Shown here: positions 1-64,000 of the stretch, piece by piece | How positions within the stretch are numbered: position 1 is the first letter of the stretch | Layout of the letters: every line of letters starts with the position of its first letter | Assembly (NCBI GenBank): GCA_014905635.1 | Contig: CM026547.1 | Span: forward strand, 4,092,001-4,156,000 | Source: Scenedesmus sp. PABB004 | Lineage: Eukaryota | DNA length: 64,000 nt | Reading direction: 5' to 3' | Notes under the pieces: generated by a model | Seen by the model: only the letters and a program-made list of their open reading frames with translations | Told to the model about the DNA's origin: nothing | The model's database searches: none | Program-made: the position numbers and the translations under genes

Positions 1-687
1 CGCCCGAGGTCACGCTGCAGCGCTACGGCGTGGGCGTCGACGTCTGGGCCGCGGGCGTGGTGGTGAGCCGCCGCCGCTCTTGCCGCTGCTCGGCCGCCGG
101 CCCTGCGCCCCGCCGCCCCGCGCGGCGCCCCCTCACCCACCCACCCCGCGACGCCCCGCGCCGCCCCGCGCCGCCCCGCGCCGCGCAGCTGTACCAGATG
201 CTGTCTGGGCGCCTGCCGTTCTGGCCCCACCGCACGATGGACGACGTCGCGCGCCTGCCCCACTGGCAGGTGCTCAGCGACGTGCGCACCGCGGAGCTGC
301 AGTTCCCGGCCGACGCGTGGGCCGGCGTGAGCGCGGGCGCGCGCGACCTCATTGCACGCATGCTCGACCGCGATCCCGCCGCGCGCATCACCGCGGAGGC
401 CGCGCTCGCTCACCCCTGGCTCGCAGCGGCGCGCGGCGCGCCGGCGCCCGCGCCGGCGCCCGCGCCGGCGCCCGCGTCGCCGGCCGCGCCGCCGGCCGCG
501 CCGCTGGCCAACAACGTGGTCTCGGCCGCCTTTGCGCTCGCCCGCGGCGGCGGCGCGCCGAGCCCGAGCCGCGCGGGCGGCCTCGTCACGCCCGACGCGC
601 CTGGCGGCGGGCGCGCGCGGCGGCCCGCCGTGCCTGCAGGAGCTGCAGCGCGTCGAGGCTGCGGTCGCCGCGCCGGCTGCCGAGTGA
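1..687 (+). CDS. Ser/Thr protein kinase (CAMK/CDPK-like), 3' part; 5' end outside window
   Basis: Kinase subdomains VIII-XI: PEVTLQRYGVGVDVWAAGVV | intron 63-188 (gtgag..gcag) | LYQMLSGRLPFW...VSAGARDLIARMLDRDPAARITAEAALAHPW. The stop is uncertain: 992 if the frame is kept, or 687 if a 1-nt indel near 610 is assumed (codon usage favours 687). No EF-hands seen. Confidence 0.85.
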
Positions 688-2780
688 GGCGGCCGCGCGG
701 AGAGGCGGGCTGGTCAGCGGCTGCCAGGCAGCGGCCAGGCCCTCCGGCCGGTGCAGCGCCCGCCGCCATGGCTGGCGCGCACACACACACACCAGACATG
801 CACGCACGCGTGGCAGCTGCCCGGGCGCCCGCTGCCCGGGCACCTGTTGCGCCCCCTGCATGCGCCCCACGCGGCGCGGCGGCGCCGCCGCCCCCCAGCC
901 GGGGGCGGCGCAGGCTCCAGGTGGCGACAGCACCGGCAGCACCCGCCGCCGTGAACGTGCGCGGCCGCCGCCTGCCTGTCTCGTGCCAATGAATTGCCAC
1001 CGCTGTGTGCGGCGCGCCCCAGCGCGCGGCGGCAGCGGCGGCGGCAGCGCGGCCTGGGATGTCCTGCAAGCTCTGAACCTGGCCGCGCGCCAACAAGCAC
1101 TGCCGCTGCACGGCGGTCGCTCGCCCCCCCCCCCCCCCGGAGCGCCGGGCGGCTGCCGCGCACAGCACACACACATGCATGTGTGTTGCGCGCCCCTGCT
1201 GTGGTGGTCTGGGCGCAGCAGGCAGGTCTCACGCGCGCGCTGACGTTTGATCCGACGCAGCCACGACCGAGGGGCGGGGGGTCGGGGCACGACTGATCGA
1301 GGGGGGGGGGGGCGCTGGCTCGCAGCCATTGCGCGGCCGCCAGTGCCCGTCTGCGCTTGTGCATTGCCTTCGCTCTGTCTTCCATCTTCCACTGCACCAA
1401 TTCGCGCCACCCCCGCGACCACCACCAGGGTTTGGCGCCACGCGCGACACAGTCAGCCCAGCTCACTTCAGGCAGGCAGTCGCACCATCCCTTCATTGCA
1501 GTCCCGACCGCGACGCGGCGTCCCCTCCTGCATTGCTAAGTGCTCGTGTGCGTGCGAACCGAGCTCTCTCTCGGGGCGGGCGCTGCAAGCGCCGTGCTGC
1601 CCGCCAGCGTGCGCGCGTCGTGCGCGGCGCGCGCGCGCGTCTGACGTCTTGATCGGCCACCCCGGCGGGCGCGGGGGCGCGCTGGATCAATTGATTGATT
1701 GGCCGCTGATGGAACGGCAACCGACGCAGCGTGACGCGGCGACCGCGGCGCGGTCAGCCGGCGGGGAGTGACAGCCAGACCGCATCCGCGTCGCACGGCG
1801 TGCCCGCCCGGTGCCGGCGCCGCCGGTTGGCACCACTGCATTGGCGTCCAGCTTCCGGCGGCCTGGGCCGGGGCGAGCGCGGGCGGGGAGGTCGCCGGCC
1901 GCCGCCGCGCGCGGGAGTGAGAGGCGGCCGCCAATCGCCCGCGCCAATGGGTGCCGCCGTGGCGCGCCTGCGTGCCGGCGCCGTCTCTCCGCGCCATGCG
2001 CGTGCCCGGTGTGGCGACGCGCCCGCACGGCCGTCGCGCCGTGGCGTGGTGCGCGACCTCAGGTGTCGAGTTGGCTCTGCCGCGCTTAGCGTGGGCCTGC
2101 GTCGCGTCCCCGTACTGCTGGGACGATGCGCGTTGCAGCTGTGAGTATTTTGGCCGCGCGCCGCGACGCGAAGCGGCCCCGCGGCGGCGGGCGGCTGGCC
2201 AGAAGTTCGCGGTCGCGCCGCCGGCGGCGCAGCCCCCTCGCTCGCCCCCCTCCATCGCGTGCGCCCGCCCGCCGACGCGCCGCTCACCTAGCTCGATAGC
2301 TCAAGCAAGAAGCTTCCCAGCCCTCAGACGCGCTACCTTTAGCGTGCGGCAGCCGTGGCCGGCGCCCGCGCCGCCTGAAGCAGCACACCGCGCTGCCCCG
2401 ACCGACGCCCGGCGCCGCACCGCACACGCTCTCGAGGCAGCCGCAGCGGCTGAGCGCCGCGCCGACCTCGCCGCGCGAGACTCCGCCATCTACGGAGACG
2501 CCGCCCCCGGCGCCTGCGCATGGATCTGGCTCCCTGCTTCGCTTTCGGTGGGTGTCCGGCATCGTCCGGGCGCCGGGGGCGCGGCGTGGGTGGGCACGGG
2601 CGGCCGGCTGGCGGCGCGGGGCGGGGTCGGCAGCCAGCCTGGCGGGGCCTCATCCCGCGCGCGGGCCGCGCGGCGCCGCCGGCAGCGCGGCCAGGGGCTC
2701 ACTCGCTGCTCAGCGCGCCCGCTGGACGGCCCTGCTCGCCGCCCCGCGCCGCGGGATCGGCCGCCGCCGCCGCCCGCCGG

Positions 2781-3233
2781 ATGACGCTCGCCGCGGCGGG
2801 TGACGCACGCGCGCCGCCGGCCGACCGCCCCCGCCGCCGCGCAGGCTTCCCGCCCGTGGACCCCGACCTCGCCGCCGCCCACCTGGCGGAGGCCTACTGC
2901 CACGGCGGCCCCGCGTGGCTCAAGGGCGCCAGCGCGGCGCCGCCGCCGCGCCCGCTCGGCTGCGGCTGGGCCGACGATGATGATGAGCTGGAGGCCCTGA
3001 TCGAGGCGGAGCTCCTCGCCGCCGCCGCGCACGCCACGGCCGCGCCGGCCACGGCCGCGACGCCGCACGCCTGCGGCGGCGAGCCCGCGCTCGCACGCCT
3101 GCAGCGCCTCGCCGGCATGCTGTGCGACCTGCAGGCCGCGATGCGCGACCTGCACGCGACCGCGGCCCTCACCCACGCGCTGCGCCACGAGGCCGCCGCA
3201 CCGGAGGCCGCCTCGTGCGCCACCGCGTGCTAG
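2781..3233 (+). CDS. Hypothetical protein (acidic patch plus short helical/coiled-coil segment)
   Basis: GC3-biased ORF MTLAAAGD...DDDDELEALIEAELL...LARLQRLAGMLCDLQAAMRDLH. An in-frame upstream ATG at 2520 is possible. No recognisable family. Confidence 0.45.
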   Translation: MTLAAAGDARAPPADRPRRRAGFPPVDPDLAAAHLAEAYCHGGPAWLKGASAAPPPRPLGCGWADDDDELEALIEAELLAAAAHATAAPATAATPHACGGEPALARLQRLAGMLCDLQAAMRDLHATAALTHALRHEAAAPEAASCATAC

Positions 3234-5261
3234 GGCGCTATTGCGGACTTCCAATCGGTCGGGCATCGGGCACGGGGCCCGCGCCTCCGCGGCCTCGCCA
3301 GGCCCGGCGGCGCGCACGGCGCGCCGCTGGGCCGGCAGGCCGCGACAGCACTTGCCCATTTCCTGGCCGCCTCCCGGGCCTCGCCACCCTGTCCGCATGA
3401 CCAGCATCCAAGGTCCGACCCTAGGAACCGGGATCTGAGGTATGGCTTGCCACGAATTGTCGTTTGATCTCTGCCCCGACGCCGCTGTGGCGCGCGGGCC
3501 GGTCCTTTTCGTCCTGTTGCGCCGCTGCCGCGTGCAGCCGGTCGCTGCGCAATGTTTCCGCATGTGCTGTGTCTGCGCTGCGCGCGGTCCCCGGTGGGGG
3601 CTCGCGCGCGCGCGCCAGCCGTCCTTGCCTCGTCGCATCCGCCCCAGGGCTGCCCCGCCCGGCGGCGCCCGCCCTGCGCAACCCCGGTGCATCGCGCCAG
3701 GGGCCTCTCCTCCTCCTCCCCTGCTGCAGCCTCGGCTGCATGCCTTCATGCCTTGCTGCCCCTCTCTGCTTGCCTCATGTGCATTGTGGACCTGGCCATG
3801 AGCCCCACCTGCACCCGCCGGGGCGCGCGCAGTGTGCGCGCGCTGTCGTGCGTGTGCGTGGCCGATGTACGTGCGCTCCCGGTCTGTTGTCACACTGGTC
3901 TGCACCCGGCCGGGCCTGCATTGGAGAACTTGACCCGCCTGGCGCAGGACTTGGCGCCTGGCGCAGGATTTGGACCGCTTGGTATGGGGTGCGGTCAGCC
4001 GAGCTGCACAAACCCTGGGTGCGAACCAGCAGCCACGACCAGCGGCCAGCCTGGCAAGCGCGTGGAAGGCAACGCTGGGCGGCCACGCGCGCGCCTGGCT
4101 GCGCGAGCAATGGGCACCGTCTGCCTGCAGCACGCTGCAGGCCCGGCAGCGCAAACAAACACTTGAATCGGATGGGATGGGGGCGCCCGGGGCGCCTCCC
4201 CCGGGGAAGGGGAAGCGTCGAGCAGGCAGCCGCGCCGGCCGCGGCGCGCTGCCTGCTGGTCCGGCTGCTTACGGTGGCAGCTGGCGACGACGGGCTTTGC
4301 TTTTTGTCCCGACCAAGGTGTGGTGGCTGGCCTTGTCGCGACCTCGCGTGCGCCCTGCCGGCCTGCCGTGTGCTGATGCAGGGCGCAGCCCTAGTCTTTG
4401 TGTCGCCGCCCGTTGGGCGGTGGTGCCGCCCGTTGGGCGGTGGTGGTCCAACAATACTGCCGCCAAGGGCCCAGCGTGGCAGGCGGCTGACGAGCCCCGA
4501 GCCCCCGCCCACGGAGGAGGACCTCGAGGTCCTTTTGTGGCCCCAAGGCCTGTTTGGTTGTGACGTCGGACAGGCCACCCCCCGGCCTTGCTCGCCGGTG
4601 GTGTCCATCCATCCAGCTTACTGCACTCGCTTGGCCTGCGTGCATGTGCGCGCAACTTCGAGTGGGCTCGCTCGCAGCGTCATCCGTGTTGAGTCATTCA
4701 ACCCGCTCCTGGCATGCACACCTGACGGGGCTGGCTACATGCTAAACATGCTCAACATGGGGTCAATCGAACATCGGTCACACACGCACGCGCACACGCA
4801 GCACCCCTGTGCCTGCTTCTTGGCGTGCAGGCGTCCAACGCGCAGACTTTGTGTTGGGCTGCCCCAGACTGTATGGCGACGACGGGTCGCCGCCATCAAC
4901 GAACGGCAGCCGAGCGAGCTCGCCGGCCCCACAGCGGCGCTGGCGGTCGCTGCTCCTCGGCAGTCACGCAGCTCACTCGCGGCAGGTCAATGTGCTGAGG
5001 TTCCGCTCTGGCTATTGCCTGGATCTTGGCGGCGGCGTGTACATCTGATCTGACGTGGGCGCGCACAGCGGGGTCAAATCGGCATACAGCGGCGGTGTCG
5101 GCGTAATGCGGCGGTGTGGTATGCTCTCTGCCCAGCGGATTTCGCGTGGCGCCCTATTGTTGTTGCAGTAACTCGCCAAGCACGCCCCCCCCCCCAGCTC
5201 AGCTCCGCGGCGTTGCCCCTGCCCGCCTTCGCCGCCGCTGGCTCCCCGCCGCCGACCCCCC

Positions 5262-7633
5262 TCAGCCCGCCGCCTGGCTGCCGGCGCCCGCCGCCAGCGC
5301 GCGGCGGCGCTTGCTGCGGTGGCGCGCCATGCAGGCTGCCACCTGCTGCGCAATCTCCTGCTCATCCACCAGGCCCGGCATGCCGCCACCGCTGCGGGCG
5401 GCGCGCTGCGAGCGGGGTGGCGGCTGCGGCCGTCCGCCCGCAATGGCGTCCAGGCTGTCGCTGCCCGCATCACTGAACAGCAGCAGCGCAGAGCCGCCAG
5501 CTGGAGCGCCCACGGCCGCAGCTGGCGGCAGCGGGTCTGCGGCCCTGCCCCGCTTCACGCCCGCGTGCCGGCTGCCGCTGGCCGGCGGCGACGCGGCGCG
5601 GCGCGGCGGCGCGGCGCACCCAGCCCCGGCGCCGGCCGCGGTCGCGCCCGGCGCGGCCGGCTGGGCGCTGCCGCGCCGCGCCAGCTGCCGCGGCGCCGTC
5701 GCGGCGGTGTCGTCCGCGGACGCGGCCGGCCGCAGCGGTGCCGTCGCGGGCAGCCACGTCTGTTGGCGCGGCTCCTGACGGCGGCCGCCGCCGTGGCCGC
5801 TGCCGCCGCCCGCCGCGCTGGCGCTCGCGCTGCCCCCGCGCACGCTCTGGCCGTCGGCCCTGCCGCCGGGCGCGGCGGCCGCGCTGCTGCCGCTGCGCTT
5901 GGCGGCGCCTGAGGCCTCGGCCGCGGGCGGCGCCGCAGCAGGGGCCTGGGCGCGGCGCGCAGCTGCCGGCGGCGCTGCATCGCCCGCGCCGGCCTGCCGC
6001 GCAAAGGTGAGCTTAGTCTGGACCATGCCGCTGGCCTGCTTGGCGGCGCGCCCCTTGGCGCCCACGCCGGCGGCCGGCGCGCGGCCGCGCGCCCCGCCGT
6101 CCTCGCCGGGCTGCGCGCCTGGCGGGCCAGAGGCCCCAGGCCGGTGCGCGCCGCTCGCCGCGGCCCCCAGGGGCACCTGCTGCCCCAAGGCGTGCGTCGC
6201 CTGCGGAGGCGCCGCCGCGACCGCGGGCGCCGCCGCCAGCGCGGGGCTGGTCTGCACGGCGGCGCTGCACAGCCGCGCCGCGCGTGCGCAGGGCGCCGCC
6301 TCCGTGGGCGCCGGCGCCGCCTGCCTGGCGGCCAGGCCCTCGGCCAGGCCCGTGACCAGCGACGCCAGCTCCCGCATGCGGCCCTCCAGCGCCGCGGCGC
6401 CCGCGCCCGTGGCGGCCGCCAGCTCGCGCAGCCGCTCCTCCACGGTGCCCTGCTGCGCGCGCAGCGCAGGCAGGTCGCGGTGGACGGCGCCGCCCATGCT
6501 GGCGCAGCACTCCTCAAGGCGCGCAAGGCGCGCCAGCAGGTCGGGCGCCAGCAGCGCGGGCGCCGCCGCCCCGCGCGCCGCTGCGCTGCTGGGCGCCGGG
6601 CTGTCGGTCGCGGCGCCGTCGGGGCCGCTGCCATCGCCTGGGCGGGGCCAGCCTGGCGGGCCATGCAGCAGCTCCCCCAGGCCCCCCGGGGGGCCGCCGC
6701 CCCTCTGGCCAGGGCCGCCGCCGTCGCCGCCGCCGCCACAGGCGAGCAGCAGCGGCGCCGCCGCCGCCGCCGCCAGCCCCGACTCGGTGCCGCTCTCGAA
6801 CTCCAGGCCCGCCTGTGACGCGGGCCCGAGCGCAAACTGCGGCGGCTGGCTGCCGCTCAGCAGGCCGGGCAGGCCCTGGGGCGCCTGCGCGGGGCTGGCA
6901 AAGGGGCTGCCGCCACGCTGCTGCTCGGCGAGCAGCAGCGCCGCCGGGTGGCGCGTGCGCTGCTGGTGCGCCGCCAGCGGGCCGGGCGCGGGCGCCCCCG
7001 CGCCTGCCAGCAGCGCGCCCGGCGCCGACCCAGGGCGGCCCGCTTGGGGTGCCTCCGCGCGCAGCAGCGCCAGCTTAGGGCGCAGCGCGCCGCCGGCCGG
7101 GTGGCTCGCGTGCGGCGCACCGCCCGGCGGCTGCGACCACGCGCTGCCCGCGAAGTCGAGCTGAGAGGGCCGCTGCGGCGCGGAGCCGGGCCGGAAGACG
7201 CCCGACAGCGCGGGCTGGGAGGCCGTGGGGTAGCCGCCGCTGCCGGGCCGCTGCGCCAGGCCGTAGCCCTGCGAAGCGGCGGCAGCGCGTTGGCCGCCGT
7301 ATGCTTGCACCGCGCCGTCGCTGGCCCTGCGTCACGTGCCAGTCCACCCAGGCGCGCTCCCTTGCCCCAAAGACCCACCTGCTGCTGCGAGGCGCATGTG
7401 GAGAAGCCCGCGCCCAGCTGCGCGCCGCCGCCGAACGCGCCGCCGCCGGCGAGCGAGCGCCCGCTGGCGCCGCCGCCCGGCGCCCTGCCGCCCAGCGCGG
7501 TGGAGCGCTGCGACAGCGGCAGCTGACTCATGGGCGATGCCGTGCGCAGGCTCCAGCCCTCGTGGGGCAGGCTCCCGCCCGGGAGCAGCGCCGGCGCGCC
7601 GCCGTGCCGCCCCGGCGCCGTGGGCCGCTGCAT
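5262..7633 (-). CDS. SQ-rich coiled-coil protein, possibly PRD3/PAIR1 (Mer2/IHO1)-like
   Basis: ATG 7633, donor gtggg at ~7378, large exon to TGA 5262. Several SQ motifs at the N-terminus, a central coiled coil (LARLARLEECC...VEERLRELAA...LEGRMRELASLV), and an acidic-then-basic C-terminus (DEQEIAQQVAACMARHRSKRRR). The exon1/exon2 phase does not join cleanly. Confidence 0.55.
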
Positions 7634-7899
7634 CGCGCAGCTGTGAGCGCGTGCACACAGAGATGGAGTCGCTGCTCGTGGGTTCGCTGCTCGCGAGCGC
7701 GGCGGGTGCGCGGCGGCGCCGGCGGCGTTCAAGCGGCTGGCGCTCGCTGCGCGCAGGGGCCGCCCACGCGGGCCCGTGTTGACGCGGCTGCGCCCCCCTC
7801 CTGCTCTCCTGCTCACTCGGCCGCGAGAGCAACGCACAGCGTTACCACCGCGCCGCGCGGCGGCGCTCCCAAAACCCCGGCGAACCCCGGCCGCCTAGG

Positions 7900-15749
<7,850 letters not shown>

Positions 15750-16343
15750 CGCGGCCGCCGCGCCGCGCCGGCGCCGCCGCTGCCGCGCTGCCGCGGCCGC
15801 GTGTGCTGGCGCCGGGGTCAGGCTCGCCGCCTGCTGCCGCGCGCCATGCCCGTCAAGGGCCCGTGCCACCGCCCGTGTGCAGCCACGCGCGAGTGGCGGC
15901 CTGTGGGCGGCGCGGCGCGCGCAACATCCATCATTTCTGCTGCTCTCGCCCCACCGCGGCGCCCGGGGCCCCACAGCGTGCGCGCGCGCGCGGGCCGGCC
16001 GGTGCCACTGTTGGGCTGCAACCACGGCGCCGTGGCGCGCCTGGGCGCCAGAGGCAGCGCGCAGGAGCGGCCACGCGCTGCCCCCGCGCCACCCGCCGAC
16101 GCACGGCCCGCGCACGACGCACCGTCGCGAGCAGCGCGGTCTCCCGGCAAAGCTTGATGCTGCGGGTGCCCCGAAAGCGCGGGCGGCAGCAGCAGCAGCA
16201 GCACTCGCTGCTGGCGATGCTGGGGAGCGGCGTGGCCGCCCGGAAGCGTTGCACCTTGCCTGGGAGGAGCGATTCGAGACTGCAGAGCGGGCGGCGGCGG
16301 TGCGCCCCGCTGCCGCCGACGACGTGCCGGCGCGGCGCCGCGG

Positions 16344-16348
16344 TTACA
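16344..16348 (-). promoter_or_regulatory. TGTAA polyadenylation signal candidate (chlorophyte type)
   Basis: ttaca on the + strand, immediately 3' of the mTERF-like stop. The motif is rare in this GC background. Confidence 0.4.
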
Positions 16349-16352
16349 GGGC

Positions 16353-18020
16353 TCAGGGCTCACGCCAGGCGGTCGAGCGGCCCCGGCGGCCCCCGACCTG
16401 CACAAGCAGCGGACGCCCCGCCTCGTCCGCCGCCAGCACGCGCCGCGCCGCGCCGCCGCCCCCGCCGTCAGGCGAGCCAGCGTCGTCGCCCGTGCCACCC
16501 GCGCCGCCCGCGCCGCCAGCGCCGTCGTCGCCGCCGCCGCGGCCGCCGTCGAGGCGCCAGCGCCCCGGCGCGAGGGCGCGCCACGCGCGGAAGGCCGGGC
16601 AGCGCGCCACAAAGTCGGCGTACGGCATGCGCAGCACGGCGCCCAGCCGCCGCCTGCGCAGCGCGCCCGTGTCGGCGGCGGCCGCGAGCTGGCGCAGCTG
16701 CCGCGGCGCCGCGCCGAGCACGGCCGCCACGAGCGGCGGCGGCGCGGCCGCGAGCTCGCTCATCCAGGGCAGGCGCCGCCGCGCGGCGCGCTGCGCGGCC
16801 GCCCACGCGCCCGCCATCGCGGCGCCGTCGGCGAGCAGGAGCTGCGGCGCGTTGCAGAGCAGCGAGTGCGCCTGCTGGCGGCGCCAGCCCAGCAGCGTGT
16901 CGGCGAGGTAGGCGGCGTCGTCGTAGCTCGCCTGCAGCGCCGCCGGCGGCGCGGCGAGCAGGCCGCCCTGCTGCTCCGCCAGCAGCAGCGCCGCGACGGG
17001 CGACAGCCCGAGCGTGGCCTGCAGCCACGCGAGCGCCGCCGCGGGCGCGCCGGGCGGCGCGTCGAGCAGCTGCGGCGCGCGCGCCAGCGCGCTGTGCGCG
17101 ACCTCGGGCCCCAGCAGGCCCGCGAGCGCCGCGAGCCGCTCCGCGACGCCCGCCGACGGTCCCAGCAGCGCCTGCTCGCGCGGCGGCGCGGCGCGCAGGC
17201 GCGCCAGCAGGCGGCGGAACGGCGCGGGCGGCAGCTGCGCGCCCAGCGCGCCCCGCCACGCGTCGGCGAGCTCCGCGTACTGCAGCGCCGCCACCTCGGC
17301 GGGCAGGTCCAGGTCGCCGACGCACGCGAGCACGAGCGCCGTCGGCTCCACGCCCGGCAGCAGCGCCAGCAGGCGCGACACCGCGCCCGCGAGCGCGCTG
17401 CGGCGCGGCGCGGCGCGGCGCGGCGCGGCGCGGCGCGGCGGGGCGTGGGCGCGTGGGCGGTGGTGGCACACCGCCCGACGGCCTGCGCGCGCGTGCGCGG
17501 CGCGCGGGCGTGCGCACGGCCCGCACCCGGCGTCGTGGCGCAGCACCTCCGCCGGCGCCGCGTTGAGCACGCGCAGCGCGTCGAGCGCGCGCCCGCCGCC
17601 GCGCGGGCCGCGCAGCGCCGCAAACTCGGCGGCGCGCGCGCACAGCAGCTCGCCGTCGCACGGCAGCGCGCCCGCCTGCACCGCGACCAGCACCGCGAGC
17701 GCGGCGGCCTTGCTCAGCGACAGCCCGGCGCGGTGCTCCAGCAGCAGCAGCTCGCAGTCGTCGTACGCCGCCAGGCCCGGGCCGCGCCGCTGCTGCTGCT
17801 GCTGCTGCTGCGGCCCGGGCGCCGCCGCGACCGCCGCCGCCGCGACGGCGACGGCGGCGGCCGCTGCGACGGCGACGGCGGCGGCGGCGGGGCGGCGGCG
17901 GCGCCGCTGGCGCTGCTGCCACCGCGCGCCGCCGCTGCAGGCGCAGGGCGCGCGGGCGTGGCGCGGCGGCGCCGCGGTCGCCGTCGCAGCGCCGCGGTGG
18001 TGCGGCGGCGGCGGGCGCAT
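16353..18020 (-). CDS. mTERF-like / helical-repeat organellar protein
   Basis: Transit-peptide-like N-terminus, repeated Leu/Pro helical motifs (ARAPQLL, NAPQLLL, LAWLQATLGLS), C-terminal LGAVLRMPYADFVARCPAFRAWR. One intron at ~17526-17398. Confidence 0.55.
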   Translation of the reverse strand: MRPPPPHHRGAATATAAPPRHARAPCACSGGARWQQRQRRRRRPAAAAVAVAAAAAVAVAAAAVAAAPGPQQQQQQQRRGPGLAAYDDCELLLLEHRAGLSLSKAAALAVLVAVQAGALPCDGELLCARAAEFAALRGPRGGGRALDALRVLNAAPAEVLRHDAGCGPCARPRAAHARAGRRAVCHHRPRAHAPPRRAAPRRAAPRRSALAGAVSRLLALLPGVEPTALVLACVGDLDLPAEVAALQYAELADAWRGALGAQLPPAPFRRLLARLRAAPPREQALLGPSAGVAERLAALAGLLGPEVAHSALARAPQLLDAPPGAPAAALAWLQATLGLSPVAALLLAEQQGGLLAAPPAALQASYDDAAYLADTLLGWRRQQAHSLLCNAPQLLLADGAAMAGAWAAAQRAARRRLPWMSELAAAPPPLVAAVLGAAPRQLRQLAAAADTGALRRRRLGAVLRMPYADFVARCPAFRAWRALAPGRWRLDGGRGGGDDGAGGAGGAGGTGDDAGSPDGGGGGAARRVLAADEAGRPLLVQVGGRRGRSTAWREP

Positions 18021-18257
18021 GGCGGCGCGAGTGTCGGGAAACGTGCGGCGGCGGGCGGGTTCCCTGCCAACTGCAGCCGCGTGGACTTCGCTCTTAACGT
18101 GACGGCGCGCTTTTTCGCGGCGCGCCGATCCCCGCGCCCCGCGCACGCGGGCCGTCTCGCGACACCCTCGATCGCCGCCCGCGCACCCCTGCCCTTCGCG
18201 CCCAGATCCGGGCCGCGCCTCGGTCTCGGCGCTCGCGCCGTCTCACCCCCGACTGAG

Positions 18258-21186
<2,929 letters not shown>

Positions 21187-21584
21187 GCGACGCCGGCCGG
21201 GGGCGCGGGGAGCGGGGAGCGGCGGCGCAGGGAGCGGCGGCGCAGGGCGTGGCGGGCGGGCGGGCGGGCGTCAACGGGGCGGCGCTGCAAGGCCTGGACG
21301 CAGGCCTGCCCAGCAGCTGTCGGGACTGTGTGTGGGGGTGCAGGCTTGCGCAGGGCTCGGCGAAACTGGGTATTGCTGCCGGCGGCGGCGGCCCGCCGCG
21401 CACGCGCCCCGAACCTCGACGCCCAAACCTCGATCGCCGCTGGCTGCGCGTGCGCCCGGCGCCCGGCGCCCCTCTTGAGCCCGCCACACCCGCCAGATCC
21501 CCGCGGCAGCTCGTACTCGCGCAGCGCTGCCGCCGCCGCAGCGGCGCGGCGGCAGCGGCCGCCCCCCACGTGTGGGGGCGCGCG

Positions 21585-24500
21585 ATGGGCAACACGCGCA
21601 GCCGTCTGCGGGAGCGGCGGTCAGCGGTCACGGTAAGCGCGCTCCGGGCCGGCGGCGCCGCCGGCGTGAGCCGCGCCGCGCTGCTGGCAGCAGCAGCGCT
21701 CCCGCCCCACGCCGCTCTCGCCCCACGCCGCCCTCTGTGTGCAGGCGCCGCCCCTGACCGGCGGCGACGCCCCTCACGGCAAGCAGGCGGCGCGGGCCCT
21801 GGGCGTCGCCGTCGCTGCTGCGGGCGGCGCCTTGGCGCCGCCGGCGGCGGCCCCGGCGCGCCTGGGCGTCGCGCCGCACCCGGGCGCGCCGTACGACGTC
21901 GCGGCGAGCGGGCCGCCGCTGCCGCCGTGCGAAGCGGAGCGCCTGGCGGCGAGAGGCCTCGCCGAGGCGGCCGCGCGGCACGCGGCGGCGGCGGGCTGCG
22001 CCGACGCGGCCCCGAAGAGCGAGCTCCAAAACATCCTGCGGTGCGGCGTCGCGGCCGAGGGCGCCGCCGCCGCGCCGCCGCCGCCGCGCCGCGCGCCCAC
22101 CACCGCCGCCGCTCGCCCGCAGGCTGCTCTGCCGCATGTTCAGCACGCCCAACGCCCTCATCGCGCTCTTTGGCGACCGCAGCGTGCACATCATCGACGG
22201 CTCCGGCATATTCAGGGAGGGCACGTTCCCCTGGCAGCACAGCTTCTGCGCGTGGACGCTCGCGAACGAGCAGGCGTCGCTGCTGGTCATCAACGACGTC
22301 CACCAGGACGCGCGGTGCGCGCGCCCGCGCCGCGCCGAGGGCCGCGCGCCGGGCGCCGCCGCGCGCCGGGCGCCGCCGCGCGCCGCCGCGACGCCGCGCG
22401 CCGGGCGCTGCCGCGCGCCGGGCGCCGCCGCGACGCCCCACGCCCGCCGCCCCGCGGCACCGCGGCGCCCCCCGCGCGCGCGCGCAGCTTCTGCTCCAAC
22501 CCGGTCGCCGCGGCGTACGGCATTCGCTTCTACGCCGGCGCGCCGCTCGTGGGCAGCGGCGGGCACCGCCTCGGCACCATCTGCTTTGCCGACATGAAGC
22601 CGCGCGTCTTTGACGCGCACTCGCTCAAGGTGCTGTCCAACTTTGCCGAGCTGGTCACGCGGGAGATTGAGAAGGACCTCATGCTCGCGGCGGCGGCGCA
22701 GGCGGCGACCGCGGCCGCCGCCGGCGGCCGCGCCGGCGGCGCCGGCGGCGCCGGGGCGACGCGGCGGCGGCCGCGCGCGCGCGCCTGCTGCGCACCACCG
22801 ACTGCGTGGGCAGGTGCGCGCCGCCGGCGCGCGGCGCGGTGCTGCGCCGCCGGCGCGCGGCCGGCCCCGGCCTCTTTGCCCTGGCTCACCCGCTGCCGCG
22901 CGCGCCCCGCAGCGCGGTGCTCGTCGTTGATGCCGCGTCGCCGCGCTGGCACGTGCTGCACGCCAACCGTGCGTACGTCGAGGCGAGCACCGAGGGCAGC
23001 GCCGTGGTGGGCCAGCCGCTCTGGCCGCGCCTCGCGCCGCAGCTGTGCGGCGGCGGCGGCGGCGGCGAGGCGCTGGACGAGGGCGCCGTGGCGGCGCTCG
23101 TCGCAGCGCGGCAGTCGTTCACGCTGCGCGGCGTGCAGCTCGAGGGCTGGCCGGGCGCTCGGCTGATGCTGAGCTTCAGGTGCGGCAGCGCCGGTGGCCA
23201 CCGCGCCGGCAGGCGGCGCCGCGTGCGGCGTGCGGCCGCGCCGCGCACCCGCGGCGCGCCGAGCCCGGCCGCCGCCTACCACGGCGCGCGCAGGTGCGCG
23301 GGCGCGTCCGAGGTGGACGGCGCCGTGGGCATCTGCACCCCGAGCTTCGTCCCCGACGACGCGGCGAGCGTGGCGGCCGCGGCCGCGGCGCTCGCGGCCG
23401 GCGCGGGCGGCAGCGCGGTGGACGCGTGCACGATGGACTCCGCGCCTGCAAGCCTTTACTTTGTCACAGTCAGCCGGCAGCAGGGCCAGCAGGGCCAGCA
23501 GCAGCAGCAGGGCAGCGGCGGGGCGTCGCTGACACCCTGCGCGCTGCCGCAGCTGAGCCAGGAGGAGGTGGTGGCGCAGCACCTGCGGCACCGCAACGCG
23601 GGGCTGGTCGTGCTCGCCAGCACGCCGCGGGGCGACGGCGGCTCGCCCCGCAGCGCCGCGCTGCACAGCTCCGACCTCGCCGGCAGCGCCAGCGGCAGCG
23701 CCAGCGCCTGCAGCAGCGCGTCGCGCCTGTGCAGCTTCACGAGCGCCGCGGCGGCGCGCGTCGTGTGCGGGCACATCGCGGGGCTCACGCTCGGCGGCCT
23801 CATTGCGGGCGGGAGCTACGGCCGCGTGTTTGCAGGCGACTACTACGGCGCGCGCGTGGCGGTCAAGGTGCTTGACAGCGACCGCGTGCTGCGCCGCGAG
23901 GCGGGCACGGGGCTGTGCCTAGAGGCGCTGCTGGGGCAGCAGCTCAAGCACCCCTGCATCGTCAGCACGCTCGCGTGGGCGGTGGTCACCGGCAAGGTGC
24001 GGCCGCGGCCGCGGCCGCGCGCCGGGCGCGGCGCGGCGCCGCGCCCCGACCCGCCAGCGCCGCGCCGCCGCCGCCAGGAGCGGGTGCCCACCGCGGAGCG
24101 GCTGTGGGGCGAGACGCTGGACGCCGGCCGGCCCGCGCACGGCCAGGGCGTCCCGGGCGCGGCGCCGGGCGGCGGGGGCAGCGGCGAGCGCGGCGGCGCG
24201 GCGGCGGCGCCGGGGCAGGGCGACACCACGGGCACGCCCCAGCACGAGGCGGCGGCGGAGGAGGAGGACGACGATGACAGCGACACGGCGACGGCGGCGG
24301 CGGGGTGGATCAGCCGCGATGCGATCATGGGCGGCCAGACCTGGCTGGTGCTGGAGTACTGCGACAAAGGCTGCCTGCAGGTGGGTGGGGGCGCGCGCGC
24401 GCGCGCGCGCGCGCGCGCGCGGCTCTGGCCCCGCCGTGGCGGCGGCAGCGGTCCCACGCCGGCGCCGCCGACGCCCGCGCCGGCCGCCGCCGCAGGATGC

Positions 24501-25687
24501 CATCGACCGGGGGTGGCTGCGCGAGTCGCCCAGCGGGTCGGTCGACGTCGTGCGCGTGCTGGTGCGCGCGCCGCGCCGCGCGCCGCGTGCCGCGCGCCGC
24601 GTGCCGCGCGCCGCGTGGCTCGCGCCCACGCGCGCAGCCGGCGGCGCCGCCGCTGCGCTGCCGCGGCCCGCGCGCGCGCCCACCGCCGCGCGGCCGCCGC
24701 AGGCCACCGCGGCGGAGATTGCGGCTGGCATGCAGCAGCTGCACGCGGCCGACATCGTCCACGGCGACCTCAGCCCATACAACGTGCTGCTGAGCAGGCG
24801 CGGCACGGGGCGGAGCGGGGCGGAGCGGGCCGGACTCAGCGGCGGGCCCCGCGCGCGCGGCGGCCGCGCGCGCGCGCCCGCGCCAAGCTGCCCCGCCGCA
24901 CGCGTGCGCCGCGCAGCGCCGACCCCAACGCCGCCGTGGGCGGCCGGGGGTTTGTGGCAAAGCTGGCCGATTTTGGTGGGTGGCGCCGCGCCGCGAGAGC
25001 CGGCGGCGCGCGGGAGCGGCCCGCCGGGGCGCGCGCAGCCCGTGCCGGCGGCGCAGCCCACGCGCGCGCCCCGCCCGCCGCCCCGACGCGCGCAGGGCTG
25101 TCGCGGCCGCTCGTGGGCAGCAAGGTGCAGACCAAGCATTACGGGACGCTCACGGCCATGGCACCCGAGGTCCGCGCCCCGGCCGGCGCTCGCCGCGGCC
25201 CGCACGGCCAGCGGGCCATGGCTCACGCGGCGCCGCGGCGCCGCGGCACGCAGGTGCTGGAGCACGGCCTCGTGTCCAAGGCAGCCGACGTGTACAGCTT
25301 TGGCGTCCTTCTGTGGTCGGTGCGTCGCCGCGCCGCGCGCGCACGGCACCGCGCCTGCAGCACGCCCGACGCGCGGCCGACGCGCGCCGCCGCCGCCGCC
25401 GCCGCCGCCGCCTGCAGATGGCGTGCTGCTCGCGCGCGTGGGCGGGCATGTCGCACCAGGCGGTCGTGCGGGCGGTGTGCGTGGAGCGGCTGTCGCTGAG
25501 CTTCCCCGCGACTGCGCCGGAGCCGGTCGCGATGCTCGCGGCCGCGTGCATGTCGCGCGACCCGGACGAGCGCCCCAGCGCCGCCGACATCTTGGACATA
25601 CTCGACCCGCTCACGGCGCTGCTGGTCGACCTCGCGCGCCCCGCGCGGCACGGCGGCGGCCCGGCGCCACAGCTCTGCAGCGCCTGA
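21585..25687 (+). CDS. GAF + PAS-like + TKL-type protein kinase, ~13 exons
   Basis: MGNTRS start, GAF motifs (SFCAWT, DARF, IRFYAGAPL, LGTICFAD), PAS-like AVLVVDA..WHVLHANRAY, kinase GGSYGRVF/VAVKV/LVLEYCDKGCL/HGDLSPYNVLL/DFGLSR/MAPE/DVYSFG. Needs a 1-nt correction at ~22753-22756. Confidence 0.88.
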
Positions 25688-26443
25688 CGGCGGGCCGCCA
25701 GGCCGCCGCGGGCGCACGCGCGGGGCGCAGCACTGCCATATCTTGGGATCGCTGCTTGGGCATTCGCTGCTCGGTCGTGCGGCCGTGAGCGGGCCGCTGC
25801 TTTGTTTGCTTGTTACGCGCCTGAAACTGCTGCGCGTGCTCGCCAATTGAAAAGAAATGGAAAAGTGATGGAAAGGGATGCTCAGTCAGCTGCAGCTGCA
25901 GCTCCGACCAATGTCGAGGCGGCACCCGACACCCGCCCACACCCCGCTCGGCACACAGGGCGCCGCCGCACACGCGTACTCGACCCGCGCGCGGCTGGCA
26001 CAATTGGGACAATGGGGGGGGGGGGGCAGGGATCAGGGGAAGCAGGTTCCGAAGTAGTAGGCAGTGCGCGACGCCGTGCGCTGCGGAGCAGCTTGGGCAG
26101 CAGCAGCACCGAGAGGCCGCACGCTCGCTCGCGCTCAGCGGTCGATGCCCACACAAGGGTCCAGCTAGGGTGGCAAACAAGAGGAGAGGAAACACAGCCG
26201 AGGTGACGGAGGGTGCTCAGCACGGCCCAGCACCATGAGCGAGCCTCAGCACGCCGCTGAGGGGCGGCGAGGCATGACCCCGACAGCTCAGCACACGTTG
26301 AGTTCAGCGCCCCACCCGTTCCACGCACCAAAGCACAGCGCCACAGGCAAGAGATGGGGTGCGCCACGAGACCTGCGAAAATGCACAACGTCCACCACGA
26401 CAACCTTGGGCGCCGTCAACCACCTTCCACCCACTCCCCCTCC

Positions 26444-28071
26444 TCACACCCACGACTCCACAGACACGAGGTGCGCCGCGAGCGGCTCCGACACGCCCAG
26501 CACGGCCTCGCCGCTCAGCGCGTTGCCCGCGCTGTCACAGCCAGGGGCGCAGGGGCCAGATAGGATGCAGGGCGCGTAGCCGGCCGACAGGCCCAGCGCG
26601 CAGGGGGCGCTGGCAAGCATCGCGCCGGACGCCGCCGGGAGCGGCAGCCCGGGCGTGCAGGGCGCCGCCAGCCCGCCGCCGCACACCGCGTCGCCCGCGA
26701 GCGCGGCGCGCGCGCTGTGCTGCGCGAGCAGCAGGTGCTGCAGCTCCGCCTGCTTCTGCTGCAGCTGCAGCTGCTGCAGCTCCGCCTGCTTCTGCTGCAC
26801 CTGCAGCTGCAGCAGCAGCTCGGGCGCCGTGGGCGCCTGCGGCGGCGGAGCCACCAGGCCCGCGCTCGTCGCGGGCATGAACACCAGCTGCGCCCCGCCA
26901 GGGTTGAGGCCAGCGCCTGCGAGCTGGTAGAACCCCAGCTCGCCGCCGCCGTCGCCAAAGAGGCTGGGCGCGGCGCTGATCGAGCCCTGGCTGCTCGTGA
27001 AGCTGCTCTCGCGCAGCTGCGTGAAGCTGCCCTCGCGCAGCTGCGCCGGCGACGCCCAGCCGGCGAGCTCGCCGGCGCCCGCGGGGTCGGCGAGCGCGCA
27101 CTGCGGCGCCGCGAGCGCCGCGGCAACGCCGTCCGGCAGCGGCGCCGCCGCGGCGCAGGCCTCGCGCGCGGGCGCGCGCAGCTCCGCGGGGTGGTGCGCG
27201 AAGAAGCAGAGCGAGCGGCGGCAGGCCGTGCCGCCGCGGCACATCTGCGTCCTGTAGCGCTGCGGATGCAGCCAGTACTCAAACAGCTGCGGCGTGCGGA
27301 GGGCGGAGCCGCGTCAGCGGGGGCGGCTGGCCGCGCGGCGGCTGGGCGCGCGGCGGCTGGCTGCGCGGCGGCTGGCTGCGCGGCGCGTGCGCACCGTGTG
27401 CGCGTAGGGGCACTGCAGGCCGTTGCGGCACTCGCCCTTGGCGGCGTTGGGGCAGATGCAGGAGGAGTAGGCGAAGAGCCGGGGGTCGCGGCGGCGCGCC
27501 TTCTCCTTGTCGTGCGCGAACGGGCAGGCGCCCCAGTCGTGGCTGAAGCGCTTGGGGCACAGGGCGACCTGCGCGGCGCCGGGGGAGGGGGCTCAGACTG
27601 GGGCGCTGCGCCACCGCTGGGGCGCTGGGGCGCTGGGGCACTGGGGCGGTGCGCCGGCGCCCGCCGGCGGTCGCACGCGCGCGCCGGCGGCGGCGGCGGC
27701 CGGCGCACCTTGTAGACGTGGACGTAAAACTCCGCCGTGGTGTCGGCGTCGGCGTTGGGACCGATGACGCCCCAGTGGGGCGGCGCCAGGGAGCCGCTGG
27801 GCGCCTGCGGGGCGCGGGGAGGGATGGTGAGCGGAGGGATGGGGTGACCAGGCCGGCACGCTTCGTCAACCTCCGCGCCGAGCGCCGACCAGGCCGCGCG
27901 CGTGCCGCGTGCGGCTGACGAGTCTGGCGACAAGCGCAGTGCGCGCCGCGGCGCGCCCCGCAGCGGCCCGCGCCGCCCGCCCGGCACTGCTGCACGCCCG
28001 CGCACCCGCGGCGCCGCGTCGGCGAAGGCGGAGCCTGCGCCAGGCGCTAACTCCAGGGGCGACATCATCAT
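26444..28071 (-). CDS. Plant-type RR-TZF tandem CCCH zinc-finger RNA-binding protein, 4 exons
   Basis: [37 protein letters not shown]...C-x7-C-x5-C-x3-H...[16 protein letters not shown]5-C-x4-CFFAH..ELR, followed by a Gln-rich tail. Confidence 0.92.
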
Positions 28072-28884
28072 CAGGCTCGGCGAGGGCAGGTCGCGATCAG
28101 GCTAGCCGGCAGCAGTCGTGAGGCAGCAGGTTGGCGGTAGCTGCGCGCGTGGGAGGCGACTCGGGGGCCAGGGAGGTGACCTTTGTGGGCCGGTCGACGC
28201 ACGGCGCCTTCAATCGCCGGGCGGGGAGCGGGCGGCAGGCGGGGGGACCCCGGGGGGCGCTGCAAAACGAGCTCCCGGGTTGCACCTCATCATCGCCCCC
28301 GGCGCCCGGCACGTCCGCCTCGCAGGCCGCGCTCCCAGGCAACAACACAGGGTGGCAGTGGCCAAAGCCGCGGCAGCAGCCCCCGGCCCGCCCCCTGCGG
28401 GCGGCGCAGCTGACGTCACTGGCGCGGCGCTGCTGCCGCCCTGGGCGGCCCGGGCGGCGGGCGCCGCGGCGCCGGGGATGCAGCCACGCTCGGCTGTAGA
28501 CGCTGCGCGCGCCTTCTCCGGCGGACGGCGGCTGTTTGAGCCAGACGGCCGGCCGCCGCCCGGAGACGCCGCGGAAATAGCACAGCGGCGGCGACGAAAG
28601 CCCCGCCCGCCGGGCCGGAATTGAGCAGCGCCGTAGTTGCGACGTCTCCGATGGCGAAACGCGGCCGAAGATCGTTCGCAATCGTGGTGCGATCGCGTGC
28701 CCGATAGCAGCTCGCCTGCGTCGATCGCGGTGCCGCCACGGCCCGCCGCCCCGCCCATTAGCGCCCCCAACGCGCCTGCCCCGACTTGGAGCTACGACGG
28801 TCGGGGCGCGGCGCTTGCGTGCCGCTGGGCTGCTGCTGGGCTTCCCGTCCACACGTCGCCACCCACCCGCGCGTGCGGCACGCG

Positions 28885-30365
28885 ATGGAGGCCGTGCCCG
28901 CCAGTGTGAGTCGGAGTCTCGCCCAGCCGCACGCTGGGCGCGCCCGCTGCAGCTGGCCGGCCGCCAGTGAGCGCCGCCGCCGCCGCCGCCGCCGCCTGCG
29001 CACCGCAGGACGACGCGCCGCCCCCGCCGCCGGCGTGGGCGCACGGCGGGCTGTTCTTCGCGCGCTGCCCGCCAGCCGTCCCGCAGCACGAGCTCGTCGG
29101 CCTCTTCTCGCGCTGGGGCGCGGTGCGCGAGCTGACCGTGTATCGGCGCTGGTCGGGCGCCAAGACCCACAAGGGCTGCGGCGTCGTGGTCTTCGCCGAC
29201 CCCGCCGCGGCGGCCGCGGCCCAGGCGGCGCTGCACGGCGCGCACGTGTTCCCCGGCGCCGACTCGGCACTCGTGGTACAGGCCTTCGACCCCCCGCGCG
29301 TGCTGCTGGCCAGGCAGGCCGAGCGCGCGGCGGCGTCCGCGGCCGCGGCGGCAGCGCGCGCACCAGGTGAGCAGGGGGGAAGAGAGTGTGGGGGGGGGGG
29401 GGGCAGCAGCGCGGCACCGCGGGCGAGTACCAGGGCGAGTGCAGGCTCCGCCAGCGCCGCGCGCCACGCGCGCCGCCCCCGCCGCCCGCGCCGCCCCCGC
29501 CAGGGGCCAAGCTGGCTGAGCGCAGGGGTGTGCCCGCGGCCGGCCTGGCCTCGACCCTGAATCGGCTGTCGGCGGACGCGCTGTGCTCAGTCTGGAAGCG
29601 CCCGGCCGGGGGCGACCGCCGCGCGTCGTGCGACGACGGCCTGTCCAGCATGGTGCGCGCGGCCACACCGCGGCGGGGCGGCGCGCCCCGCTGAGACCTT
29701 GCGGCTGCCCCCTCCCGCGCGCGGCGCGCCTCACGCGCGATTCGCGCCGCCTCCCCGGCGTAGGCGCTGCGCATCCCGCCGCCCCTGGTGCTGCCGCACC
29801 GCAACTCCCTCTCCGCGCCGCTGCCCGAGCTCACACCGCCCGGCGGCCGCGCCGGCCTCGCCGGGGGCTGCGCGCCGGGCGCGAGCTCCTGGGCAGCCGC
29901 CGGCGGCGCGGCCCGCCACCTCGCCTTGAGTCCGGACGCGCCGGCAGCTGCAGCCCCGCCGACCCGAGCGCGCGAAAGGCAGGCCTCCTGGGCAGCCCGC
30001 CCGGCGCGCAGCCGGGCGCGGCCGGCGGCGCCGGGCTGCTCCCGCCCGCGGCGCCCGTGGTGCTCGCCTCGCCCGCGGCGCCCGCGGCGCTCGCCTCGCC
30101 CTCGGGGCCCGTGGCGCTCACCTCGCCCTCGGGGCCCGTGGCGGGCCCAGGCCCGGGCGCGGGCGGGGGACCTCCGCCGGTTGAGCGCGTGATGGCGCTC
30201 ACGCCCGAGGCGACGCGCGCGATCGGGACGGGCATGGGCACCGTGGCGGCGCTGTCGGGCGCGCAGGTCGACATCATCGCCCACCGCGCCGCGACGCGCC
30301 TGCGCCTGCGCGGCAGCGACGCGCAGGTCGAGAGCGCGTGCGCCCTCATCCGCCTGCTGCTGTGA
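28885..30365 (+). CDS. RRM (CELF/Bruno-like) plus C-terminal KH-like RNA-binding protein
   Basis: LFFARCP...LFSRWGAVREL...HKGCGVVVF...AQAALHG..FPGADSALVV, and C-terminal VAALSGAQVDI...LRLRGSDAQVESACALI. Introns 28906-29008, 29368-29503, 29653-29763. Needs a 1-nt correction at ~29954-29957. Confidence 0.7.
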
Positions 30366-31816
30366 CGTGGCGCGCGCGAGCGGCGGCGGCGGCTCGCCGC
30401 GCGCGCCCTCGTGCGCGCGCTGCTGCCGCGCGTGCACGGGCTCCGGAACCGCGCACCCTTGAAGTTTTGGGTTTATTCCGGAAGCGGCGGTTGGTTGGGC
30501 TTGTTTATGGCTAGGCCAGCAATGCACTCTCCTAGGCGGCGGCGCTGCCCGCGCCCGCTGCGCTGGTTGCGCTGTTTGATCCTGCATCCTGCACGCGTCA
30601 CGCGCGTCGCGTCGAGCTTCCGTCCTGCATGGCGCGCGCCCTCGGAGGGCGCGCGCCCGCCGCACGCATCTGAATCAAGCGCTGCTGCTGGCGCCCGCCG
30701 CTCTGGCGGGCGCCCGGCGCAGCCAACCCGGGAGGGCGCGGCCCGGCCGCCGCCTGGGCATGCCTGGGGGAGGGGGCAGAGGAGCGGTCTCTGACGCCGA
30801 CAACCTGCTGGCCGCGGCACATCAACTTGCTGTGTCTAGTACGCACTGAAACAACAGGGCGCCGTCCTTTTGCGCAGCCCAGCACCAACTGCTTTGCGAA
30901 CCGCGGGGAACGGGGAACGGAGGCGGGCAGCGCATCCGTGCGTGTCGTGCGCGTGGGTCTGGACGTCACGCGCGCAGCAGCGCCGCCGATGACGGGCGGC
31001 GGCACGCGCAAGAAGTGGAAGCAAGCGGGGGCAATGTGGAGAGTGTGTGGGCGCGCGCAAGCCACTCTGTCGCAGGCACGAGCACTGTCGCAGGCACGAA
31101 CACGGGGCGCGACGAGGCGAGCATGAGCGTCCAGGTGAAGTGCCCACGGTGTACTGTGCGTGTTTCACGCGTTGCGGTCGAACAACCTGCACGACTGACG
31201 GAAACTCTTCGCCGGCGGAGAGTCAAACGCAGGAGTCAAAGCGCGCGGGCGGCCAATTGGAAATCGATGCGTCGACGCGGCTCGCGGAACGCGCGCTGTG
31301 AATCAGCCCGGGCGCCTGCTGATTCACCGAAGCTCCGCACGCGCGCTCCCGCCGCGCGGCAGCTGCGAGCGGCGCGGGCCGCCGCCGATCGCGCGTGCCA
31401 GGAGCGCGCTCCCCGCGCCCGGCGCGCAATCTGTCCGCACCGTGAGTGGCTCGGGTGCGGCGCCGGGGCCGTCGGGCGCGTCGGGCGGGTCGGTGGTCGG
31501 TCGGGCGCGAAGCGTGTCATTTGTCACCTGCGCCCGCGTAAATGCGCGCGTCCGCTCTCCACTGCCAACTCGCACACGCACCCCAGGCGCAGCGATCGAC
31601 AGCAAACTGCGCGCCTCCCCGACGCACCGACGATCGCGCGCCTTGCCCCTGCGAACGCGCCGCGGCTCCACCCGTCGCGGCGCGCCGACGCCGACGCACG
31701 GCCGGCGCGCCCGGGCCTCGCAGCCGCGGCCGCCGCCGCGGCAGCAGCGCGCGCGTCGCCGCCGCGTCGCGGCCGCCCCGACGCACGCCCGCAGCACGCC
31801 CTCGCTGGGCCGCGCC

Positions 31817-33111
31817 ATGACCGACGGCTCCGGCGCCGACGGGCTGCCCGTGCTGCAGCCCGTCTTCATCCCGCGCGCGCCCGCGGCGAGCGCGCTGGGG
31901 CCGCTGCCCCTCAACTCTCCGCCCGGCGGCCTCGGCTCGGCGGCCTCCGCCGACTGGGCGTTCCTGCTGCGCAGCACGACGGCGCTCTCGGGCGGCGGCG
32001 GCGGCGGGGGCGGCTCGCTCACGCCGCCGCTCGAGCTCGGCTTCCTGGGCGCCTCGCGCGGCGAGAGCCTGTCGGAGCTGCGCTCGTCGCCCCAGGTGCA
32101 CAGCTCGCCCAGCCTGCTCTTCCAGTCGCACAGCAGCCCCGGCGGCGGCGGCGGCGGCGGCAGCAACAACTTCTTCGGCTCGACCTGGGGGCCGCGCGGC
32201 GGCAGCCCCGAGGCCGCCGCGCCCGGCGACGCGCTGGGGCTGGGCCTGGCCTCGGCGCTGAGCAGCGGCAACAACCTCACCACGAAGTCGCTCTCGGCGG
32301 CGATGTACGGCGGCGGCGCCTGCGACGGCGTGCAGACGCTGTACAGCAGCAGCGACACGCTCGCCGCCGTGGCGCGCCAGGCGAACGCGAACGCGAACGC
32401 GAACGCGAACGCGCACGCGCACGCGCACGCGCACGCGCACGCGCACGCGCACGCCCTGCTGCAGCAGCACGCGGCGGTGAGCGGCCTCGCCGGCAGCATG
32501 GTCGGCATGGCACTCGCCGCTGGCGGCGCGCCCGGCGGCGCGGAGCCGCCGGCGCTGGGCGGCAGCCTCTTTGGCGCGGCCGCGGCCGCCGCGGCGGGCT
32601 CGCCCGTGCACAAGGCCGTCTCGTGCAGCCTGTACATTAAGGTGCGGCGCGGCAGGGCGGAGGCAGCCGCGCTCGCGAGCGCGGCTCCCGATCGGCCGCC
32701 GCGCCCACGCCGCCCGGTGCCGCCGCAGAACCTGCCGGCGGACGCGGACCGGCTGTTCCTGTTTGAAAAGTTCTCGCCCTTTGGGGCCATCCTGTCGGTC
32801 AAGGTGCTGACCGACTCGGCGGGCGGGCAGTGCCGGGGCGTGGGCTTTGTCAACTGTGAGCGGCGGGCACGCGCGCGCGCGGGCGCGGGCGCGGGCGGCG
32901 GCTGCCGCGCGCGCGCACGTCCGGCGCCGCGCACGTGCGCGCGCGTCTGACACCGCGCGGCCGCGTGCCGCCGCCGCCCGCAGTCGCGGAGCACGGCGCC
33001 GCGCTGCGCGCCATCCAGGCGATGCACGGCACCAAGGTCGGCGACAAGCTCATGCATGTGAGCCTGCAGACGCCGCGCATCCGCGCCGCGCCGCTGCACA
33101 TGATCGCCTGA
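31817..33111 (+). CDS. Single C-terminal RRM protein with a long low-complexity N-terminus, 3 exons
   Basis: RNP2 SLYIK|NLP, FSPFGAILSVKVL, RNP1 RGVGFVNF, AIQAMHG..GDKLMHVSL. (NA)n(HA)n dipeptide run at ~32381-32455. Confidence 0.88.
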
Positions 33112-33927
33112 GGCGTGTGCGTGTGTGTGTGCGTGTGCGTGTGCGTGCGGGCGTGCGCGCGTGCGTGTTTTGTGTGTGTGGGGGGGGGGGGGGGCTTTTG
33201 GCGGCCAGAGGCTGGCCGGGCGCGAGAGGGAGCACTGCCCCTGGGGCCCGCCGGCGTCGCGGCGGCGGCCCCGACCAACACTAGCTCAGTCCACCTGGCA
33301 GCGCATCTCTCATTGCAGCGCGCCCCCCGAGTCGGCGCGCGGAGGAGGCGGTCAGCGCGCCGTGCCTGCTGCTTCGTATACCCCACAACGCACAAGCCTC
33401 CCTCTCTCTTACGACACAAGCGCTCAATTGCACGCGCTCGCGCGCCTGCGCGGCCGCGCCGGGAGTATTTGGTTCCGCGGCCGGAGGCTCGGCGCGCGCC
33501 GCGATTGCGCGCGCGGCGGCGGCGCGCCAGACTTGATGATTTTGCGCGCGCGTGTACACAAGCTCACAAGGTCTGGCGGGCGAACGAGAATACGACAAAT
33601 CTGAAACCACTCGAGTTGCGCGACGCGTGCGCCGCGTTGCGCCGCTGAACCGCGCTGCGCGCCAAAGCCCCGCCGCTCGGCGCGTCCACTTTCTCCAGCG
33701 CAGCAGCAGTTTCACTCCACACTTGGCACGCCGCCGCCGCCGCCACCGCTCACCCGCGCGTCGCGGCCACCGGTGGCAACAGCAGCAGCAGCAGCGCGCC
33801 GCGCCGCCAGCACACAGGCGGCAGGGCGCGGAGATCTCCCGCCGACGACCCGCGCGTCCGCGAGGCGCGTCCTTGCGGTGCCGATCGGCCAAGCGGGGGC
33901 CGCGCGAGACGCTGCGAGCGCGCGGGA

Positions 33928-36900
33928 ATGGCGCAACCGCCGCCGCCCCTGGGCGACGCGTTCGCGGGCCTGGGGCTTGGCGAGACGCAGCAGCAGCAGC
34001 AGCATCAGGCCCAGCTGAGCGCGGGCAACCCCTTTGCGCCGGCGGCGCCGGGCGGCGCGCCGCCAGGCTCCGCTGCCCCGCCGCCCACGGCGGGCTGGGG
34101 CGCGCCGCTGCCGCCCGCCGCGGCCGCACCGGCGGGCTACCCGCCCCCCTCGGGCTACGGCGCGCCCCCCGGCGGCGCGTACCCCGCGGTGCCGCAGCCC
34201 GCAGGCGCTGGCGCGCCGTACGCAGGCGGCGCGCCGCCTGCGTACGGCGCGCCACCTGCGTACGGCGCGCCGCCGCCGCCGCCGCCGGCCGCGTACGGCG
34301 CGCCGCCGCCGCCCCGGCCGCGGGCGCGGGCTGGGCGGCCGCGGGCACGGTGCAGCCCGCGCACGCGGCCGCGCCGGGGCAGCCCGGGCACTACGGGCAC
34401 CTGCAGCACGCGCCGAGCTTCAACAGCCCCGCCGCGGCGCCGCCGGGCTCGGCGCCGCCGCCGGCCGCGGCGGCGCCGCCCGGCGCGCCCGCGCCGGCCG
34501 GCGCCGCCCCGCCCGCGCCGGGCGGCTGGCTGCTCGCGGGCGCCAAGCTCCCGGCGCAGCCGTGCGCCCAGCTGTGCGGCCCGCACGTGCGCTTCAACGA
34601 CTATGACCCCGCGACCGGCGCGTACGCGCTCTCGGTGCTGGTCGTGTCGCACCCGAGCCTCGGCGGCAGCACGGTGCAGCTCCACTACGCGGTCAACGCC
34701 CCCGCCGCCACGCCCGCGGCCAGCCAGGTGCTGGACGACTTTATGGGTGAGCCGCGGCGCGGCGCGCGGTGTGGGCACGCGCTGCGCTCGGGCGCGTGCT
34801 GCGTGCGTGCGCGTGCGTGTGCGCGCGTGCTTGGCCGGCGACAGGGCCCTGCCCTGCAGCTGCCGCCGCGCCGCGCCACGGGCCCGCCCGCCCGCCCCCC
34901 GCGCCGCCGCGCCGCGCGCCGCTGCCGCCTGCGCCCCCGCCGCGCGCCTGTGCCAGGCTACAAGTTCTGGCGCTTCGACATCACGCTCACCCTTGGCGAC
35001 GCCCCGGGTGTGCTCAACTACCTGGTGGGCCTCGTGGGCGGCCAGGCGCCGCTCGCGAGCCACAGCGTCTGCCTGCCCGCGAGGCGCGTGCGCGCCTGCA
35101 GCGACGCGGGGCCCGCGGGGCCCGCGCGCGTGCGCGGCATGAGCGGCGCCGTTTGAACGCGCGCGCGCGCGCGCCGCGCGCTGCTGCGCGCTTGCAGGAT
35201 GGAGCCGTGGCGCTGGCTCTTCTACTCGTGCAATGGATTCCACGAGGATGCGCCCGAGGTGCGCCGCGCCGGCGCAGCAGCAGCAGCAGCGCCCGCGGCG
35301 CAGCAGCGCGCCGGACGCCTGCGCGTCGTGCCCGCGCCGTGCCCACGCCACCCCGCTGCCCGCTGCCTCGCAGGTCAAGTACGGCGGCATCGGCAACCTC
35401 TGGGGCGACCTCATGCGCCGCCACACGACGCAGCGCTTCCACCTGCAGGTCCCCCGCTGCTGCCCGCCCGCGCCGCCGCCGCAGCTGCCCACCCTGCTGT
35501 CGCCCGCCGCCCCCGCCGCCGCGGGCAGGTGGGCGGCGGTGACCAGCTCTACTGCGACCGGCTCTTCCACCTGCCGGGCCTGCAGCCCTGGCTCAAGCTG
35601 GAGGACCACCAGGCGCGCCCCTGTCGCCGCCCCGGCGGCCGCCGCCGCGTCCGCGGCGCCGCTGGCGCGCCGCCGCCGCGCGCGCGCGCGCGTCCCGCCG
35701 AGCACCCGCCGCCGCCGCCGCCGCCGCAGACGCGCGCGCGCGAGCCGCTGACGCCGTCGATGCTGTCCGAGGTGGAGCAGTTTTACTTTGGCTCCTATAT
35801 GGCCCACTTTGGTCAGCCCGCGTTTGCGGCGGCGCTCGCGGCGATCCCCTTCACCTTCAGCTGGGACGACCACGGTGCGCACACGCGCAGGGCGGCACAC
35901 AGGGCGGCGGCCGGCGGCACGCGCGCGCGCGCGCGCGCGGTGCGCGCGCCCGGGCGCCCACGCGGCGCGCGCCCGGGGCCCCGGACCCGCCCCGCCGCCC
36001 CGCTCGCGCCAGACATCTTTGACGGCTGGGGGAGCTACCCTGACTACCTGCAGCGCAGCGCCGTCTTCCAGGCGCGCTCGCGCCGCGGCCGCCGCGGCCG
36101 CCGCTGCGCGCGCGCGGGGCGCAGGCAGGGCGCGCGCGGGCTGGAGCCGTGGCAGGGAGCGGCTGCCCGGCCGCGGGGAGCAGGGCGCGCAAGTCCCTTT
36201 GTGTGCTGGATGCACGCCGGTGCAGGCAGACACCCACGGGGCGTGCGCGCCCTGCGCTCCGCCCCGGGGCGGCTGCCGGCGCCCCCGCGGCGCGCGCCGC
36301 GCCCGCCGGCCGCGCGCCGCGCGCCGCGCGCCCGCCGCCGCGCGCTGAGCGCCGCGCCGCGCAGGGCCTGTTTGCGGTCGCGTGCTGAGTACCGCGCCGC
36401 GCCGCGCCGCGCAGGGCCTGTTTGCTGTTGCGCGGCGCTTCTACCTCCTCTTCCAGCAGCACGCGCGCTACGACAACGCGGCGACGCTCAGCCGCACGAT
36501 CGGGGAGTTCAGCTACCACCAGGCGCGCGCGCGGGCGCGTGGGGAGCGGGAGGCGGCGGGGGGGGGGGGGGGGAGCGGGAGGCAGCGCGGGGAGCGGGAG
36601 ACGGGCCGGGGCAGCGGGAGGCGGCGCGGCAGAGGAAGGGCGTGCCGGCGCCCCGCTAGCGCGCGCGCCGGCAGAGCAGGGGTCTGGCGCCGCGGCCCGC
36701 AGGTGCGCAGCGTGGGGCCCAACGTCGTGCTCGTCTCCCCCGACACGCGCAGCGAGCGCACCATCCACCAGGTGCGCACGTGCGCGCGCGGCCGCGGCCC
36801 CGCGGGCGCCGCCGCGCCGCGCAGCGCGCGAGCCGCCACGCGCGCGCGCGCGCGGCCGTGCGCAGGTGCTGCCGCCGGCGGCGTGGGACGCGGTGCTCGG

Positions 36901-38732
36901 CGAGGCGCAGCGCCGCCTGGCGGCGCGGCCGGGCGCGGTGCAGCACCTGGTGGTGCTGCTGCCGGTGCCCATCGTTTACCCCAAGATACCCATCAGCGAG
37001 TCACTCGTCAGCGCGATCCAGGGCGAGTGCACCTGCAGCCGCCGCCGCCGCCACGCGGGGGGGGGGGCCAAGCCACGGGCGGGCCCGCGCGCGCGCGCGC
37101 CGCCGGCGCGCCCCCGCCGACGCCGCTGCGTCCGCCGCTGCGTCCGCCGCCGCGCCGCCGGCGCGGGCGTGCGGCGCTGTGACAGGCGGCATGAAGGACT
37201 CCAAGGCCATCAAGGACGCGCTGACCAAGTTTGGCGGTGCGCGCGCGCACACGCGCGGCGCCCCGCCGCCGCGCCTCCCTGCCCCGCGCCGCGCCGCGCC
37301 CCGCCGAGCCTCGCCGAGCCCCGCCGTGCCGCGGGGCCACACACCGCCAGGCGACGCGGTCAATGTGTTTGGCGAGCCCGACATCCTGGACGACCTGCTG
37401 GACCACTGGACCTCCGCCGACCACGTGCAGGAGCGCCAGATGCTCGTGCGCCGCCTCCAGGTGCGCCCCCGGCGGCGCCGCCGCCGCGGCAGGCAGCTGC
37501 GCCCGTGTGAGCGCGCCGCGTGCCGCCGGCGCCGCGGACGCCGCCGACGGACGGGGCCGGCGTGCCGCGCCGCCCGCCGCGCCCGCCGGCCGCAGGCGCT
37601 CGCGGAGCAGTTTAGCGTGCGCGTGACCTTTGCGAGCGGCGACGTGCACGTGGGCGCGTTTGGCTGCTTCCAGGGCCACCCCAAGCAAGTGAGGAAGGGC
37701 GGAAGATCCTGCCCGGCGGCGCGCGGCCCGGCGGGGTCGGGCCGCGGCGCGCCGCCGCTCTCCGCACGCGCCCCGCCCCGCCGCCCCGTCCCGCCGCCAC
37801 GCCCCACGCTCTCGTCCCTGCCCGCCCGGCGCCCCGCCCGCGCAGCCGCTGCGCGTCATCGACCCAAAGTTCATGCTGCAGGCGCGCTGCGCGCTGTGCT
37901 GTGCGCTGCGCGCACTGCGCTGCGTGGCCGCTGGAAGTCTAGGCCGCGCGCGACACAGACGGAGCGCGCGCCCGCCGCCGCCGCAGGTCATCTCCAGCGC
38001 CATCGGCAACGAGCCGCCCCCCGGCGGCGTCGTGGGCGCGCTGGAGACGAGCAGCCTCGCGTCCACGACCATGGGGGTGCGCCGCGCCGGCGGCCGTCGC
38101 GCCCACGCCGCCGCGGCCCCCCGCCGGCGCCCGCGGCCGGCCGCCGCGCGCCCCCGCGCCGCCTTCAACTCTCTGTCCCAAACTCTCTGTCGAAGCTTAA
38201 ACCCTCTGTCCTAAACCCTCATTCGCGCGCCGTCGTGCAGGACACGCTGGACAAGATGATCAAAGCCTTCCCGGACAAGAGGAAGCTCCGCGCCGCACGC
38301 AATTACGCCGAGATCACGCCCCTGCTCGCGCCGTCCACCTGCGCCGCGACCGGCGCGGCGCAGCCCCCGGGTGCGGCGCGCGGCGCGCGGTGCGCGTGTC
38401 GCTCGCCACGGGCCGCCCGCCCGCCGCGCCCCACCGCACCCCCGCCGCGCGCAGGCGGTCTGGCCTTTACGCTTCGCGTCGAGCAGGGCCCGCCGGGGCA
38501 GCCGTCCGGCATCGAGACGTTCACGCAGACCGCGCCGGTGCTGCTTGCGGGGCCGCGCGGCGGCGAGGCGGCGCACTACGCGGCCAGCCAGGGCGCCGCG
38601 GCGCACGCGCACGGCGCGTCGGGCGTGATTGGGCAGGTCGCGGCGATGCTGCCCGGCCAGACGGGGCAGCAGCTGCAGGCGGGCATGAAGACCGCGGGCC
38701 ACAAGCTGGCCAACTGGCTCGCGCGCGTGTGA
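33928..38732 (+). CDS. PhoD-like metallophosphatase (fungal/algal type) with a Pro/Gly/Tyr-rich N-terminus, 17 exons
   Basis: FYSCNGF, GGDQLYCD, WDDHDIFDGWGSYP, PDTRSERT, DDLLDHW, FASGDVHVG, VISSAIGNEPP. 16 introns traced. Needs a 1-nt correction at ~34312-34315. Confidence 0.9.
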
Positions 38733-39040
38733 GGGGGGCGGCGCGAGCCGCGGCCTTGGGCGTGCTGCAGGCAGGCGGGGGGCGGGGGCTGGGCTCGACT
38801 GGCACTGGGGGCGGCTGCACTTGGCAGGAAACTCGGGGCGAGGGCGCCCGCGGCGCGTGCACGTGCGCACGTGCGCAGCGCGGACCCCCTGTGATCACTG
38901 CAGATGCGCGCGCGTGGGTGCCGGCGTCGGTCCAAAGGCGGCGGCTGTCAACCAAATCAATCGTAACACACCAAGCCGGAGCCTCCAGCTGGCGGCGGCC
39001 GCATGCGCGCGCCGCCCCTGCCGCCGCGCCGCGCGCCCGG

Positions 39041-40254
39041 TCACTGCCCGCCGACGGGCACGGCAAAGTGGTCGCGCAGCTCGTACGTGGCGGGGTCGTT
39101 GGGCAGCGAGCCCGGGCGCTTGTGGATGACGCCGTGGTGCATGTGCCAGCTGCCGGACGCCATGTCCTCAACGTACTGCGCCCCGGCCGGGCGGGCGCGG
39201 CGTGCGGCGGGGGCCGGCGGCCGTCAGCGCGGGGCCCGGCCGCGGCGGCGGCGGGCGGAACGGCGGGCGGCGGCGGGCGCGGCGGGCGCGCGGCGCACCT
39301 GTCGCAGGGTGATGGCCACGGAGGAGAACGCGATCTCGTCAAAGGGGATCGCGTCCGGGCTGAACAGGCCGACATCGAGGGACTCTGGTCCGGGGCTGAA
39401 GCTGAAGGGCGGCGCGAGGCGGGCCTTGAACAGCAGATAGGCCTGGCCGATCGCTGGGATGTCGAGGTGAGAGTACGGGCGCAGCACCTCCACCTGCGCG
39501 CGCGCGCGCGGCGGCGGCGGCGGCGCGGGTGACGGCTGGCGCGGCCGGCGCGGGGCCGGGAGGGCGGGAGGCGCGCGCGGCGGGCGCGGCGGGGCGCGGC
39601 GCGCCGCACCGCCGCGTTGGCCTCCTCCAGCGTCTCGCGCGCAGCGCCGGCGGCGCTGCTCTCCCCGATCTCCAGAAACCCCGCCGGCAGCGTCCACAGC
39701 CCGCGGCACGGCTCGATGCCGCTGCGGCGGCGCCGGCGGGGCGGCGCGCGTCGGCGGGCGCGCGTGCGGCGCGGCGCGGCGCCAAGCGTCGCCCGCGGCG
39801 GCGTTTTGTTGTTGTTGTTGCCGCACCGCTTGCAGAGCAGGATCTTGCCGCCGTGCTCCACAATGCAGCCGACGACGAGCTTGGGGTTGAAGTAGTCGAC
39901 GTAGCTGCAGGCCGTGCACACGTGCCGCCACGACGCGTCGCCCGCGGGCTGCACGACCGCCATCGGCGCGCCGCAGAGGCGGCAGAACTTTGACTGCCGC
40001 GGCAGCAGCCCGTGCGGCGGCGGCGCCGGCGGCTCCGCCTCGGGCGCCGCCGGCGACGGCGGGCCGTCGCCGTCTGCCAGCGCCCGCGCCTGCTGCTGCC
40101 GCTGCTGCTGCGGCGCTCGCGGCGGCGGGGCGCAGCCTGCCGCGAGCGCCCGCGCCTGCTGCTGCCGCTGCTGCGGCCGCGGCGCGGCCAGCGGCGATCT
40201 GAGGCACGCCGCCCCCGCCTGCGCGCACAGCGCGCGGGCGCGTAGCAGCGCCAT
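39041..40254 (-). CDS. NUDX23: Zn-ribbon Nudix hydrolase, NUDX23-like (plastid FAD diphosphatase type), 4 exons
   Basis: Transit peptide, FCRLCG...VCTACSYVDYFNPKLVVG, Nudix box GFLEIGESSAAGAARETLEEA, PGPESLDVGLF..IPFDEIAFSS. Confidence 0.85.
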
Positions 40255-40587
40255 GGCTGGGCTCGGGCTGAGACGGGCTGGGCGCGGCGCGGCAGCAGCA
40301 GCGCAGCGGCAGCAGCGGCGTGCGTGCGCAGGCGCGCGTGCAGGCGTCCGGCGGTGAGGCGCGGAACAGACCGGCCAGGCGGCAGTGAGGAACGGTCACG
40401 GCGGCCTGGGGGGGGGCTGCTTGTGGTTCGAAACCGCAGACCGCAAGAACGCCGCGCCGCGCCGCGCCGCTGCCCACTGACGAGGGCGCAGCTGTGGGCC
40501 CCGCGCCAGACACCCCACGCCGCGCTCGCCCTGAGAGTGCCACAGAGGCCAGCGCGCGGCCTGCCGCCGCCGCTGCGCTGCGTCCGC

Positions 40588-41739
40588 ATGGGGCGGCTTG
40601 CGGGCTGGGAGGCCTTCGTGCGCGGCTGGGTGGCGCTGTCAGAGTCGGTCTCGGGCGTGCTCGCCTCGGCGCGGCCGGCGGCGGCGCCGCTCGGCGCGGG
40701 CGAGGCGGCGCGGCTGGACGTGGTCATCAAGAAGGCGCTGCGCGCCAAGGAGATCCTGCAGGCGCTGCAGGAGGCGGCGGCGAAGCAGGAGGAGCTGGAG
40801 CGCCGCTTCGCGCCGGCGGTGCGCGCGCTGCCGGCGCTCGCGGCGGAGCTGCGCCCCGAGCAGCTCGCGGCGGCCGCGGAGTTCGCGGCGACGGAGGGCA
40901 TGCGCGCGCCGCTGCTCGCCGTCACCGGCGGCGCCGACGGCTGCGTGTCGGCGGCCCAGGCGTCCGACCCGTACGGCATTCGCTGTGCTTTCGCGCCCGG
41001 CCACCCGCTCGCGCTGCTGAGCTGGCGGGGCTACCTTGCGATCGTGACGCGCATGGCGCGCACGGTGGAGCATCAGCTGCAGGGCCCCGCGCTCGAGGCG
41101 CTCGCCGCGTTCAACGGCGAGCGCCGGCGGCTGGTGCAGGAGCTGCAGGCGCTGCGGCAGCAGCTGGAGGCGGAGGTGGAGATCCCGCAGCTGCAGCCGC
41201 TGCGCGACGAGACGGAGCGGCTCGACCAGCTGCTGCAGTCGCTGGCAGCGCTGCAGGTGCGCGCGAGGCGGCGACGCGTGGGGCGGCGACGCGCGGCCGA
41301 GAAAAGGGGGGCGTCGAGCGCGCCGCCGCTGCCGCAGCCGCAGCCTCGGCCAGCGCGCGCGCGCCCGCCCGCCCGAGCGCGCGCGCAGGCGGCGCACGTG
41401 GCGATGCTGCGCAAGGACCTGGGCGCGCTCGACCTGGAGCTGCTGGAGGCGCGGCTCAAGCTCAAGGCCAGCGACGCGGGGCTGCGGGGCTCGCCGCTCG
41501 GCGCCGCGCTGGCGCGGCTCAAGGCCCTGCGCGCCGCGGTCGCGGGCGGCGCGGAGCGGCTGCCGCACGCGGCGTGGGAGGCGCTCGACGCCGACCTGCG
41601 CACGCTCGCCGACGGCGTGGAGCAGCGGCAGCGGCTGCAGCAGCAGCTCGACGTCAACGTGCAGCGCTTCGAGCAGCAGGTGTTCCGGCGGCTCGCGCAG
41701 CTGCGCCAGCCGCCTGCGGCGCGCGACGCCGCCGTGTAA
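40588..41739 (+). CDS. Hypothetical coiled-coil protein, 2 exons
   Basis: GC3-biased Leu/Glu/Gln heptad-rich ORF, intron 41257-41388 (gtgcgc..gcgcag), TAA at 41737-41739. Confidence 0.7.
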   Translation: MGRLAGWEAFVRGWVALSESVSGVLASARPAAAPLGAGEAARLDVVIKKALRAKEILQALQEAAAKQEELERRFAPAVRALPALAAELRPEQLAAAAEFAATEGMRAPLLAVTGGADGCVSAAQASDPYGIRCAFAPGHPLALLSWRGYLAIVTRMARTVEHQLQGPALEALAAFNGERRRLVQELQALRQQLEAEVEIPQLQPLRDETERLDQLLQSLAALQVRARRRRVGRRRAAEKRGASSAPPLPQPQPRPARARPPARARAQAAHVAMLRKDLGALDLELLEARLKLKASDAGLRGSPLGAALARLKALRAAVAGGAERLPHAAWEALDADLRTLADGVEQRQRLQQQLDVNVQRFEQQVFRRLAQLRQPPAARDAAV

Positions 41740-41815
41740 AACGCGACGCGCGCGGCTGCCGCTGCTGCCGCTGCTGCTGCCCCCGCCGAGCCGAGCCGAG
41801 GGTTGGCCTATCGAG

Positions 41816-41820
41816 TTACA
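41816..41820 (-). promoter_or_regulatory. TGTAA polyadenylation signal candidate for the ADP/ATP carrier
   Basis: ttaca on the + strand, ~480 nt 3' of the AAC stop. Confidence 0.5.
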
Positions 41821-42298
41821 CACACACGCGCGCCGCGCGCGCGCCGACGCAAAGGCATCGGGCCGCGCCGCGGGCGCCGCCCCCAGCCGGTGGTCGCGGC
41901 GGCGAGTGAGCAGCTCGCGTGCCGGCCCCGCCGCGCCCGCGCGCGCGGCGGGCGCGCGCCGCACAGGACGGCGCGGCCGCCGCGCGCGCGGGCGCGGCGG
42001 GGCGGCGCCAAGCCTGCACCGCCGCCCGCGCCGCGTCGCTCATTCGCACTCGACTATACACATGTGGGGTCATCGCCCGCAGACCTGCCAAAGGAGAAGG
42101 CGAATCCAGGTTGTCAAGCTGAGAGAGGCCGTTCGATGCTGTCGCAGCACCACCGCCCGGCCCCGAGGCGCGGCGCCGCCCGCACGGGCCGCGCGCCGGG
42201 CCCTGCTGCGGCTGCGGCGTCCCCGCGCGCCGCGACCGCCGCGCGGCCGGCCGCCGCCGATCCCCGCGCCCTGCTGCTCTCCGCGCGCCGCGCGGCGC

Positions 42299-44243
42299 TT
42301 AGCCGTCGCCGCTGCCGAACTTCTTGCCTGCGCGCGCGCGCGGGCGGGCGGCAGGGCGGCGGCACGCGTGAGCCTCGCCGCGCCTCGCGCCGCGGCTCTC
42401 CCCGCGCGCGCCACTCTCGGCCCCCTGTCCCGCGCGGGCGGGCAGCGCGGCACATCGCATCGCAGCGCGGCGCGCTCACCGAACATGATGACCTGCATCT
42501 GGTCGTAGCCGGACAGCACGCCCGCGCCCGCGACGGCGCGCAGGATGTTGGCGCCCGCGCCCTTGAACAGCGACTTGACGCCCTCGTTGGCCACGACCTG
42601 CGCGCGGGCGGGCGGCGGGCGGGCGTGTCGCGCGCGTCGGCGGCCGCCCGGCAGCGATGCGGGCGCAGCAGCAGCAGTGGCAGCCCGCAGCCGCAGCAGC
42701 CGCAGCAGCCGAGCAGCGGCAGCCGCCGCCGCAGCGCGCCGGCGCGCCTGCTGGAAGCAGTCGATGGAGCTCTTGTACTTGACCGCCTGGCCGGAGGTCA
42801 TCATCATCCTCCTGCGCACGGTGTCGATGGGGTACGACGCGAGGCCCGCGCCGATCGTGATGCCCCAGCCCAGCAGGAACGACGCCAGGAAGTTGTCCTG
42901 CGAGCGGCGCGCGGCGGCGGCGCGTCAGCGGCCCGCGCGTCCCTCGCGTGCCGCCACACCGCGCGCCGCGCGCCCCCGCGCGCCTCCTCCTCCCGCGCGC
43001 GCGCGCGCGCGCCAGCCGCCGCACCGCGAGGTCGCCGGTGAGCAGGACGGGCTTGAGGGAGTCGTACATGCCGAAGTAGAGGCCGCGGTAGACGATGATG
43101 CCGACGCAGGAGATGGTGAAGCCGCGGTACAGCCCCGCGACGCCGTCGCTCGCGACCGTCTTCTTGTACACGTCGACGAGGCCGTTGAACTGGCGGTCGC
43201 CGCCGCCCTTCTTGGCCGACTTGGCGTCGTTGGCGAGGCGCGTGCGCGCGTAGTCGAGCGAGTAGACAAACGCGAGCGACGTCGCGCCCGCGGCGCCGCC
43301 CGACGCCATGTTGCCTGCGGCGCGGCGCGGCGGGCGCGGCGCGGCGCGCGTGAGGAGGGGGGGGGATGCGGGCGGCGGCGCGGCAGCCGGGGACGGCAGC
43401 CGGGGGCGGCAGCGCGCGGCGGCGGCAGCGCGCAGCGCCGGCAGCGCGCGGCGGCGGCGGCGGCGCGCGGGCCGGCGCGCAGCGTGGCAGCGCGCACCCG
43501 CGAACCACCACCAGTAGCCGTCGCGGTCCTTGTTAAAGCCCAGGGTGCGCTTGAAGTAGTCCTTGAACGCAAAGTTGAGCGCCTGGGTGGGGAAGTACCT
43601 GATGACGTTGGCCGTGTTGCCGCGCCAGAGGCTGCCGAAGCCCTCGTCCTTGATGGTGCGGCTGAAGCACTCGCCGATGCCCTTGTAGGGCTGCGCGAGG
43701 CGGCCCTGCTTGATCATCTCGTCCTGGTTCTGGATGAGCAGCTTCACGCGCTCGATGGGCGCGGCCGCGGTCTTGGAGACGGCGGCGGACACGCCGCCCA
43801 TCAGGAAGTCCTGCGAGAGCAGACGGCAAGCGCGACGCGTCGGGCGCGTCGGCCGCCGGCCACGGGCGCGGGGCGCGCGCGGGGCAGCAACCCCCGCGCG
43901 ACAGCGACAGCGCCGGCCGCCCCGCAACGCGCGCACGCGCCGCATGGCCGCCCGGGCGCGCGGCGGGCGGGCCACGCCGCCTCGGGCGTCCCCGGGGCGG
44001 TCGACCGGGGCCCGCCGGGCGCCCCCGGCGCCGCGCCGCCCGGGCGGGCGGCGCGCCAGATCAAGGCACCCCCGCCCCCGCACCGCCCGGCCGCCACGCC
44101 GGCCCGCGGGCCCGGATCGGCCGGGCCGGGGCGCCCCCCGTGCCCCCGGGCGCGCCCGCGGCGCGCGTGCTGCCCGCGGCGCGGGGCGGGCGCGGCAAAC
44201 GCACCACCATGAAGTTTTTGTCCATCTTCTTCTCCTTCGCCAT
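42299..44243 (-). CDS. AAC: Mitochondrial ADP/ATP carrier, 6 exons
   Basis: [50 protein letters not shown], signature [24 protein letters not shown]. Confidence 0.98.
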
Positions 44244-44887
44244 CTTGACGGGCTCTCGGCTGCTCTCTCCGGGCGCGGTGTGGGGCGGGCGCGGCGCTCG
44301 CGGCGCGGCGCTGGGGCGGCCTGCTGGCGGGCCGCGCGGGGCGTCCCGGGGCTGGCGGCGGGCGGCGGTGGCGGGCGCGGGGCGGCGCGGGGAGTGCGTC
44401 GGGCGCGGCGCGGCGCGGCTGCGTAGGAGCGATCGGCCGGGGCGGGCCCACCAGGGTTGTGTTACGGGCGTCAAAACGGACCGGCAGCCCACGTAAACTC
44501 CGGCCGCGGACACAAAGACGCGTGCCAGGAGGTGCCCCGCATCCGGCGGGGCCGGCCGTGCGGCCCCGGGCGCGGCGCGGCGCGCGGCGCGCGGCGCGCG
44601 GCGGCCGGCGCCCGCGATCCGGGCGCGGCGGGGGCGGTCTGGGCGATCTGGGCGCGGCGAGGTGTCTGCCATGGCCCTGAGCCACCCTGTGGGCCACCCG
44701 CTGGCGCGGCTGCCGCCGGTCGCCGGCAGCGGGCGCGCGCTCGCCGCGCTGTGCTGCGCTGACCGAACCCGCGCCGCCGGTCGGGCGTGCGCGCGCGGCC
44801 GGGGGCAGCCTCCGCTGGATCACCGCTTGCGCCGCCGCCGCCGCCCGCGCGCATGCGCCGCGCCCGCCCCGGGGCCGCAGCCGTCCG

Positions 44888-45877
44888 TCACTGCAGCAGC
44901 CCCACGGTGCGCATCTCCTGCGCGAGCGCGTCGACAAAGGCGTCGTTGTTGGCGAGCCGGATGAGCGCGGTCTTGACCTTGTCGCGCACCGCCTCGGGGC
45001 TCAGCACGCCCAGCGGCGGCTGCGGCACGCCGCCGGCGCCGCCGCCGCCCGCCGCGGGGGCGGGGCCCGAGGGCGTGATCTTGGCGGCCCTGCGGGCGCG
45101 GCGCGGCGCAGGCGGGTGGGCCGCCGGCGGGTGGGCCGCCGGCAGGCTGGGCCGGGCCGGGGCGGCGCCCCGGCGGCGCGCGCCCGCGGCGCCCCCCGCG
45201 CGCGCGCGCCACGGCCGCGCCCACCTGCTCAGCAGCTGGTGCAGCGCGCTGCCGCTGGGCACGGCGCCGTTGCCGACCGCGGGCGGCGCCGCGGCCGGCG
45301 GCGGCGCCGTCGCACTGCTGCTGCTGCTCGCCGCGGGCGCGGCGGCGGCCGGCGGCGCCGCCGCCGCGCCCTGCCGCTGCTGCGCGAAGAACGCGGGCGT
45401 CAGCAGGCCCGCCGCCGCCGGCGGCGACGGCTCCGCGGGCGGGGCGACGCTGGCGGCGGGCGCCGGCGCGGGCGCCGGCACGGGCTGCGGCACGGGCTGC
45501 GGCGGCGCGGGCGCGGGCGCGCGCGCCGCGACGCTGGCCTTGTGCTGCGCCGCCTTAAGCAGGCCCTGCAGGCCGCCGCCCTGCGGGCGCGGCGGGCAGG
45601 TGGGCAGGCGGCCAGTGGGCCGCGGGCGCGGCGGTCGGCGCGGCGCGCCCCCGGCGGCGCCGCGCGGCCGCGCGGCGTGCCCCGCCCGCGCGCGGCGCGC
45701 GGGCCTCTCACCCCGCCGGAGGACGGCTGCTCCCCGAGCAGGCTGCTGTTGGGCACCAGCTGCTGGCTCGCGGGCAGGCTGTCCTCCGTGACCGTGACGC
45801 TGCGGTCCCAGAACCCGTCCCCGCCCTGCCCGCCCGCCGGCGGCGCCGGCGCGGGCTCCGGCGCGGGCTGGTGCTGC

Positions 45878-45918
<41 letters not shown>

Positions 45919-47106
45919 CGCCGCGGCCGCGGCCGCCGCCGCGGCCTCGTCCGGCTTGGGCAGCTGGTTGAGGATCTTCTGCAGCAGCGCCGCCACGCGC
46001 TGCAGGTCGGCCTCGTCGTAAAACCAGATGCCGTGGATCTACGCGGCGCGAGGGCGCAGCAGCAGCAGCGGCGGCGGCAGCGGCGCGCAGCGTTTCGACG
46101 GAGCGCAGCGGGCCGCCGCCAACGCCACCGCCGGCAGCCGCTGCCGCGCCAGCCCCGCGCCGCCGTTGGGCTCCCGACCCCGCCGCCGGTCGCTGGCAGC
46201 GGGGACGATCTGCTTGACGGAGCCCCCGGTCCGTCCGTCAAGCACACCGCGGCCTCCCGCTGCCGGCGACTGGCAGGCGCGGGAGGGCGCCGCGCTGCCC
46301 CGCTGCACGCTGCGTCGGCCGCTCGCGAGCCCCGCTGCCCGCCGGCGCCGCCGCACCTCGTCGTTGCCGTGCGTGTACATCAAATACGGCGCGTTGGTCT
46401 CCATCTCCAGGCCGCCGTGCACCGGCTCGACGTAGTTGTCTGCGGCGGCGGCCGGCGCCGGCGGGGCGGCGGCGCGCGTCGGCGGGCCGCGTGCGCGGCT
46501 GGGCGCCCACGCAACGTCCCGCGTCGCGCCGCCCACCTGTGCTGAGCTTGTTGAGCACCAGCATCTGGAAGCGCGGCTGCGTGCGGCGCTTGATGAGGAA
46601 GAGGGAGCCCTCGATGTTCTTGCGTTGCTGCGCGGAGCAGCGGCGCGGCGCGGGCGCAGCGCGACGCGGTGTGAGGCGCGCGCGGGCGCCGGCGGCCTCC
46701 GCCGCGCACGCGCGGCTCGCGCACGCACCCACTGCTGCGTGTAGATGCCCATCTTGTACAGGCACACGTGCGCCGCGGAGGCGATGATCTGGCGCGCCGC
46801 GCGCGGGCGGCGGCAGCGGCGCAGCAGCGGCGCGTCAGCTGCCGGCGCCCCTGGCGCGCGGGGCGAGCCGGCCGCCCCTGATCCGGCGTGCCGGACGCGG
46901 ACGCGGACGCGGACGCCCGCTGCCCCCGGCACCGGGGGCCCCAGGGCCGCGCCCGGGCGGCGCGAGCGCGGGATGCCGCCTCGCGCGCGGCGCACCTCCT
47001 CTATCTGGCTGTCGATGCGGCGCAGGACGGTCATGTTCATGTCGTTGGCCTTGCTCCGGTCCAGCACGGGCGCGCCCTGCGCCGCGGCCTGCTTTTTGCT
47101 CGCCAT
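44888..47106 (-). CDS. DCP1: mRNA-decapping activator DCP1, 7 exons
   Basis: EVH1-like domain MNMTVLRRID..I..SAAHVCLY..W.RKNIEGSLFLIKR..PRFQMLVLNKLS...IHGIWFYD, and C-terminal trimerisation helix KTALIRLANNDAFVDAL. Confidence 0.93.
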
Positions 47107-47447
47107 GTGCGTGTGCCGCTCGCTGCGCGTGGCGGGAGGGGCCTGGGGGGATGAGTGCAGAGGAGTGGGACGACGCCCGTCTCGCTGCGGCGGCCGGCTG
47201 CGGCGGCGGCGCAGCTCGTCGTTCGCAGGCGGTCCGCGCCGCGGACCGCCTGCGCGGACTCCGCGGTGGCGCCGCGGTGGCGCGCTCCCTGGGAGAGGCG
47301 CGTGGGCCGGCCGGCAGGTCCGACTGCTGCCCAGCCAGCCAAGTCCAGCCGCCGTGCGCGGCGCGGCTGCCGCGCAGCGCGTCCATAGCGTGCGCGGCGC
47401 GCCGTGCCGGCCGTAGCGGCGTCAGGACCGCCGGAGCAGGCGAAAAG

Positions 47448-47452
47448 TTACA
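47448..47452 (-). promoter_or_regulatory. TGTAA polyadenylation signal candidate for secreted protein A
   Basis: ttaca on the + strand, ~155 nt 3' of the stop at 47606. Confidence 0.55.
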
Positions 47453-47605
47453 GGCCCGCGGAGCACAGGCCCCGCCAGCCTGGCGTTCGTGGCGCCACCA
47501 GCGCGCGTCTCCGCGCGCGACCCCCGCCCCGAGGCACGCCCCCGCGCGGCAGCTCAGCAGCCGCGCCGCCGCCTACTAGGTCGCACAGAGGCGCCACGAC
47601 CATGC

Positions 47606-49215
47606 TCACTGCTTGCGGCGGCCGTAGTACCCGCCGCCGCCGCCATAGTAAGGCGCGCCGCCGCCGCCGTACGCCGGCGCGCCGTACTCGGTGACCGTGG
47701 GGTCGTAGCCGCCGCCGCCGTAGCCGCCGCCGTAGCCGCCGTTTGCGGTCCCGCCGGCGTCGCTGGAGCTCCAGCCGAGGCCTGGCAGAAAGTCGCCAAG
47801 GCCGCAGAAGCCGAGCACGACCGAGGTCGCCTGCGCGCGCGAGAAGCTCTCCGCCACGCCCGGGCCGCACCGCGCGCGCGCCTGGGCGCGCGCCTCGCTC
47901 AGCACGAGGCAGCCGCGCGAGTCGGTCGCGAGCGCGACCGCGTAGGCCGACGCCCACGCGCTCGCGGTGCTGCCGCCGGCGCAGAACGCCTGCGCGGTCG
48001 CCTCGGCGACCGCGGCCTGGCCGTCGCCGCCGCCGGCGATGGCGGTCGCGATGGCCTGCCCGTACGCGTAGCGCGTCGGCGCGCCGCCCGTGGCGATGGC
48101 GTTTGCGACGGCGCTCGTGAACTGGGGCATGTACCGGTCGCGCCGCGCCGCGACAAAGGCGCTCGACATCGACCGCGCAAAGCCCGGCACGTGGCCGCTG
48201 TTGACCGCGAGGTCGGCGGAGCGCTGCAGCAGCCACGGCGCGGCGCGCGGCGTGCGCACGGTCGTCTCGGCGACGGCCTCGCCGATCGCGACCGCGTCGC
48301 CGCCCTCCGCGGCGGCGCCCGCGACGGCCTGCGCGGCGCTCTCGCCGCGGCCGCTCGCGTACGCCTGGCCGAGCGCCTCGGCCGCGGCGCGCGAGTTGCC
48401 GCGGCGGCGCAGGTCGCGCGCGAGCCCGCCCGCCTCGCCCGTCAGCGGGATGGGGCGCGCCGCGACGCGGCCGAACTGCTGCGTGTCGCGCAGGAGCGGG
48501 TCGAGAACCTCGCGCGAGCGCGCGGGCCGGCCGCCGCCGGCGGGGCCCTCGCCCCAGGCGCCGACGGGCCGCGCCTGCCCGCCGCGCCCGGGCTGGCCGG
48601 GCTGGCCGCCGGCGGTGCCCGGCACCAGGCCGCCCACGCCCGGCGCGGACGAGGCGGGGCTGCCGCGGTTGTTGTTGTTGTTGTTGCTGTTGCTGCTCGG
48701 GCCGCCTGGGCGCCCCAGGCCGCCCCAGCGGGGGTTGGGGTTGCGCCCGCCGCCCCGGCCGCCGCCGCCGCCGCCGGCGCTGGTGCTGCCGTCGCCGCTG
48801 CCGCCGCTCGTGCTGCCGTCGCCGCCGCTGGTGCTGCCGCTGCCGTCCTGGGGCTGCTGCCACGCCGGGCGCCCGCCGCCGCCGCCGCCGCGCACGGGGA
48901 TGATCGAGCCCGGCCGGTTGGCGCGGACGGCGTCGGCGATCGGCGTCGCGCCGATGGGCGTGGGCTGCGGCGCGATGACCACGGGGTCCACACGCCGCCC
49001 GCCGCCGCGCGGGGGCGCGCCGAGCCAGCTCGGCACGCCTCCGCCCTGGCCGCCGCCGCGCTGCGGGCTGCCCCAGCTCGGCGCGCCGCCGCCCTGGCCC
49101 CCGCCGCGCTGCGGGCTGCCCCAGCTCGGCACGCCGGCGCCCTGGCCGCCGCCGCCGCCGCCGTTGCCGCCGCCGTTGCCATTGCCGCGGCCGCCGTTGC
49201 CGCGGCCGCCGTTGC

Positions 49216-49246
<31 letters not shown>

Positions 49247-49525
49247 CTGCTGGCCGCTGACCGGCATGAGCCAGGGCGGCGTGGCGGCGGGCGCGCCGCT
49301 GCTGGTTGAGGGGCTGCCCCAGCCGCCGCGGGAGCCGCCCGAGCTCCCACGGTCGCCGCCGCCGCTGCCGCCGTCGTTGCCGCCGTCGGGGGTGCTGCCC
49401 CAGCCCCGCTGCTGCGCGGCGTCGGCCGCCGCGAGCACGCGGCCTCGCAGCAGCCGGTCGCCGCGCGCGCCCGCCAGGCACGCCAGCAGCAGCAGTGCTG
49501 CGGCCAGGCGCGTGAGGCGCGCCAT
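47606..49525 (-). CDS. Secreted Gly/Trp-rich protein A with an Ala-rich 4-Cys domain (unknown family), intronless, 639 aa
   Basis: Signal peptide MARLTRLAAALLLLACLAGARG, three PSWGSPQRGGGQGGG-type repeats, Ala-rich domain shared with its neighbour, Gly/Tyr-rich tail ending GYYGRRKQ. Confidence 0.85.
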
Positions 49526-50722
49526 CCCTGCTCCTGCGCGTCAGGGCGGGCGGCGCGGCGAGCGTCACCGGTGCTGCGTTCGACCTCGCCGCCGCTGCCC
49601 TTCCTGCCGGGGCGCGCGCGCAGGGAGACAGCCTGGCGCAGCTGCTTCTTCACGCAGCTGCTGCCATCAGCGGCGGTACCGCGGGCTGCTGGCAGCCAGG
49701 CTGGCCCCGCTGGCGCTGCGGGAGCTGGGCATCCAGCCCGTGATGCGCAAGGCCCGCCGGCGCGCCGCCGGCTCACCGTGCGCTGCCCGGTCAAACGCAC
49801 CACCGAATCACAAGCGTCCGCGATGCCCCGTCGACGGACCAGGGAGGCAGCGCGCCTGCCAAGCTCGAGCGCGGGCTGCTGGCCGTGCGCTGCGCCCGGC
49901 GTGCTGGCGGGGCTGACAGAAGAGCGGAGGACCGGGAGATCGATGCCGGGCCGGCGGCGCGGCGGCGCATTCATGCGGCGGCGGCGGCGGAAGGACGGGA
50001 GCGGCCGCTCGTCACGAGCAGCTGCGGGCGGCTGCGCTTATGCGCCCGCAGCCCCCGCGCGCTCGTGGCGCGGTCGTGGCGCTGGTTCTGGTTCACAAGC
50101 GATCTCGCGCAGTCCGTGCAGCGAGCGCGGCAACGGCGGCGAGCGCGGAAGCAGCGTGCAGCTCTCGACCGCGGCGGGTGACCTGGTGACGCCAGCTACC
50201 CCGACGTCCCCCTGCCCTGGCCCAGCTCCCAACCGGCCTCCCCTGCCGCCAAGGCACGCCGGTCGCTCGCGGCTGGGCGCATTGAGGTTGGGTTACCAGT
50301 CTGCGTCGCCGTCGCCCAACCATCAGCCGCCGCGGCCGTGTGCGCGCGTCCCGAGGGGCTGCTGCGCGCGGCTGCTGCTTCTGCAGCAGCAGCTGCGTGG
50401 GGGTGCGTGATCAATCAACGGGGGGTCAATGGACATGCCGACGCGCGCGCGCGCGCCGCGTGTGGACGCGGCCGCGTCAGCGCTGCACAGGCACACGGCG
50501 GCGTATGTACAGTCTCGCTGGGAGGTGATGCCTCTGCGGCAACCGTCACTAGGGGTCACTACGCACTTAGGGGTCACTACGCACTCCGCCGCCGCGTCAG
50601 CAGCCAGTCAAAGCCCGGGGCGCGCCCCCCGCATGCGCGCCCGGGGCGCGCCGCGGGCGCCCGCCTTGCTCCCCGCCCGTCCGAGCCCGGAGCCGTCACA
50701 CGCGCGTGGCGAGGCGCCCGCG

Positions 50723-52575
50723 TCACGCGCGCCCCGCCCCCTGGGCGGCGCCGAGGCCGCCGTCCGTGCTGGTGCTGCCAGAGTTGCCGCCGCTCCAGCT
50801 GAAGTCGGGGAAGCTGCCGCCGGGCATGAAATCCAGCAGGCCGCAGAAGCCCAGCACCAGCGACGTCGCCTCGGCCTTGCTGACCGCCTGCGCCGCGCCG
50901 GCGCCGCACTGCGCCTGCGCCATGGCCTTGGCCTGGTTGAGCACCAGGCAGCCCTGCGCGTCCTGCCCGAGCGCGACCGCGTACGCCGATGCCCACGCGC
51001 TCGCGGTGCTGCCGCCGGCGCAGAACGCCTGCGCGGTCGCCTCGGCGACCGCGGCCTGGCCGTCGCCGCCGCCGGCGATGGCGGCCGCGATGGCCTGCCC
51101 GTACGCGTAGCGCGTCGGCGCGCCGCCCGCGCTGATCGCGCCCGCGACGGCGCTCGTGAACTGGGGCAGCGCGCGGCGCTCGCGCGCCACCACAAAGGCG
51201 TCCGCCATGGTGTCGGCAAAGCGGTCAGTCTGGCCGCGCGTGACGGCGTAGCCCGCCGACTTGGCCAGCAGGTCAGACGCGACCTCGGGGTGCTTCGTCG
51301 CCGTCTCGGCCACCGCCTCGGCCGCGGCGGCCGCCTCGGCGCCGCCGCCCGGCACCGTCGCGGCGCTCGCGACCGCGCGCGCCGCCGCGTCGGCCTGGCC
51401 GCTCGTGTACGCGCGCGCGAGGCTGTCGGCCGCGCCGCGCGCGTTGCCGCGGCGCCGGATGCCCTGCGCCAGGGGCGCCGCCGCGCCGGTAACGGGGATG
51501 TCCTGGCGGCGCACGCCGCGATAGCTGGCGACCTGGGGCCCCGTGAGCTGGTCCAGCGCGGCGCGGTCGCCGCGGTTGTAGCGCCACGCGCGCCCGCCCT
51601 GGCCGCCCCAGCCCTGGGCGCCGCGGGGCGCCGCGGCGCCCCAGCCGCCCCAGCCCTGGCCGCCGGCGGGCGCCGCGCCGCCCCAGCCCTGGCCGCCGCC
51701 GGGCGCGCCGCGGCGGCCGAGCGCGCCGGGCGCGGCGACGCCCTGCGCCGCCGGCGCGCCCCAGGCGCCCGCCTGCTGGGGCTGCTGCAGCTCCAGCGGC
51801 TGCTGCTGCTCCAGGGGCTGCTGCCCCCAGCCGCGGCCGGGCGCCGCGCCCCAGCCGCGCGGCTGCTGCTGCTGCTGCCTCAGCCCGCGCCGGCCCTGCG
51901 GCGCCTGGGTCCACGCGAACGAGTTGGTCGGCCGGCTGCCGTAGGCGCCCTGGCGGCCAAAGGAGGAAGCGGACATGCTGTAGCCCCGCTCCTCATCCAC
52001 GATGGGAGGGTTCATCGCCATCGCCGGCCGGGCCTGCAGCAGGCTGCGCCGCGCGCCGCGCAGCGGCACGGCGCCGCCGTGCGCCGCCGCCGCGCTCACT
52101 GCGGGGCGGGCGGCGCCGGCGGGTGAGCGCGCGGCGCGGCGGCCGGCGGCGGGTCGCGGGGTCGTCGCCGCCGGCCCGCCGCCGCCCCGCCGCGCCCAAC
52201 CCCCCGCCGGCAGCTCCCCGCCCGCCTCGCCGGAGGCCCGCGCGCGCGCCGGCGGCTCACCGCTGCTGGCGGCCAGCAGCCCGAGCAGGCAGGCCGCCAG
52301 GGCGGACGCCGGGGCGTGCCGGCGGCCGGGTGCCGCAGGCGCGCGTCTGCGGGCAGGCGAGCAGCGGCGGCGGAAGGTGCTCAGCTGGTGACACCGCGCG
52401 GCAGGCCGCCGTCGGCGACGGGGAGGTGCGCTGCATCACTGTGTGCGCGTGGCCGCAGCCCGGCGGCACGGGGGCGCGGGCGCGCGCGCGCAGGGCCGCC
52501 CCCGCCGAGTCAATCGCCCGCCCAGGACCGCCCGGCGCCGCTGCGGGGGCGCCGATCAGCTCACCGGTGGCTCAT
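50723..52575 (-). CDS. Secreted Gly/Trp/Gln-rich protein B, tandem paralog of A, 3 exons
   Basis: Exons 52575-52565, 52346-52261 and 52098-50723 join in phase to give MSHRRAP...ASALAACLLGLLAASSVSAAAA (signal peptide). GQGWGG repeats and the same Ala-rich 4-Cys domain. Confidence 0.8.
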
Positions 52576-53143
52576 GTCGGGCCTGTGTCGCAGCTGGGAC
52601 GGCGCGGCGAGGCGGGGGAGGCGTCGCCAACAACGCAGGCGACGAAGGGGGCGCGAGGGGTGCCGTTGCTCCGCTGCTGGCGCTGCGCGGGTGCTTGTTT
52701 GGTGTGTCTGCGTCAACTGTGTGCGGCGGAGGGCCTTGTTGTAGGCCGGGGCGGGCGGGGGACCGCTTACCCGCCAGCCTGCACCGCCCTGGCCCAGGCT
52801 TCTGCGACTGCGCGCAGCTCCCCCGGACGTGATGACCGCGACCGCAGCCCCCCGCGCGAAGCCAGGAGTACCACGAGCGAGTCCACCGCGGCCAGGAAGG
52901 TCTGCCAGGCCCGGGGCCACGCCTGCAGCCGGGTGGTGGGCGCCCGCCATCGCCGGCACCGCGAGCTGCGACGACGAAGGCGCTTCCGCTCTGGCCGCCG
53001 CGACGACCGGAAGCTATAGGCAGCGGGAGTGTCACCGGCCCGTGCGCAGCGCGGCAGCGCCAGGGGGGAGCTGGCGGCGGCGCCGCGCGCCGGTCCGCTG
53101 CGCGCCAGCCGGCGGCCACCCCCGCCGCCAGGCGACCCCGCCT

Positions 53144-54705
53144 TCAGTCCCACCCGGGCTCGCTGAGCGGCATGCGCACCAGCGCCGACATCAGCGGCGC
53201 CGCGCCGCCGCGGCCCAGCACGACTACGCGCAGCGCGCCCGCGCCGGCCGCCGGCTGCAGGCACGTGGCGTCCACCTGGCGGCGGCGGCGGCGGCGGGGT
53301 GCGGCGGGGCGCTCCGGTGGCCGGCCGCGGGGCGGCGGCGGGCCTGCCCGTGCGCCGGCGCCCCGGCTGGGCGTCGCCGGCTGGCAGGGCCGTGGCGGCC
53401 CGGCGGCGGGCCTGCCGCGCTGCGCAGGCGCTGCCCGACAGCCCCGGCGGCGCCGCACCTTGAGGTCGTACTGCAGCGCCGGCACCAGCGCCGGCACCAG
53501 CAGATGGGGGCCGTGCACCGCGTACGCGTCACCGCCCTGCACCACCACCTGCAGCCCGGTCGCCAGCTCCGCGCCTTCGTTGGTCAGGCTGACGACCAGG
53601 CGGAAGCGCGGGCCCAGGCCCTGGACGGCGGCGCTCATGGACAGCTGCGCCGCGGCCGCGTGCGACGCAGCGCCTTGCGCGGCGCGGGCGCGTGGGGCCC
53701 GCGCGCCCGCGCCCGCGCCCGCGCCGCCGTGTCCGCTGGCCCCCCCAGCGCGCTGCCGCGCGCGCACCTGGCCGTCGGTGAGCGCGCGCACGCACGCGCG
53801 CGCCGTCGCGAGGCGCAGCTTGCAGAGGTCGCGCTGGAACGCGCGGTGCATGTCGACGCCGCCCTCACGCTCGCGCGCGCACTGCTCCACGTAGAGCCGC
53901 GTCTTCCGGGGCACGTCCAGCGGCACGTCCTGCTCCGGCGGCGGGCCCGCCCCGCCGCCGCCGCCGCCGCCTGCGCCCGCCGCGTCCAGGTTTGCCGTGC
54001 GCGGCAGGATCTGCGCGCTTCAGGCGCGGCGGCGGCGGCGGCGCGGGCGCGTTGGAGCGGGGAGGGGGCGGGCGGCGACCGGCAGACAGCTGGCCGAGCG
54101 CGCGCGCGCGCGCGTGCACCGAGGCAGCCGTGCGGCGGGCGGGGCCCCCCTGGCCGGCGCGCCTTTATGTCCAGCCCGCCCGCGGCGGTGACGGCGACGA
54201 GGGAGCGCTCCTCGCGCGCGTAGCGCCCCGCGCACAGCCCCGACACGGGGCTGGCGCTCACGTGCAGCGCCACGAGCGCGCGGTCGTTGTACAGCCGGAC
54301 CTCGCCGTTGGCCAGCGCGGCCACGACGCAGCGACACGGCCGCGGCCCACCGCCGGGCAGCGCCTGCAGGCACAGCACCGGCGCCGGCACGCGCAGGCTG
54401 TACAGGCGCGCGCCCTTGGCGCTGTACGCGTGCAGCGCGTCGCCCATGGTCGCGACGACGACCTGCTTGGCCAGCCGCACCTGCACGCCGCGCGGCGCGG
54501 GTGCCGCGTTGGCGGGCAGCACACGGGCGGCACGGGCGCGGCGCGCGCGGTGCGCGGGGGCGCGCGCGGTGCGCGGGGGCGCGCGCACCACGCCCACGGG
54601 CTGCGCGTCGAGCTGCACCGCGCGCCTGCTGAGCGCGCCGGCCTTGACGCTGTACAGCCGGCCGTCGCGTGCGGCCACGCTCACGCGCCAGCCCCCCGCC
54701 GCGTC

Positions 54706-54736
<31 letters not shown>

Positions 54737-55783
54737 GCCGTGGCGAGGAAGGCCGGCACCGCCGGCAGCGCGACGGCGCGCTCGACCGCGGTGCCGGCGG
54801 CGTTGAGCACCAGCAGGCGGCAGTCCTCGGTGCCCAGCACGAGCCGGCTTGTGGCGCCGGGCTGCGCGGCGGACAGTGCGGCGGCACGGGCGTGGGGCGC
54901 GGCAAGGCGCGCCGCGCGCGCCTTGCGCGGGCGCCGCCACGCGAGAGCCGCTGGCCTGGCGCACCTCGTCGCTGTCTGCCACCACGTCCATGCAGGTGAT
55001 GCAGGACAGCCCCGCCTGGCCGCGGCTGCTCGCCGCAAAGCCCGCCCGCTGCTCCGGCGCGGCGGCCAGCAGCCGCCGCGAGCGGCCGCCGAGCGGCGCG
55101 CCGCCGTCGAGCTGCTGCTGGAGCTGCGCCGCGCCGGCGGCGGCGTCGAGCTCGCCCGCGTCCACCTGCTGCCTGCGCGGCGGGGCAGCGGCGCGGCGCG
55201 GTCGGGCGCGGCCGCTGCGCGCGCCGGCGCCGCGGCGCGCGGCCGGCGCACCACACGGCGTCCTCCGCGGGGCTGCTGTCCGCGGGCGGCAGCGTGAACC
55301 GGTAGTGTGGCCGCAGTGCGCGGAACATGTAGACGTGCGGGCCCGCCGCAACCGCGAGCGTCGGCATGCGCGGCGGCGACGCGGCGGGCGGGAGGAAGCT
55401 GGTCACCGCCGTCGGCGCGTCGAGCAGCGCGTGCTCCGAGGCCTTGGCGGTGCCCCTCCACACCTGGCAGCGCGCGCGCGGCAGCGCGGCGTGGCGCGGC
55501 GGGGCGCGCGCTGCGGCGGCGGCGGCGCAGGAGCCAGCGCCGGGGCGTCCTGCGCCCCGAGCTCGCGCGGCCTGGCTGCTGCTCGCTCGCTGGGGTGTCC
55601 AGGTCTGGCGGCGCAGCCCACCTTGAGCTTCTTGTCGGCGTCGGCCACGACCAGGCGCCAGTCGCCGTCGCCGAGCAGGTCGCACGTGTGCACGCAGCTG
55701 AACGCGCGCAGCCCCGCGACCGGGTCCGCCCAGGCGTCCAGCCAGACCTGCCCGCACGCCGCTCGGCCGGGAGAGTCGGCCAT
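53144..55783 (-). CDS. BBS1: Bardet-Biedl syndrome 1 protein (BBSome subunit), 8 exons
   Basis: WLDAWADPVAGL..CDLLGDGDWRLVVAD..KLKVWRGT, LAVAAGPHVYMFR.LRPHYRFTLP, GRYAREE, LDIKILPRTANL, PLDVPRKTRLYVEQ..RERE..MHRAFQRDL.KLRL. Confidence 0.95.
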
Positions 55784-56223
55784 GCTGCGTCCACTGCCGG
55801 GCCTGCGCGGTTGCTGGCCACGCGCCGATGCTGCCCGCGCGCTGGCGGCGGTGGCGCGCTGCTGTCGCCGCCCGGGGCGGCGCAGGCGGCGCGCCGACTT
55901 GCGGGAGGTCGCAACGGAGAGTGTTTCAACGGGCGCGGCGAGCCGCGGCGTGCGGGTGCTTCTGGCCGGTCAAGCAGCAGATGCGCCGCAAGACTGGTCC
56001 CGCCCAGCCCTCGCGAACGCGGAAACAACCGGGTCTGCACGCACGCCGGCGCTGCACGCGAGCGCAAGCGCGAACACAACGCCGCGGGGGCCAGGGCGGC
56101 CTGGGCCGCGCGCTTGCGCCCTGGCCGCCGCCGCTGCCCGCACCCGCGCCCGAGCGCGGAGCGCCGGCGCGTGCGATGGCAACGAGGTGATGTACAGTCA
56201 GTGCAGCGCAACAGAAACGCCAT

Positions 56224-57906
56224 CTACGGCATGTCGTCCTGCCCAGCGCCCGCGGCGGGCTCCGTGCTGGGCTCGGGCTCGCCGCCGCCTGCCGCGGGCG
56301 CCTCGCTGCGCCCCGCTGGCTCCTCGCCGCCCGCCTCGGGCTCCTCGCTGTGCGCCGCCGGCTCCTCGCCGCCTGTGTCTGGCTCGCCGTCGCCTGCCAC
56401 GGGCGCCTCGCTGCGCGCCGCCGGCTCCTCGCCGCCTGCCGCGGGCTCCTCGCTGCCCGCCGCCGGCTCCTCGCCGCCCGCCTCGGGCTCCTCGCTGCGC
56501 GCCGCCGGCTCCTCGCCGCCTGCCCCGGGCGCCTCGCTGCCCGCCCCCGGCTCGCCGCCGCCCGGCTCGGGCGCCTCGTCGTCCGCGCCGAGCGGCGCGG
56601 GCTCCACCGAGACCGCGCGCTTCTTGGTGGCGCGCCAGACCGGCTCGTCGTCGCTGTCGCAGAGGTCGCACACCGCCGCCTCGTCCGCCTCCAGCGGCCG
56701 GCCGTCGATCTCCAGCGGCCCCGGCGGCGCCTCGCCCGTGAGGTCGACCTTGACCGCGGTCGCCGACTGCGGCACGTCGGCGCCGCGCTCGCGCTTGACC
56801 GCGTCGGCGCCGCCCGCCGCCGGCGCGCCGCCCTCGCGCTTCACGCCGCGCGCCCTGTCCAGGATGGCGCGGTGCGCCGCGACTGCGGGGTTGAGCACGC
56901 GGCGCAGCTGCAGGTTGTCGGCCGAGTCGTAGCGCAGGGTGAGCTTCGCCAGCTCGCACACCTGCGGGGGCCGCCGGGGTGGCGCGTGGGCGCCCGGCCG
57001 CCGCGCGCCGCCGCGCGCCGCCGCGCGCCGCCGCGCGCCGGCCCCGCCGCGCCCCACCGTCTGCCACTGCCGAAGGTCCCAATGTGTCTGCTTCGCCTTG
57101 GCGCTGCCCGCCTCGGTCGCGAGGCCGGGGGCCATGAAAAATTTCTTGCCCTCGGGCAGCCGCTTGTCGGCGGCGCCGCCAGGCTGCACCGCGCGCACGC
57201 CGCCGGGGTCCGTCATGCCGACACCGACGTCCACAACGGTGAAGCAGTCCAGGTCGATGCGCCCTGCGCGCCGCGGCGTCAGGGCGCAGCGCGCGGCGCG
57301 GCGTCGAGACGCCCTGCGCGGCGCGCGGCGGCGCGCCCGAGCCGCGCGCCGCGCCCGCGCCGCCGCCGCGCGCACCGGCCCGGATGTCGTCCGGGTCGTC
57401 CACGAGCGCGGCGTCGGCGGCGGGCTGCAGGCGCGCGAACTTGAACGACCGGTACGTCGTAGACGCGTCGCCGCCGCCCGTGGGCGCCGCGGCGGTCGCG
57501 AGGAAGCCGTCAAAGGTCGCGGTGGAGTAGTGGGCGTGCGGGTAGAGCAGCTTGCTGTAGCCCACGTCCGTGCCGTCCAGGCGGAGGTGCACCTTGAGCG
57601 TGTGTGTGTGTGTGTGTGTGTAGTGGGGCGAGTCGGCGGCGCGGGTGCGCGCTGCACGCGCTGCACGCGGGCGCGGCGCGCTCGCGCTCGCGCCGTGCGC
57701 CCCCGCCGCCGCTGCCGCGGTCGCACCTGGTGCGTGTGGTGGGGCGAGTCGCGCACCGTGACCTTGACCGCAAACTCCGTCCCCGGCGCAGCCACGACGG
57801 TGAGGACGCCGGCGCCCGCGCGCACGACCGGCAGCGCGCGGCCGGCGAGGTCGACGACCTCCGCCTCAAACGTCGGCAGCAGCAGCGGGAGGCCGTAGCC
57901 CGCCAT
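56224..57906 (-). CDS. Hypothetical protein: beta-rich N-terminal domain plus acidic repeat tail, 4 exons
   Basis: AAPGTEFAVKV...LRLDGTDVG...TFDGF...YRSFKFA...LTLRYDSADNLQLRRVL, then VKxE motifs and EEPAARS/EEPEAGG repeats. Intron 1 appears to use an AAG acceptor at ~57593. Confidence 0.75.
   Translation of the reverse strand: MAGYGLPLLLPTFEAEVVDLAGRALPVVRAGAGVLTVVAAPGTEFAVKVTVRDSPHHTHQVRPRQRRRGRTARARARRARVQRVQRAPAPPTRPTTHTHTHTRSRCTSAWTARTWATASCSTRTPTTPPRPLTASSRPPRRPRAAATRLRRTGRSSSRACSPPPTPRSWTTRTTSGPVRAAAARARRAARARRRAPRRASRRRAARCALTPRRAGRIDLDCFTVVDVGVGMTDPGGVRAVQPGGAADKRLPEGKKFFMAPGLATEAGSAKAKQTHWDLRQWQTVGRGGAGARRRAAARGGARRPGAHAPPRRPPQVCELAKLTLRYDSADNLQLRRVLNPAVAAHRAILDRARGVKREGGAPAAGGADAVKRERGADVPQSATAVKVDLTGEAPPGPLEIDGRPLEADEAAVCDLCDSDDEPVWRATKKRAVSVEPAPLGADDEAPEPGGGEPGAGSEAPGAGGEEPAARSEEPEAGGEEPAAGSEEPAAGGEEPAARSEAPVAGDGEPDTGGEEPAAHSEEPEAGGEEPAGRSEAPAAGGGEPEPSTEPAAGAGQDDMP
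56270..56570. repeat. Coding 21/42-nt tandem repeat (EEPAARSEEPEAGG-like)
   Basis: About 14 degenerate 21-nt units such as ggctcctcgccgcccgcctcg / ggctcctcgctgcgcgccgcc. Confidence 0.85.
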
Positions 57907-57940
57907 CACGATGGCCGCCGCGGCACACGCGGCTCACCGC

Positions 57941-58037
57941 CGCCGCTGCTTCGGTGGCGCCGCTAGCAGCCGCTGCTCCTGCGGCGCCGCTGCTCCGGCG
58001 GCGCCGCTGCTTCGGCGGCGCCGCTGCTCCTGCGGCG
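57941..58037. repeat. 17-nt tandem repeat in the 5' UTR/promoter of the hypothetical gene
   Basis: About five copies of gccgctgctYcKgcggc. Confidence 0.7.
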
Positions 58038-58847
58038 CTGCTGAGCCGCTGCCGCCGCCGGGGCAATGGAGAGAGCGCGAGGCGCGGACGACGGGGCAGC
58101 GGCGGCGTGGGGCGCGGCGCCGCGGCGCGGCGGGGGGGCTGCGAGCGGCGCGAGCGGTGCTGCTGTCGCCGGCTCGCTGGCGTCCGTGCGCCACTGCTGC
58201 CTGGGCGCGGTCTCGCGAGGGCTGTGCGAACGGCGCTGTGCGGGCCGGCCCTGGAAGGGCGCCGCTGCCGCAGACCCCTGAGCCGCCGTGCCGAGCCCGA
58301 CGCTCCCAGCGTGGCCAGGGGGCGAGAGGTCCGCAGCAAGGTCCTTAGCCAACACGATCTAACAGGCCCAACCCGCGCAGCGTCCTCACGCACGCACGCA
58401 GTGCGTGCTGCGCCCACAGCGCGCGCGCGCGCGGCGTGTGCAGTCGCCGCCGCGCCAACAAGAGCAGAGCGTTCTTCTTCGATCAGTGCTGGCCCGCCCG
58501 CCAATGGCACACAACCCTGCTGTGGTGGTACACGCGCCGCCGTGCCGCGCGCTGGTCGTACACAGGCGCCCCGCCGCGGTCGGGAGTCAGCGCGGCAGCC
58601 TCTTGCAGCTGCGCGCGGGCGAGGTGCGCCCGCGCCGGCGCGGGGGGCGCCGCCGCGCGCCAATGAAAACAAGCAATTGCTCCCCCACCATGCCGTGCTG
58701 TGCGGTGCTGCTGCACAGAGCGTCGCCCAGGCGCGGGCGCGCGCGCGCCCGCGCCGGCCCTCCCCTCGCCGCGTGGCGCGGGCCGCGCGGGCCGCGCCTC
58801 AAGGTGTGAGGCGAGGCGGGGTTTAGGGTTCAAGGTCAAGATCAAGC

Positions 58848-59966
58848 TCAGAGCGGGTCGTACTCGGGCAGGTCGTCCGGGTAGGCATCGATCAAGTAGC
58901 GCACGAGCCCTGCCGCACCCAGCATCGTCACCAGCACGGCCCGGTTCCACGCCGCGACGCCGGCCGCCGAGCCGTCGGACAGGCTCGGCCGCGTGACGTC
59001 CGTCTCGGCCCGCAGCGCGCCGAGCTCGGCGGCGAGCGTCGCGCTCATCGCGCGCGGGAGCAGCGCGAGCCCGCCCTTGCGCAGAACCTCGGCGTCCGCG
59101 AGCGGCGCGGGCTGCGCAAAGTCGGACAGCAGGTACACGCGCTCGGCGTAGTACGCCGCGTGGGCGGGGTCCACGCGCGACAGCACCTCGTGCCGCGTGG
59201 CTGCGTCAAGGGCGACGACCACGTCGTACGCGTCCAGGTCTCGCAGCTCAAACGCCTCGGGGCTGCGCGCAAAGACCTGCGCCGGCGGCGGCCGCGGCGG
59301 CGCCGCTCAGCGCCCGCGGCGGCGCTGATCAGCGGCCGCGCGCGCATCGCGCCGCCCAACCTTTGGCGCGATGCCGAGGGCGGCCGCCTGCGCCATCAGG
59401 CCGGCGCACGCGGCGAGCGCGGCGGCGCGGCCGGCGGGCGAGCCGTCGACGTGCGTGCCGCAGGTCCACGGGTACAGTGCACGGCCGTAGCCGTTCCACT
59501 CCGCCACACTCTCAAAAAAGCCCGCCGCCAGCCGCGCGCGCAGCTGGTCGGCGCGATCAACAAAGATGACCTGGAGGTGGTAGCGGCTCCAGTCCACGCT
59601 CGGCAGCGGCCGCCCGGCGCTGTTGGCGCGCGCCGGCGCCGGCGGCAGCTCCTCGCTGCCCGGCGGCCCCAGCGTGAAGCGCATCGACGGCGCCGCGGGG
59701 GCGTCGCTGCCCGCTGCTGGCGCCGCAGGCGGGCCGCTGCCCGCCGCCGACGCCGTCGGCGGGCCGCTGCCCGCCGCCGACGCCGCGTGCGGGCCGCTGC
59801 CCGCCGCCGACGCTCCCAAGGCGCCGCTGCCCGCCGCCGCTGCGTCGCCCTCCGGCTGCAGCTGAGCGCGGGTGACGATCGGGCGCCCCCGGGCTGCAGC
59901 TGCGCGCAGGCGGCGGGCCTGTGCGCCGGCGGCGACGGGCCGCAACGGGCGGCGCAGCAGCAGCAT
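58848..59966 (-). CDS. Low-molecular-weight PTP/ArsC-fold protein lacking the catalytic Cys, probably plastid-targeted, 2 exons
   Basis: [20 protein letters not shown] (P-loop position), [29 protein letters not shown]. Intron 59360-59277. 10-aa [10 protein letters not shown] repeats after the transit peptide. Confidence 0.7.
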
Positions 59967-60244
59967 CCCTGCTGCTCTGACTGGCGCGACCGCGGCGGGC
60001 CGCGAGGGCGGCTCAGCAGAGTGTTCGCGTCCGCCGGCAGCCGGGGCCCGGCCCTCGGCGGCAGGGGCGCCGTGGGCGCGCGGCGCCGGCGGGGCCGTCT
60101 GTTTGCCGGCGGCGGCAGCGGCTGCCGTGCGGCGTCGACGGGCGGGCTGCGGCGGCTGCGGCGGGGGGCTGCGGGCTCGGCCCGGAGCCGCGGTCCTGGT
60201 CGGCCGGCTCGGCGGTTCACCAAGACCCCGGGCGGTTGCGGGTC

Positions 60245-60421
60245 TCAGCGCGGAGCCGCCCGCCGCCCCGTCCGCGGGCGGCGCAGCCCCGCGACGACGC
60301 GGCCGCCGCCGCCGGCGAGCAGCGCGGCAGCGCCCGGCGCGGCGCGGCGCGCGGCGGCCGCCGCGGCGGCTGCTGCGGCGTCGCCGCGCCGGCTGCCCTG
60401 CGTTGGCTCAAAGTCGTCCGA

Positions 60422-60452
<31 letters not shown>

Positions 60453-62726
60453 AGCGCGGCCTCCACGAGCTGCGACAGCGCGCGGGCGTCGCCCGCCGGC
60501 GCGCCGGTCAGGTGGGCCAGCCGCGCCGCCAGCGGCTGCGGCTCCGGCGACGGCGCCGGCGGCTCGTCCTCGGCCGCCGCCGCCGCCGCCACGGGAGCCG
60601 GCTCCGCCGCCGCAGCTGCCGCCTCGCTGGGCACCACCTGCTCGCCCGCCTCGTCGTCTACAATCACGCGCGCCCGCCCCCGCCCGCGGCGCTGGCCCCC
60701 CGCGCGCCCGGGCGCGGCGCGCGCGCCGCCGGCCCGGCCCGGCAGCTCCGCGTCGTCCCAGTCGTCCTCCAGCAGCGCCAGCAGCTCGTCGGCGTCCGCC
60801 AGCTCGTCCGCCCGCTGGCCGGGCGGCCCCGCGGCGGGCGCGGCGGGCTCGTCGTCGAGCGCCGCCCAGCGCTGCTGCGGGCTGCGGCCGCTGTGGATGC
60901 GACCGAAGAGCGACGCCGCCGCGCCGCCATCGCCGCCGCCGTCGCTGTCCGAGTCGGGGGGCGGGATGCGGCCGCGGCGCGCGCCGCCCCGCTGCTGCGC
61001 GCCGCCGGCGCCCGCCGCCGCGTCCCGCAGGCTCGCCAGGATGGCGCGGTGCACCGCCGCCTCCCCCTCGTCGGCGGCACCCAGCCGCTGCTCCGCCGCC
61101 AGCGCCGCGTGCACGCGGGCGGCCGCCGCCGCGCGCGCGCGGTGCCTGCTGCGCGCCGCCGGCAGCCCCGCGCCGCCGGCCAGGCGCGCCAGGTCGTCGC
61201 CGCCGTCGTCGTCGCTGTCTGCGGTCGGTCGGTCGGTCGGTCGGTCGGGCGGGCGGGCGGGCGGGCGGGGCGGGCGGCATGGGGCGCCGCCCCGCGCGAC
61301 GCCAAGGGGGCGCCACCGCGCCCGCCGGCGCAGCCCGGCGCGCACCGAGAAGCTCCACCGGGCCGGCCGCCTCCTGCTGCTGGCTGCCGCCGGCGCCGGC
61401 CCCGCGCGCGCGCCGCGCGAACGGGTTGGCCGGCGCGGGCTGCCGCGCGAGCGCCCCGGCGGCGCGGCCGCGCTGGACGCGCTGCGAGGCGGCGGGGCCC
61501 GCTGCGGGCACGGCAGCACGGCGGCCAGCGCGGCGGCGTCAGCGGGGCGGCCGGCGCAGTTCGCCCCACTCGGCGCCTGCACACACGCCCACACACGGCA
61601 GGCGCACCTGGCGAGTGCAGCATGCGCTGCAGCATGGCGTCGAGCTCCGGGGGCACCAGCTGGTCGCCTGCCGCGCCGCGCTGCGAGCGCGTGGCGCGCT
61701 GGCCGTCGCCGCCGGGCCAGGGGTTGGCGAACGGCTGCCGCGCCGGCGCGGCGCCCTGCGAGAACACGCCGCGCGGCGCGGCACCGCCCGCCGCGGCGCG
61801 CCGCGGCGCGCCGCGCGCCGCGCGCCCGGCCGCCGCGGGCGGCGCCGGCGTCGGTGGCGGCGCCTGCGCCGCGTGGCGGGGGAAGAGCAGTTGGATCGTG
61901 TTCCAGAGCGGGACGTTCACGGCCGGCTGCCAACCTGCGGGCGGGGGCGCGGGCAGGCGGGGCTGGGCACCCGGGCTGCGGCGCGCGCGGTGGGCGCGGG
62001 ATGCGTGCGGCGCGCGAGACGCGCGGCGTGCGCGTGCGAGCGCTCACTGCTCGGCGGCGGCAGCGCCGCGCGGCACTTTGGGCACTGCCGCTTGTGCTGC
62101 AGCGCCGTGCGCAGGCAGGTCCGGCAGAACGCGTGGCCGCAGGGCGTCGCGCAGGGGCGCACGCAGACGTCCAGGCAGATGCCGCACGACAGCTCCTCCT
62201 CGAGCGCGCCGATGCAGCCGAGCTTGGACGGCGTCACGCCCAGCGGCAGCGGCGCGCCGCCCGGCGGCGGCGGCGGCGGCGCCTCGTTCTCCTGCGCCGT
62301 GCGCCGCTGCGTGCGCGGCCGCGCCTGGCTCGCGGGCGTCGCGGCGCTCTGGTCGCGCTTCTTCTTGCTGATCGTGATGCACTGCAGCGCCGCCGCGAGC
62401 GAGCTCACGCTCGGCTGCGACTGCTGCTGGTGCTGGTGCTGCTGGTGCTGCTGCTGCTGCGCGCCGGCCGTCGTCGCGGCCAGCGGCGTGCGCTCGCCGG
62501 GTTCGCGCGCCGCCGCCGGCGGCGGCGAGAGTGGCAGCGGCGAGAGCGGCAGCGGCAGCGGCGAGGGCTGCTGCTGCTGGAGCTCCTGCGGGCCCCCAGC
62601 TGCGCGGGCCAGCGAGGAGCGGGAGCGGCGCGCGTCGGCGCGTGCGCGGGCAGTTGCGGCGGCCGCGCCGGCGGCAGAGCGGCGCCCACCTGCGGCCGTC
62701 GGCGTGCTCGGGACGTCCTGCTCCAT
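60245..62726 (-). CDS. C3HC4 RING-finger E3 ligase with a UIM-like motif, 4 exons
   Basis: [35 protein letters not shown]...[35 protein letters not shown]. Confidence 0.88.
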
Positions 62727-63106
62727 GGCGGCGGCACGCTGGCGGCCTGTGGCGAGAGAGGAGGGCGGAGCGAGCGGCGCTTGCGCCGCCGGCGCCGCCG
62801 CCACCCGACAGCTGGGCGAGTTGCGTGGCCCAGGGTCTCGGCGAGGGCGCGGGCGGCACAAGTGGACAGCGGCGGGCCGGAGCGGGGGCGCGTGTTTTGC
62901 GGGGCGCAGCGGGCAGGCGGCCGGGCGCGTGGTGCTGCTCCGCCGCACAGCGCGCCGCGCACTCCACGCGCGCGCGACACCGCGAGAGAGCGCCAACACC
63001 AACGCCACCCTTCGCGTGCGCTCCCCTCGCCGCCGGCCAGTCGCGCCTGCTGCTCTCTCGCCTGCGGCCGCCGCCCGCCCGGGCGCCGCGCGGCGGGCAG
63101 GACAGG

Positions 63107-64000
63107 ATGGGCAAGAAGGGCGCGGGCGAGGAGTCGGCCAAGAAGGACAAGAAGGCCAAGCAGTCGGTCGGCGATGTCCAGGCGCGCCCCCCGCGGCTGC
63201 CGGCCCCGCTCGCGGGCCGCCCGCGGGCGCCCCGTGGCCAGGCGGCCGGCGCGACGGCGCCGCGCCCGCGGCGCCGGCCGGGCGGGGGCGGCACGGGCGG
63301 CGCGGCCGCGCGGCGGCGGCAGCAGCGCAGCCGCCGGACGCCGCGCGCCGCGCCCACCCCCGCGGCTCGCCGCGCGCGCAGGCGGTCACCGACTTCCTGA
63401 TCAAGCCGGACAAGTCGGCGCCAGGTGCGGCGGCGGCGTCGATCGGGCGGCGGCGGCGCTGCCCGGATCGCGCGCGGCGCTGCCGCGGCGGCAGCGATCG
63501 CGCGCCGGCGCCGCGCCGGCGCCCACGCGCCGCCCTGCCGCGCCCCGCGTCGCCGCAGCGCTCGACACGTCCAAGTGGCCGCTGCTGCTGAAGAACTACG
63601 ACAAGCTCAACGTGCGCACGGGGCACTACACGCCCATCCCCGCGGGCCACACGCCGCTGCGGCGGCCGCTCAAGGACTACCTGAGCTACGGCTGCATCAA
63701 CCTCGACAAGCCCGCCAACCCGAGCAGCCACGAGGTCGTCGCGTGGATCCGGCGCATGCTGCGCGTCGAGAAGACGGGGCACAGCGGCACGCTCGACCCC
63801 AAGGTCACCGGCAACCTCATCGTATGCGTCGACCGCGCGACGCGGCTCGTCAAGGCGCAGCAGAGCGCGGGCAAGGAGTACGTCTGCATCGCGCGGTGAG
63901 CGAGCCGGCCGCGGGGGACGGCGCACGCGGCGGCGGCGCGCGCGGCCGCGACCGCGCCGGCGCAGGCGGCGGCGAGGCGCGAGCGCGCGTGCTCACACGC
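63107..64000 (+). CDS. CBF5: H/ACA RNP pseudouridine synthase (dyskerin/CBF5), 5' part
   Basis: [65 protein letters not shown]. Continues past the window end. Confidence 0.98.

Follow-up and report, generated by a model that had tools for sequence, protein, structure and literature searches.

Chlorophyte HRGPs and pherophorins are secreted, modular matrix proteins in which low-complexity rods are combined with globular domains, and they often occur as tandem families. In some classes of plant glycine-rich wall proteins (GRPs) the C-terminal part is rich in Cys. Very little is known of the proteins that make up the walls and extracellular matrices in the Sphaeropleales (Scenedesmus, Tetradesmus, Monoraphidium, Chromochloris), structures that are important to biotechnology in harvesting, flocculation, cell disruption and coenobium formation. 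With regard to maturation, AtPME17 is described as having a putative RKLL motif and being processed by SBT3.5 (PMC7694680). In Chlamydomonas, amidation was found on large secreted proteins ending in -GRRR and -GR, and 24 proteins that end in Gly(K/R)n are predicted PAM substrates (PMC6919629).

In the window, by which we mean the whole 64,000-nucleotide stretch of Scenedesmus sp. PABB004 DNA that was analysed, two neighbouring minus-strand genes, A and B, are tandem paralogues. They belong to an uncharacterised, unnamed family that has so far been seen only in the green-algal order Sphaeropleales and, judging by its sequences, is apparently secreted. We favour a reading of the two products as lineage-specific secreted pro-proteins associated with the matrix or wall, and put its probability at roughly one half.

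Layout of the two genes

Gene A is a single uninterrupted ORF of 639 aa (ORF list and translation; Table 1) with a hydrophobic N-terminus (best 10-aa Kyte-Doolittle (KD) mean 2.87, at residue 9). Gene B appears in the ORF list, with its translation, as 50723..52099 on the minus strand, and a start at 52575 works solely via a putative three-exon model, whose 490-aa product is free of internal stops and has its hydrophobic stretch at residue 20 (KD 2.65). The weakest part of this model is exon 1, which is 11 nt long and the sole in-phase ATG/donor combination found. Relatives called on metagenome contigs have their start at the conserved internal Met that closely follows B intron 2, which is the expected pattern if the signal exon is separate. 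The sequence-only reading had given both proteins a signal peptide; for A the hydrophobicity agrees with this, while for B it holds only by way of the first two exons, which we infer, so that its signal peptide is putative and not read directly.

Table 1. Features of the gene pair, in window positions.
Feature	Position	Strand	Basis
Gene A, single-exon CDS including stop codon (P0001)	47606..49525	-	ORF, GC3 0.97, homologues
Gene A, Gly/Tyr-rich tail, aa 578-639, C-terminal end G-R-R-K-Q	47609..47794	-	Composition, pLDDT
Gene A, conserved Ala-rich 4-Cys helical domain, aa 335-577	47795..48523	-	BLASTP vs B, pLDDT, Cys columns
Gene A, low-complexity Gly/Pro/Ser/Trp-rich region, aa 23-334, predicted disordered	48524..49459	-	Composition, pLDDT
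48-nt tandem repeat, 2.7 copies, encoding a 16-aa (V/A)PSWGSPQRGGGQGGG unit	49025..49155	-	TRF score 234, 92% matches; translation
Gene A, signal-peptide-like N-terminus, ~aa 1-22	49460..49525	-	KD hydrophobicity, modelled lone helix 2-20
Spacer between genes (B 3' flank and A 5' flank)	49526..50722	.	ORF coordinates
Gene B, putative exon 3 with stop: RSLLQ motif, Gly/Gln/Trp-rich region, domain, short tail	50723..52098	-	ORF, splice model
Gene B, conserved Ala-rich 4-Cys helical domain	50879..51568	-	Confident part of AF2 model of window 50792-51598
Gene B, putative intron 2, 162 nt, GTGAGC...CGCAG	52099..52260	-	GT..AG splice model
Gene B, putative exon 2, hydrophobic core of signal peptide	52261..52346	-	Splice model, KD 2.65
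Gene B, putative intron 1, 218 nt, GTGAGC...CCGCAG	52347..52564	-	GT..AG splice model
Gene B, putative exon 1, ATG + 8 nt	52565..52575	-	Splice model

Gly/Trp-rich low-complexity regions precede the domain in both proteins and are unrelated between A and B. The region in A is 35% Gly, 11% Pro and 10% Ser, with pLDDT below 50 almost throughout residues 24-332 of the full-length model, and contains nine Trp, mostly as xWG; the corresponding region of B also has nine, with xWG recurring. An earlier description of a Gly-rich region with periodic Trp was right about the Gly and the recurrence of Trp, and a strict period is found only in the short PSWGSPQRGGGQGGG repeat. The Gly/Tyr tail described for A was also recovered (41% Gly, 17% Tyr; residues 578-639 almost entirely below pLDDT 50), and such a tail could permit dityrosine cross-links. 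The intergenic spacer contains a perfect 18-bp direct repeat in two copies (50550-50585; TRF).

The (SP)n/hydroxyproline motifs typical of chlorophyte wall glycoproteins are missing from A and B, as are N-glycosylation sequons, and this speaks against a wall role. SPP, PPSP and SPSP motifs number zero in both proteins, in agreement with the sequence-only reading; there are four SP dipeptides in A and none in B, and no N-x-S/T sequon in either.

Coding evidence and family distribution

The shared domain is identical between A and B at 150 of 245 positions (61%; BLASTP, E 2e-46), and on this evidence the proposed pair of genes with a common Ala-rich domain is real. Searching the window by tblastn finds the two copies at 523 and 282 bits; the next match, at 58 bits, is compositional noise of the GC-rich sequence. 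Each signal peptide has a single Cys; the remainder of each protein has exactly four (residues 515, 539, 553 and 574 of A; 193, 217, 231 and 252 of B in the numbering of the modelled piece, 50792-51598), and both carry all four contexts, AFC-x-GG, GCLVL, A-x-C-G and VLGFCG. The conservation of these Cys that had been noticed in the pair extends to the family, the four columns being invariant, along with the GCLVL and VLGFCG motifs, in 18 and again in 21 aligned members.

Long open frames may arise by chance in DNA of 78-80% GC, and many overlapping long ORFs do occupy the alternative frames, opposite strand included (706 aa at 47448-49568 on the minus strand; 606 and 608 aa on the plus strand). 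The probability that A and B are unreal genes of this kind is nonetheless virtually negligible, as homologues exist only for the two named frames, transcriptome-derived ORFs among them, both codon frames show a GC3 of 0.97 with lower GC at position 2, and the domain gives a high-confidence AF2 model. Chance origin is refuted by the homologue searches, the profile family and the transcriptome-derived relatives.

A homologue search recovered 16 relatives at 47-74% identity, and a profile search of 1.84 billion representatives returned 196 clusters at E<=1e-3, 121 at <=1e-10 and 36 at <=1e-30, with E-values down to 1e-155. Organism names were available for 11 of the 30 clusters that were looked up; these 11 span three families, all of the Sphaeropleales, and each named relative has the annotation 'hypothetical protein'. 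Two of the 11 are complete ORFs from transcriptome assemblies (Flechtneria and Enallax), showing that relatives are transcribed. Gene clustering recurs in the family: a single Scenedesmus contig of 356 kb holds two members whose accession numbers differ by two, and a single metagenome contig of 7.8 kb also holds two. A hydrophobic N-terminus is present in 29 of the 61 relatives of at least 250 aa that start with Met, and several of the other 32 begin at a conserved internal Met, which indicates truncated gene calls. Pfam-A hmmscan of A and B gave no family at E<=1, 24 of 25 longer relatives had no Pfam match, and a PDB sequence search gave no hit. The earlier view of the family as uncharacterised and apparently secreted is supported.

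Six family accessions were looked for in the small maternal cell-wall proteome of Scenedesmus obliquus (Table S1), and none is listed there. This, the degenerate RxLL site of A and the reliance of B's putative signal peptide on an 11-nt first exon count against a wall or pro-protein reading.

Predicted fold of the conserved domain

AlphaFold2 (AF2) modelling of the domain (B piece 50792-51598) gave an all-helical structure of 15 helices with a pLDDT of 86.7 and a pTM of 0.84. The full-length model of A reproduces this domain, with 10-residue block means of pLDDT 87-98 over most of its length. The domain is predicted, with high confidence, to stack 13-15 short helices into a compact globule. 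Small Ala side chains would pack these helices together, and the four invariant Cys probably form two disulfides in the secretory pathway.

The sequence-only reading had called the domain silk-like, or spidroin-type. A self-assembling fibre formed by the Ala-rich domain itself, with the Gly-rich segments as amorphous spacer, would draw on composition only (25-29% Ala and 11-13% Gly in the domain, with Gly-rich flanks), and we regard it as very improbable. A compact globular helical stack speaks against such a fibre, as do domain motifs that are unique, non-repetitive and conserved, with four invariant Cys. Neither Spidroin_N, Spidroin_MaSp nor any other Pfam family is matched at E<=1, and segment-versus-segment profile comparison (hhalign) of the domain finds no convincing internal repeat (probability at most 28%). 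We therefore disfavour a spidroin-type domain. The likeness to spidroins is superficial, consisting of an Ala-rich helical terminal module together with Gly-rich disordered sequence; spidroins have long poly-Ala/GGX arrays, whereas the single array in A amounts to 2.7 copies of a 48-nt unit, and spidroin terminal domains are five-helix bundles, compared to the 13-15 helices predicted here.

The nearest structures to the domain model are ARM/HEAT-type helical stacks (e.g. TELO2, 7ole_K, and a designed armadillo, 5mfe), with scores no better than noise among helical proteins and sequence identities of 7-16%. Pfam Arm, HEAT and their relatives are unmatched by A and B (E<=1) and by 24 of 25 longer relatives. 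ARM/HEAT alpha-solenoids are cytosolic or nuclear and have no conserved Cys, whereas the window domain has four, and the repeat periodicity of such solenoids is undetectable in its sequence. Domains made of helical repeats usually serve as binding scaffolds and not as structural units, so the fold is just as compatible with soluble binding. A and B would then be soluble secreted proteins in which the domain holds a ligand (glycan, lipid, wall-polymer precursor, metal or protein) and the Gly-rich region is a flexible spacer, with possible protective, nutrient-scavenging or defensive roles. We consider such binding proteins rather unlikely.

Maturation motifs, proposed role and known systems

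Of the 183 family members retrieved, 23 have a basic [RK]xLLQ motif shortly behind the signal peptide, compared to 0.89 expected by shuffling (maximum 4 in 200); it occurs almost always once per protein, at positions 18-112. It takes the forms RKLLQ, RRxLLQ and RSLLQ, with RSLLQ in B and a degenerate DRLLR in A, and a Gly lies within three residues before it in 22 of 33 distinct contexts. At the other terminus, G[KR]1-3 is the ending of 38 of the 68 members whose tail is complete, a count that includes some near-identical cluster mates, versus about 1% expected from tail composition; other tails end in W-G-x-K or in Gly itself. The window proteins end in G-R-R-K-Q (A) and G-R-A (B), with one extra residue after the basic run, and so depart from strict G(K/R)n. 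The [RK]xLLQ sites and Gly-Lys/Arg ends point to putative proteolytic maturation, and possibly to C-terminal amidation, of family members.

A processed, amidated C-terminus could itself be the business end of these secreted pro-proteins, acting in signalling or recognition like the large Chlamydomonas PAM substrates and not as wall blocks. Cleavage by a convertase at basic sites, together with trimming by a carboxypeptidase, would leave Gly exposed at the C-terminus, from which peptidylglycine alpha-amidating monooxygenase would produce the amide. The excess of G[KR]1-3 tails favours this account, as do the basic site with its nearby Gly and the precedent of amidated large secreted proteins in Chlamydomonas (PMC6919629). 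However, A and B themselves lack a clean G(K/R)n end, the strongest conservation is in the 240-aa folded domain and not at the termini, and amidation is compatible with a matrix role; we judge this account quite improbable.

As matrix- or wall-associated pro-proteins, the reading that we favour, A and B would consist, in order, of an ER signal peptide, a short pro-segment up to the basic [RK]xLL(Q), a disordered Gly-rich region, the ~240-aa domain and a Gly-rich tail. A structural or adhesive extracellular role is plausible from this architecture because a signal peptide is combined with a disordered Gly/aromatic region and a Cys-stabilised domain. A Gly-rich region with a Cys domain and a Tyr/Gly tail matches known secreted wall proteins, the plant GRPs, in kind. 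Following removal of the signal peptide, a subtilisin-type convertase would cut at the basic site, and the processed protein would be exported into the wall or extracellular matrix. The folded domain may dock there to a conserved partner, either a wall component or itself, while the Gly-rich segments, apparently fast-evolving and intrinsically disordered with aromatics (xWG, and Tyr in the A tail), would supply multivalent cohesive contacts and possibly oxidative Tyr/Trp cross-links.

A bolder proposal, which we hold to be distinctly unlikely, is that the family constitutes a new Sphaeropleales-specific class of extracellular pro-protein, in which an undescribed, disulfide-locked, Ala-packed alpha-solenoid is released from a short pro-segment by a convertase at G-R-(R/K)-x-L-L-Q, the C-terminus is trimmed and alpha-amidated, and the aromatic Gly-rich region drives a wall layer, or a glue between cells, to assemble in a condensate-like manner. 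If true, PAM-type amidation would reach beyond the ciliary peptides of Chlamydomonas and take in large proteins of matrix or recognition function in coccoid and coenobial green algae. Should its function stay unknown, this will be one more lineage-specific orphan family. It offers a concrete handle, being conserved and multi-copy, without a Pfam model, and having a confidently predicted fold and maturation motifs. A new domain family could be registered from it, mass spectrometry can directly test what the [RK]xLLQ site and the Gly-Lys/Arg terminus predict, and in transformable relatives the two genes are candidates for tagging or knock-out.

Among known systems, the modular secreted matrix architecture of HRGPs and pherophorins resembles that of A and B, although the (SP)n/PPSP modules are missing from both, and neither matches the Pherophorin domain (Pfam, E<=1). 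Plant GRPs are alike in their signal peptide, Gly-rich region with aromatics, Cys-containing C-terminal part and presumed matrix role, and the combination of signal peptide and Gly-rich repeats with aromatics is found in A, and in B through its putative exons. They differ in that the conserved unit here is a 240-aa helical four-Cys domain without a Pfam counterpart, and the Gly-rich regions of A and B are rich in Trp, Gln, Asn and Pro and unlike each other even between paralogues; GRPs are a functional class and not a homology family. Plant pro-pectin-methylesterases (RRLL/RKLL, subtilase-cleaved) likewise have a basic-x-Leu-Leu where an N-terminal pro-part meets the mature secreted protein, an analogy of the motif only, as the pro-part in the window family is very short, its cleavage is putative and the proteins are otherwise unrelated. 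The prepropeptide-like PAM substrates of Chlamydomonas (Cre03.g204500 and Cre12.g487700), as described in one report (PMC6919629), are large and secreted, with low-complexity regions, basic cleavage sites, G(K/R)n ends and clustered gene families; the same PAM-substrate-type ending is seen in 38 of the 68 complete tails of the window family, a likeness by features and not by sequence comparison.

Gene models and surroundings of the tandem pair

The GC content of the window is 0.72-0.85 (2-kb windows), so long open frames occur in all of its strands and frames, and at the 78-85% GC found here the length of an ORF is by itself no evidence for a gene. Other frames and the opposite strand hold spurious ORFs of 510-706 aa that overlap gene A (47448-49916, all frames). 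GC3 is 0.97 in the frames of both A and its upstream neighbor B, and their GC is lower at codon position 2. Comparison of A and B by BLASTP gives a single block of 245 positions (A residues 359-595, B ORF residues 201-445) with 150 identities (61%, E 2e-46) and no alignment outside it. A tblastn search of the whole window with this shared Ala-rich domain finds two copies only, with bit scores of 523 and 282; the remaining matches reach at most 58 bits, with identities mostly of 25-35% over long stretches and higher only in short ones, as would be expected of an Ala-rich reading of GC-rich DNA. Because these two copies alone stand out in the window, the tandem pair with a common domain described in an earlier, sequence-only reading is confirmed at the positions listed in the table.

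Coordinates of the genes, inferred exons, motifs and neighbors
Feature	Position	Strand	Remarks
SNF2-type ATPase exons	11164-12945	minus	farther off
DCP1-like decapping gene	46039-47106	minus	Pfam DCP1, E 2e-7; downstream neighbor
A	47606-49525	minus	uninterrupted ATG-to-stop ORF, 639 aa
A C-terminus	47609-47623	minus	ends G-R-R-K-Q, variant of clean G[KR] form
16-aa unit, 2.7 copies in A	49025-49155		48-nt repeat
18-bp direct repeat, two copies	50550-50585		spacer between A and B
B ORF	50723-52099	minus	listed GTG start is first codon past acceptor site
B C-terminus	50726-50740	minus	ends G-R-A, variant of clean G[KR] form
B RSLLQ	52036-52050	minus	[RK]xLLQ match
B exon 3 (putative)	52098-50723	minus	main frame
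B intron 2 (putative)		minus	162 nt, GTGAGC...CGCAG
B exon 2 (putative)	52346-52261	minus	hydrophobic stretch
B intron 1 (putative)		minus	218 nt, GTGAGC...CCGCAG
B exon 1 (putative)	52575-52565	minus	11 nt, ATG chosen in the sequence-only reading
BBS1 (BBSome, ciliary trafficking) gene	53147-56223	minus	GAE_BBS1 E 3.9e-20, BBS1 E 4.5e-7; upstream neighbor

The N-terminus of A is hydrophobic (best 10-residue Kyte-Doolittle mean 2.87, at residue 9) and forms a lone helix (residues 2-20) in the AlphaFold2 model. The hydrophobic stretch upstream of the B main frame has no ATG in its own frame, and the only consistent gene model found has three exons; it yields 490 aa with no internal stop and a hydrophobic core of Kyte-Doolittle 2.65. 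Relatives called on metagenome contigs often begin exactly at a conserved internal Met just past the position of RSLLQ in B, and full-length relatives have a signal-like N-terminus ahead of an [RK]xLLQ-type motif; together these support a separate signal exon in B. Exons 1 and 2 are putative. A signal peptide had been proposed for both proteins: that of A stands as a prediction, whereas that of B is reached through the exon model only.

No functional cluster is apparent around the pair, its neighbors being ordinary nuclear genes on the same strand. The DCP1-like and SNF2-family genes are housekeeping genes with introns. The presence of BBS1 indicates that ciliary genes are retained in this coccoid-type, Scenedesmaceae-like alga, presumably to serve a flagellate stage. 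The one metagenome locus found, with a single gene of the P0018 type, has neighboring ORFs that look unrelated, and no neighborhood in common with the window was seen there. The spacer between A and B contains a perfect 18-bp direct repeat (TAGGGGTCACTACGCACT) that is unusually AT-balanced for the window and could be a 3'-UTR or promoter element.

A search for sequencing runs matching the window listed no RNA run and two freshwater-metagenome DNA runs, with small shares. These two contain a few short contigs that are identical or nearly so to the window, with 0 differences at 49495-50002 (508 nt), 51927-52084 (158 nt) and 52279-52429 (151 nt); the other matching material in them is low-complexity noise. 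The same or a near-identical alga is therefore probably present in fresh water at low abundance, although the contigs are uninformative on gene structure and expression, as none spans a gene.

A protein family of the Sphaeropleales

Neither A nor B has a Pfam match at E≤1, and searches of all PDB chain sequences with phmmer and with the family profile returned nothing at E≤1. Twenty-four of 25 longer relatives have no Pfam match at E≤0.01. The exception is P0049 (KAF8063763.1), a 1423-aa public model from Scenedesmus sp. PABB004 with long low-complexity sequence, in which a truncated domain copy without the last three of the four invariant Cys residues lies upstream of a PHD-like zinc finger (28.8 bits, just below the Pfam cut-off); it is more probably the product of merged gene models than a true fusion.

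A word-index search recovered 16 relatives with 47-74% identity, and an exhaustive profile search matched 196 of 1.84 billion representatives at E≤1e-3, a number that includes many fragments and falls to 121 at ≤1e-10 and 36 at ≤1e-30. A further word-index search, for which distant members were aligned, brought back only 2 query members and added nothing. Thirty of the 196 clusters were looked up, and organism names were available for 11: Scenedesmus sp. NREL 46B-D3 (two proteins), Scenedesmus sp. PABB004, Tetradesmus obliquus, Flechtneria rotunda, Enallax costatus, Raphidocelis subcapitata, Monoraphidium minutum (two proteins) and Chromochloris zofingiensis (two proteins). The six species belong by taxonomy lookup to the Sphaeropleales (Scenedesmaceae, Selenastraceae and Chromochloridaceae), and the two Scenedesmus strains were placed by genus name alone; with 166 of the 196 matches outside the lookup, restriction to the Sphaeropleales is the current picture and not a proven limit. 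Every named relative is annotated as "hypothetical" or "uncharacterized". The Flechtneria and Enallax entries, each a complete ORF, come from transcriptome assemblies, showing that relatives are expressed.

The window proteins are closest to Scenedesmaceae sequences (70-74% identity for B), and A shares 45% identity with the Raphidocelis protein. A tree of 21 domain sequences places A and B in one 11-row clade with the Scenedesmus sp. NREL 46B-D3 proteins and groups A with relatives P0005 and P0006 (support 83/46); it fixes neither the order of A and B in the clade nor the time of their divergence. Paralogue clustering recurs in the family: both NREL 46B-D3 proteins are encoded on a single contig, their accession numbers being two apart, and relatives P0014 and P0015 share a 7.8-kb contig.

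Main-text literature searches found no papers combining Scenedesmus, "cell wall" and "alanine-rich", and no mention of Rsub_02532, COO60DRAFT_1521418, HT031_003620, KAF8063763, Cz05g25200 or Cz02g01050; the two Chromochloris identifiers are also missing from one supplement (636 characters) of PMC12853952. The family is real, conserved, uncharacterised and lineage-specific, and the suggestion that it was undescribed agrees with the Pfam, PDB-sequence and structure searches run here.

A predicted helical domain with Gly-rich flanks

The B domain, modeled by AlphaFold2 with an 18-sequence family alignment, is predicted to be compact and all-helical, with 15 helices, a mean pLDDT of 86.7 (at least 90 in 192 of 269 residues) and a pTM of 0.84. 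In the full-length A model the same domain reaches block-mean pLDDT values of 87-98, albeit not independently, since the family alignments largely overlap. Residues 24-332 and 578-639 of A are almost wholly below pLDDT 50, as would be expected for disordered low-complexity sequence. A Foldseek search of the PDB with the domain model found nothing at E≤1e-3, the best rows being designed armadillo repeats (E about 0.06, TM about 0.2). The window domain found no usable match in the ESM Atlas, where relative P0006 gave TPR/HEAT-like rows only (TM ≤0.41). These weak matches point to a fold class, an alpha-solenoid-like helical stack, without identifying a relative; the domain is confidently predicted yet unclassifiable. 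When five segments of the aligned domain were compared with one another by hhalign, probabilities did not exceed 28%, and we make no claim of internal repeats. An ice-binding or antifreeze reading of the Ala-rich helices was considered, and nothing was found in its favor. A two-copy complex prediction of the B domain scored 0.00 and gave no answer, which speaks neither for nor against binding.

The four conserved Cys that had been described in the shared domain are the only Cys of A and of B outside the signal peptide. Residues 23-334 of A are 35% Gly, 11% Pro and 10% Ser and contain nine Trp, mostly as xWG, and the A tail is 41% Gly and 17% Tyr; the N-terminal region of B is 22% Gly, 18% Ala and 14% Gln, with nine Trp ahead of the domain, most as GWG. 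Trp thus recurs as claimed, but strictly periodically only within the short repeat of A. Apart from this periodicity and the B signal peptide, most descriptive claims of the sequence-only reading hold. Its comparison of the domain to spidroin fibres does not: the Ala-rich part is predicted to be a folded, Cys-stabilised globular module, and only its flanks are fibre-like, in composition. This argues against a true silk-like fibre, which we regard as very improbable.

Maturation signals and possible roles

We give a probability of about 0.5 to the reading that A, B and their relatives are secreted pro-proteins of the wall or extracellular matrix, in which the conserved helical domain would serve as a module for docking or assembly, and cohesion or cross-linking would come from the disordered, aromatic Gly-rich segments. 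Some evidence, weak but real, speaks against a wall role. Six family accessions are missing from the small Scenedesmus obliquus maternal-wall proteome table in the supplement of PMC11839794, and the usual chlorophyte wall-glycoprotein glycosylation motifs are lacking: A and B have no N-x-S/T sequons and, as had been noted for the (SP)n/PPSP repeats of chlorophyte HRGPs, no SPP, PPSP or SPSP.

New relative to the sequence-only reading are two kinds of maturation signal. The first, [RK]xLLQ, was found in 23 of the 183 family proteins retrieved, compared to an average of 0.89 and a maximum of 4 in 200 residue shuffles. It is present nearly always once per protein (twice in one), at positions 18-112 just behind the signal peptide, and with a slightly relaxed pattern 22 of 33 distinct contexts have Gly in the three preceding residues, giving (L)G-R-(R/K)-x-L-L-Q. 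Carriers include B and relatives P0010, P0012, P0013, P0016-P0018 and P0079; A has only a degenerate DRLLR at this position. The motif follows the domain in a few members, such as Raphidocelis GBF89828.1 (near the C-terminus) and P0125, and lies between partial domain copies in P0039. By analogy, the motif resembles a pro-peptide site for a convertase or subtilase. Some distant members look polyprotein-like: in P0039 one frame runs from a domain end through an RKLAQ site and a Gly/Asn-rich stretch into most of a second domain, and P0138 has three RK(L/M)(L)Q sites past its domain; these sequences could be real multi-unit precursors or read-through calls across tandem genes.

The second signal is a C-terminal Gly followed by one to three Lys or Arg residues, which is present in 38 of the 68 members whose sequence retains the motif of the last Cys plus at least eight further residues (some near-identical cluster mates counted), where about 1% would be expected from tail composition. 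These ends are often preceded by Trp, and several further members end in W-G-x-K or Gly. Both signals would also fit a processed, amidated signalling or recognition protein, although the ends of A and B are variants of the clean form, and we think this improbable. We also consider it unlikely that these are soluble binding proteins. The wall or matrix reading and the three alternatives are not mutually exclusive, and the family matters mainly as an entry point to the wall and secretome biology of the Sphaeropleales, of which little is known.

Two known systems offer parallels, as analogies that give testable predictions and not as evidence of the same process here. Plant subtilases are described in PMC7694680 as releasing secreted pectin methylesterases from their pro-regions at basic RKLL/RRLL sites, which the family [RK]xLLQ resembles as a motif. 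Large secreted Chlamydomonas proteins ending in -GRRR or -GR, reported in PMC6919629 to be C-terminally amidated after carboxypeptidase trimming, have the same kind of Gly-(Lys/Arg) end as the 38 family tails.
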